From assembly GCA_002104945.1 (NCBI GenBank), contig MCFH01000049.1, forward strand, positions 124,001 to 188,000: a stretch of DNA of 64,000 nucleotides, given 5' to 3'. The DNA is from Piromyces finnis finn (taxonomy: Eukaryota; Fungi; Neocallimastigomycota). The notes under the pieces were generated by a model that did no database searches, was not told the origin of the DNA, and worked only from the letters and a program-made list of their open reading frames with translations. Each line of letters begins with the position of its first letter. Position 1 is the stretch's first letter. Shown piece after piece: positions 1 to 64,000 of the stretch. Made by a program: the position numbers and the translations under genes.

Positions 1-321
1 TATTGTGATTTTAAAGAAAAGGCTTATCAAAAATATTATTTAAAGGTTTTTGTTGAATCAAAATCTGACCCACAAAATGTTTATCATAGAGGTTCTCATT
101 GTGTACCTTATCAATTTCAACACTATTTCAGAAGTTGGCAACAAGGAAAGGAATATGATGCTATTGTCAGAACTAATAGTATAATGACTATTAAATCTGA
201 TTTAACATTATATTATGTTAATTCTGACAATTACAACTATTTTGTTTTCAATTGTAATTATGAAAATACTCAAGGTGATGTTAAATTGAAATATACAAAG
301 GCTCACATTAAAAAATATTAA
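1..321 (+). CDS. 3' end of a gene of unknown function, truncated by the window edge
   Basis: Frame 1 is open from base 1 (YCDFKEKAYQKYYLKVFVES...KYTKAHIKKY) to TAA at 319-321, with coding-like composition followed by AT-rich DNA. Confidence 0.65.
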   Translation, partial: YCDFKEKAYQKYYLKVFVESKSDPQNVYHRGSHCVPYQFQHYFRSWQQGKEYDAIVRTNSIMTIKSDLTLYYVNSDNYNYFVFNCNYENTQGDVKLKYTKAHIKKY

Positions 322-382
322 AGTAAATTCTATTTTTTTTATATAAATAATTATAATAATAATAAAAAAGAAATAAAAAAAA

Positions 383-665
383 ATAAATAAATAAATAAAT
401 AAGTAAATAAATAAATAAGTAAATAAATAAGTAAATAAATAAATAAGTAAATAAATAAGTAAATAAATAAATAAGTAAATAAATAAGTAAATAAATAAAT
501 AAGTAAATAAATAAGTAAATAAATAAATAAGTAAATAAATAAATAAGTAAATAAATAAATAAGTAAATAAATAAATAAGTAAATAAATAAATAAGTAAAT
601 AAATAAGTAAATAAATAAATAAGTAAATAAATAAATAAGTAAATAAATAAGTAAATAAATAAATA
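383..665. repeat. (TAAA)n/(TAAG) compound microsatellite
   Basis: About 280 bp of TAAA units with an interspersed TAAG. Confidence 0.95.
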
Positions 666-1392
666 AAAAGAAAATCTAAAATATCATTTCATAAATGAAT
701 AATAAATAAATGTTCATTTTAATAGATTAATAGAAATGTTTTTTTTATTTAAAATATTTTAAATTTATATAAATTATTTTACAATTCAAAACTCAAAAAT
801 GAAAATTCATAATGTCAACTATGCCAATAGTTATATTTTTGATGTTTAAAATATATAAAATGTATTGTAAATTCATTTTTATTCATTATTATTTTAAGAC
901 ATACTATCTTTATGCATAAATATGATAAAAACACTCCTTTTCTTCCTATTAAATAAAGTAGTAAAATTCTTAAAAAAAAAAAAGATTATTGTATTAAAGA
1001 TATATATAATATAGAAACTAATAAAATAAATAAATGTTTAAATACTCTATTTACAGCATTTAAAAAGGGAAATTAAATATTATATACATTCTATGCGTAT
1101 TCTAAATATTTTAATATTAAATAATTGTATAACAAAAGATAAAATAGTAGGTTCAAGGTATTTAAACAATAATTATACTCTTTTTTTTTATTTTATTATT
1201 ATTTTTTTTTTTAAATATATTTTGTGATATAGTATGGGTTTTATGAATAATTATATTAATTTCATAAAATAGGCACACATACATATATACATACATCTAT
1301 ACATATATGCATACATATATCTTTGGGTGGTTTTTAAGTTAAAAAAAAATTTGTATTGTTGCCTTTGAATTCATCTATTCTATTCTATAATT

Positions 1393-2819
1393 TTAATTTT
1401 GTATTCCATATAGTTTTTTTTGAAGTCTAAATAAATTTCTATTACATGTATCTCTTGCTTCATCAATGATTTCTGGACACTGACAATGTGGTGTAATTAA
1501 TGGATCATCGGGACAATAAGTCACCGGCCAATGGGTATATCCTATATTTTTAAAGAAATGTATTTTATCAGGTTCTAGAAATAAAGATGCCTTGAATAGT
1601 ATAAAAATAAGTAATAAAGGTCAATTGTGCGTAATAATACTAATATTGATAAAATTGTAATTTGATGAATAGGTTTATATATATATATATACAGTATTAT
1701 AATAATAAAATAAATAGTTACAGCTATTGAATGTATAGGGGCATCACCCCATCTTTCATAATAAATGCCACCTTTTTCATCTAAAAATTTGAAAAAAGTT
1801 TCATATTTTTCACTTCTAAAGAAACGCATATCGGCTATTTCAAAATTACTCCAAAAATGACATAAATTCCATGTTTTACCATTATCATGACTTAGGAAAT
1901 CAAGAGAATTTGGATTAGCAATGTATTGTGGATATTTTCTCATAAATTCTTTGACTGTTTCCCATAGATGAGGAACAGTAGATTTTAATTCTATTAATGA
2001 AATGACATATCCATATATTTTATTATTATCTCTCATAAACTTGAATGGATCTTCTTGTAATTTACAATGAAAGCCAACGCCTGGTTCTACTCTCCAATAA
2101 TAATCAAATGGTTTCAACATTGGATGATTATAGAAAAATCCTGATTCAAATCTTTTTTTTTTTTTTAAACATTAATAGCAATTAAGCAATTTATTATTTT
2201 TGAATTTATTGTTTTAAAAATATGGAATGAATTAGAAATTGGGTCATGTTATATAAATGAGGTATTGATTCAAAATGATAATTTAATTTATAATTGTTTT
2301 AATGTTTTAATAATAATAGTGATAATAAAAATCGTAATGAATATTTTTTTTTTTTTTACCAAAGTATAATTACCTGCACATATGACGATAACTAATACGA
2401 TCGTTAAATAAAACAAACTGTCCAGGAATTAAATTTTTTCCTACATCTTTTTTGGTAATGCCTTTTGGGAATGACCAATATTTTTTATCAATTAAACCAA
2501 AATGTGCTCTTGTTCTTACCGCTGAACTAATAGCTGTTTTAAAAGTTTCAGTAAATGGTACATCATTTAATAAAATATAGGGGTAATTATGAGGAAATGT
2601 ATCTTCTAATTCATGAATAGTTTTAATTAATTTTTCTTGATCTTTATTTTGACATAGAATAAAGATGCATGCTTTAATATCTGTTTCATTTTTATTATAA
2701 AGATAGCTGTAGTCTGCTTCCTTTGAGTTTTTATAAAACTTTTTAAATAAAAAACGACATAATATAAATATTGATATGAAATTAATAACTTTTAACAATA
2801 CTCTTTTATATTTTCTCAT
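1393..2819 (-). CDS. KRE2: Alpha-1,2-mannosyltransferase, GT15 (KRE2/MNT1/KTR family), 3 exons
   Basis: Exons 2819-2374, 2151-1722 and 1590-1393, joined by GT-AG introns. Spliced protein has an N-terminal TM anchor, YPYILLND, SYRHMCR|FESGFFY, YYWRVEP, CHFWSNFEIAD, RWGDAPIHSIA|ASLFL and IGYTH..CP. Confidence 0.93.
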
Positions 2820-3648
2820 CTTGGTAAAATTGACTTAATATAGAATATTTGGTAGGATAAACAATCAAATATAATTTGCCTTTTTTTTTTTATATTTAAT
2901 GTTATAATAATCAAGTTTGTAATAATTACTATAAATAGAGATAATAAGTAAATTTAATAATTGATTAATTTATGGTAATTATAAAATGTGATTTATATAT
3001 ATAAAATGCATTTCAATTGTTTTTATTATTATTATTATTTAAGAAATTAATGATATATATATATTAATAAATACATATATTGATATTATTATTTAAAAAG
3101 TTATTAATTAATACTATTTGAGTGTATTATAATTACGTCATTCTATTTGAAATTTAAATAAAATGTAAATTGGTTTAAAGGTTTAAATCTAGTCAATTGT
3201 CACAGGATTAAATTAATTTTTCTTTTTTATTTAAATTAAAATTTAATTTATTATTAAAAAATAAATAATAAAAAATCTTCCCTTATTTTTTTTAACTTTT
3301 TAAAAAATGGATTCTCCATATAAAGTTTTATTCTTTATATATTTTTATGGTTAATGAATTATATAAATTAGAAATTATACCATTTTTTATATATCCATTT
3401 TTTGTTTATTTTATAAAATAAGTTTAATAAATATTATATATATACTCATAACAGTTCATAATTTTTTTTTTTTATTTATTTTTAACTTTTATTTAAATGT
3501 GTAAATGATATTTTATATATAAAATTTATAAAATGTAATAATAATAAAAAAAAAACTAATGCTTAATTCTTAATAGGAATAGATATGAAATATAAAGAAT
3601 TAAAAATAAATGCATGAAAAAAAATATATAGAACTAATTTAAAAATTT

Positions 3649-6600
3649 TCAACTTTTTGGTCTAATAAACTTATTTTTGAACCAACATTAACAAAAATTA
3701 ATTTCCTATCGATGATTTCAAAGAAAGAAGAATAAATTCTATAAAAATCAATAGATTTACGTATTAATTGAAGAAATTCTTGACGTTGAATACTCAATCC
3801 ACATCCACAACATGTTGAATTATGTTTTCGACAAGGTATGTGGACTTTTAATATGAAATACTTTGAAGGATCATTTGCTTCTTTTTTGAAAACATAGTAA
3901 ATTTTATCCCATGAAAATATTATAAAAACTAAAAAATAACATATAATATTTGTTAGAGTATCAAAGAAAACTCTTAGGTATCTTTGGTTTTGTAATAGAG
4001 AATAACTTATAACCTAAATTGTATAAAATGTATATATATATATATATATATATAAATTAATATTTGAAAATTTTATTTTATATGTTTATATATTTTTATA
4101 TAAAATAATAGAAAATGCAAACTAGAATAAAATTATACGGAAATAATAGTTACATTAATTAAAGGTCCAAGTAAAATGCAAATAATTATTGAAGCTGTTA
4201 CGTATCTCGTACATTTAAATATATTTTCATAGTAATTCAATTTACTTCCTTCAATAAGGATGACGCCCATGATAATAATTTCGGCCAAATTAATGAATAA
4301 ATCGTAATTTTCTAATTCACATTTATAGAACCAGTGACCATTGGAACCTTGTACTATATTTAAATTATCTTTCATATTCACATTATAGGTAGTTTTGTAA
4401 ATCAAAGTTGTAATAATACAAATGAATACAATTAAACTAGTATATACAAAAATCATCTCAAAAAAAAGAGAATTAATTCTTTTTATTTTCTTTATTTCTT
4501 TTTCATTTTTGATGGAAATTGCTTCATTACTTCCTTTTCCTTTCACTTTTTTTAAATATCCTTTAATATTCATAGGAAGATAATATTCTGAATCTTTATC
4601 AATATTTTTATGTTTTTTATTTTCTCTATTTTTAGATTTGGTTGCTTCTTCTGTATTAAATATTGATATATCGTCCAGTGAAGAAGAAGTATATAGATAT
4701 CCTTTGTTATTTTCAATGATGTATGGATTACCCAATTCATAATTTATAGTATTGATGATATAAAATATCAATAAAAATAGCACAATCCCAGTATGTCTTA
4801 AAATAAAATTTAATGAACATCCTAAATAATCAGAATAAGTTGAAAATAAATTGCTGATAAAATATATAATTAATCCAAATGAAATGATGAGTGTTTTCAA
4901 ATAATCGGTATCTAATATGATACTTTGGTTTCTATTAATAATAATAAAAATGTCGTATATTATAATAATGGATATAATCGGGAATATTGTTATTTTACAA
5001 AAATTTTTAATGAAACTTTTATTATAAAAAAAAGAAAAGATTATAAAATAATTTTAGTATATTAATTATTTATTGATAATGTATTTTTTTTAAAACAAAA
5101 TGAATAAAAAAAATGAATATATAAAAAGAAATATTTAAAAGGATATACGTATATACGCATATTAATAATAAAGTTTTTTTTTTACCTATAATCAACAAAT
5201 ATTTTTATATTGCAATGGTCTCCTTTTAAACCTGGTAAACATTGACAGATATTACTTTCAATATTATTTATTTTTTCATTATATCCTGCAATACATACAG
5301 CTGCATTTGGTACTGGACAATCATCTCGGCATATTGGATCGACACAATATAAAATATCTTTACTATCATACATTTTTATTTGATTATCCCAACAATCATT
5401 AACTACAATTTCAATATCATCAAATTTAAGTTGAATATCCTCATTATAATTATCAATGATGACTTTTAATTTATAATTATTTGGTGTGGCATATATTACA
5501 AATTTATTTAGTTCACATATACCTATTTATTAAAAAACATTCATTTATATCAAAATAGCCGCCGTAATAATAACAACAACATTAATAATAAGTATATAAT
5601 ATAGAAATAGAGAAAAAAAATTAATATATTTATATAGTTTTTTTTCAAATGCATAGAGAGTAGCAACAACAATAACAATAATAACAACAACAATAATAAT
5701 AATAATATATATATATATTATTATGAATCAAATTTATTACTAACCTTTACTAAAGGAACCTATATTTCCTATTAAATTATAATCCAACTTTATATTTCTA
5801 GCATAATCATCCATGGTTGAGTTCTCTTCTTCAAGAACAACTCTTAGCGTTATGGAAGAATAATATTTTGTGATATCTTCTATAATATTATCAAATTCAT
5901 CATAAAGTACAAATGTCAATGGTAAATGTTTGCCAGATGTGATATTTTTATTCGTAATTGTTGAATTCAATTTTATGTATGATGGTTTGGACGAATAATC
6001 ATTTATATAGGAATTTACAGTATTATTTGTAAAAGCCATATTCTTGATACTATTTGTCTCATTTTGAGATATATTGGAAATAAACATTCCACCTCCCATA
6101 ATTCCTGCTTTATTTAATGTGACTTCACTTTCTGATATATCTAAAAAATGTAATAAATCATAATCTGAATAGATGGCACCTCCAAAATTTTCTGCAGAAT
6201 TTTTTAAAAATTGATTTCCTTTGATGGTAACGGAATTCATAGCATCTTTATTATTTAAATATCTTTCACCTATATAAATGGCACCTCCATTAATTGCTGA
6301 ATTTTTTATAAAAGTATTAGAGGTTAAATCGAGCTCTATATTTGTTATATTACTGATACATCTGATTGATCGTATTAGAAAAAATAAAAAATAAAAATTA
6401 AAATATTAAATAATAATAATAGATTTTATATTACTTTTTTTGTTAAAGAAAAAAAATACATACAATACTCCACCATCACTTTTACTATAATTATCATTAA
6501 ATATTGAATCCGATATTTTTAAATTGATATCATGACTCAATTTTATACCTCCACAATCCAGTTTATTATTATTTATGTTGTTGGTAAATTCTAAATTTGA

Positions 6601-9016
6601 TAGTATTACTTTGTTCTTATATGTTTAATAAATAAAAAAAGGATTTAATAAAATCTTGGTATTTTTTTTTTTTTAAAATAAAGTTTAAATTTTTATAATA
6701 TTTTATTTAATATATTACTTTTATAGAAGAATAATTTATTAAAGAGCCATATGATGTTATATTAGTGATAACTGAATTTTCTATTATCACCTCACTAGAT
6801 TGACCTTTAATTTTAATTAACGAACCATTTAATTTCATATTTTTAGCATTCAAATTATTTATCGTTAATTTTCTTTTTTCTTCTCCAGAATCAAATGACA
6901 AAAAAGAGGAATCACCATCATCTCCATAACACGATATATTTTCACTTTCTAAATTATTTATAAACACATCCTTGTATATAAAATTTAAAAGTGCATTGGA
7001 ATTGGTATTGATATTGGATAGTTTAATATTGGTTAATTTATATGAAGAGTCTTCATAAAAGAGACTTCCTAATAAACTTTTTTTTTTCATTTTTCAATTA
7101 CGTATATATATATTTTTAAAATATATTTATTTATAGAAATAAATATTATAGTTATATTTTAATTATATACAATATATATAATATACAAAATATATTATAA
7201 AGTAAATAAGTTATTGGGATAGTTTAAATTATATACTATTTTTCTCTCTTTTTACCTTAAATCCCTAAATTCAGTATTTGTAATAATAAAATAGGAAAAT
7301 GCTGAATCTGAAATCGCAGGTATTGAATTTTTTAATGTAATATTTTTAAATGTTGTATTTGAAATGGTATATCCACAATAGTTTCCATGAAAAATATTAC
7401 TAGTTTCTTTTTGTAATATGGGATATAACAATGATAATAAAGTTTGAAACCAATATTTAAAATAATATTTATTTTATATTTTAATTAAACCAAAAAAAAT
7501 AAAATAGAAAAAAAAATATTATTATGATTAATAATTTAGAAATGATATATTCACCTGAAAAAACTGAATTATTAACATTAATTGCCATTAGATTATTACA
7601 TGTTTTAATATATATTAAATATCCAAAATTTGAATGGCAATTAGAAAAAGTGGTATTTTCAATGCTACAAATAAAAATAATTTTAATATTAAATTTAGTA
7701 TATATATATAATTTTTTTACTTTTCTAAAAAAAGTATTATAGTTTATTATTAAAGAACACTATATTTTATATATAATATAATGTTTTAAAAAAAAACAAA
7801 TTACTATTTAATATGTACTCTAATTTTAAATTGATTCCTTCTATTAATGGAAAAGTACTTTTAATATTAATATCTTCAAAAACTGTATTTTTAATATTAA
7901 CATAATCATATCCACTTTGAGCATAGAATGTACTATCAATAGTACTATTATTCATTGTATTTTCAGTATATTTTTCAATTTTAGTAAAATAACCTTTAAT
8001 ATTAAATAAATAAATATATATATGTGTTTGTATATATGTTATTTTGCTTGTTAGTTATTGATAAGTAACTGTATATTGATAAATTATATCAATAGAAATA
8101 GCAGTTTAATAATAAACTAAAATATTTTACATTTATTGTAAAAAAGCCGTGAATTGTAAGAAAAAAATAATCCTTTATTATTATAAAAAAAACATTCGTT
8201 GAAGGCAGCAGATGAACACTCATAATTTACTCCTGAAGATTCATTTTTATGATATGTATGAACCAATTTTACTGTATTATCACTTTTTTTTTTTAATATG
8301 ATTTGAGTTTAATTTAATAATAGGTAAAAAGTATTATTTTTTAAAATAATAAAAAATTATTAATAATGTTATATGAATAAACATATATATTTTTTAAAAA
8401 ATTTTTCTTTTAATAATAATAACAATAAAAAAAAATATTTTTTTTTTAATTACTAGAAATATGTATTATTAAATACTATAGAGGTAGAGTTATCCGAACG
8501 AGATGATTTATTGCATTTTAATTCAGTTCTAAAAATAGTACCATGATTATGATGAAAAGTACAATTATTAACGACAAAATTAAAATTATCAAAATCTGCT
8601 GAAACTAAAAATAAATTAGTTCCGTATCTTGGTTCATTTTCTTTTAATAAATTAATAAAGGTAATGTTTTCAATGGTTACTGTTTCTCCCTTATTTTGAG
8701 TGAATTTAACATTAAAAATTCCTTTAAAATTATTTTTGTAATCAAATACTGTTTCATTACCAGTACCAATTAATTTAACATTAGTTAATGCTGGAAATTC
8801 GATAGTAAAAGGTAATTCTGTCATATCATAATAATCTTCAACAAAATTTAGGATTAACTCTTTGTCATTTTGATGATTAGTGATTATTTCGTTAAGACTT
8901 GTAAAGGTATTATCATTATTTCGTATTAGTATTTCTTTTCCTTTAACGTTTAACGTATTAATGATTATAACAAAATAGATATTAATTATAAAAAATAATA
9001 GCTTTGTTTGATTCAT
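3649..9016 (-). CDS. Class-C-like GPCR/7TM receptor with a large beta-helix (GGAIY, pectin-lyase-like) ectodomain and an EGF-like module, multi-exon
   Basis: Signal peptide in exon 9016-8454. GGAIY repeats (LNGGAIY, NFGGAIYS, MGGGMF) at ~6300-5740. EGF-like CQCLPGLKGDHC in 5373-5182. Hydrophobic helices in 4900-4133 and in last exon 4013-3649 (VISYSLL...WDKIYYV...KS*). ORF-track pieces 8453, 7767, 6707, 5740, 5182 and 4133 are exons of this single gene. Some internal exon boundaries were not resolved. Confidence 0.8.
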
Positions 9017-9794
9017 TTTATTTTAATACATTTTGCATTTTATTAATATAATTCCATTCATTTTAAAAAAAGTATAATTAATTCTGTATGAACTATTCAA
9101 ATTCTTATAATAATAATAAAAAAAAAAGATATATATATATATATTTTCTAAAATTACTATAATAATTATAAATTCAATATATTAAATAAAATGACTATTA
9201 AAAAAAGTATTTATAAACTATATATATATTTTCTATTCTTCTATTTATTTTTATTTCTACCTTTATTACTACTTCTACTTACTATTATTATAATTATAAT
9301 TATTTAATTTTGTTTGTTTTTTACTTTAATTTTATTTGGGTCTAAATTTTAATTATTATTTTTTATAAATCAAATATGATTATTAAAAATTAATAAGTTA
9401 AATTTTTTTTGAACCTTAACTTTTCTTTCATAATTAATTATTAAACCTTTAATTAAAAAGAATTATAAAGTATCAATAGCATAAAAGGTTATTGTAATCT
9501 TATATTAATATTTTGAAATAGAAGCATGAAAATTCATGACAACCTTTCATTTAAATTGTAAATATTCGAGGTATTAAATATTTTATTTTATTATAAAATA
9601 AATGCAATGATTTTTTTTTGTTTTACTGACCTTCTTTTTATTTTTGTTTCTGAAATAATAAAAATAAGTATTTATTCTTTTCTTTTTTTTTTTATTTTTA
9701 TTTTTTATTTTTTAAATAATATTCCACAGGAAGTTTAAATTGGAATGTCAAAAAAGGTTAAACTTCACAAATTTTTTTTTGGTACCTTTGAAAA

Positions 9795-9810
9795 CCAATA
9801 CTAATACTAA

Positions 9811-9854
<44 letters not shown>

Positions 9855-9976
9855 ATACAAATACTAATACTAATACTAATACTAATACTAATACTAATAC
9901 TAATACTAATACTAATACTAATACTAATACTAATACTAATACTAATACTAATACTAATACTAATACTAATACTAAT
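9795..9976. repeat. (ACTAAT)n/(ACT)n microsatellite
   Basis: Direct tandem hexamer and trimer units. This repeat produces the spurious ORFs 9740+ and 9758-. Confidence 0.95.
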
Positions 9977-10679
9977 AAGACACAATAAAAATATCAGAAA
10001 TAACAATTTATACAAGTTTGAATATATATATAATTAATGATAAAGTATTGTTTTCATATCACTCTATATTTTCTTGATTAATAACAATATTCATAGTTTA
10101 ATCATCATTTTTATTAAAAATAAATGAAAATCATTTTCTACACAAGTATAGAATACTTTATATAATTTTTCTTTTCAAAGTTTATTCGTTTTTTATTATT
10201 TTATTTTTTATCATATTTGTGTGGATTTTATATTAAAATAAAATCTATTTTAATATGTTATTTAGGATTGATAGATAGATACATATATTATTATTATTGT
10301 TATTACATATATATATATTTAATTTTTTCTTTTTTCTTTTTTTTTTGATTTTGTTTAAAGTAATTGTTATTGAAAATATTTAATAAATAATATAAAATTA
10401 TATACTTTTATATATAATGCATTGACCTTACACATATATATAATATATATTTTATAATAAATATTAATAGTATTAATAATAAAAAATAAAAAAAGTATAT
10501 CCTATTTTTTTTTTTTTCATACAAAAGCGATTTAATTTTGAATTGTTATGAATTGAAAATAAATAATATAGGAATGTCAGTTAAGAAAAATGGATAAATA
10601 TATACATGGAAATATACGTACATATTTATTTGATAGATTATAATAATGATTCCATTCAATATATGAATTGAGAAAATAT

Positions 10680-11303
10680 TTAATTTAAAAAGAAACTACA
10701 CTTTCCATTTGACTTTTCCTTGGCCATAACCTTCTTATTAATAAGATTTATGATAATAAGAGTTAAAAACGTTTTATCGATTTTTGGGGCAATTTTAATT
10801 AAATAATCAAATTTAGTATAGTCACATTTTTCTGCTTTACATATTAATATATCATCTCCATTTTTTTTATTTCCATAGTAAATTTCAACTTTATTATCAT
10901 TTTCATATATATTAAAGTTTTCTGTACGTTTCTTCATTTTATTGTAATAGGCAATGGTATAGTTATTATCGGTTGCTAAAAATCCTTTTTTAAGGCTAAC
11001 AATAAATTTATCAATTTTTTTACTATGAATTACCAATTTCTTACGGTCATTACCTTGTGAATTCATTGTCATCTTAAATAATGAATGATGTTTAATATCT
11101 GAAAGACAAGTAATATCTTTCAAAATATTCATTTTAAATTTGTACAATTTTCTATCACTCATATCTTTTAAAGAATATTTCATATTTGCTAAATGATAAC
11201 CTTCATATTTAAAAAGGAATCTTTCTGGTAATGAAATACTTTTATTCATAACTGAAATGTCATGTCCTGGATTTTCCAAAACTGAATTTGAATAAGATAT
11301 CAT
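10680..11303 (-). CDS. Hypothetical protein, probably LURP-one/Tubby C-terminal-like
   Basis: Intronless 207-aa ORF with a beta-rich pattern ending in YLIKIAPKIDKTFLTLIII, which resembles the (I/V)APGVD-helix end of the LOR/Tub_2 family. Confidence 0.5.
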   Translation of the reverse strand: MISYSNSVLENPGHDISVMNKSISLPERFLFKYEGYHLANMKYSLKDMSDRKLYKFKMNILKDITCLSDIKHHSLFKMTMNSQGNDRKKLVIHSKKIDKFIVSLKKGFLATDNNYTIAYYNKMKKRTENFNIYENDNKVEIYYGNKKNGDDILICKAEKCDYTKFDYLIKIAPKIDKTFLTLIIINLINKKVMAKEKSNGKCSFFLN

Positions 11304-11873
11304 TTTTGTAATGAAAAAAAAGTGTTTTTTTTTTATTTATTAAGATTTATTATAACAATTAGATAAATACTGAATTATAAAAAAAAAAGAGTGTGTGATG
11401 TATTTTAAATTTCTTTTTTTTTTTTAACTTTTATTGTTTTTTTAAAGGTTCGTTTTTTTTTTTATTATTTTTTAAAGAAATCAATTTTTGGTAAAAAATT
11501 TATCATTTTATACTTTCAAAATTTAATGTATTAAATGATGTAATGTAATGTATTAATACTGTATTTAATCAAAAAGTTTTTTTCTTTTTAAATAACATTG
11601 GGAAAAGAAAATTTTGTTTTAATACTATAAAGTTTTATTTATTTTCATCTTTGAATGGATACATTATTCTCCATAATCGATAGATCAATAATTAATGGAT
11701 GAATAATTATAATAATAATCTTTTCAAATCAATTATTATTCAATATTTATATATACAAAATAACGTTTTTTATTTTATTATATTTTTTTATTTAATAATT
11801 ATATATATACAATTTTAACAATGATTAATTTCTATAACTTTTGTATTTCAATAAATATTTCTAATAACTATAA

Positions 11874-13694
11874 TTATATTCTAATAAATAGTATTGTCAT
11901 CATTAATAATAAAATAGTGGATAATTCAAAGTTTATATTATTATATTGAGAATAGGTACTACTAGTATTTTCTATATCGTAGTCCTCTATCGCTTCACTA
12001 TAATAAAGAACGTTCATTCCTTCATAATCCATAATAACATTCATATATTCTTTTGAATGCTGATATTCTTTTGTATTTTCTTTACTTTTTCCAAAAGTTA
12101 ATCTTCCTTGTGCATATCTGTACTTTTCAGGAATACGATCAAACTTTTTTAAATAGTCAATTAACATATCATTTGATAATGCAATATTTGAAGAAATGGT
12201 CTTGGAATCAGAAAATACATAGCCATCCCCATGTTCAAGTAAGATATATGTATTTGCAGCTACATTATAACGACGTTTTGGATCGATGGGTTCACCATTC
12301 ACTAAAACATTATGAACTCTACGTTTGCCTGAAACTTTAACAAAGGCACTTCTCTCATCTAATTGAACCGTAGAATTAATCGTTGGATCAATACTATAGG
12401 TTAATCCAGATGTATGAAGAAATCCACTAATACCACCAGGATATTCTCTTGCACTCATTTCAAGGGCATCTAAAATAGTTTGACCTGGCATTTCAGAAAT
12501 ACCAACAAATGTCGTAAATGGAATAATAGTAAGGATATCATTGATAGTAATATTTCCTTTTTTTAGTGGTCCCCTTATACCTCCTGCATTACACAAAGAA
12601 ATATCTACTGGACCGTATTTTTCGGATTCTGAGAAAATAGCATCCGTTATTAAATTTGTTAAATTGGTTTCATTTTTTCCTAGAGCCCATGCTCCTTTAT
12701 CATCAACTATTCTTAAGTCAAAATCAGTTTTTGTTAAATATACATTTACTAATGCTTCATATTTACTCTTTATTTCTTCTAGGATTTTTGTTACTTTTTT
12801 ATCTTTTCCTTTTATATCCTCAGGGTCAATTAATTCTGTTTTTATATGACCATCTGTAGTTATAGTAACTTGCCCTATATGGGCAAATCTGGAACCTGAT
12901 CGAGTAAGTGGAACGTCTATACCTTCTATATTTTTTACCATTAATAAAGGTGTTGCTTGATGATTGTGCCCATCAATGAAAGCATCAATACCTTTGGTAT
13001 TTTGTATTACTACATTTGCTGTCCAAGGATCAGTGGTATTTACAACACCTCCTAAATGTCCAAGAGCAATAACATAATCTGCTCCGTTTTTTCTAGAATC
13101 ATCAACTGCTTTTTGTACAGACTCGTATAATTTTTTACCAGAAGGGTCTAAATCAAAATCATAAATATAATTACCATCACTATCCATAAATGATGATGGT
13201 TTAGATCTTACTAATGTATCAGGTGTACTAATTCCAACAAAAGCAACTTTAACATCTCCATAGGATATTATTTCATATGGTTCAAATACTAGTTTTCCAG
13301 TAATTAAATTTCGAAAATTACACGATACATAATTGCATGTAAGATTTTTAGATAATTGATTAAATTGATTCATTCCATAATCAAATTCATGATTTCCTAA
13401 AGTTACCAAATCATATGGTAAACTATTCATAATATCAATAATATAACTACCACGAGATATTACACCAATAGGTGCTCCTTGTATTGCATCACCAGCATCC
13501 ACTAATGATACATATGGTGTTTTTTTTTCAACTTCTTTTTTATAGTAACTTAATCCTGCATATCCCATATTATTGTCGAATGAACAATGTATATCATTGG
13601 TATATATAATTACAATATCATGATCTGGATTTTTTCCAAAACAAATATTAAATAAGAGTTGTATTATTAATAAAGTAAACAATATGACCTTCAT
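11874..13694 (-). CDS. Secreted or membrane-anchored 5'-nucleotidase (calcineurin-like metallophosphoesterase plus 5'-NT C domain), copy 1
   Basis: Intronless 606-aa ORF with signal peptide, TNDIH, DAGDAIQG, TLGNHEFDYG, GHLG, DGHNH, NAGGIR and a hydrophobic C-terminal tail. Confidence 0.93.
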   Translation of the reverse strand: MKVILFTLLIIQLLFNICFGKNPDHDIVIIYTNDIHCSFDNNMGYAGLSYYKKEVEKKTPYVSLVDAGDAIQGAPIGVISRGSYIIDIMNSLPYDLVTLGNHEFDYGMNQFNQLSKNLTCNYVSCNFRNLITGKLVFEPYEIISYGDVKVAFVGISTPDTLVRSKPSSFMDSDGNYIYDFDLDPSGKKLYESVQKAVDDSRKNGADYVIALGHLGGVVNTTDPWTANVVIQNTKGIDAFIDGHNHQATPLLMVKNIEGIDVPLTRSGSRFAHIGQVTITTDGHIKTELIDPEDIKGKDKKVTKILEEIKSKYEALVNVYLTKTDFDLRIVDDKGAWALGKNETNLTNLITDAIFSESEKYGPVDISLCNAGGIRGPLKKGNITINDILTIIPFTTFVGISEMPGQTILDALEMSAREYPGGISGFLHTSGLTYSIDPTINSTVQLDERSAFVKVSGKRRVHNVLVNGEPIDPKRRYNVAANTYILLEHGDGYVFSDSKTISSNIALSNDMLIDYLKKFDRIPEKYRYAQGRLTFGKSKENTKEYQHSKEYMNVIMDYEGMNVLYYSEAIEDYDIENTSSTYSQYNNINFELSTILLLMMTILFIRI

Positions 13695-14114
13695 TTTTAT
13701 TTAGAAATCTTTTTATTTTTAAAAATTCGAATGAAATCTAATTTAAAAATGATTATCAATTACATTTTATAACTTTTTATAATTATTATTATTATTTTTT
13801 TTTAAGAAATTCTATTTTAATTAAAATTTTTTGCTTTTTTATTTCCTACAATATAATACATTCTGTTACATTAATGTATTATAATTTTATAAAAAAAAAA
13901 AATTAAAATTAAAATTTAAACTTTGTCTCCTCCAATGAATTTAAATTAATTTACCTATTAAATATTAAAAAAAAAAAAAAAAATAAAATAAAAATTTAGA
14001 AATGTAATTCTTAATTATAGTTAAAACAAAGTTACTATTTTATTTAAGAAAAAGTTAAAATAAATAATAGTTGATGTGTTTTTTAAATATATTTCTTTTG
14101 TAAATAAAAAAAAA

Positions 14115-16226
14115 TTATATTGTATTGTAGAATAATGTTAAAATAAATAGCATAAAAATTAAAAGTCTTAGTCTTTTATTATCATATATTGAATTAGCAT
14201 CGCTAATAATTTCTGAATGAGCAGAAATTTTATGATGAACCACAATAGTATAAATTCCTTCTTTTCTGGTTTCTGAAATAATATTAGAGTTCGATGATAG
14301 AGTAATATTTACCATATATGTAATACCGATTTCAGCTACACCTGATTTTTTTGCTACAAGTTTCAGTGTCTCGGATTGTTCATCAAAAATAAATTCGGCA
14401 ACGGTATCATTACTAGATTCTGGTATAACTTCAAAAGATAAATGTGTGATTTCTGAAATGGGTTCATTACCTCTATAAACTTTAAATAGAAATTCTTTTG
14501 TGGCATTCATTTCCATCATTTCATTCGAGGAAAGAATATCTAGGCCTTCAAATTTCATAATGAGATCCGTATTATTTTTTGATCGTTTATGTTCATTTCT
14601 ATTATTGTTATCTTTACTTTTTTCAAAAGTTAATCTTCCTTGTGAAAATCGATACTTTTCAGGAATACGATCAAACTTTTTTAAATATTCTATAAATAAA
14701 TCACTTTGTAAAGCGAAATTTGATTGAATAATCTTGGAATCAGAAAATGAATAACCATCTCCGTGTTCATATAAAATATAAGAATTCGAAGCAATATTAT
14801 AACGTCGTTTAGGATCGATAGGTTCACCATTTACTAAAACATTATAAACTCTACGTTTACCGGAAATTCCAATAAAAACATTTCTCTCATCTAATTGAAC
14901 CGTAGAATTAATCATTGGATCTACACTGTAGGTTAATCCTGATGTATGGAGAAGCCCACCATTGTTTTCAGGATATTTACTTGCACTCATTTCAAGAGCA
15001 TCTAAAATAGTTTGACCTGACATTTCAGAGATACTGACATAAGTAGCAAACGGTATAATAGTAAGGATATCATTGATCGTAATATTTCCTTTTTTAATTG
15101 ATCCTCTTATACTTCCTGCATTGCATAAAGAAATATCAACAGGTCCATACTTTTTGGATTCTGAAAGAATAGAATCGGCTACTAAATCTGTTAAATTAGT
15201 TTCATTTTTTCTTACAATCCACATTCCCTTTTCGTCAATTGCTTCAAAATCAAAATCAGTTTTTGTTAAATATACATTTATTGATGTTTCATAACTGTCT
15301 TTGATTTCTTTTATGATTTTTGTTACTTTCTGGTCTTTTTCTTTAATATCTACAGGATCAATCAATTCTGTTTTTATATGACCATCAGTGGTTATAGTAA
15401 CTTGTCCTATATAGGCAAATCTGGATCCTGATTGTGTAATTGGAACATCAATACCCTCTATGTTTTTTTGTGTGAATGAAGGAATAACTTCATGAGAATG
15501 TCCATCAATGAAGGCATCAATACCTTTGGTGTTTTGAACTACCATACTTGATGTCCAAGGCCCAGTAGCATCTACAACACCACCCAAATGTCCAAGAACA
15601 ATAACATAATCTGCTCCGTTTTTTCTAGAATCATCAACTGCTTTTTGTACGGAATCATACAACTTTTTACCAGAAGAGTCTAAATCAAAATCATAAATAT
15701 AATTGCCATTATTATTCATAAATGATGATGGTTTAGATTTTGTTATCGTTTCAGGGGTACATATTCCTATAAAAGCGACTTTTACATTTCCATAGGATAT
15801 TATTTTGTATGGTTCAAATACTAGTTTTCCAGTAATTAAATTTCGAAAATTACATGATATATAATCACATGTAAGGTTTTTAGATAATTGATAAAATTGA
15901 TTCATACCATAATCAAATTCATGATTTCCTGGAACTGCTAAATCATATGGTAGACTATTCATAATATCAATAATATAACTACCACGAGATATTACACCAA
16001 TAGGTGCTCCTTGCATTGCATCGCCAGCATCAACTAACGAGACATATGGTGTTTTTTTTCCAACTTTTTTTTTATAGTAACTTAATCCTGCATATCCAAT
16101 ATTATTATCAACGGCACAATGTACATCATTAGTATATATAATTACAATATCATGATCTGGATTTTTTCCAAAACATATATTAAACAACAGTTGTACTATT
16201 AATAAAGCAAATAATATGACCTTCAT
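14115..16226 (-). CDS. Secreted or membrane-anchored 5'-nucleotidase, copy 2, with an extra C-terminal domain
   Basis: Intronless 703-aa paralog of 11874-13694 with TNDVH, DAGDAMQG, PGNHEFDYG, DGHSH and NAGSIR. It has about 100 extra residues before the hydrophobic tail. Confidence 0.93.
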   Translation of the reverse strand: MKVILFALLIVQLLFNICFGKNPDHDIVIIYTNDVHCAVDNNIGYAGLSYYKKKVGKKTPYVSLVDAGDAMQGAPIGVISRGSYIIDIMNSLPYDLAVPGNHEFDYGMNQFYQLSKNLTCDYISCNFRNLITGKLVFEPYKIISYGNVKVAFIGICTPETITKSKPSSFMNNNGNYIYDFDLDSSGKKLYDSVQKAVDDSRKNGADYVIVLGHLGGVVDATGPWTSSMVVQNTKGIDAFIDGHSHEVIPSFTQKNIEGIDVPITQSGSRFAYIGQVTITTDGHIKTELIDPVDIKEKDQKVTKIIKEIKDSYETSINVYLTKTDFDFEAIDEKGMWIVRKNETNLTDLVADSILSESKKYGPVDISLCNAGSIRGSIKKGNITINDILTIIPFATYVSISEMSGQTILDALEMSASKYPENNGGLLHTSGLTYSVDPMINSTVQLDERNVFIGISGKRRVYNVLVNGEPIDPKRRYNIASNSYILYEHGDGYSFSDSKIIQSNFALQSDLFIEYLKKFDRIPEKYRFSQGRLTFEKSKDNNNRNEHKRSKNNTDLIMKFEGLDILSSNEMMEMNATKEFLFKVYRGNEPISEITHLSFEVIPESSNDTVAEFIFDEQSETLKLVAKKSGVAEIGITYMVNITLSSNSNIISETRKEGIYTIVVHHKISAHSEIISDANSIYDNKRLRLLIFMLFILTLFYNTI

Positions 16227-16711
16227 TTTTATTTAGAAATTTTTTTATTTTTAATAATTAATACCTATGTAGTAATCATAACATCAGCGATAATTTTATA
16301 TATTATTTAAAAAAAAGAGTATAATACATTTAGTACTATCTAATCTATTCAATTCTAATTACTTTATTAACTTTTTTGATTTTCATGTTTTATATTGCAC
16401 TAGTCTTTTATTATTTTATCCTAATTTTAAATAAAATATTTTTTTTGATATACATTTATTAAAATTAAACATTTTAGAGTTATTAAAATTTAACTGTTAT
16501 AAAATAATTGAAACAAATCAATAAATTAATATAGATAATAAATTTTATAATTTTTATTATATAAAATTATTAAATTTAATACTAAAATTTTTTTTTTTTT
16601 TTTTAAATTTGATATTTCCTATTCTATTATATATTTTTAAAGGAGAAGCTTTTTTTAAAAAATAGTTTTTTTTTCTAAAAATATTTAAATGTATAGATTA
16701 TTGATATAGTT

Positions 16712-17242
16712 ATGAGTAAGTTTATAGAAACAAAAGAAATTGAATTACAAGGTTTAGGTTTTGTATTTCATTCAGGTGGTATTTTAAAATCAAGAGAAAA
16801 TGGTTATGATTTTTTAGAAAATGAATTTTGGGAACCAGAAGATGTTTGTAAATATGTTAATAAAGGAGATATGACTGCTTTTTGTACAGGTAGTCCAGGA
16901 AGTTATAATTTGAATTTTTATAATGGAGTACAAAGTGATAATGAAGGGGAAGATAACAAAAAATATGCAGCTGAAGTACATCTTGCTATTAAAATTGATT
17001 CTGGTATTCTGTATATTCGTGATTTATATGAATTAAGTGAATGGGATAGGGAATGTAAAGAGACGGAATTTTTATCCTTAGACAATGGTATTTATCTTCT
17101 TTCTGCTTATAAAAATGAAATTACAAGTGATGAATTTTATGAAAATGGACAAGATATAGATATTTTTTTACATAAAGTTGAAGAAATGCCTAAGCTAGAT
17201 TTTGATAATGTTCCTATGCTAATTTGTGAATCAGAATTGTAA
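16712..17242 (+). CDS. Hypothetical acidic protein of bacterial type (176 aa)
   Basis: Clean intronless ORF with no signal peptide, conserved-looking motifs (FCTGSPGSY, YIRDLYELSEW, EEMPKL...VP) and GC content above its flanks. Confidence 0.8.
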   Translation: MSKFIETKEIELQGLGFVFHSGGILKSRENGYDFLENEFWEPEDVCKYVNKGDMTAFCTGSPGSYNLNFYNGVQSDNEGEDNKKYAAEVHLAIKIDSGILYIRDLYELSEWDRECKETEFLSLDNGIYLLSAYKNEITSDEFYENGQDIDIFLHKVEEMPKLDFDNVPMLICESEL

Positions 17243-17383
17243 CAATAAAAATAATATATAATAGAAAAAAAATAAATTAGTATTAAATTTTTATAATCAA
17301 AAATATTTTGATATTTATTTAAAAGAAAGAAAGTAAAAAATTATATATGTGATTTAAAAGATTTTATAGTATCTTTACCTTTT

Positions 17384-17894
17384 TTAACTTTTTTTTAATA
17401 TTGATGAAAATTTAACATTAACTTTTATAGGTTTAATAAATTTTATATCATTCCTTAAATTTTTAATTTCTTCTCTCTGATTCCTAAATTTACATTCTAA
17501 TTCCTTTATATTATTGTTTACTTTTTCATTATCTTTATTATTTCTTTCTGTTATATTATTATTTAAACTATTTATGAGTTCTTTCAATATTTAAATCCCA
17601 TTTTCATTATTAGTACTCTTTTCTTTTTTATTTTCAATTTTTTTTTAAGATTCTCATTTGCTTTTAATTTTTCTTCTTCAGCTTTTTAGCATTTCGTTCA
17701 GCAACTTCTAATTTCTCTTTTAATAAATTTATTTCTTTTTCTAACCTAGTTATTTTTTCATCTTTAATATTTTGTTCCAAAAATTCTGATTCTAACCCAT
17801 TTTCTGCAATATTAGTATTGTTGCTTAAACTTCTACTTCCATCATAATAATAAGAATTCTCATTATTTTCAGTGGTTTTTTTTAGAATAATCAT
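17384..17894 (-). pseudogene. Chimeric coiled-coil pseudogene
   Basis: 17894-17664 is an internally deleted copy of 26232-25396. It joins, out of frame, a tail homologous to ~28640-28480, which carries an in-frame TAA at 17593-17591. Confidence 0.7.
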
Positions 17895-17935
17895 TATTAT
17901 TATTAAAGAAAAACATTATTAATTTTTAAATATTT

Positions 17936-18253
17936 AATCTTTTTAATGTCTATTTTTTAATTAATTGAATATTAAGGGTTATTATATTTAAAATTTTTAT
18001 GGCCAATTTCATAAATAAATAATTTCTAAAATGAATTTTTTTATAATGAAATTAAAAAAAAAGTGATTATTCATTGCATTCTATTTATATTTTAAATAAA
18101 TTGTTATTAAAAAACCATCAACTAAAATTACAAAAAAAAAAAAGAAAAGTGTTTAAAAAATTCTTTTATTTATATTATAATAACTAGTAAGCTATATTCA
18201 TTTTTTCATTACTTTTTATATAATTATAGGGTCCTCCTATTACTTTGGATTAT
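17936..18253. repeat. Near-identical dispersed duplication of 26413-26727 (noncoding spacer)
   Basis: About 315 bp match directly (aatctttttaatgtctatt...tataggg...ggattat), with only small indels. Confidence 0.9.
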
Positions 18254-18576
18254 AGATATATACCTTGTATAATAATAAAAAATACAGATATGTATCCTTT
18301 TATAAAATATTTTAAAAAAATAATATAATTCTTTTGAAACGTTTTAATGAAAATATTTAAAAAATATTTGTATTGATATATATATTTTAAATGTCTATAC
18401 TTTTTCTTCAATAATTTATTCATTCATTCTATTATAAATATAAATTTTATATTATTTTATTTTATATTTATTATTATTATTTTACAATTTATTTAAATGC
18501 TCTAAAAATAAAATTTTCTTTTGTCATTATTATTTTTATTATTTTAATATTTATTATCATTTTATTTAATACCCCA

Positions 18577-19473
18577 TTAATTTTTTTTTAGTTCTTCAAT
18601 TATTTTAAGACAATCCATATATTCCATTTTAAAGAATTCACAATCATCTTTAATATTTGAATTTTCTTTAGCTAATTTATCTTTTTCTTCATTTAGTTGA
18701 CTTATTTTTTTTTCAGCTTTTAAGTATTTTTCCTCAAAAATTAATTTTTTGTTTAATTCTTCTTCCAATTCTAATTTACGCTCTTTAATAAATCCTATTT
18801 TCATTTTTAATGAATTTATTTCATCGATTTTAGCTTGATTCTCCATAATTAATTGATTTACCCTTTCATTGTTTTCATTTTCTCTTTCTTCTAATTTTGA
18901 AGCACATTGCTTAACGGTATTTAACTCTTTATATAATAAAGTTTTTTCATTTATATATTCTTGGTTTTGTTTTATTAATTGATTATTTTCTTTTGAACAA
19001 TTCTCAGTATCATCATATTTATCATCATATTTATTATCATATTCTTTTTCTAACTCTAATAAAAGTCTTTTAGAAGATTTTAATTCTTGATTAAGTCTTT
19101 GATTTTCCTTTTCAACACTATCAATTTTCAATTGAAGGTCTTCATTTTCTTTTTTTATCTCTTCTATATTTTTGTTTTCTTCATTATTTTTATTAAGGCT
19201 TATGTCATTTAAGAGCTCTCTTAATTTTGTAATTTCATTCTTAAAAATATCCATTTTTTGTTCTAATTCTTTATTACTTCTTCTAACATCATCTAATTGT
19301 TTTCTTTTTTCCTTATATTCTTTAGAGTGTTTATCATTTTCATTTTCAAGTTTTTCAATTATTTCTTTTAATTTATCCCTTTCTTTTAATATCTCATCAA
19401 ATTGTTCTTTAATATTTCTTAGTTTATTTTGATTTTTTTTGTTTTCATTGGAACTTTCTTCTTCATAATCCAT
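18577..19473 (-). CDS. E/K/N-rich coiled-coil protein (298 aa)
   Basis: Intronless ORF with heptad-like composition. Its 5' part and upstream region are duplicated at ~28760-29000, and its 3' part at ~27070-27410. Confidence 0.7.
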   Translation of the reverse strand: MDYEEESSNENKKNQNKLRNIKEQFDEILKERDKLKEIIEKLENENDKHSKEYKEKRKQLDDVRRSNKELEQKMDIFKNEITKLRELLNDISLNKNNEENKNIEEIKKENEDLQLKIDSVEKENQRLNQELKSSKRLLLELEKEYDNKYDDKYDDTENCSKENNQLIKQNQEYINEKTLLYKELNTVKQCASKLEERENENNERVNQLIMENQAKIDEINSLKMKIGFIKERKLELEEELNKKLIFEEKYLKAEKKISQLNEEKDKLAKENSNIKDDCEFFKMEYMDCLKIIEELKKN

Positions 19474-20702
19474 TTTTTTGAATTACTTTTTTTTTCGTCA
19501 ATTAATATTATTGATAAAGAAAAGATAGAAAAAGCGAATTTTTCTTGTTTTTTTTTTTAAAAAAGAGTTCCCTTAAATATGTCTTTTGAATAAGTTAATT
19601 TTATTGGTTGAAAAGCTTCCTTTTCCTTATTAACATATAATTTTGGACAGTTAAAATTTTAATTTTTTTTTAATTATAAAAATATTCCTATTTTTATTTA
19701 GGTATAAAGAATAGTGTGGCGGTAGAAGTTTTAAATAATAGTCACAATCTCGTAAAAGAAGAGGGTAATGAATATAAAAATAATAAAATAGCAAATAATT
19801 AATATTATTTTCAAAAGATATTATTATAAATTATGATCTATTAATACTATTTGAATTATATAACTCTTTTTTTTTTTTTGCTCATTAGATATTTAATATT
19901 ATTTAAATGAAAAACATAGATATTTCTATATTTTTATTGTATAATTAATAGGCTATAGTTATATTTTTACAGCTATTTTTAACATATAATATAAGAAAAG
20001 AAAAGAATATTTATATTTTGAATAGCTTTTATTTATATGAAATATTTTGTTGAATATTAATAAATATTGATATATTTTATAGGTTTTTAATCTATCAATC
20101 TTTTCATAGTATTAATGCTTAATTAACTTTTTGATATTCAGATTTCATTTTACATTAGTCATTAATCCTAATCAAAAGTAAAACATCTTTTAATGCTCAT
20201 CTTATTAAATTATTTTAATATAAATTTTATAATAGAGAGAGGATTAATAAATTTTAAATAAAACATAATTAAAGCAATTCATTGTATCGGAAATAATATA
20301 TACATGATGGCTAGTCAAAATAAAGTAATAAGTAAACCTCTTTATATTAACTATAGAAATCATAAAGATAAAAAAATAATAATAAAAACAAAATTAGAAT
20401 ATATTATAAAAAAAAAAGGATGTGGTTAAATAGTTAAAGTACTTTAAAATAAAGTTTGGAGAAATAAAATAAGATGTAACGAATAAAAAATAGTAATTAG
20501 ATATTTGTGCTTTCATTCTAAACTTTTTTCATAATAAATATAATATTCACCCTTATCTTTTTCTTTCTTTTTTTTTTTTTATAAAAATGATATAAATTAA
20601 AATCAATGGTTCACATTTTAATATTTGAAAAGTTTTTATTTAATCATCAAAGTTAGCTTATTCTAAAAAGACCTTTATTACTGTTGTGTAGCATTGGAAA
20701 AA

Positions 20703-20792
20703 AAAAATAACAACTTTTTTATATTAGTTTTATTACAAAGAGTGCCAAAAAATAACAACTTTTTTATATTAGTTTTATTACAAAGAGTGCCA
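20703..20792. repeat. Perfect 45-bp tandem duplication
   Basis: aaaaataacaac...ttacaaagagtgcca occurs twice, ending at 20747 and 20792. Confidence 0.9.
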
Positions 20793-22051
20793 GAGTATGT
20801 GAAATAAATATCAAATATATTGAAATATGTTGTAACAAATTAAATGTATAATCTACATTTTAAATATATAAATATACGCAATGTGTATTAGTAACTTTGT
20901 AACTTACAAAGTTAACTCTTAATAATAGCACAAGTATTAATAAAGCAATGCTATAATAATAACAAACCTTTGATTAATAAGTGTATTAGTTATTTATTTA
21001 TTCATTTACTTGTAATAATATATTTATTTATAATAATATAATTATATTCATTTAATTATAAATATAGCATTTTATAAAATTTTATTGGAATTATTGGTAA
21101 CCCTTTTTGGAATATTCTTTTAAAAAAAAATAATTGGATTATTTTTTACAGAAATAAAGTTTTAAGGTGTATGATCAACAAATAATTAAATAGTTTATAA
21201 ATTAATTTTAATAGATAATATTTAAGATTTATTTATTTTTAATTAATATTTTTAAAATATATATTTTTTTGTTCAAAATATAAAATTAAATTAATTTATA
21301 ATATACAAAATAAGGTTTTGTGTAATATTCGAATTTGAAACATTTTTAAATTAAATTTAATGAAACAATTTTTTTTTAAAAATAAAAGAATTTTTAAATA
21401 TGAAATTTTATATAATGTTTAAAAATGAAGAGTAAAAAAAAAAAAAAAAGTTAAATTCTTTCATTATAAAGTTATTTTTCAATTTTCTTTTTTTTCATTT
21501 TAAAAAATATTATAAATAAGTTTATTGAAAATTTTATTCTTCTTTAACACTTTTTACTAATAAAACTCCTTTTTTTTAAATAATAGTAATTTATTGTAGA
21601 TCAAAATAAATTTAAAAGTTACCAATAAATCCTTAGGAAAATTATCCTTTGGTATGACAAAAAAAATTTAAATTTTTATTTTTTTTTCCCTTTTACCCTT
21701 TACCATTCTCATAAAAAAGAAAGAAAAAAAAAAGAAAAGAAATATTCAAAAGTAATTTTATTTTCAGTAAAATTACAAGTTTTATAATAACAAAAGAAAA
21801 TAAAATATAATGAATTTTATATAATATTTATAATAACATTTATAATAAAAAGATAAATTGTATAAAAAATATTTCTTTTTTTTTTTTACAAAATGTATTT
21901 AAACAATTTAATCGTAGCTTTGATATTTTGTGGTAAATATAAAAAAAAACAATTAAATAATATAATAGGCAATATACCTTTTTATTATTATTAAGATTTA
22001 GAGTTGGAAATTGAAAAAAAAAAAAGATTTTAAAATATTAAAAATATATAA

Positions 22052-24873
<2,822 letters not shown>

Positions 24874-25239
24874 TAAAATACGGGAATTTATGTTTATTTT
24901 TTCTTATTATATATTTAAAAACCAGATAAAAATTATTTATTCAAATAAACTAGAATGAAATCAAAAATCATTTATTATTATATATAAGTTTTATATATAA
25001 AATAAATAATATCAAAACTTTTATTATTTAAAAATATTTATACTATTATATTTTTATCTTTATTTTTTAACTTTTTTTGTTTTTTTAAAAAAAAATTAAA
25101 GAAAAATAGAGCATAAAAACAATTATTAATTAAAAAAAAAAATAGTTATATATTTTATTATACTTTAGTGTTATACTAAAATAATAATTCTTCAATTGAA
25201 TAGGTAATAATATGGCATTAAATTCAAATACTAATTTTT

Positions 25240-25275
<36 letters not shown>

Positions 25276-25395
25276 ATTTTTATATGTATTTGTAATATTA
25301 AAAGTAATGTATTATGTATTATATATGTTTTATATTTTCTTTCTTTTTTTTTCTTTTTTTTTTAATGCTTAATATTCATTCATGCTATTTAAAAA

Positions 25396-26232
25396 TCATA
25401 AATATTGATTATTTCTTTCAAGCTCCTTTTTATAAATATCTAATTGTATTGATAATTTGTCATTTGAGTTATTAATTTCTGAATTTTCTTTATCTAAGTC
25501 TGATATTCTTTGATTTAATGAATTTATTTTATTTTTATATTCTTGGTTTTCTTTTACTAATTTATTATTTTCTCTTTTTATATTATAAAATTTTGATTCT
25601 GATTGTTCTTTTAATTCCCTTTCCGATTCAAATTTTGATTTAGCAGATTTTATTTCCATATTTAATGAGTTTATTTTAGTAATTTGTGTTTTTATTGTCA
25701 TATTTAATTGATTTACTTTACTCTTATTTTTTTCATTTTCATTATTTATTTGTTTATTGATCATTAATTCTTCATTTAATGAATTTTTATACTCTTGGTT
25801 TTGATTTATCAATTTGTTTTTTTCCTCTTCAGCTTTTTTAGCATTTCGTTCAGCAATCTCTAATTCCTCTTTTAATAAATTTATTTTTTTTTCTAATCTA
25901 GTTATTTTTTCATCTTTATCTTCAATATTTTGTTCCAAAAATTCTGATTCTAACCCATTTTCTGTAAAATTTTCAGATTGATCTTTGCTTTTAGGTGATG
26001 ATCTTATTTCATTATCAAAACTTTCGTCTTCATCGTGAATATTATTAACATCAGAATCAAAATCAGAATTAAAATCAGAATCAATACATAAATAAGAACC
26101 ACAATTGGAAGGAGTTTTCTTATTTAATCCAGCACTATAGCCAATATTAGTATTGTTGCTTGAACTTCTACTTCTATCATTATTTTCAGTGGTTCTGTTA
26201 GAATAACTATTATTATTATTAGAGGAAAACAT
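25396..26232 (-). CDS. Coiled-coil protein with an S/N/D-rich N-terminus (278 aa)
   Basis: Intronless ORF. It is the full-length parent of the deleted copy at 17664-17894. Confidence 0.7.
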   Translation of the reverse strand: MFSSNNNNSYSNRTTENNDRSRSSSNNTNIGYSAGLNKKTPSNCGSYLCIDSDFNSDFDSDVNNIHDEDESFDNEIRSSPKSKDQSENFTENGLESEFLEQNIEDKDEKITRLEKKINLLKEELEIAERNAKKAEEEKNKLINQNQEYKNSLNEELMINKQINNENEKNKSKVNQLNMTIKTQITKINSLNMEIKSAKSKFESERELKEQSESKFYNIKRENNKLVKENQEYKNKINSLNQRISDLDKENSEINNSNDKLSIQLDIYKKELERNNQYL

Positions 26233-26996
26233 TATTAATTTTTAAATATTTGACTTTTTAATAAATTTAAAAATAAAAACTTTTTTTAAAAAAAAGATAG
26301 AGAAATTTTTTTTTTTTTTTATACTTTTTTTTTTTTTAATAAAAAAAATAACTATAAAAGAAAATATAAACTTGATATTATATACTTAGACATTGTTTTT
26401 TTTTTTTTTATCAATCTTTTTAATGTCTATTTTTTAATTAATTGAATATTAAGGGTTATTATATTTAAAATTTTTATGGCCAATTTCATAAATAAATAAT
26501 TTCTAAAATGAATTTTTTTATAATGAAATTAAAAAAAAAGTGATTATTCATTGCATTCTATTTATATTTTAAATAAATTGTTATTAAAAAACCATCAACT
26601 AAAATTACAAAAAAAAAAAAAGAAAGTGTTTAAAAAATTCTTTTATTTATATTATAATAACTAGTAAGCTATATTCATTTTTTCATTACTTTTTATATAA
26701 TTATAGGGTCCTATTACCTTGGATTATTATTAATTATAATAATTATAATTTTTAATGATACAAAAGAATATTATGAAGGTTTATTATTTATAATAATATT
26801 AATTTTTCATCTATAATATACTATGTTATATTATTACTATTAAAATCATTTAGGAGCTTTCATAATGTTTGAATTTCTTTTATAAACAATATTTTCTTGT
26901 TCTAATACTTTATTTCTACGTATATAGGCTGTTTTGTTACTTTCTTATATTTTGAAATTTCTATAAAATTTTCATTCACTTTTCATTTACTATTTT

Positions 26997-27768
26997 CTTC
27001 TTGTTACTTTTCAATTTCTTTATTTTCTTCAAAAATTAAATTTTTGTTTATTTCTTTTTTCGTTTCTATTTTACGCTCTTTAATAAATCCTATTTTCATT
27101 TTTAATGAATTGATTTCACCGATTTTAACTTGATTCTCCATAATTAATTGATTTACCCTTTCATTGTTTTCATTTTCTCTTTCTTCTAATTTTGAAGCAC
27201 ATTGCTTAACGGTATTTAACTCTTTATATAATAAAGTTTTTTCATTTATGTATTCTTGATTTTGTTTTATTAATTGATTATTTTCTTTTGAACAATTCTC
27301 AATATCATCATATTTATCATCATATTTATTATCATATTCTTTTTCTAACTCTAATAAAAGTCTTTTAGAAGATTTTAATTCTTGATTAAGTCTTTGATTT
27401 TCTTTTTCTAATTCTGTTATTTTTTTCTTCTTTTTTTCATTCGGTTTTCTTTTTTAACACAATCAATTTTCAAATAAAGACTTTCATTTTCTTTTTATAA
27501 GTGTTTGAACATTTTCAAGAATATTTTTTATTTCGTTATTAAGTTGTCTTTTTTTTATTATACACAGATTTTAATTCATATATTTTTTCATCTTTTATAA
27601 TTTCAGTATATTTTAAAATAGTCTCGTATTCATTTACTAATTTTAGATATTGATTATGTAACTCGAAGTATTTATTTTCAAATGTATGAAACCCTTCTTC
27701 TTTCTCAGTGTTATAACCATAGTCACATCATAATCAAAAGAAGAATTAATATTTTTACTTTTAGGCAT
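26997..27768 (-). pseudogene. Coiled-coil pseudogene
   Basis: ATG at 27768 (MPKSKNINSSFDYD) followed by frameshifts and stops. The 3' part (~27410-27070) is nearly identical to 19110-18770 of the intact coiled-coil gene. Confidence 0.65.
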
Positions 27769-28269
27769 TGTTAATTTTTTGCTTTTAAAAGAAATTTACT
27801 TTTTAAAAAATAAAAAAAAGAAATACGAAATAAAAATATATTATTATAATTTTCTTTTTTATTGTAATTCCAAGGTTCTTTTTTTTTTATTATTTAAAAA
27901 AATAATATTTAAATATTTAAATTTATAAATATTTTATTAATCTTGACCAAACTTTTAATTAATAAAAAAAATTATTATATTATAATTAATTGAATATGTT
28001 TAAAGAATCTATTTTATTATTATTATTAATATTTTATTTTTATTATATCTAAATTTATATGTGAGTTATTATGAATTGGTTCTCTTTTCTATTATAAAAA
28101 AAAGAAAAGTGTCCATTTATTCCATTCCATTTATATTTTAAATATATTATTAAAAATTACAACTAAAATAAAATTATATGAAAGAAAAAATAGGAAGCTC
28201 TAGAATTCAATCTAATAAAATTAATAAAATTCAAAATTGATAGGAAAAGGCTTTCTTTCCTATGTATGT

Positions 28270-28812
28270 TTAACGCCGTCTCCTTATGGTTAAATAAATA
28301 GTCGATTTATTTTGAATATTGTAATAAGAAACAGTACGTTCACCATCTAATTGTTTGCCTTCAAAAATTAAACGTTGCATATTTATCGAAGTACCTTCTA
28401 TAACTTGAATCTTTGTTTTAACTTTTTTTATAGTATCAAAAGGATAAATATCTTCAATGGTATAAATTTTATTCTTTAAAGTTTTAATATTAATATTTAT
28501 AGATGTATCTTTTTCATTATTTTCATTGTTTCTTTCTGTTGTATTATTATTTAGACGACTATTTATGAGCTCTTTCAATGTTCGAATTTCATTTTCATTA
28601 TTAGTACTCTTTTCTTATATATTTTCAATTTCTTTTTTAAGATTCTCATTTTCTTCATTATTTTTATTAATGCTTTTGTCATTTAAGAGCTCTCTTAATT
28701 CTTTAACTTCATTCTTATAAAGATGGATTTTTTGTTCTAATTCTTTAATATATCTACTATCATCTAATTGTTTTCTTTTTTCCTTATATTCTAAAGTTTC
28801 TTCATAATCCAT
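28270..28812 (-). pseudogene. Coiled-coil plus ubiquitin-like domain fusion with one in-frame stop
   Basis: ORFs 28812-28615 and 28578-28270 are in the same frame, separated by a single TAA at 28617-28615. The UBL reads ININIKTLKNK...DTIKKVKTKIQVIEG...QRLIFEGKQLDGERTVSYYNIQNKSTIYL and ends in RRRR* instead of LRGG. Confidence 0.8.
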
Positions 28813-29364
28813 TTTTTTGAATTACTTTTTTTTTTTTTGTCAATTAATATTATTGATAAAGAAAAGATAGGAAAAGCGAATTTTTCTTGTTTTTTTTTAG
28901 AAAGAGTTCCCTTAAATATGCCTTTTGAATAAGTTAATTTTATTGGTTGAAAAGCTTCCTTTTCCTTATTAACATATAATTTCGGACAGTTAAAATTTTA
29001 TAATAAATTATAAATTCATGATTTTTTATTTTTTTGATTTTTTAATATTATTTAAATTATATAATTATTTCTTTTTCTATTATTCATTAAAACTTTTATT
29101 ATTTAGATATAAAAAAAAATAAAGGATATACCTTTTTTTTTTTTATTTTTTTATTACTACTAAACTATATTTATTTTTTCATAGCTATTATTTTAGTTAT
29201 AATCACTATTACTATAGAGAGAGTATTGGTATCATTCTTTTTTTAGACTATTTTAAAATAATGAATATATTTATTTATATATTAAAATGTTTTAATGAAA
29301 ATATTTTAAAGCATGGATAAATATTTTAAATGTTACCACTCTAATTTCATCATAATATCAACAT

Positions 29365-29817
29365 TTAATATATTTTCATTTTTCTATTTATTGATACTGC
29401 AAGTACAAATGGTAATTTCCTGACTCTGTCCACTAATTCAGTAGAAAGCCAAACATAAAGTACACTTTTTCCTTTAAGACTTGAAATTTCATAAACATAA
29501 CCAGAATCACCATAATCAACTAAATAATTATTACGATTTTTATCATGATCCAATTGTATTTCTTCAAATCTATTTTGATCTTTAAAAGTACCTTTATTTT
29601 CCAAAATAAGTTTATGAATAGTTTCAATTGCTTGTGATTTATCTTTTGTATTAATAATTACTAAATAACTTCCATCATCTGTTAATGTATTATCTGGATT
29701 AGGTATTCTCCTCCTACCCAATCGATTCATAGGATTTATTGATGAATATCCTATATCCATAGCATTAACAATAAGGATTAAGATACATATGAAATAGTAA
29801 TAATAAATAGATTTCAT
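29365..29817 (-). CDS. Small secreted protein resembling a stand-alone subtilisin (S8) prodomain / I9-type inhibitor
   Basis: Signal peptide followed by YLVII...IHKLILENKGTF...YEISSLKGKSVLYVWLSTELVDRVRKLPFVLAVSINRK, an I9-like ending. No catalytic domain follows. Confidence 0.55.
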   Translation of the reverse strand: MKSIYYYYFICILILIVNAMDIGYSSINPMNRLGRRRIPNPDNTLTDDGSYLVIINTKDKSQAIETIHKLILENKGTFKDQNRFEEIQLDHDKNRNNYLVDYGDSGYVYEISSLKGKSVLYVWLSTELVDRVRKLPFVLAVSINRKMKIY

Positions 29818-31467
29818 TTTTATTTATTATTATTTTGCCTTTTCTTTTTAACAATTATATATATATATTAAATAGATTTTTTTTTATTATTATTATTATT
29901 ATTATTTATTAGTTATATTTTTTTATATATTTTATAATTTGGTATAAACGAAACAATACTTTCTACTATTTTACTTTTTGTTTTTTATTAGAAAAATGAT
30001 AGGAATAAACATAAACGTACAATTTTATGTCATCTCAAAGATAAAGACCAGTTTTTCTTTTTTTTTATTATTTATATTTTAATTATGAAAAACTCTAATA
30101 ATTCTAAAATTTATCTGAATTTAAAAACTCAACTTTAATATATAAATGAATGAATTATTAATAAATTAAATAAATATCTATTATTAATTAAATAAATAAC
30201 AGAAATTAATAAATTTTAATTTTTTACTTTATATTGGTTTAAATCAAATAGTAAAAAATAAACTAATAAAGAAAAAAAAGTTATTAATTGTTGTTTGTTT
30301 GCTTTATTGCAATGGCATTAAAAATAAAAGTTTATTGATTTACTAGAATATTTATAAAAAAAAAGAGAAATCTTTTTCGAAAAAGTATAATAAAGAAATA
30401 ATAAAAACGTTTGAATTAAAGTGTTTTTTTTATTTCTTAAAAATTCAAAAATAGAATGAGTAAAAACGTAAAAAACTATTATCATTTTTATTAGCATGCT
30501 TTATCAAATCATTTTGAATAGAAATAAAAAAAAAAAAAAAAGGAAAAGGTAAACGATTTATTTCAGTGGTTCATTTCACCACATCCACATTTGCATTCCC
30601 TTTAATAAATTGTCAATTTTTAATTTGTTTTATTATTAAAAAAAAAAAAGTATTTTAATCTTGATTTTCTAAAAAATATATATAAAATAGAATATTCTAT
30701 TATTATTATTATTCATTATTATTTTTATTATATTTAGTACTTTTCAATACAAAAAGTGCACTTTTTCTTTTGTGTTTTCATCAATATAAATTTAATTTAT
30801 TTAATATATGATAGAGTACATTCATACATATATTAAATTAATTAAATTCACCTTTTTATTTAGAAAAATCTTTAATTTTGAAAAGTATAATATATAAATT
30901 ATAATTTAAATAATATAAATTAATATATTGATATATCGAATCAATTCAATATAATAAATATATTGAAGAAAAAACTATAAAAAGGCATCTTTTTCACCAA
31001 AAATTTAAAGAAATTGAAATAAAAATAAACAAAAAAGTCAATTATAGTAATTAAAAAAAAAAGGTAACATTTTAAAAGAAAAGAGAAGGAATTTATATGA
31101 ATGAAAGAAAAAAATAACATTTTTTTTTACATAAGAAAGGAGTTTAAAATTATCTAATTTCTTTCTTTTTTTTTTTTCATTACAAACTATATATTATAAA
31201 ATTATTATAAACTATATAAGGTACAATTGAAAAAAGATATTAACTTTTATATTTTTATATATATAACAATTTATAAAATATAATTTTAACAATTAAAAAA
31301 AAACAACAACTGGTATTTATTCATTTTCATTATAAATATCTATTTTTCTTAAACTTGCTAATATTTTCATAAAGTTATTAAATAATAATAAATAATTTTT
31401 ATTCAATTACTTTCAACAACAACAACAACAGTAATAAAATCAAAAATAATAATAATAAATAAAAAAA

Positions 31468-32181
31468 ATGAGAGTTAAATCTATAGTTACTGCTTTATTT
31501 GGTTTAACTTTAGCAAATGCCAAGTTAATTATGCTTATTCGTCATGGTGAAAAAATTGACGATGAACATACTGATCTTTCACCACAAGGTCAAGCTAGAG
31601 CAGATTGTTTGAATGAAGTATTTGGTAGTAATGGTTACTTAACAACACCACAAAAAATATATGCTCAAAGACCAACTGAGCAAAGAAAATCAACTAGACC
31701 AAAAGATACAGTTACACCATTAGCTAATAGTCTTGGTCTTCAAGTTGACTTATCTTTTACTAGTGGTAAATACAAAGATCTTGCTAAAACAATTTATTCT
31801 TCTCCAGAAGAAGTTATTCTTGTTTGCTGGGGTAATGATAGAATTCCAAATATTGCTAATGAATTAGGTATTGATTCTGCTCCAGAATGGAAAGGTAAAG
31901 TCTTTGATGATGTATGGATTCTTACAGATAACATGACACCTTATACCAATTCAAATATTCAACCTTATCGTATTTTCTATGGTGACAAAGGATTAGATAT
32001 GTATGTTGTTAAGGAATATATTGATCAATGTATTAGTAATCGTTTAGCTACAAATGTTGTTAACAAAAATGACAATGCTTCAATCATTCAAGAACCTAAT
32101 AATTCTGGTTCTGAAATGATTAAAATTAATGCTATGGCTGTTGCTGCTGTTTTAAGTACTTTTCTTTATTTATTATTTTAA
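31468..32181 (+). CDS. Secreted, probably GPI-anchored histidine phosphatase (PGM-like) family protein, copy 1
   Basis: Signal peptide, LIRHGEK, LSPQGQARA, RPKDTVTPLA and a hydrophobic C-terminus. Intronless. Confidence 0.85.
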   Translation: MRVKSIVTALFGLTLANAKLIMLIRHGEKIDDEHTDLSPQGQARADCLNEVFGSNGYLTTPQKIYAQRPTEQRKSTRPKDTVTPLANSLGLQVDLSFTSGKYKDLAKTIYSSPEEVILVCWGNDRIPNIANELGIDSAPEWKGKVFDDVWILTDNMTPYTNSNIQPYRIFYGDKGLDMYVVKEYIDQCISNRLATNVVNKNDNASIIQEPNNSGSEMIKINAMAVAAVLSTFLYLLF

Positions 32182-32478
32182 AAATAATAAATAAGAAAAG
32201 GACAGAAGCATGAAAAATATAAGATTAACAATCTTGTATGAAGTGGAAGATATTTTTTCCAAAAAAAATATATACTAACTCTCATCAATAAAAAATATAT
32301 AGCATTAGTATACTCTTATTCTCTTTATACAATACATATTTATATACAAAACAAAACAAAAAAAATAGTTATAATTATCTATAGATAAATTATTTTATTA
32401 TTTAGTCAATTGTGTATTATCTAATTAAAAAGAAATAAATAATATATTTTTGTGTAAATAAATATTTTGGACATATAT

Positions 32479-32510
<32 letters not shown>

Positions 32511-34026
32511 GCATTATCACAATAATATAATATAGTAAATTATTTGTTTTTAACAAATAATAATAATAATAATAATCAAAATAGTAATAACATAATCATA
32601 ATATAGTAAAAAAAAAAAAAAAGTTTTATTATAATAAAATAGTATTTTTCTTATAGTAAAAAAAAACAATGATTAAAACGATTAAAAAAAAAAAAAAAAA
32701 AAGGTATTTTAATTGTATACTTTTAAATTATAACATCAATCAGGTATTTTCAATTTCTTTTTAATTTCTTTTGTTTTTAAAAAGTAACCTTTTATTTTAT
32801 ACATTATGTTTTTAAAAAAGAATACTTTTTTTTAAAGATTTATTAGAATTGATATTAAAAAAGAAAAGAAAAAGTGATATATTAATATTAATATATATTG
32901 ATTAGTTTGCCTTTATTTTTGAAATAAAAATATAATTTTAAAACCTTTTAGTGTTATTTTATACATTATTACTGATAGTAATACTACTACTATGAGAATC
33001 AATCAAATCTTGCTTAATTTTGTAAAGTAAAAAAAAAAAAAAACGAGATGGAATTTCCTTATATCAAATGAAAAATCATCATAAAAAAAAGCAATTTTTC
33101 ATTTTTTCTTTTTTGAAATAAAAAGTTAAAAGTAATAAAGAGAATTGAATATGAATTAATAGCTAATAAACATAAAAAAAAAAGAGGATATTTTTCAATT
33201 CCTCTATATATACTTTACTGTTTAACTATTTGAAAAATAAAACTTTTTTATTACATCATATAACCTAACCTTTAATTATTTTTACATTTTAAATACATTA
33301 TCAAATATGTATTATGATAATGTATTTTAAAAATATTAACTATTAAAGTTTTAATTTAAAAACGGCAAATTTATATATTATTAATATATATTAATATATT
33401 TTAATATAAATATATATTAAAATATATTTTGGTAAATATATTGGTTATATGTTATTTATATATTACTTATATATATTAATTCTATTTTAATTAATTTTAT
33501 AAAAATAGCATTTTTTATTTTAGATTAAATTTAATCTATTATGAATAATATTATAAATATATTAATTATATGAATAAAATGGATCAAAATGAGTAATATT
33601 AATTTAAATTCAATATAATCTAATATATAGTATTTGTGTACTATGTAATAATATTATATAAAAATAAAAAACTCTATTTTTTGATATTTTAATTCTCAAT
33701 TAAAAAAAAAAAAGGCAATCGTTTAAAAGTGACCATCTTTTTTGACGTTATTGAATAATAATTAAAAGAAAGAAAAAAAAAAAAAAGAGGGAATTGAATA
33801 AACAAACAAAAAAAAAATATTAAATTTCAAAAAAAAAAAGAAAATTATCAATTTGAATTTCAATAAAATCAATTTTTTTTTTTTCATCTAAATAATTTGT
33901 GTGTGGTGCAAAGGCATAAAGTTTGATTGCTAGTAAAACAATTGAATTATAATTTATATATAAAACAGTACTATACAATATATTTATAATATTCCACAGT
34001 AAAAAAAATTTTACATTATTAAAAAA

Positions 34027-35037
34027 ATGAGATTAAAGTTTATTGCCAGTACTTTATTAAGCTTAGCTGTTGCTAATGCTAAGCTTATTATGATTATTCG
34101 TCATGGTGAAAAACTAAATGATAAGGTTACTAATCTTTCAGAAAAGGGACAAGCTAGAGCAGATTGTTTAATTGAAGCATTTGGTCAAAATGGAGTTTAT
34201 GCTACTCCACAAAAAATTTTTGCACAAAGTCCAAGTGAAAAAAAGCAATCAACTCGTCCAAGAGATACTGTTATTCCATTAGCTAATAGTCTTGGTTTAC
34301 AAGTAGATTTATCCTATACTAGTAATAAAGTAAAAAAATTAGCAAATGATATTGAAAATTCTTCAGAGGAAGTTATTTTAATTTCATGGTCTAGTGATAA
34401 AATTAAAGATATTGCAGAAAAATTTGGTATTAAAAAGGCTCCTAAATACGATAATGATGCTTTTGATGATATTTATATTATTACTGATAATACTATACCA
34501 TTTGTAAAGAAAACCGGTGTAAATATCACTCCAAATGAAACTCGTTTTGGTAAAGATGGAATGAATTTATATATTGTTAAAGAAAACGTTGATGAATGTA
34601 TTAACCGTGTTATCAGTAGTATAAATAATAAATCCTATAATTCAGCAAGCATTAATACTAACAATGTCAGTAATAATAATAATAATAATTATAATAGTAA
34701 CAATAATTATAATACCAATGCTAATACTAGCAACTACAATGGCCAAGCTATTCCTAATAATAATAGCAACTATAATTATGGAAACACTAATAATAATAGT
34801 CAAGTTGTTGGAAATGGTCAAGCAACTGGATATGATCAAAATACATCAAATTATTATAATCAAGGTACTCAAGGAACAGATCAAAATATATATGATGAAA
34901 GTAGTTTAACAAATTCACCACAATCAAATAATACAGGAAATAATGACTATGTTATTACTTCTGATTCCTATATATTAAAAACTAGTATTATTGCTATAGC
35001 AGGATTGGTTGTAGCAGCTCTTTGTATTATTTATTGA
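34027..35037 (+). CDS. Secreted, probably GPI-anchored histidine phosphatase (PGM-like) family protein, copy 2, with a long N/Q-rich stalk
   Basis: Paralog of 31468-32181 with IIRHGEK and RPRDTVIPLA, an N-rich linker and a hydrophobic tail. Confidence 0.85.
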   Translation: MRLKFIASTLLSLAVANAKLIMIIRHGEKLNDKVTNLSEKGQARADCLIEAFGQNGVYATPQKIFAQSPSEKKQSTRPRDTVIPLANSLGLQVDLSYTSNKVKKLANDIENSSEEVILISWSSDKIKDIAEKFGIKKAPKYDNDAFDDIYIITDNTIPFVKKTGVNITPNETRFGKDGMNLYIVKENVDECINRVISSINNKSYNSASINTNNVSNNNNNNYNSNNNYNTNANTSNYNGQAIPNNNSNYNYGNTNNNSQVVGNGQATGYDQNTSNYYNQGTQGTDQNIYDESSLTNSPQSNNTGNNDYVITSDSYILKTSIIAIAGLVVAALCIIY

Positions 35038-36067
35038 CTATATGGTAAAATATCAAAGAAAAAATATTCTAGAATTTAAAAAAAATAATAATAAATGACA
35101 TAAATACTTTGAGAAATTAAAGACAATTGATTTCATCTTATAAATATTAAAAGAATTATTTTTTTTTTTTGCATTAAATATTTATAATATATATATAAAA
35201 GAGGACAATTTATTTCTTTTCGTATACATTTTTCTTTTCATCTAATAATTTCAAAATCAGAACTAATTTATTAAACAATATTTACTTTATTATATGTATA
35301 AATATAATTTAAACAAAAAACTAAATAAAAATAAAAATAAAAATAATAATCAAAGTAATAATAGTTTAACACTTTTAAATAATTGTCACAACATAAAATA
35401 AATATAAATCATATAAAGTGCCTTTATTAATAGTAATAATTATAAAGTATGAAGATAAAAGTTATTTTGATGGTAGATATATGTTTAAAAAAAATGAAAT
35501 ATTTATTCTTGTTCATGTTGGTAAATGTTTTACTAAGAAGTAGTTATTGAAACGTTACGTTATTACTATTAGTTTTTATTGTTTAAAAATAAATAAAAAA
35601 GACAATATACTTTATTCGATATCTTTAATTACAAATAAACTAAATAAATATAAAAATTTTAATCTTTTATTTTTTGGGTCTCTGTAAAATTGAAAATATA
35701 AAATATCAACAATGAGTATAATGTTCAGATTTTAATGAATGAAAAAATAAAAGGTAAATTTTATATATTTTATATATAAAATATTATAATGGTCATTATT
35801 TATTATTTGCTTCTTCTACAAAAGTAATTTTTATATTTTAATAAATTTTATTAAAATAGTTTTGCAACCAATCATATTTCAATAAAATGTTAATTATATG
35901 ACTTAACAAAAAAATTTCATTTTTATTTAATATTTTTATAATATTAACAAAAGTCAATAATTATGAATAATAAATGCTTTAATAATAATAAAAAGATTTT
36001 AGTATTAGTATATTATTAAAATAAAATACAGTTAATTTATAAGTTATAACAATTATATATTATTAAT

Positions 36068-36814
36068 ATGTTATATTTAATTACATATATACTTGCTTAT
36101 ATTCCTTTAATATATAGTTTAAATGTAGCTATTAATAATGTACCTGATAATTTTGTTCTTAAATATAAAGAAGCAATATGGGGTGAAGATTTCAATCATG
36201 AATATTATTGTAGAGAAAATAATTGTATTGAAATAAAATATAATGAGGAATTAAATACTTTTATTGAATTTCCTGATGAAAATAACAATTTAAAATATTA
36301 TATTACTGATTTTTTTATATATGATGATAACTTAAAAAAATTTTTAAGTTTTTATGATGGTTATTATTCTTATGATAATAGTACTTATATATCTGTAAAA
36401 TGTAATAATGATTCTGATTGTTTATATAATAAATGTATTGAAAATCATTGTGCATATAATATATATAATGATGTTTCACCAGTAACTAATTGTACTACTA
36501 TTTATAAAGTATTTGCATTATTTGATTATTCATATGTACATTGTGGTAGACCTCATAATGCTCCATGTACTAAAGATAATGAATGTGCTTCTAAAAGTTG
36601 TTCAACATATGATAGATATAGAAATTTAGGTGTTAATACATGCAATTATGTTTCAACTAATAATTTTCCTTCAGATTCTACTCATATTAAAAAAATTGTA
36701 CAAACTTGTATTTGTATAATAATATTAATATGTTTATGTATATTAATGTGTATCATTAGATGTTGTTATAAAATTTATTTAAAATATAAAGATTATGATT
36801 TTAATAAAATTTAA
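36068..36814 (+). CDS. Cys-rich single-pass membrane protein of a lineage-expanded family
   Basis: Signal peptide, C-x2-D-x-DC-x3-C and CGR...CTKDNECASKSC motifs, and a C-terminal TM helix (CICIIILICLCILMCII). Confidence 0.75.
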   Translation: MLYLITYILAYIPLIYSLNVAINNVPDNFVLKYKEAIWGEDFNHEYYCRENNCIEIKYNEELNTFIEFPDENNNLKYYITDFFIYDDNLKKFLSFYDGYYSYDNSTYISVKCNNDSDCLYNKCIENHCAYNIYNDVSPVTNCTTIYKVFALFDYSYVHCGRPHNAPCTKDNECASKSCSTYDRYRNLGVNTCNYVSTNNFPSDSTHIKKIVQTCICIIILICLCILMCIIRCCYKIYLKYKDYDFNKI

Positions 36815-37060
36815 AATAAATAAGTCATTTTTAATCAATAATAAAATATTTATTATTGTTTAAAAAATACATAATTATAAACAAATAGTAATAGTTGATG
36901 ATTTTAATGAAAATATAAATATTCGTAGCTGCTTTATTATTTTAAAAGATTTTATTATAAGTATAATAATAATTACTTTATATTTTAATTTTATATTAAT
37001 TCAATATTATTGTTAATTATAATAATTAATATATAAAATGATTATTATATATTTAAAAAT

Positions 37061-38864
37061 ATGTATAAACATATATTTTTAGTTATTGAAAATATATTAT
37101 TACTATATTATTTAATGAATATTATTCAATTAATCCATAATTTACTACAAAATGAAAAATGTTTATCTAATAAATATAAAATAATAATAAATAATGAATG
37201 TTTTTCATTCTTTGAAGGAATAAGTATTATTAATTGCAATAATCTTACTAAAGATCAATATATTATTAACTATAGCAATAATAATATAAATGGCAATCTA
37301 AATAATATTTTACTTATTAATACTTTGGATAAAATATGCAATGAAAAAGTATTTAAATATAATTTTGATTTGAAAGATACAACAAAAACAAAATTTTATA
37401 TATCTATAAACTATAAACATACCTTCATATATTCTTAAAGATATTTATAATAAAATAATAAAGTTAGATTTACCAAGTACTTGTCAATATGTAACTGCTT
37501 TTATCAAAAGAATAAATTACTATCATTACTTTAATAAAAGGTATACTGAAACGTATCAATATAATCAATTATTAATTGCAGAAGAAAGAAATAAGGATGT
37601 TAAATATTCAGATAATTTCATAATTATTAAATGTTGTCATGATAGTATAAGAATTACTAAAAATAAAATAACATTTTATGAAAGAGATACTTATGATAGT
37701 ATTATTCGTAAATTATTACCATGTTTAAATTATTCAAGTGATCAAATACTAATTAGATTCAAACCAAGTATTGTTTCTTTTACATACCCAATAAATATAA
37801 ATTTCCAATTGTTTGATTTGATGTTATATGAAAATGCTTTATATTCTTATATATATACCGATGAAAATGAAGATATAATAAAAAATAAAGAAAAATTGGT
37901 ATATACAATAAATATCTTTAATCAGTCATAAAATATGAAACTTTATAACAAGTATAAACAATTTACAGAAACTATTCAATTTCAAGAATAAGAATGGTAT
38001 ATGTATATGACTGTTAAAAAGTTATTAAAATATCTTTATTTATTATATATTGATTTTCATACAAGTTATTATAAAAGAAATAAAATATTAAATATTCCAT
38101 TAAAAATAAATTATAATCGATTATTTGGAAAATATTATACTAGATATTTTAATAATAAAGATAAGGTATTATCAGTAATTGCTGATAAAGAGGAATGTAT
38201 TAAGAATAATATACCGTATGTACAGTGGAATAATAATTATTATAAATCACTAGAAAATTCAGGATATAAAATTATTCTTTCAACAAATAAAAATTCTACT
38301 GATAATAACTTTGTATTTCATGATAAAAAGATATTATTTGATTCAGAATCAGAATCAAATCTTGTTCCTAAATGTGTTAAAGTGATAAGAAAGTACAAAG
38401 AAAAAGAAAAATCTGTTTATTTTAATATAGCTTATAAACTAGACAAACATTGTAAAGGAAAGTTTCCTTCCAATTTATTTATTTCTTATGGTTATGAATT
38501 ACAAGGATTATATAGACAATATTTTGATATTCCAGAAATAAATAATAAATTTATAATATGCTCTAAATGTAATAAATTCATTAATATTCTTAGTCAGAAG
38601 GAATTAGTAAATTGTGTAAAGGAAAAGTTTAAGAATAAACAATTAAAACTAATAAATGAAAATTATAGTTACAATGATATTAATATACTTTCTTTTTCAG
38701 TAGATAATAATATGAGTATATATCCATATTGTGTTTTTGATTATGTCTACAATTGTAATTCTTCTTTTCCTTTTTTAATAATAATGTTAAATTCATTCTT
38801 TGGCAAAATTTCATTAGTAAAAAAAATACATATAGTAATATTAAATACATATTATATGATATAA
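37061..38864 (+). pseudogene. Intronless ~580-codon pseudogene of unknown, possibly viral, origin
   Basis: A 7-bp tandem duplication (ctataaa, ~37404-37417) shifts the frame. Removing it gives a frame that is open through to 38864 except for TAA at 37929-37931 and a second TAA near 37986, linking ORFs 37061 and 38001. Confidence 0.7.
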
Positions 38865-39869
38865 TATAATTTATATCTTTATTTATGTGTTTTATTTTTA
38901 TAAAAATAAACCCCTCGTTTAAAAAAATATATGAGATAATAATAATGAATATAATATTAATAATATTCATTATTATTATAATTTTATAATTCATCAATAT
39001 TTCATCATTCAATTCAAAAATATTATTAAAATTATCATTATTGATGTTATAGTATCATATACAATTCTATTATAATCTGTATTTTCCCATATTACCTCTA
39101 AATATGTAATTATTATTGACTTAAATAACAGTATATTTCCTTCAGACTTACACCATGTTGGAATCATACCGTTAATAATTTGTTACGGTGAAAAATAATA
39201 AACTTTGATTGACTATTAATAATTACACAACATCAACATCTCATTATGAAAAAATTAAACTAATATTATTTTTGATTTTGAAATCCTTTTCACTTTTATA
39301 TATTCTTAATTTTTTAATATATTAGTTAATTCATATTTAAATATTTTTTCTTTGAAATATTCACCAAACTCTAAATTTCATCAAATCTTGATATTTTTTA
39401 ATTTTCAAACCTTCAATTATTTTTATCAATTTTTTTTTTTAATAATTCATTCTACTTAAATAATTATTTTTTTTTGGTTTATATAAATTTGGTAATGAAT
39501 AAATTGACATAAGTATTACATCTTTTATACTAAACATGAAGTATTAACTCTGCAAATAATTTAAAAAATTATTCCACCTTAAAAAAAAATAGTATGGTGA
39601 ATAAGTTCATTATATGAATATGAATAATACAAAAATTTTATAAATTAAAAAAAAAAAAATAAATTTAAAATTAAATTTTTAAAAGTGGAAATCTTTCCGC
39701 CAATAAGAATAATTTAAATATTTACAATTAAAATATAAATAATGAAAACTTTATTAAAAAATACTTTAAATAAAAAAATAATGAAAAAAGTTCAATTATG
39801 TCAATTATTCATTCATATAAAAATACTTTAAATAATAAAAAAGAGAAAATAAGTATAAATAAATAATAT

Positions 39870-40070
39870 GTTATGGGATTAACATTATTATTAATTTTGT
39901 TACTACGTTTGTAAAGAATATAATGAAAATATTGTTAACTATTTAATTGAAAATGAAAAAATGTAAAGATTAAAGATTAAGTTTGAACTTACACCACTAA
40001 ATAATGTCATGTCAATGTAATTAGAAATGAAAATATAATTAACTATTTAATTGAAAAAGGTATCATCGAA
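39870..40070 (+). pseudogene. Decayed ankyrin-repeat fragment
   Basis: Two repeated units, YVCKEYNENIVNYLIENE and TPLN...RNENIINYLIEKG, with frameshifts. Confidence 0.45.
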
Positions 40071-40559
40071 AATCTAAAATTTAATAAATTAAATGAAATA
40101 ATGTCATTATAATATTATTCAAAAAAACAAACAAACAAACAAACATATATTTATTTTATTTGATAGAAATTTATTTTTTTTTTTTTTTTATCTCTTGTAA
40201 TAGTTTTCTTTATGTTATTTTTATAATTCAAAAAAAAATAAAAAATAAAAAATAAAACCATTTGATATAATATTTTTTTTATATAAATGTATATATATTT
40301 TATTTTTCTAATATTTCATTTCATATTTTTTTAAATTCAAATAATAATTAAATCAAATTTTATTTAATTTTATGTTTGAATTATAATTATTTTTTTTTAT
40401 ATACTAAGAAAAGAATAATAAAAAAAAAAATAACTAAAATAAGAATAATTTTAAATATAAAAATTGAAAATATTAAAAATATTTATAATTTATATAAATA
40501 TAAATAAAATAACTTTTATTCATTAGCTATACTATCAATAAATAAATAAATGAATTCAA

Positions 40560-40660
40560 ATAAAAATTTAAGAAATAATCAATTAACTGATAAAATTATT
40601 GATATTGACAGTTTAACCTACTTGCATATATTGGAAATAAAATTGGTAATGATGAAAATC
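40560..40660 (+). pseudogene. Decayed leucine-rich-repeat fragment
   Basis: KNLRNNQLTDKIIDIDSLTYLHILEI fits the LxxNxL..I..LxxLxxL pattern. Confidence 0.35.
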
Positions 40661-42801
40661 AATATTGATAATATTAATAATATTAAATATAATTAAAATT
40701 TATTGAAATAATAAAACTTAATGCAAAAAGTACAAAAGTTTTTAAAATGGAGAAAATATGCTAATAAAAAAAATGAAATTATGAAAAGTTTTTTTTGCCA
40801 AATTATTTTTTTTAAACTATGAAACTATACTAAAAAAAAATCATTAAATATTTTTAAACTAATTTATACTAATAATTGACTTAAAAATATCTTTCAAAAT
40901 AATAATCATAAATAAAGGTGTTGATTTTAGCAGTGCTCCTTATAACAATACCAAATAGAATAAGTATGATGGGTTGTTATAAATTTTTTATTATTATTGC
41001 CCTAATCTAATAACTAATTATAATTAATAAATTTCTAATAAACAAAATGTAATTAATTTTCTATTTCTCTCTCTTTTTTTTTTTTTAAAAAAAAAAAAAG
41101 AATTACAATATATTTCAATACATTTGAAATACATTTCAACATCTTCTAGCATCAATGTTATTAGTAATATCTAGTATTAGATGTTTATTTCTTTCTGAAT
41201 ATTATTCATTGCATTATTACAAAAATAAATCTTTTTTTATTTAAATTTATTCAATTTTCATTTAATCCATTATATCTAATACAATATTTATTAAACTAAT
41301 AAACTATTTTATATCAAAGTAAATGTAATTAATGTATTTATTATATCAAACCTTTATTATTAATAAAATACTCTATAATTAAAGATAAAATATATAAAAA
41401 AGAATTATTAGTATTTATAATTGTTTTCTAATATGTTAGCAATTATTAAAACTACTATTATTCTACCATAATAAATTTAAAATTACAATTTAAAAAAACA
41501 TGGATTATTGTTGATGAATACGATTACGCTATTTTATAGTAATATTAACAGAAAGTTAAATATTATTTGTTAATAGACATAAATACTTTTAGAAATATTA
41601 TTCATATTTATTAATAATCCTATTTTTCATTATGTAAAAATAATTCAAAGTTAAATAACTCATTTATTATATATCATTGAAAATAAAAATATATTATTTT
41701 TATAATTTATAAGTAATAGAATAAATCGTCATGGAAAATTAATGAATAATTAAATGTTGCTTCAAAAAAGAGAATTATAAAAAATAATATTTATTTCTAA
41801 TATAAAATATTACATGAATGATAAAAGGAAAATTTAGTAAAAAAAAAAAAAAAGTAGATAAAATTTTCAGTATATTAGGTTTAATAAAAAAATATTTTTA
41901 TATATAAAACTATACTATAGATACAATATATACTATCAGTTGAAATGACATTTATTTATAACTAATGAAATAAATCGCTTATTTTGTATTTTAATAGAAT
42001 AAAGTAATGATACAGTAAATTTTAATAGTTGCTTTATATTTTAAATTATTTTTAAAAAAAGGGAATAATATTTAATTTATATAAATAAACTTTATAATTT
42101 GGTTATTATGTATTAAAGTTGTTGTTGTAAATCTATTTACCATATTTATTATAATGAAAAAGATATTTCATTACATGATAATTTCATTTCCAACCTTAAA
42201 ATAAAATATTTAATTCATTAATGAATTTTATTTTATTTCATATAAATTTATTAAAAATTTAAAAAAAAAAAAAAAATAAAATAAAAGCAATATGTTTAAA
42301 AAAAGGATGTGAATATCAATTTAAATTTAGTTACAAAAAAATAATCACTCCTCTTACATTTATTAGAAATTCAAATTGTTTTAATAGAATATTAGTTTGG
42401 TAGAGAGATGTTAAAATAAAAGAAATATATGTCAAATGCATTGAAAGGTATTACAATAACTTTATTGTATTGACATATATTTGCGTAGATTATTAATTTT
42501 TAAATAAATTTAACTCTTATATATATCCATAAATTTTTTATAAGGGTTAAGGATTTAATTTTAAAAATTTTTTTTCTTGATAACATCAAAAAGTTTCTAT
42601 AGAAGAAGTATCACCTTTATTTATAATAATAAACTTTAATTAATAAAAATATTCGGGGTTTAAATATTTTCTTCTTTAAAAATTAAAAATGAATAGTTTT
42701 TGTTTTAATGGATATTAAATATTGAATATATTTTAATTCTAAATGAAAAGGTTTAGCCAATTTCTTTTAGTCTAGTATTGTACTAAAACTTTTAATTAAA
42801 A

Positions 42802-42804
<3 letters not shown>

Positions 42805-42871
<67 letters not shown>

Positions 42872-42875
42872 GGTG
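42805..42875. repeat. (ATT)n-(GTT)n compound microsatellite
   Basis: Direct trinucleotide runs. Confidence 0.9.
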
Positions 42876-44879
42876 GTGGTGATGTTGTTGTTATAATCAA
42901 AGAATACCATATATATTTTAACTATTTTGTAATTTATAATATGTAAAAAATTGGCATTATTAATTTACACTTAATATTTTACAATTGAATATATTTATTA
43001 AATAATCTAAGAAAAATGACACCAATTAATTTTTATATATAATAAGATATATCTTTGAACCTTTTAATTCTAAAAAAAGAAAATAATCCTAAAATTTAAT
43101 AAAAAATATTTCTTTCATTCAAAGTAATTCCATAATCAAATTATCAAAATATAAAGTTGTTTTTTTTTTTTTTTTTAATTAAAAATTATAATGTTTTTTA
43201 TACTAAAAATAAATCAATGATTCCAAAGGTGTTATATACTTTTTTACTTTATAGTTTATTTATTATATAAGAAATATACAATAAATCAATAAAAATAGAT
43301 ATTATAAATTAGGATGAATAATAATATTATTTTTATATTGAATAATTTATTGACATCTTTTGTCGGGAGTATTCAATATATAACTTTTAAATATGTAATT
43401 AATATGAAAATTTAAAAAATTAATGAATAAATGAAATTTTTAATTTTAAATTTCTTTAATATTTAAAATGGTTATTAATGAGTTTATTTTATATAATGAT
43501 ATATAAACATTTTTTTATTAATAATTGACTTTATTTTTTCACAATTTGTTTATTAATTTAAATATTTATTAAAAATACTATATACACTATGAATTTTTAA
43601 AAATAAAACATTAAAATAAAAAAAGTAAAACATAAAGTGTAACAATATAATGTCAAATGAGCTATTTTTTGATTCCTTAATGAATTTATTCACTGAATAA
43701 CTAGCATTGGACCCTGTAAACAAAATATTTAAAATGATTTTTTGTTACTACGATATAAGATTAGCCCTCTTACTACTAAACCAATCAAAGAGTAACTTTA
43801 TAGAGTTACTAATGATAAATATTGTTTTAGTAAGAATAATTACGAGAAATTTTATATATAAAGCATAAAGAACACAATGATGTATAAAGTTGTTGCAAAA
43901 AATTTTAAAATCAATGATAAAAAGATTGCTTACTATAGTTACAACAAAGAATAACTTTAATATTGTCAATATTAATTCTGAAAGTGTTCTTATAATTTAG
44001 ATAGTCCTTAAAGTTAAGTGAAGTTTATTATAGCCAATAAGTATAACAAAATAATAAACTTCATTAATATAAGACATTGCTATTTAACATTTTATGATAA
44101 AATTTATTAGTATTTCCTAAAATATTAATACTGATGAATGGTTGTACTCTATTGTTTTATTTTTATAGAACCGAGTAAAGAGGCAGAAATAAAAATTAAA
44201 TAAAAACAGCTTTAAAGATTTTAAAAATTGTATTATTTTAATTGTTTAATTAAGAATGAAGAAGGAATAAATGGACAATATACTAGAGGGGTGCTAAATT
44301 TAAATACATTTTTATATATTTTTAAAAGATTTTGTAAAATAAAAAAATATGAAAAAATAATTATTTAATAAAAGAGAAAGAAAAATAAGAATTTCATTTT
44401 TTCATTTTACTCTTTATTTTAAAACAAAGTAATTATATAATTATATAATTAATAAAAATTTTTTTCTATTTCAAATTTAAAATTAGTAATAATGATTTAT
44501 ACATGCTTTTTTCATAATATCTCTTATCTTTTTTTTATAATATTCAAAAGAAAATTCAATAATTAGAATAATGAATACTTTATTATAATTATATTATTTA
44601 TTTATATTATATATATAATATAAATAAATAATTATAAAAATAAAACTTATATAGTTTTAACTATATTTATTGAAATATTATTAAACTTTGACATAATATA
44701 AATATAATAATACATATAAAGCTAATTTAAAATTTCTAATTTCTTAAAGTTATTAATATATTATACACATTTCATATTTTAGGAATTGGTATTACATTAT
44801 AAATAATGGAATATTTCTATTTCTTTTTTTTATAGTTTTTGTTTATTAAAAAGATTATAATTCATCGAAAGCATTAATT

Positions 44880-45020
44880 ACATCCACGAAAGATGTATGA
44901 GTATAGGAAACAAAAATATCTTCATTGGATTAAAACAGGTTATGAGTATATGAAGAGTCATAAACCTAAGAAAGCCTGGAAATAGATCAAGAAAACCGAA
45001 AAAATTGAAAAAGATACTTT
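44880..45020 (+). mobile_element. Possible decayed non-LTR (LINE) ORF2 fragment
   Basis: RKMYEYRKQKYLHWIKTGYEYMKSHKPKKAWK*IKKT resembles the '...AWKW(L/I)KK' linker that precedes the RT domain in LINEs. No RT motif is visible. Confidence 0.3.
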
Positions 45021-45799
45021 CTTATATAATGTATCCTTTATTATTTTCAAGGATTCACTCTATACCTATTCATACACCAAAAGAATCATAATTACAATTT
45101 GAAAATACTCTTATTTCATTGGATAATCATATAATAAATAATAAACAAGGTTACACTGATTTTTCATAGGATTAGTTTATTAATAATAAAAATGGAGAGG
45201 CTAAAATTTATGCGAAAAACCTTTTTTTTAAAAAAATATAAATTTCAAACGAGATTACTAAAAAAGTAAAACCTTTGAAAACAATAAAATGATTATTAAA
45301 ACAATAATAATCAGTTTATGTGTTGAAACTTCTGTTTTTTTATTTGTAAATATGAAAAGTATTTTAAGTAAAATTTTTTATTTCTTTCTTAAAACATTAA
45401 AGGATTAGAATAAAAAGATAATAAGGAGGGTATGTGTTTTAATTATCTTTTTTAATAGAAAGTTTTATAAAGGAATATTTTAAAACCTTCTATTAATGTT
45501 ATTATAATTAATTTTATACTATAATAATAAGATTTAAATATATATATCCTTTATTTTTAGAAAGAATCAAGAAATTATTAAATTTAATTATAAAATTCAT
45601 TGTTGAGTTATTAATAGTTTCAATATTGTCTTTTTTATTAATAGATAACTAAATTTTAAGTGTTCAAAGTAATGGTAAATAATACATCTATAATAATTTA
45701 ATAATAATTTAATATTATTGATTGTAATTTCTTATTTACATATATCTCTATTAGTTATTAATTAATATTCAATGAATTTTTTAATTTATGTCAATTATA

Positions 45800-46400
45800 A
45801 AAAATCTACGTAATAGTATTGTTCATAGTAGAAACATTAATACAAGAAACAAAACTTCTAGTTTAGCTTTCCCATTTTAAGACCAGTATTTCAGACTAAA
45901 TTATTAATGATGTGTACACTTGATCAAGTAGCATTTTATAGGAAACTAATAATAATGCAATAGATTCTATTATAAATGCTAAATATAACGAATTATTCAA
46001 CTATAAAATTAGTATTGCGTATGAAACTGATATAGATAAAAGTGTTAAATATTTTTTTATTGTTACTCATGATAACAAACTATACCATTGTACTACTGAA
46101 ATGAATTATATATAGAAAAATAATTTATTAGTTATCTAATTTAGTTAATACTATTAATGATGGTAGTGAGAAACTATTTATTAAATACTCAAAAATACTA
46201 GTAAGTGCGCAGGTATTACTTAACCTGAAGTAAGTACTTGTTAAACTAAATGTGATTTAAGACATAAACTATGTATTACCAATATCTAATAGAAATTCTA
46301 TTAGTGTAGCTTAATGTGATTCAAACGTTATTACGATTTTTATTATAAAAAATAAATAATATTCTAGTTTTTACGATTAAAGTATAGACTAAAAAAAATA
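45800..46400 (+). pseudogene. Heavily decayed scaffoldin-like fragment
   Basis: Remnants such as VTHDNKLYHCT, LVNTINDGSEKLFIK, TQPEVSTC-like and KLCI parallel exon 6 of the genes at 54943 and 58798. Confidence 0.45.
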
Positions 46401-46839
46401 ATAATAATGTTGTTATCATTAATCCTATATAAGATCTTGATTTCAAAATACATTTCATTCTTTCTTTCTTAACTAATGAAATAAACTTTTCTCATTTGCT
46501 TGTATAATCCAAATTAGTAATGCTTTGAGAAATATTACTACATTTCATAATTTTAATGTAGTGAAAATTGATAGTACATTATGTAGATGTAGTAAAGTTG
46601 TATATTAATTATTATTATAATATGGGTTAGTTTTTAAATTTTTTCAATTTGCCTTTTTTTTATTAAAATTAGTGAAATTTCAAAAAAGTAAAAAAATTCA
46701 ATAAATAATAAAATAACTATTTCATATAATAACCATTTTATTTAAACATATATTTGTATAATAGTGAATATTCATAAAAAAACTTTATATTTAAGTATTT
46801 TTTTTATAATAAATTTGTAAATTACTATATAAAAATTTT

Positions 46840-48848
46840 TTAGTTTATTGTGATATTTCCAAAAAAGAAATCTTATTATAAGGACGATTAAAAAAAAAAA
46901 AATTAAAAATCAATAGTACTACGCTATATTATAAATAATTCTATTTAGTATTGATGCTTCTTTATCTGTTGGTATTCAACTAGTCAATGCTGAAGGTAAA
47001 CTATTTATTAATATTTAAAGTCATTTTATAATAGTACAAAAACTAATTAATATAAATATATGAATATGTAAAAAATTTAAAACAAAACAGCTATTACTGA
47101 TTGTTCAGGCTCTTATAATGAGGAAGGTAATTATTATTCAAGCGGAACTATTAATTGTTACTGTATAAAAGACAGTTTAATTCTTGGTGTTATAATTGAT
47201 GAAACAGATTGTGAAGAAATTGTTAAAAATGAAGTTGTTATTTTTAAAGGTAATCAAAAAGTTAATTTGATTGCTGGTAATATTATTATTGATGATATCG
47301 GTAGTGATGATACATTTTAACTTTTTTTGATTATGCAGATAATGGTACTCTCACCAAAAAATATAAATATAATAAGGAAGTAATTTCAGTTCTAACTGAT
47401 TCCTTTTATATTCCATAAATTCTATTGTAGGTGCTAAAGTTTCAATTTTTGGTACCTGCTCAGCAAATGAAGCTGGTAAGTTAATTGAAACAGATGCCAA
47501 TAATACAAAATTCTGTCTTGGTGTTAAGGGTAATGGCAATACCACTATAAATATTGGTATAATTGCTGTTGATAAAAAGTATATTTCTGGAAATGTAAAT
47601 AATAATATTTTTGATATTGCAGTCGAAAATGTTATTGAAAATGTAACCGACAACACAATTACCTTAGATAGATCTGTATCAGGTAAATCACTTATATAGA
47701 GTTTAATTTTTATTTATTCCAACTATATATTATTAATACTTTTTTTTTAAATATAATTATATTTGTAATGAAAAGTCCATGATGGGTATTGTGTTAATTA
47801 TAACATGAAGGAAATAAATGTTAAAACAGACCGTAAAGAAGCAAAATTGATATTGGACGCTGTGTCATTGTTTATAATTTTATTGCTGTTGGTACTTATA
47901 AAGATCCTGCTACATTATATTCAGGTATAATATTAAATACAATCTAATGTCAAATGATTAATTATATCACTATTGTAAATAAAATAAATATTGAATTATC
48001 TTTAATAAATCATTTTTATATAAATAGTTATAACAAGCTAAAAAAAAACTTGTTGACTAACTCTTATAGACTGAACTTATCCAATTAAATGTAATATTAT
48101 AAAATAATATTAATAATTTTATTAATATTAATTTTAATTATCGAAATTGGAATATATAATAATTTTATAAAATAATATATAAAATTATATAGGTACTACT
48201 AGTGTTAAAAACTTCCTAGTAAAGAAACATAATAATAGATTAGTAATACTACAGTCAGTGATTTATTCATGTAAAATGAAGCATAGAATAAACAATCAGT
48301 GATAATAGGTTATCTTTTGGATACTGACTCTATTACTACAAATTCTGATAATAAATATATTAAATGTATAGTAGCCACAGTAAGAACAAATTCTTGTATT
48401 TTACTTAATAACTCAGCTAGGAGGTAGTTGTGATGGTAACTAGTACATTAACCAATTACTGATAATTATTATGTGTTGAAGGGACACAAAGTAAATTTAA
48501 TGTTAGTACTGCTGATACAATCGAATTTGTTGGAGTAAAAGTAGGTGGACATTTCATTATCATTACTATTGAAAATAATGGTTCTCTATAGTAATAAAGA
48601 AAGTAATTTATTTTATTTTATGTAAAAATATTAAAAACAGTTTAATATTAAATTAATTTTAAATAAAATAAAAAGTATATAATTTTAAAGAAGTCATATA
48701 TGATGTTGGTGATGAAGTTAAAAGTGATACTTGTGATAAAGATGAAAATGATGAATTTGTTAACCAAATTGATGAATATAAATTAACAACAAATGCTAGT
48801 AACAATAATAATATTGATTATCATAAGAAAAATGATTCTTCTGCTTAA
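46840..48848 (+). pseudogene. Scaffoldin-like pseudogene, paralog of 61750-63592
   Basis: Exon 2 (from 46949, ...SVGIQLVNAE|gt) and exon 3 (AITDCSGS...IVKNEVVIFKGN) match gene 61750. There is an in-frame TAA at 47318-47320, further frameshifts, and no start-codon exon. Confidence 0.75.
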
Positions 48849-49891
48849 ATATTTGGCTTTTGATTTGATAAACTCTGCTTTGGAAATATGTATAAATTTT
48901 ATATAAAATTAACCAATGCAATAATTTCTTTTAGAAACTATAAAGTTGTTTAAATAAAAATAAAATGTAAAATTTTTATAATGAATTTAGTAAAAATAAT
49001 GTAATTGGTGTTATTATATGAACTTTTTTTCAAATACTTTTAATAATTATATGAATTATTTAATCGCTTTTAAATATATAAAGCATATATAATTTTTTCA
49101 TAAAAAATTGTGAAAAATATCAAAAAGAAGTTGATTTTAATTCACATTTTTATCATACTTTAAAAAGCAGTTTAAATGTTTGTATTAACAACAAAAATTT
49201 TAGATAAATCTTTTTTTTTTAATTTGATTATTAAAAATAAATGCCAATACAAAAATCGAGGCAAGCATTACAACTAAATTGATTTTTAATTCAAAATCAA
49301 ATTCTAATTTTTATATTATATCTATAAAAAATTGGTATAATTTTTTTTAAGAATATTTTGAAAAAAACCAAAAAAAGGAAATGAAGAGATTTATTATTAT
49401 TAAATATTATAATTATTTTTATTTTTCAATTATGTTTTAAAATTATATATAATTTTTTAAAAGTACATTTTATTTATCATATAAAAATATTTACAATAAA
49501 ACTCATTCCTATTATTTTATAATTTCTAAACAATATATTAAAATATATTAAATAAAAAAAGGATAGTAAGTAATTAAAAAGTTTTCCATATTTATTCTAT
49601 TATTATAAAAATTAAAATAAATAATATTTTTTATTATTGTTTATTATTCGGAAAGTCATCCGCTACTAAAATATTGAAAAAAAATAATAATAAAAAATTA
49701 TTTAGTAAAATAATTATTATTATTTTTTAATGAATAAAACAAAAATTAACAATTTATTTGTATTTATTATATTATTTTAAAAAAAGAAATAATAATAAAA
49801 TTGTAATAAAGTGATAATTATTTTTATCAATTTATTATTCAAATAATTAAAATAATTCAAATAATCCTATTAATAAAAACTAATAAAAATA

Positions 49892-49894
<3 letters not shown>

Positions 49895-49965
<71 letters not shown>

Positions 49966-49966
49966 G
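49895..49966. repeat. (ATT)n microsatellite
   Basis: Direct trinucleotide run. Confidence 0.9.
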
Positions 49967-50333
49967 TTTGAAATCGTTGTTTTTTTTTTAGTTCTATTTT
50001 AGTTTTATTATTAGATATTATTTTCGAATATTAAATATTAAACAATATTTCTTGCTTTTAGGTCTCCTTTCATTTAAATGTATTTTACCATAAATATTCA
50101 TTATAATTTTATTGATGGGTTAAAAAAATTATTTTTTCTCATTTTATTAATTATTAATAATATGAATTTTTTTTGAAAAATATAAATTTCGCATGAGATT
50201 TTGAAAATTTTAAAACTTCATAAAACAATAAAATAATTATTAGTTCAATAATAAGTATTTTATTAAAACCCATTTTGTATAATAGTATATATATTTAAAG
50301 CCATTATTTATTGTAGAAATAAGCAAAAAAAAA

Positions 50334-52907
50334 ATGCTCGGAAAGAATATTTTAAGGTTTATTAAATAATTATTATACTATCAATAAATAAAATGATATG
50401 TATACTATATATTAATTATTCATTAACAAAATATAAAAATAATAACAAATATTAATGTATATATATAAAAAAATATATTATAATAGTATCATTGGATTAT
50501 TATTTGTTGGCCATACTTTAGCAAGTAAATATAATAAATATTAATAAAAATTAGTATACTAAAAATTTAAAAGACTAAAAAAATTTTTTTATTTTAAATA
50601 TTGATAATTAAAGGTAATACTTTACCAACATGTAAAGATTTAAGTGATTCTACTGGTAAACTTAGTAGAAGATCATTTGACAGTGCAAATTGTAATAGTG
50701 ATGGGGAAACTGTATCATACTGTACAGATTCAAATAAAATTTATGAAGTAACTGATTTAACAACATTTTCATGTAAAACATCAACATTATCTGAAGGTGT
50801 TCATGTTTTCATTGAAAAAGAAAATAAAGCTATAAGTAAAGTTAAATTGACTAATGAAGGTTCAAATCCAGTCGAAGATGAATATAAAGGAAATTTATCT
50901 ATGTATCTTTGTAATAAAGATAGTGATTGTGAACAAACTAAAGGTTATATTAAAGTAACATTTAATGGAGATGAAGTAAAATACTATGAAATTGGATCTA
51001 CTAGTAAAGAAGCAGAAAAAGGTGGTAATTGTGATGGAAAGGAAAGAATTGGTTTACAATCTGCTAATCATGGTGTTTGTTTATCTGTAAAAGATAAAAG
51101 TGTTGAATTTGGTGAAAATGACAGTTATCTTTTAGATGGTTCAGTAAGTACCAATTCAATCTTCTCTATTGCTAGTGGTAAAGATGGTATTGTTTTAACT
51201 CGTGATTTAAGCACAATTTATTTCAATAATATTTATACTGGTAAATATTTATTTTTTATTTAATTAAAAACTATATATAAATATATATTTCATTTTATTT
51301 CATTATAATATTAATAATCATTAATAACAATAATTTATTATAAAATTTAAAAAAAAAAATAAATAGATGAAGAATATTGCAAGTATCAAGAAAAAAACAT
51401 TATTTCAAGAAAAGCACAATTTGTAGAAGGTACAATTTTAAATACTTTATATGAATGTGAAAGTGGTGCTTGTAAAAGATCCAACACTCTTGATAATGTT
51501 GGTTAGTATTTAAATATATTTCTAATAAATAATACTATAAAAAGTATAATTTTTGAATAAAATAAAATTAATGAAAAGTGTTTTATAAATGATAAATTTT
51601 AGTGGACGGAACTTATTTAGTAGATGATACAATTTATGATTGTAGAAATAGCAATTGTAAGGAACAAACTAATTCAGGAATTTTAGCTTTCAAGAAAGAT
51701 GATGGAGAAGATATTACTTATAAGACTTTATTAAGTTCACTTGCATTATTAACCGAAGATGATCTTGATTCAGTTTATCTTTATGACTGTATTGATGGAG
51801 AATGTAAGTCTACCTCTGGTTTCATAAAATATGGTGATACACCAGCTTTAGCTTCATGTACAAAAGATGGCGGTTGTGTATCTCAAGAAAATGAAACTTG
51901 TGATAAAAGTAACGCAGGTAAAGTTAATTTGGGCAGTGATGGTATGAAACTTTGTGGTTCAGATGGAACATTGTCTTCTTCAGTTTATAATCTTATTGAA
52001 AATACAATATATGAAGCAAATTCAGACAGCCCTATTATTGGAGCAAAACAAAGTAATCTACAATATAATATTTTATTCTTAAAATATTTAATTATTTATC
52101 GAAATATTAATTAATGAATTTTTAATTTTTTTACTTTAAATTTTTAATATAAAATAAATTTTATAGCTGGTAATTTCGTTTTCGGAAATGGACTTAAAGT
52201 TTGTACCGAAGGCAATTGTATAAGTGTATCTAAGGCTGGCTATTTCTTAAATTCCAATTCAGTAGAAATTGCTGATGGAAAGAAATTAATTTACTGTTCA
52301 GGTGATTTATGCGAAGCTAATAAACCAAATAATGGTTACTACATTAACGATGACTATATTAAATCTAAACATGCAATTCTTTGTGATAACGATGGTTGTT
52401 TAGAAATTGAAAATCTTACTAAAAGCGATTGTAATGAAAATGTAAATGAACTTGTTTACATTACTGATGGTTTTAAATATTGTGATGGCACTGAAGCTAA
52501 AAATATTCCAACTGAAACTACAGTTAATCTTTATGAAGTTGATAATGTTAAGGATAAAGCAATTAATTATCCAACAGAATTCGTCGAAGTATCCTCAGGA
52601 AATAAGATGGTTATTAAAGTTGATAAATATTCAGTAACTCAATTTGTCGATGATAATCGTAAATATTAAATATTAAATTTAAAAATTCAAATTATATTTA
52701 AAATTATAAATTAACATATAAGTAAATTTATTAAATATTATTTTTATTAGAATTCTGTATTTCAAGTAATATAAAGGTTGAAGGTAGTTGTAGTAAAGGT
52801 GATACTAAGTATACTTGTATTAATCCTTTTGTTAAATGTGAAACCTTTATTGTTGGAAAATGTGACCTTACTAAAGCAGATGAAAACTGTAATTTATTTT
52901 ATTTTTA

Positions 52908-52944
<37 letters not shown>

Positions 52945-53642
52945 ATGCTATGAATATCATAAATTATTAAATTTTAATTAATAAAAATATATAATTAAAA
53001 TAATAGGTGATGGATACTATGTTGATAGTAATAAACAATTAGAAAAATGTAATAAAGGTGTTTGTTCAGTTGAAAGTAAGATTGGTTACTTCCAAAATGG
53101 TGAAACCTATATTAAATGTACTACTAATGGAGAAAGTAAAGAAATATTTACATGTAGTGAACTTGCTTTAATTGATAGTTGTAAAGATAATAACGGTGCT
53201 TTATTTAAAGAAGAAAAGGATATTAAACTTTGTATTGATGATAATAATAGCAATGCTATTACTATATTCAAAAAAGATACCACAAAATGCTTTATTGGGG
53301 CTAATATATTAAATAATAAAGTAAACACTAAAAAACATTATATAATTAGTACAGCTGATAATGAAGTTTTAACCGAAACCATTGGTGCTGGTAATTAAAT
53401 AATATTCTTAAATATATAAAGATTTTTTAAATATAATAATAAATAGTAATTCAATGAATTTTAATATTTTTTTTATTAAAAAAAAAGCTTATAAAAAATA
53501 CAAATATATAAAAAGTAGTGGTGTTCCAGCTATTTTAGTGAAGGGTGAACAAAACAATATTAAGGCAGATGAATTAATTGAATTTACTGTAAGTGAAGAT
53601 AAAGATAATACTTATGAAAAGGAACAAATTTCTTCTTTATAA
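50334..53642 (+). CDS. Secreted Cys-rich fungal scaffoldin-like protein, 9 exons
   Basis: Exons 50334-50356, 50487-50524, 50614-51240, 51367-~51501, 51603-~52031, ~52167-52658, ~52751-52889, ~53006-53391 and ~53489-53642, with GT-AG introns. The signal peptide (MLGKNILSIIGLLFVGHTLA) is split over two mini-exons. Repeated GY(F/Y)xN...(L/Y)IxC..C motifs occur. Confidence 0.75.
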
Positions 53643-54942
53643 ATATATTTATAATGAATTTAAATTTTTTGAAAAATTATTATACATTAATGAATTTGTA
53701 AAAACAAAAGAAAACAAATATTCTTGTATTTTTTTAATTGTTTAAATATATAAAAATAAAAATATTATTCCTTAATAATTAATATCAAAAAAAAATTATA
53801 ATAGTGAAAAAAAGAAAGGGTAGTTATTAAGTATTTGTAATGTAAAAATGATATATTATAGTATTATTTAAAAAATATTATAACAATGTATCTATATAAT
53901 AATTCAAGTATATAAATTTGAAAATTGTTATATTGTATTTTTAATTGTAAAAAAAAAAGAAAATAATAAAAAAAATAAAAGAATATTTATGAATATAAAA
54001 GTTGTTTTCATGAAAAATAACGATTTAGTAATATTTTTATTAAAATTTTTGTTCAACGGTCATTTCATTCTAAATGTTAATATTTTTAATTTCAATTATT
54101 ATTTTTTTTATCTTAACATAATTTTATGAAAAATGACTCTTTTATATTTTAAATTTCTAGAATTTAAAATAATACTGATGATGGTATTATAATGTTTTAA
54201 TCATTTGAAATAAAATTTTGAAAATAGAATGAAAAAAAAAAAAACGAAACTATAACAAAATTGTTAAAATATATATTTTGATATAACGATATTATATATT
54301 CATAAGAATATTCTTAGTATTTCAATCTTTATTTATTATTATATATCTTGACTTTATCGATATTACTATTATTAAAATTATTTCTTTTTCTTTTTAAAAA
54401 AATTAATAATAATGTTTTTTTTATTATTGTATGAATAATTGTTATATTTCAATAATTATATTTAATTTTTAATTGTAATAAAGATCATTCAATCTGTCAT
54501 TTTTTTCAAATGAATTAAACAAAATCATTACATATAATTATAATAGATTTTTAAAATAATTATATTTTAATATTCTGTGATATAAAATTTGAAAAAAAAG
54601 AAAATAATAATAACAATAATTATTATTAAAAAAATATTTATTGTATTCTTTCATTTTTTATAATTAATTTATCTAAAATTATAATTATTTATTTATTTAA
54701 ATAAATTTTTTAAATAAATTTATTGTTATATGATTTTCTAAAACTTTAATTTTTCGTGAAATATAAATTTCTTTTGAGATTTCGAAAATTTTTAAAACTT
54801 CAATAAACATAAAATAATTATTTCTACAATAATAACTATTTTATTAAAACCAAAAAAAATTGTATATAATTTATAATACATTATTATTTTTTATATTTGT
54901 AACTAAATAAGTAAAAATAAAAACTTGTAATATTTATTCAAA

Positions 54943-57099
54943 ATGTTTGCCAAGAAGCTTTTAAGGTATTCCCAAAAAAATGATAAACCTAAAAATTAAA
55001 AACTAAAATTTGAATAGAGTTGAATTTATAATCTATAATTGAAAATAATAAAAAAAGTTTTAATATTAATATTTAAATTATATATTTATTATTAGTGTTG
55101 TTAGTTGCTTATTTTTAGGTAGTCAATTAATTTCTGTTGCTAATGCCGATGCTAGTAAGTATAATAAAATAAAATAAAATAAATAAAAATAAAATAAAAT
55201 ATATTTTTGAAAAAATAATTTTAAATTCTAATGATATATTTGATAATAATTACTAATATAATAAATAGTTGAATTACCAGGTTGTAGTTTTGATATTTCT
55301 GGCTGTTCAGGTTCAATTGAAGCATCAAGTGAAGACACATTCTGTATTGGTACTGATGATGTAATTTATAAATATACTGATACTGAATGTAATGGAAAGT
55401 TAGAATCTGGTGTATATGTTTTTGATAAAGACACAAAGAAAATTCCATCATCAGTAGAAGGTGTAGATGAAAGTAAATTAGTAATGTATGATTGTGATTC
55501 TACTTGTGCTCAAATAAATGGTTATGCAAAAATTGGAAGTAGTTATTATAAAGTATTAAATGATGATAGTAGTAATGATGAAATAACACAATTTGATGAT
55601 GTAAGTAGTTATCTTGTTCATGACGGACAAAATGCTAAAGCTTGTAAAAATGATAGTGAATCATCAATTGAAGTTGATACTTCTGTTACAGGTAAACAAA
55701 AAATATATTTATATAAATATGATTTTATAAAAATAATTAATATATATTTTTAAAATTAAAAATATTAGATGAAGACTATTGTGTTGATAGTAATACTAGT
55801 AAAATTACTAAAAGAAAAGTTCAATACTGTACTGCAGGCGTTGAATGTGATGATTATTATAAATGTGTTAATGGTGAAAATTGTGAAAAAACAAATAATT
55901 CTTATCCTCGTGAGTTTTACTAATAAATTATTTAAATAATTAAATTTATTGAATTTCAAATAGTATAAATATAAAATTTTAACATATTTTTTTATTCATC
56001 TTATTTTTAATAGCAAGAGGAACTGGAGAACCAATTCCAACATGTAATCCTACTAGTACAGATGATGCAGTCTATTGTAAATATTTAAAGTTATCTAATT
56101 ATCTTTTATAAATTATATATAATAATTTTTAATATTTATTTTATTATATATATAATTTTAGGTGCCAGTGGCAGTGTTGTTAGCGGTGGAAACTTATACA
56201 CTTGCAGTGGAGAATCAGATGAAGCATGTACTCCTGATGAAAGCGTTTCAGGTTTAATTGTTAGTGCTGAAGACGACAATCTATACACATGTACAGAAGG
56301 TAAAGATTGTGAAATTACAGATATTTCAGGTTATCTTATTGATAGTAAAAGCAAATTATACAAATGTACAAGTGGTGCCGATTGTTCATTTAAAAATAGT
56401 AGTGGATATCTTATCAATCCTCAAGATCACAAGTTATACCAATGTACCGGTGGTGCAGATTGTGAAGAAAATAGTTCTATAATTGGTTATCTTGTTAATG
56501 CTATTACTAATGGCGATAGTGATCCTTATATTGAATGTGCCGCTACATCAACTGAAGGTGAACACGATTGTGATGTCATTGAACAACCTTCAGGTACTTG
56601 TACAAATGCAGGTGATTTAATATATATTACAAGTGGTGGTGTAGGAAGAAAAAGAAGTGTTTCATACAAAGTTTGTATTGACGATGAAACTTCAAATGCA
56701 GTTGGTGATGAAGGAAGTTACTTTGTTAAATCAGATGCCATTAATGTATTTACTGATAAGGCAGTTGCAGGTTATTTTAATGCAATTGATATTGATGATA
56801 AAGGAAATGTTGTTCTTAACACTGGTCAGTATATAAAATTGGAATATAAATTATAAAATATTATTTTTATCAATATATCAATCTATTAATATTTAAAAAA
56901 ATGTTTTTCAATTTAAATGTAATATAAAATAGTCAAGGATAAATACAAGTATGCTATTAATTATAAAATATATGCTAAAGGTGCAAGTGAAATCTGTCCA
57001 GAAGGTTCATTTAGTGAAAGTGCAAAAGAATTTACTTTAAAGGTAGTTGAAGGTGATGCAGTTAATTATTACGAAGAAGAAGCAACACAAGAAGAATAA
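54943..57099 (+). CDS. Secreted scaffoldin-like protein, copy A (7 exons, ~512 aa)
   Basis: Exons 54943-54965, 55096-55154, 55269-55691, 55769-55909, 56014-56076, 56162-56824 and 56933-57099 splice in frame. Signal peptide MFAKKLLSVVSCLFLGSQLISVANA is followed by GYLI...KLYxCTxGxDC repeats and GYLVNA...PYIEC. Confidence 0.85.
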
Positions 57100-58797
57100 G
57101 ATGAGTTGATGAATCTTAATTTTTAAAAGTAGAACTAAATAAAAATTTTTATGGATCATATACGTTTATTTTATTTAGTTTATTAATAATATAAAAAATA
57201 ATAATGTATAAATAGTAATGTAAAATATGTAATAAATATATATAAATTTATTTGTATATATAAAAGTATAAATTTATTATTATTAATAATAAAATGTTGT
57301 ATAATAATTAATATAACTGATTTTATTAAAAAATTATAGTTATCAAATATCATTTTTAATGAAAATACAATTATTAAAGTGTGATAAAAAGTGAAATACT
57401 TCAAATATATAAAATATAATTTGATAATGATTTATTAGTTAATATCTTTAATATTTCATTAATATTATTAACTTTTAAATTTTAATTATTACTTTAAAAA
57501 ATGATTTTTTTTTATTATAAAGAAAAATATATTAAATGTCAATTTCTATTCGTATAATTTGTAAAAACAAAAGAAAACAAATATTCTTGTATTTTTTTAA
57601 TTGTTTAAATATATAAAAATAAAAATCTTATTATTGAATAATTAATAGCAAGAAAAAAATTATAATAGTGAAAAAAAGAAAGGGTAGTTATTAAGTATTT
57701 GTAATGTAAAAATGATATATTATAGTATTATTTAAAAAATATTATAACAATGTATCTATTAATAATTCAATTATATATCCGAAAATTGTTATATTGTATT
57801 TTTAATTGTAAAAAAAAAGAAAACAATAAAAAAAATAAAAGAATATTTATGAATATAAAAGTTGTTTTCATTAAAAATAATGATTTAATGATATTTTTAT
57901 TAAAATTTTTGTTCAACGGTCATTTCATTCTAAATGTTAATATTTTTAATTTCAATTATTATTTTTTTATTTTAACGTAATTTTATGAAAATTACTCTTT
58001 AATATTTTAAATTTCTAGAATTTAAAATAATACTGATGGTGGTATTATAGAGTTTTAATCATTTGAAATAAAATTTTGAAAATAGAATAAAAAAAAAACG
58101 AAACTATAACAAAAATGTTAAAATATATATTTTGATATAACGATATTATATATCCATAAGAATATTCTTAGTATTTAATTTTTTTATTTAATATTATATA
58201 TCTTGACTTTATCGATATTACTATTATTAAAATTATTACTTTTTCTTTTTAAAAAAAATAATAATAATGTTTTTTTTATTATTGTATGAATAATTGTTAT
58301 ATTTCAATATTTATATTTATTTTTTAATTGTAATAAAGATCATTCAATCTGTCATTTTTTTCAAATGAATTAAACAAAATCATTACATATAATTATAATA
58401 GATTTTTAAAATAATTATATTTTAATATTCTGTGATATAAAATTTGAAAAAAAAGAAAATAATAATAACAATAATTATTATTAAAAAAATATTTATTGTA
58501 TTCTTTCATTTTTTATAATTAATTTATCTAAAATTATAATTATTAATTTATTTAAATAAATTTTTTAAATAAATTTATTGTTATATGATTTTCTAAAACT
58601 TTAATTTTTCGTGAAATATAAATTTCTTTTGAGATTTCGAAAATTTTTAAAACTTCAATAAACATAAAATAATTATTTCTACAATAATAACTATTTTATT
58701 AAAACCAAAAAAAATTGTATATAATTTATAATACATTATTATTTTTTATATTTGTAACTAAATAAGTAAAAATAAAAACTTGTAATATTTATTCAAA

Positions 58798-60963
58798 ATG
58801 TTTGCCAAGAAGCTTTTAAGGTATTCCCAAAAAAATGATAAACCTAAAAATTAAAAACTAAAATTTGAATAGAGTTGAATTTATAATCTATAATTGAAAA
58901 TAATAAAAAAAGTTTTAATATTAATATTTAAATTATATATTTATTATTAGTGTTGTTAGTTGCTTATTTTTAGGTAGTCAATTAATTTCTGTTGCTAATG
59001 CCGATGCTAGTAAGTATAATAAAATAAAATAAAATAAATAAAAATAAAATAAAATATATTTTTGAAAAAATAATTTTAAATTCTAATGTTATATTTGATA
59101 ATAATTATTGATATAATAAATAGTTACATTACCAGGTTGTGGTGCATTAGAAACTTCTGGCTGTTCAACTTCAATTACAGCATCAGCTGGAAACACATTC
59201 TGTATTGGTACTGATGATGTAATTTATAAATATACTAATACTGAATGTAATGGAAAGTTAAAACCTGGTGTATATGTTTTTGATAAAGAAACAAAGCAAA
59301 TTCCATCATCAGTAGAAGGTGTAGATGAAAGTAAATTAGTAATGTATGATTGTGATTCTACTTGTGCTCAAATAAATGGTTATGCAAAAATTGGGGATAG
59401 TTATTACAAAGTATTAAATGATGATGGTAATAATGAAGAAATAACAGAATTAACTGCTGGAAGTAGTTATCTTATTCATGAAGGAGAAAATGCTAAAGCT
59501 TGTAAATATGATGGTGATACATCATTAATTGAAGTTGATACTTCTGTTACAGGTAAACAAAAAATATATTTTATATAAATATGAATTTATAAATATAATT
59601 AATATATATATTTTTATAACAAAAAATATTTAGGTAAGGAATATTGTGTTGATCGTGGTACTATTAACACTAGTAAAATTACTGAAAGAAAAGTTCAATA
59701 CTGTGAAGATGTTGGATGTGAAGATTATTATACTTGTACTAATGGCGAATGTATAAAAACAACTAATTATTATCCTTGTAAGTTTTTTTAATAAATTATT
59801 TAAATAATTAAATTTAATGAATCTCAATTAGGATAAATATAAAAATTTTAACATATTTTTTTATTCATCTTATTATTTAATAGCAAGAGTTGATGAAGAA
59901 CAAATTCCAACATGTGATCCTACTAGTACAGATAATGCAGTCCATTGTAAATATTTAAAGTTTTCTAATTATCTTTTATAAATTATATATAATAATTTTT
60001 AATATTTATTTTATTATATATATAATTTTAGGTGCCAGTGGCAGTGTTGTTAGTGGTGGAATCTTATACACTTGTAATAAAGAATCAGGTAAAGCATGTA
60101 CTGCTGATGATAGCGTTACAGGTTTAATTGTTATTGCTGGAGACAACAAGCTATACCAATGTACAGAAGGTGAAGATTGTGAAGTTACCAATGTTTCAGG
60201 TTATCTTATTGATAGTAAAAACAAATTATACACATGTACAGGTGGTGTCGATTGTTCATTTAAAAATAGTAGTGGATATCTTATCAATCCTCAAGATCAC
60301 AAGTTATACCAATGTACCGGTGGTAAAGATTGTGAAGAAAATAGTTCTATAATTGGTTATCTTGTTAATGCTATTAATGGTGAAGGTAGTAATCCTTATA
60401 TTAAATGTGCCGCTACATCAACTGAAGGTGAACACGATTGTGATGTCATTGCTCAACCTTCAAATTCTTGTTCAACTGCAGGTGATTTAATATATATAAC
60501 AGGTGTTACAAGAAAAAGAAGTGGTTCATACGAAGTTTGTATTGATAATTCAACTTCAAAACCAGTTGGTGCTGAAGGAAGTTACTTTGTTAAATCAGAT
60601 GCCATTAATGTATTTACTGATAAGGCAGTTGCAGGTTATTTTAATGCAATTGATATTGATGATAAAGGAAATGTTGTTCTTAACACTGGTCAGTATATAA
60701 AATTGGAATATAAATTATAAAATATTATTTTTATCAATATATCAATCTATTAATATTTAAAAAAATGTTTTTCAATTTAAATGTAATATAAAATAGTCAA
60801 GGATAAATACAAGTATGCTATTAATTATAAAATATATGCTAAAGGTGCAAGTGAAATCTGTCCAGAAGGTTCATTTAGTGAAAGTGCAAAAGAATTTACT
60901 TTAAAGGTAGTTGAAGGTGATGCAGTTAATTATTACGAAGAAGAAGCAACACAAGAAGAATAA
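58798..60963 (+). CDS. Secreted scaffoldin-like protein, copy B (7 exons)
   Basis: Same exon structure as copy A (exon 3 is 59124-59552, exon 4 is 59634-59777), with stop at 60961-60963. Confidence 0.85.
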
Positions 60964-61564
60964 GATGAGTTGATGAATCTTAATTTTTAAAAGTAGAACT
61001 AAATAAAAATTTTTATGGATCATATACGTTTATTTTATTTAGTTTATTAATAATATAAAAAATAATAATGTATAAATAGTAATGTAAAATATGTAATAAA
61101 TATATAAAAATTTATTTATATATATAAAAGTATAAATTTATTATTATTAATAATAAAATGTTGTATAATAATTAATATAACTGATTTTATTAAAATATTG
61201 TAGTTAAAATACAATTATTAAAGTGTGATAAAAAGTGAAATACTTCAAAAATATAAAATATAATTTGATAATGATTTATTAGTTAATATCTTTAATATTT
61301 CATTAATATTATTAACTTTTAATTTTTAATTATTATTTTAAAAAATGACTTTTTTATTATAAAGAAAAATACATTAAATATCAATTTCTATTCGTATAAT
61401 TTATAAAAATAAAAAAATAACAATTTATTTAAAATATATTTTGTTATTTATTGTAGAAAATTAATGAAAACATTATATCATGAATATTATACATTAATTT
61501 TGGGTTAGTTATATTATGATATTTTTATTTTTTTTTGAATTTTCGAAATAATATAAATATCAAT

Positions 61565-61635
61565 TGAAATTTCGAAAAAGTAAAAACTCCAATAAACAAT
61601 AAAATAATTATTTTATATAATAACTATTTTATTTA
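61565..61635 (+). promoter_or_regulatory. Conserved upstream module shared by five scaffoldin-like loci
   Basis: Consensus TGA(A/G)ATTTCGAAAA...AA(C)TTCAATAAACAATAAAATAATTAT...ATAATAACTATTTTATT occurs at 46673, 50194, 54775, 58630 and 61565, 140-185 bp upstream of the ATG where an ATG exists. Confidence 0.6.
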
Positions 61636-61749
61636 AATATAAATATTGTATAATAGTGTATATTCATAAAAAAACTTTATATATTTAAGTCTTTTTTTAT
61701 AATAAATTTGTAAATTATTTTTAAATAAAAATTATTTTTTTAAGTTAAA

Positions 61750-63592
61750 ATGTTCGCCAAAAAGTTATTATGGTAATTTCAAAAAAATTATTTCTATAAA
61801 GAGAGCTAAAAAAAAATTATACTAAAAATTTAAAATTTTTTATGAATAATTTATATTTAGTGTTGTTGCCTCTTTATTTGTTGGTATTCAATTAGTCAAT
61901 GCTGAAAGTAAGAATATTATCAAGTATATAGTTTAAATTGTAATAAAAATTATAAGTATTAACTTAATCTTTATTTTTATAATAGCAATTACCCCTTGTG
62001 GTAGTGGTTCATACACTAGTCCTGCTGATTGTACTACAGGTGTTATTGATAATTATTGTACAAAAGGAGAATATATTTTTGGTGTTGTAAGTGGTGAAAC
62101 TTCATGTGTTGATGTTATTAAAAATGAAGTTGCTGTATTTGAAGGAAACAGTAAATTAGATTTATCTACAGGTGAAATCGCAAATGTAAGTGATGTCAAA
62201 GTTTTTGATTGTGATAAAGCAGGTAAATGTACTGAAACATTTGGATATATCAAAGTTGATACAGATTACTATGAAGTACCAAACGGTGGAAGTGTCGCTA
62301 AATTAGAATCAAGTGATATGACCACTAAATCTAGTGGTAAATTGTATACTGGTGGTTTACTTTATGTAGATGAAGTAGATGTTCACGCCATTGATATTAA
62401 TACTGGAGATGGAAACTATTATGTTCTTAAGAATTCTGATAGTGTATTCAGTGGTTCTGTTGGTGATGTTGTTGTAAAATCTGGAACTAATGCTTTAACT
62501 TTTGTATCTTTAACCTCAACTTCAAGTTATCTTGTAAAAGATAATGCAGGAGAAATTGCATCAACTGCTGGTGATACTATTGTTATTAAAGGTAGTGATT
62601 ATTCCATTGATACAAGTATTAATGGAAATGACTATTGTGTTGATGATAAAATGCAAGTTTGGGAAAGAAAAGATGGTTTATGTAAATCATATATTGTAGA
62701 TAGCGAAGATTGTTCATTTTATTACGGATGTGGATCTGGAGAAAATTGTGTAAAATCGGACAATAATATGGATCCAAGAGCACAACAACAAGTAGATTGT
62801 ATTCCAAATGCTGAAAATAGTAATGATTGTAATGGCTATTACCTTACTAACAGTGAAAATAATGCTTTAATAAAATCCACAGGAGATGGTACTTATAATT
62901 TATGGAATTGTAGTACTGGCAGATGTGACGATGAAACTAATTCCCATCCAATAGGTTATTTGAAAAATGCAGGTACTCCCAGTGATTACCCATACATTGA
63001 ATGTAATTTAGAAAAATGTATAATTGCCACTATTGCCGAAAGTAATACTGGTTGTGTTGATTCAGGCCCAACAACTGGACAAGTCACCTATGGAGGTTTA
63101 TATAAAAGTAATAGTAATTACAAACTTTGCAAAGTTTACCAAACCGCTACTCCTTCTAATAATGAAATTATTACCAGTGAAGATGGTGTAGGAAAATACT
63201 TTATTGATATTGGTACTAAGAGCATATTAGGATTACCTGTTAAGAATGATCATTTCATTGCCATTGATATTGATGGGGAAAATGGAAATATAAAGATTGT
63301 CAACGGTTAGTAAAAAAAATGGAAAAGTAAAATAAATATAATATTTCAAATAAATTATAATATATAATTTATTTTTTACAATTTTAAAAAATAATATATA
63401 GATAATGTCAGATATAGATATACTCTTAATGGTGAATATTTAATTCATGAAAGAAGTACTGCAAAGGGTGAAACTAGTGGTGGTCAAATATGTGAAAGTG
63501 GAGTAACTCCATTTGAATATATTTTAAATCAATGGGATACTATTGAAGCAGGAGGCAATGAAGTAAATGCCAACTACTATATTCAAGAATAA
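61750..63592 (+). CDS. Secreted scaffoldin-like protein (4 exons)
   Basis: Mini-exon MFAKKLL (from 61750), signal exon (~61861-61907), large exon (~61986-63305: AITPCGSG...NGYYL...GYLKNAG...PYIECN..C) and last exon 63402-63592. Confidence 0.8.
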
Positions 63593-64000
63593 TAAGAAAA
63601 TTAAATTAATATTAATGTACGAATAGTAAAATATAATTCATTTAATATTATTTCGTATTTATTAAATTCTACGATAACTATTGTATAAAAAAATGAATTA
63701 GAAATTATATAGTAAAGAATTAAGTATATTAATATTTAAGTTTTTTTTAATAATTTTATTGTAAGTATTTTATTAAAAAAAATAAAAGTTATTTACATAA
63801 ATGTAATTTTAATTTTCTTTTTGATTATTTGTATCATTCAAATTGAAATAAAGATGAATTTTATTAATTGAAAAAATTAAAATATTCATTTATAAAGCTG
63901 AATTAATAAAAGATGTTGAATAATAGAATAGATAGTAAATTAATAGAATAATTGATGAAATAGTAATAATAAATTAAAATTATTTTTATTTATATCTGCA

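Follow-up and report, generated by a model that had tools for sequence, protein, structure and literature searches.

Probably adaptive divergence of mature-protein exons between gene-converted ends in a tandem pair of scaffoldin-like genes of Piromyces finnis

Introduction

Why should two neighbouring gene copies differ more in their exons than in their own introns? This question is raised by a tandem pair of scaffoldin-like genes, A and B, of the anaerobic fungus Piromyces finnis, which lies in a window of 64,000 nucleotides (contig MCFH01000049.1, positions 124,001 to 188,000). The original prediction, made from the sequence, attributed the dense amino-acid changes in the middle exons to diversifying selection or exon-targeted gene conversion acting on a secreted cysteine-scaffold family. 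Scaffoldins of the ScaA type from anaerobic fungi (Neocallimastigomycota) are described as repeat-rich, non-catalytic proteins that bind dockerins (PMC8262932, PMC7015840). The family covers a wide size range, includes members with and without anchors, and is unrelated in sequence to bacterial scaffoldins (PMC8262932). According to PMC8262932, which cites its reference 10, binding of fungal dockerins was reported only for a ScaA fragment.

Results

A and B are intact seven-exon tandem duplicates with a start-to-start distance of 3855–3870 bp, which agrees with the predicted spacing of about 3.86 kb (Table 1). Every intron is of the GT-AG type and internal stops are absent. The joined exon models are identical to deposited proteins, that of A to ORX43939.1 from P. 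finnis (P0001; UniRef name "Scaffoldin") and that of B to BCR36DRAFT_415296 (P0018), and both translations contain the peptides quoted as examples in the original prediction. Overall identity between the copies is 93.5%. The nearest other paralogue, gene D (profile match E=1.7e-39), was modelled by reading the sequence; it translates without an internal stop and lacks introns 3–5 of A and B. Searches of libraries of 1.8 and 5.8 billion proteins and of the fungus's own genome for close orthologues or further close paralogues returned only A, B and distant relatives.

Table 1. Positions of the scaffoldin-like genes and associated features in the window
Feature	Position	Strand	Basis or remark
Tandem unit 1 (spacer and gene A)	53645..57507	+	end-to-end alignment with 57508-61351
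Tandem unit 2 (spacer and gene B)	57508..61351	+	end-to-end alignment with unit 1
Gene A, 512 aa	54943..57099	+	translation identical to P0001 = ORX43939.1
Gene A, exons 1-4	54943-54965, 55096-55154, 55269-55691, 55769-55909	+	
Gene A, exons 5-7	56014-56076, 56162-56824, 56933-57099	+	
Gene B, 513 aa	58798..60963	+	translation identical to P0018
Gene B, exons 1-4	58798-58820, 58951-59009, 59124-59552, 59634-59777	+	
Gene B, exons 5-7	59884-59946, 60032-60688, 60797-60963	+	
Identical tract 1, 544-bp run	about 54690-55234 (partner 58546-59088)	+	zero A/B differences
Variable core of A	55234..56708 (partner 59089-60572)	+	end of intron 2, exons 3-5, most of exon 6
Identical tract 2, 535-bp run	about 56708-57243 (partner 60573-61106)	+	zero A/B differences
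Three 75-78 nt internal repeats in exon 6	56258..56467 (B partner 60128-60337)	+	LYxC-TxGxDC ... SGYLI modules; families D7, D8
Conserved promoter block	54750..54851; also 50169-50270, 58605-58706, 61540-61641	+	family D5 and four-way alignment
Unit junction, third diverged copy	61350-61489		repeat family D6
Gene D, nearest other paralogue, 4 exons	61750..63594 (61750-61772, 61861-61907, 61986-63305, 63402-63594)	+	

As predicted, A and B are identical in introns 1 and 6, in exons 2 and 7 and where the 3′ flank begins; exon 1 is identical too, and intron 5 differs at a single base (1 of 85). The identity is concentrated in two runs. The first runs from the promoter-proximal region through the 5′ UTR, exon 1 with the signal peptide, intron 1 and exon 2 into intron 2, most of which it includes. 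The second begins 116 bases before the end of exon 6 and continues through intron 6 and exon 7 into the 3′ flank, where 143 bases past the stop codon are the same in A and B. When the differences were permuted 20000 times, the longest difference-free run obtained by chance was 217 bp, compared with 544 and 535 bp observed. Thus, gene conversion homogenises the ends of A and B. The conversion part of the original prediction is supported in this form only, as homogenisation of the ends.

Between the two tracts, the copies diverge. In the variable core, 125 of 1175 exon sites (10.6%) differ, as against 15 of 294 intron sites (5.1%; Fisher p=0.0027). Divergence amounts to 9.0% in exon 3, 16.3% in exon 4, 14.3% in exon 5 and 8.5% in exon 6, and to 2.6%, 6.5% and 6.7% in introns 2, 3 and 4, respectively. 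The claim that the exons evolved faster than their own introns therefore holds as a roughly two-fold excess and not in an absolute sense, since introns 3 and 4 are far from near-identical. Outside the identical tract, the 5′ flank differs at 4.1% of sites over 53745–54464, or at 7.4% with the poorly aligned first 100 bases. The core differences are mostly amino-acid-changing, as had been described, with 112.8 non-synonymous and 15.2 synonymous differences and 94 amino-acid substitutions among 387 aligned core codons. Only 4 of 115 four-fold degenerate sites differ (3.5%), and all six indel events in the alignment are whole-codon and in frame.

These changes leave the cysteine framework intact. 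All 28 cysteine columns are common to A and B, in line with the predicted preservation of the cysteine scaffold, and 23 of 26 tyrosine columns are conserved in the variable core. Among the 94 substitutions, 77 are polar-to-polar and 45 alter charge, which adds up to a net shift of +16 on going from A to B. They occur at positions that are polar, frequently charged and flanked by invariant Cys, Gly and Tyr, and in the exon 6 repeats the variable residues occupy the x positions of the modules. The variable sites are probably located at the surface; an AlphaFold2 model based on a four-sequence alignment (pLDDT 41) was too poor for placing them. Each protein carries about four clear modules, of a hairpin-like LYxC-GxDC-GYL type, and an acidic C-terminus, and a hydrophobic stretch or membrane anchor is absent. 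A putative signal peptide can be read from the sequence: KK in the n-region is followed by a hydrophobic core, and an A-N-A site stands ahead of residue 26. D, P0007 and P0019 show conservation of this region.

Pfam contained no family matching the full protein at E<=0.01 and none matching single exons at E<=1 that passed its own cut-off; a sequence search of solved structures found no relative, and the ESM Atlas gave neither a usable match nor a model. Weak but significant similarity was obtained to large repeat proteins of 1093–1524 aa (E=1e-6 to 1e-8; E=2.7e-8 and 2.4e-6 for exon 6 in phmmer), and BLASTP aligned an open frame of 5654 aa in the P. finnis genome across the repeat modules (E=2e-4). 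This weak but real similarity, together with the UniRef name of the identical protein, supports the designation as scaffoldin-like.

To what extent the core exceeds neutrality depends on the yardstick. As neutral expectation we used the composition-corrected substitution spectrum of the genes' own non-coding DNA, which predicts 11–17 synonymous and 51–67 non-synonymous differences. The ratio of observed to expected non-synonymous differences (N/EN) was 1.89–2.06 (about 1.9–2.1; bootstrap CI 1.33–3.02), with none of 2000 replicates at or below 1, in a calibration resting on only about 15 synonymous and 15–44 non-coding differences. With strand-symmetrised rates, (N/EN)/(S/ES) was 1.37 (CI 0.88–2.64). 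The proposed comparison of exon dN/dS with intron divergence gave a divided answer: exon divergence exceeds that of the introns, and classical dN/dS ranges from 0.8 to 2.75 with the method (NG86 2.05, LWL85 2.75, MG94 1.54, ML 1.00, GY94 0.87, YN00 0.81). Gene-wide codon-model omega is not significantly above 1 (p=0.13 for MG94). A pairwise mixture model places about 15% of the codons at omega 7–10, with a likelihood-ratio statistic of M2a versus M1a of 14.7 (p=6e-4, MG-type) or 7.6 (p=0.02, GY-type). Adjacent double changes are over-represented in non-coding DNA too (5 pairs among 44 differences), so that multi-nucleotide mutation could inflate this test. A RIP-like process of repeat-induced mutation was rejected, as transversions make up 46% of the differences in exons, A<->G exchanges number 54 against 14 for C<->T, and the composition-corrected test already accommodates hypermutable G/C sites.

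Two comparisons serve as references. A tandem pair of 5′-nucleotidase genes, also located in the window, equals A and B in dN (0.118) but shows 115 synonymous differences and an omega of 0.07–0.34 (0.29 by the calibrated method). A second scaffoldin-like array of four units on another contig (G000:C197:207487-227632) exhibits the same pattern as A and B, with a dN of 0.11–0.22 and a calibrated omega of 1.55–2.4 in six pairs that are not independent, every CI lying above 1. Its units are conversion mosaics, units 1 and 3 being 100% identical over about 600 columns. Such mosaics cause false positives in codon site models. Diversifying selection thus draws support from N/EN, the mixture model, the control pair and the second array, with the gene-wide codon models withholding theirs; it is the best-supported reading but not proven.

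The most serious competitor is relaxed constraint, by which one or both redundant copies drift and the exon excess reflects the mutability of GC-richer exons plus clustered multi-nucleotide mutations. In non-coding DNA, differences are indeed 3–5 times as frequent at G and C sites as at A and T sites, and the exons contain 33% GC as compared with 8–12% in non-coding DNA; the codon-model omega of 0.8–1.5, not significantly different from 1, and the enrichment of adjacent differences in non-coding DNA fit as well. However, N/EN remains at about two after composition correction, and drift cannot exceed neutrality. Moreover, both copies retain open frames, all splice sites and the 28 cysteines, with every indel in frame, and the second array has the same excess. 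At sites that differ between A and B, outgroups agree with either copy equally often, indicating that both have changed, and to about the same degree, although polarisation by D, P0007 and P0019 leaves most sites matching neither. We therefore consider relaxed constraint unlikely.

A second alternative combines an old duplication with concerted evolution: conversion would have erased neutral differences and reset the introns, while selection preserved old amino-acid differences. The two tracts at the gene ends, the location of intron 5 inside a 91-bp identical run and the spacers of the second array, uniformly 2–3% divergent against 10–20% in the gene bodies, are what such a history would leave behind. 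Yet replacements in the core stand on average about 10 bases apart at a four-fold divergence of only 3.5%, and a conversion tract, being tens to hundreds of bases long, would have removed the neighbouring replacements along with the synonymous differences. In addition, introns 3 and 4, the 5′ flank and the NG86 dS (6.6%) fall within one range of about 4–7%. This history is very unlikely in our view.

Equally improbable, we think, is a templated process confined to the exons, in which micro-conversion from internal repeats or paralogues (segment switching) diversifies exons only, since the donors reside there. It would account for the clustering of differences (23 codons with two or three changes versus 13 expected, and 31 adjacent pairs), for several short patches that are entirely replaced, for LYxC/GxDC codons of repeats 1–3 in exon 6 that, compared with A, appear to have changed places among the repeats of B, and for the identity between repeats 1 and 3, which is 77% in B and 70% in A. 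The same matches are explained by retention of ancestral states, however, most differences lie outside the repeats, and the genome holds no close donor but only A, B and distant paralogues.

An assembly artefact, with alleles or haplotypes of a single gene placed in tandem, is scarcely credible, despite the high identity of the copies and the presence of near-duplicate contigs such as C120 (99.4% identical to part of C197). The unit junction (family D6) occurs three times with graded divergence, after U, A and B, and indels distinguish the spacers. Moreover, the apparent haplotig C120 is a separate contig rather than a tandem copy, and related genes form tandem arrays elsewhere in the P. finnis genome. 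The best explanation is that A and B arose by a genuine and recent tandem duplication and are small secreted members of the anaerobic-fungal scaffoldin family.

Discussion

We favour, with moderate confidence, the reading that residues at the protein surface have diversified at an accelerated pace, probably adaptively, around a fixed cysteine scaffold, in genes whose ends have been converted. Recent gene conversion has made both ends identical, from the promoter to intron 2 and from the end of exon 6 to the 3′ UTR, and the mature-protein core between them has gained whole-codon indels and replacements about twice as fast as expected under neutrality. As the most likely cause of the core change we infer positive (diversifying) selection that favoured distinct binding surfaces once the gene had been duplicated, which would make A and B comparable to multigene families of toxins and receptors. 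The selected trait may be binding, with dockerins as one candidate partner. The suggestion of a variable-binding or antigenic-variation repertoire is a proposal built on the divergence pattern itself. A broader version, which we rate as distinctly improbable, holds that the small scaffoldin-like genes of anaerobic fungi form actively diversified tandem arrays: promoters, signal peptides, introns and tails would stay alike through conversion, while selection, possibly with micro-conversion among the LYxC-GxDC-GYL repeats, would vary the binding modules and create a docking or recognition repertoire. If this were true, fungal cellulosome assembly or interactions with rumen microbes would be under an arms race or a specificity code.

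In the search for the surface by which fungal cellulosomes bind their partners, young paralogues with a fixed Cys/Gly/Tyr scaffold and about 15% very fast codons indicate the likeliest contact positions, and A versus B as well as the four units of the second array are natural variant sets for dockerin-binding tests. A practical payoff would be a short list of residues for the engineering of synthetic fungal cellulosomes. Should selection be confirmed, such "scaffoldins" would not be merely structural but under diversification pressure, and their role would need other modelling. Otherwise, the locus would still illustrate clearly how gene conversion acts as a mosaic in a genome of extreme AT content, and A and B show how strongly dN/dS depends on the method at such base composition.

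The closest known relatives are the ScaA-type scaffoldins, with which A and B have in common the UniRef name and a putative signal peptide. By eye, the Gly-Tyr ... Cys ... Cys modules of the published P. finnis ScaA fragment resemble the repeats of A and B. ScaA, however, exceeds 500 kDa and has many repeats and a C-terminal membrane anchor, whereas A with its 512 aa has few repeats, an acidic tail and no anchor. Judged by these features, A and B are small free family members and not ScaA itself. The scaffoldins of bacterial cellulosomes bear the same name and resemble them in the role proposed, that of a docking platform without catalytic activity; bacterial scaffoldins carry cohesin repeats, whereas A and B lack a Pfam cohesin match.

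The kind of pattern described here appears to be unreported for the scaffoldin family in the literature searched but known from toxin families. Snake-venom PLA2 and three-finger toxins undergo accelerated evolution of their mature exons, including the segment switching termed 'ASSET' (PMC2474615, PMC2711939). Venom toxins belong to a different kingdom, their fold is unrelated, and no predator-prey target is known for A and B. Unlike in the venom families, the excess in A and B is about two-fold and derives from one pair and one further array, and the contrast between conserved and variable parts is partly due to conversion of the ends. Like A and B, the venom families are tandem or multigene families of secreted cysteine-scaffold proteins, in which the mature exons are less conserved than the signal peptide, the UTRs and the introns, and in which a fixed cysteine framework is combined with charge-altering changes and the wholesale replacement of short exon segments.

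Results

In the P. finnis assembly (56.46 Mb in 232 contigs, ~19% GC), of which the window is G000:C177:124001-188000, spliceosomal introns are short. A repeat search gave a start-to-start spacing of 3855-3870 bp for the tandem duplicate in the window. The splice sites of gene A were taken from the sequence and transferred to gene B via a global alignment, and the resulting translations match the deposited proteins P0001 and P0018 (BCR36DRAFT_415296), respectively, letter for letter. Introns 2-6 are in phase 1 throughout in both genes. Exon 6 of A as query retrieved the 512-aa P0001, i.e. ORX43939.1, annotated as "hypothetical protein BCR36DRAFT_415295 [Piromyces finnis]" and named "Scaffoldin" in UniRef.

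Coordinates of the features discussed (positions in the window unless a contig of the same assembly is named)
Feature	Position	Strand	Description
Gene A	54943-57099	+	7 exons, GT-AG introns; 512 aa, 28 Cys, 0 internal stops
Gene B	58798-60963	+	7 exons, GT-AG introns; 513 aa, 28 Cys, 0 internal stops
Gene U	~50.3-53.64 kb	+	
Gene D	61750-63594	+	
Difference-free run 1	54690-55234		544 bp, 5′ side of the variable core
Difference-free run 2	56708-57243		535 bp, 3′ side of the variable core
Conserved ~110-nt block	50169-50270, 54750-54851, 58605-58706, 61540-61641		~100-200 nt 5′ of the start codons of U, A, B and D
5′-nucleotidase tandem pair	11874-13694 and 14115-16226	-	Intronless, secreted; Pfam PF02872, PF00149
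Second scaffoldin-like array	G000:C197:207487-227632 (L022, L024, L027)		Four tandem units of ~5.05 kb each with U-like genes; genome search with a distant large relative as query
5654-aa open frame	G000:C185:342243-343370 (L018)		Gly-Tyr/Cys repeat modules

The original prediction of twin genes with identical ends and diverged exons 3-6 was confirmed. Divergence between A and B is 0% in exon 1, intron 1, exon 2, intron 6 and exon 7, and amounts to 9.0, 16.3, 14.3 and 8.5% in exons 3, 4, 5 and 6. The accompanying claim of near-identical introns stood for introns 1 and 6 and for intron 5 (1/85 bases) but not for introns 3 and 4 (6.5 and 6.7%); intron 2 differs by 2.6%, the 5′ flank by 4.3% and the 3′ flank by 2.1%. 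The variable core is bordered by two difference-free runs of 544 and 535 bp, and when equally many differences were placed at random 20000 times, no run exceeded 217 bp. As the identical runs contain promoter-proximal DNA, UTRs and introns, constraint is no explanation for them. Their pattern points to recent gene-conversion tracts, by which both ends of A and B would be homogenised.

That exons diverged more than introns held after alignment of the core, with differences at 125/1175 exon vs 15/294 intron sites (Fisher p=0.0027). Base composition confounds this comparison: in the non-coding DNA of A and B, differences are 3-5 times as frequent at G/C as at A/T sites, and GC content is 33% in exons vs 8-12% in non-coding DNA. 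The expectation was therefore calibrated on the genes' own unconverted non-coding DNA, whose substitution spectrum was applied per codon to compare expected with observed counts. Synonymous sites of the core behaved like non-coding DNA (15.2 differences observed vs 11-17 expected), and 4 of 115 four-fold degenerate sites differ between the copies. Non-synonymous differences numbered 112.8 vs 51-67 expected. The ratio of observed to expected non-synonymous differences (N/EN) was 2.06 (bootstrap 95% CI 1.45-3.02), or 1.89 (1.33-2.83) once rates were strand-symmetrised and splice sites excluded, and 0 of 2000 bootstrap replicates gave a value of 1 or less. The non-synonymous relative to the synonymous excess was borderline at 1.76 (1.02-3.40) or 1.37 (0.88-2.64).

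Classical estimators conflict over whether dN/dS exceeds 1 in the 387-codon core: omega was 2.05 by NG86 and 2.75 by LWL85, but 0.81 by YN00, 1.00 by ML, 0.87 in a GY94-F3x4 fit and 1.54 in an MG94-type fit (likelihood-ratio test against 1, p=0.13). Since GC3 is 9%, models weighting codon frequencies yield an inflated dS, roughly double the divergence of the introns. A pairwise analogue of the M1a-vs-M2a mixture comparison favoured a positively selected class of 14-16% of codons with omega 7-10 (statistic 14.7, p=6e-4 with MG-type and 7.6, p=0.02 with GY-type frequencies). This test depends on doubly changed codons (23 observed vs 13 expected), and as adjacent changes are enriched in non-coding DNA too, multi-nucleotide mutation is a caveat for it. 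Relaxed constraint together with mutational clustering, a reading that would draw on this caveat, is less well supported next to the N/EN excess.

Another reading, in which concerted evolution has reset the introns, is less well supported next to the 5′ spacer, where A and B differ by 4.1% over 53745-54464 and by 7.4% with the poorly aligned first 100 bases, a range within which introns 3-4 and the NG86 synonymous distance (0.066) also fall.

The 5′-nucleotidase pair, which has a similar composition, an equal dN (0.118) and 78% protein identity, served as a control. It carries 115 synonymous differences vs 15 in A/B, its omega is 0.07-0.34 across methods (0.29 by the non-coding-calibrated one), and it is under ordinary purifying selection. 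This low omega indicates that the methods behave normally in this genome and that A/B is the outlier.

At the protein level, 28/28 Cys columns are common to A and B, as are 23/26 Tyr columns in the core, and all six indel events comprise whole codons. Polar-to-polar exchanges account for 77 of the 94 substitutions, and charge is altered by 45. The acidity of B is lower than that of A by 16 charge units (pI 4.42 vs 4.15). The exon-6 modules vary at the x of LYxC, TxG and GxDC and in the stretch following the second Cys, and are fixed at L, Y, C, G, D and SGYLI. Templated segment switching is a less well supported reading of the differing stretches. At sites differing between A and B, the outgroups D, P0007 and P0019 (the latter two distant database relatives) match both copies about equally, and mostly neither. 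This indicates that both copies moved, at positions variable in the family.

A second array, on contig C197, contains scaffoldin-like genes related to gene U and repeats the A/B pattern. Its units are 94-100% identical in AT-rich spacer windows vs 72-92% in coding windows. Pairs of ~680 codons each have a dN of 0.11-0.22 and an NG86 dS of 0.04-0.12, with divergences of 1.5-14.6% in introns and 2.1-2.8% in intergenic DNA. Omega is 1.8-2.5 by NG86, 0.8-1.66 by ML and 1.55-2.40 when intron-calibrated, all bootstrap CIs of the latter lying above 1, with the proviso that the pairs are non-independent and the units conversion mosaics. An assembly error behind the twin genes is less well supported beside this recurrence.

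All 16,965 bp of contig C120 (L023, L026) are 99.4% identical to C197:207461-223719, which makes C120 a haplotig or else a segmental duplicate of that stretch, of very recent origin.

In the window, U, A, B and D form a scaffoldin-like cluster on one strand. A fifth family member probably starts near 46.7-46.9 kb, as suggested by a 75% match of 46673-46999 to the promoter, exon 1 and intron region of D (61565-61911). Gene D has a single long exon (61986-63305) in place of exons 3-6 of A/B; as it is without introns 3-5, these were gained or lost within the family. The ~110-nt block upstream of the four genes, which contains TTCGAA-like motifs, retains 67-80% identity across distant paralogues, the surrounding AT-rich DNA being unalignable, and is a candidate for a cis-regulatory element common to the four genes. 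Elsewhere in the window, the pairs 17913-18253/26390-26727 and 18728-19113/27023-27408, each with 95-96% identical members ~8.4 kb apart, represent either one more young duplication or a repeat of the dispersed type. A third pair (31459-31931/34018-34490) is 73% identical.

Discussion

The divergence of A and B is best explained by accelerated and probably adaptive change of the mature-protein core, with the cysteine scaffold kept fixed and both ends homogenised by gene conversion. Relatives of protein A are few and comprise B, a pair of 437-478-aa proteins encoded on contigs of metagenomic or transcript origin, with a signal peptide and C-terminal domain as in A, and some repeat proteins of 1093-1524 aa. 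A Pfam scan of the A protein returned no family, a sequence search of solved structures no relative and the ESM Atlas no lead; an AlphaFold2 model, mostly short strands, was unusable (pLDDT 41). A aligns weakly (E=2e-4) with the 5654-aa open frame of the same genome, which is probably a giant ScaA-type scaffoldin. The published P. finnis ScaA fragment has, by eye, a Gly-Tyr ... Cys ... Cys module of like kind. Thus, A and B belong to the fungal scaffoldin family as small secreted proteins that lack an anchor, and dockerin binding by them is putative.

The signal peptide MFAKK..L..LF.G.QL (residues 1-25) is ~70-90% identical among P0001, P0018, P0007, P0019 and gene D vs ~30-37% for the mature protein, a contrast resembling that in toxin families.

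In the literature searched, no report described such a pattern of divergence for anaerobic-fungal scaffoldins. Venom toxin families are well-known examples of this kind of pattern (PMC2474615, PMC2711939).
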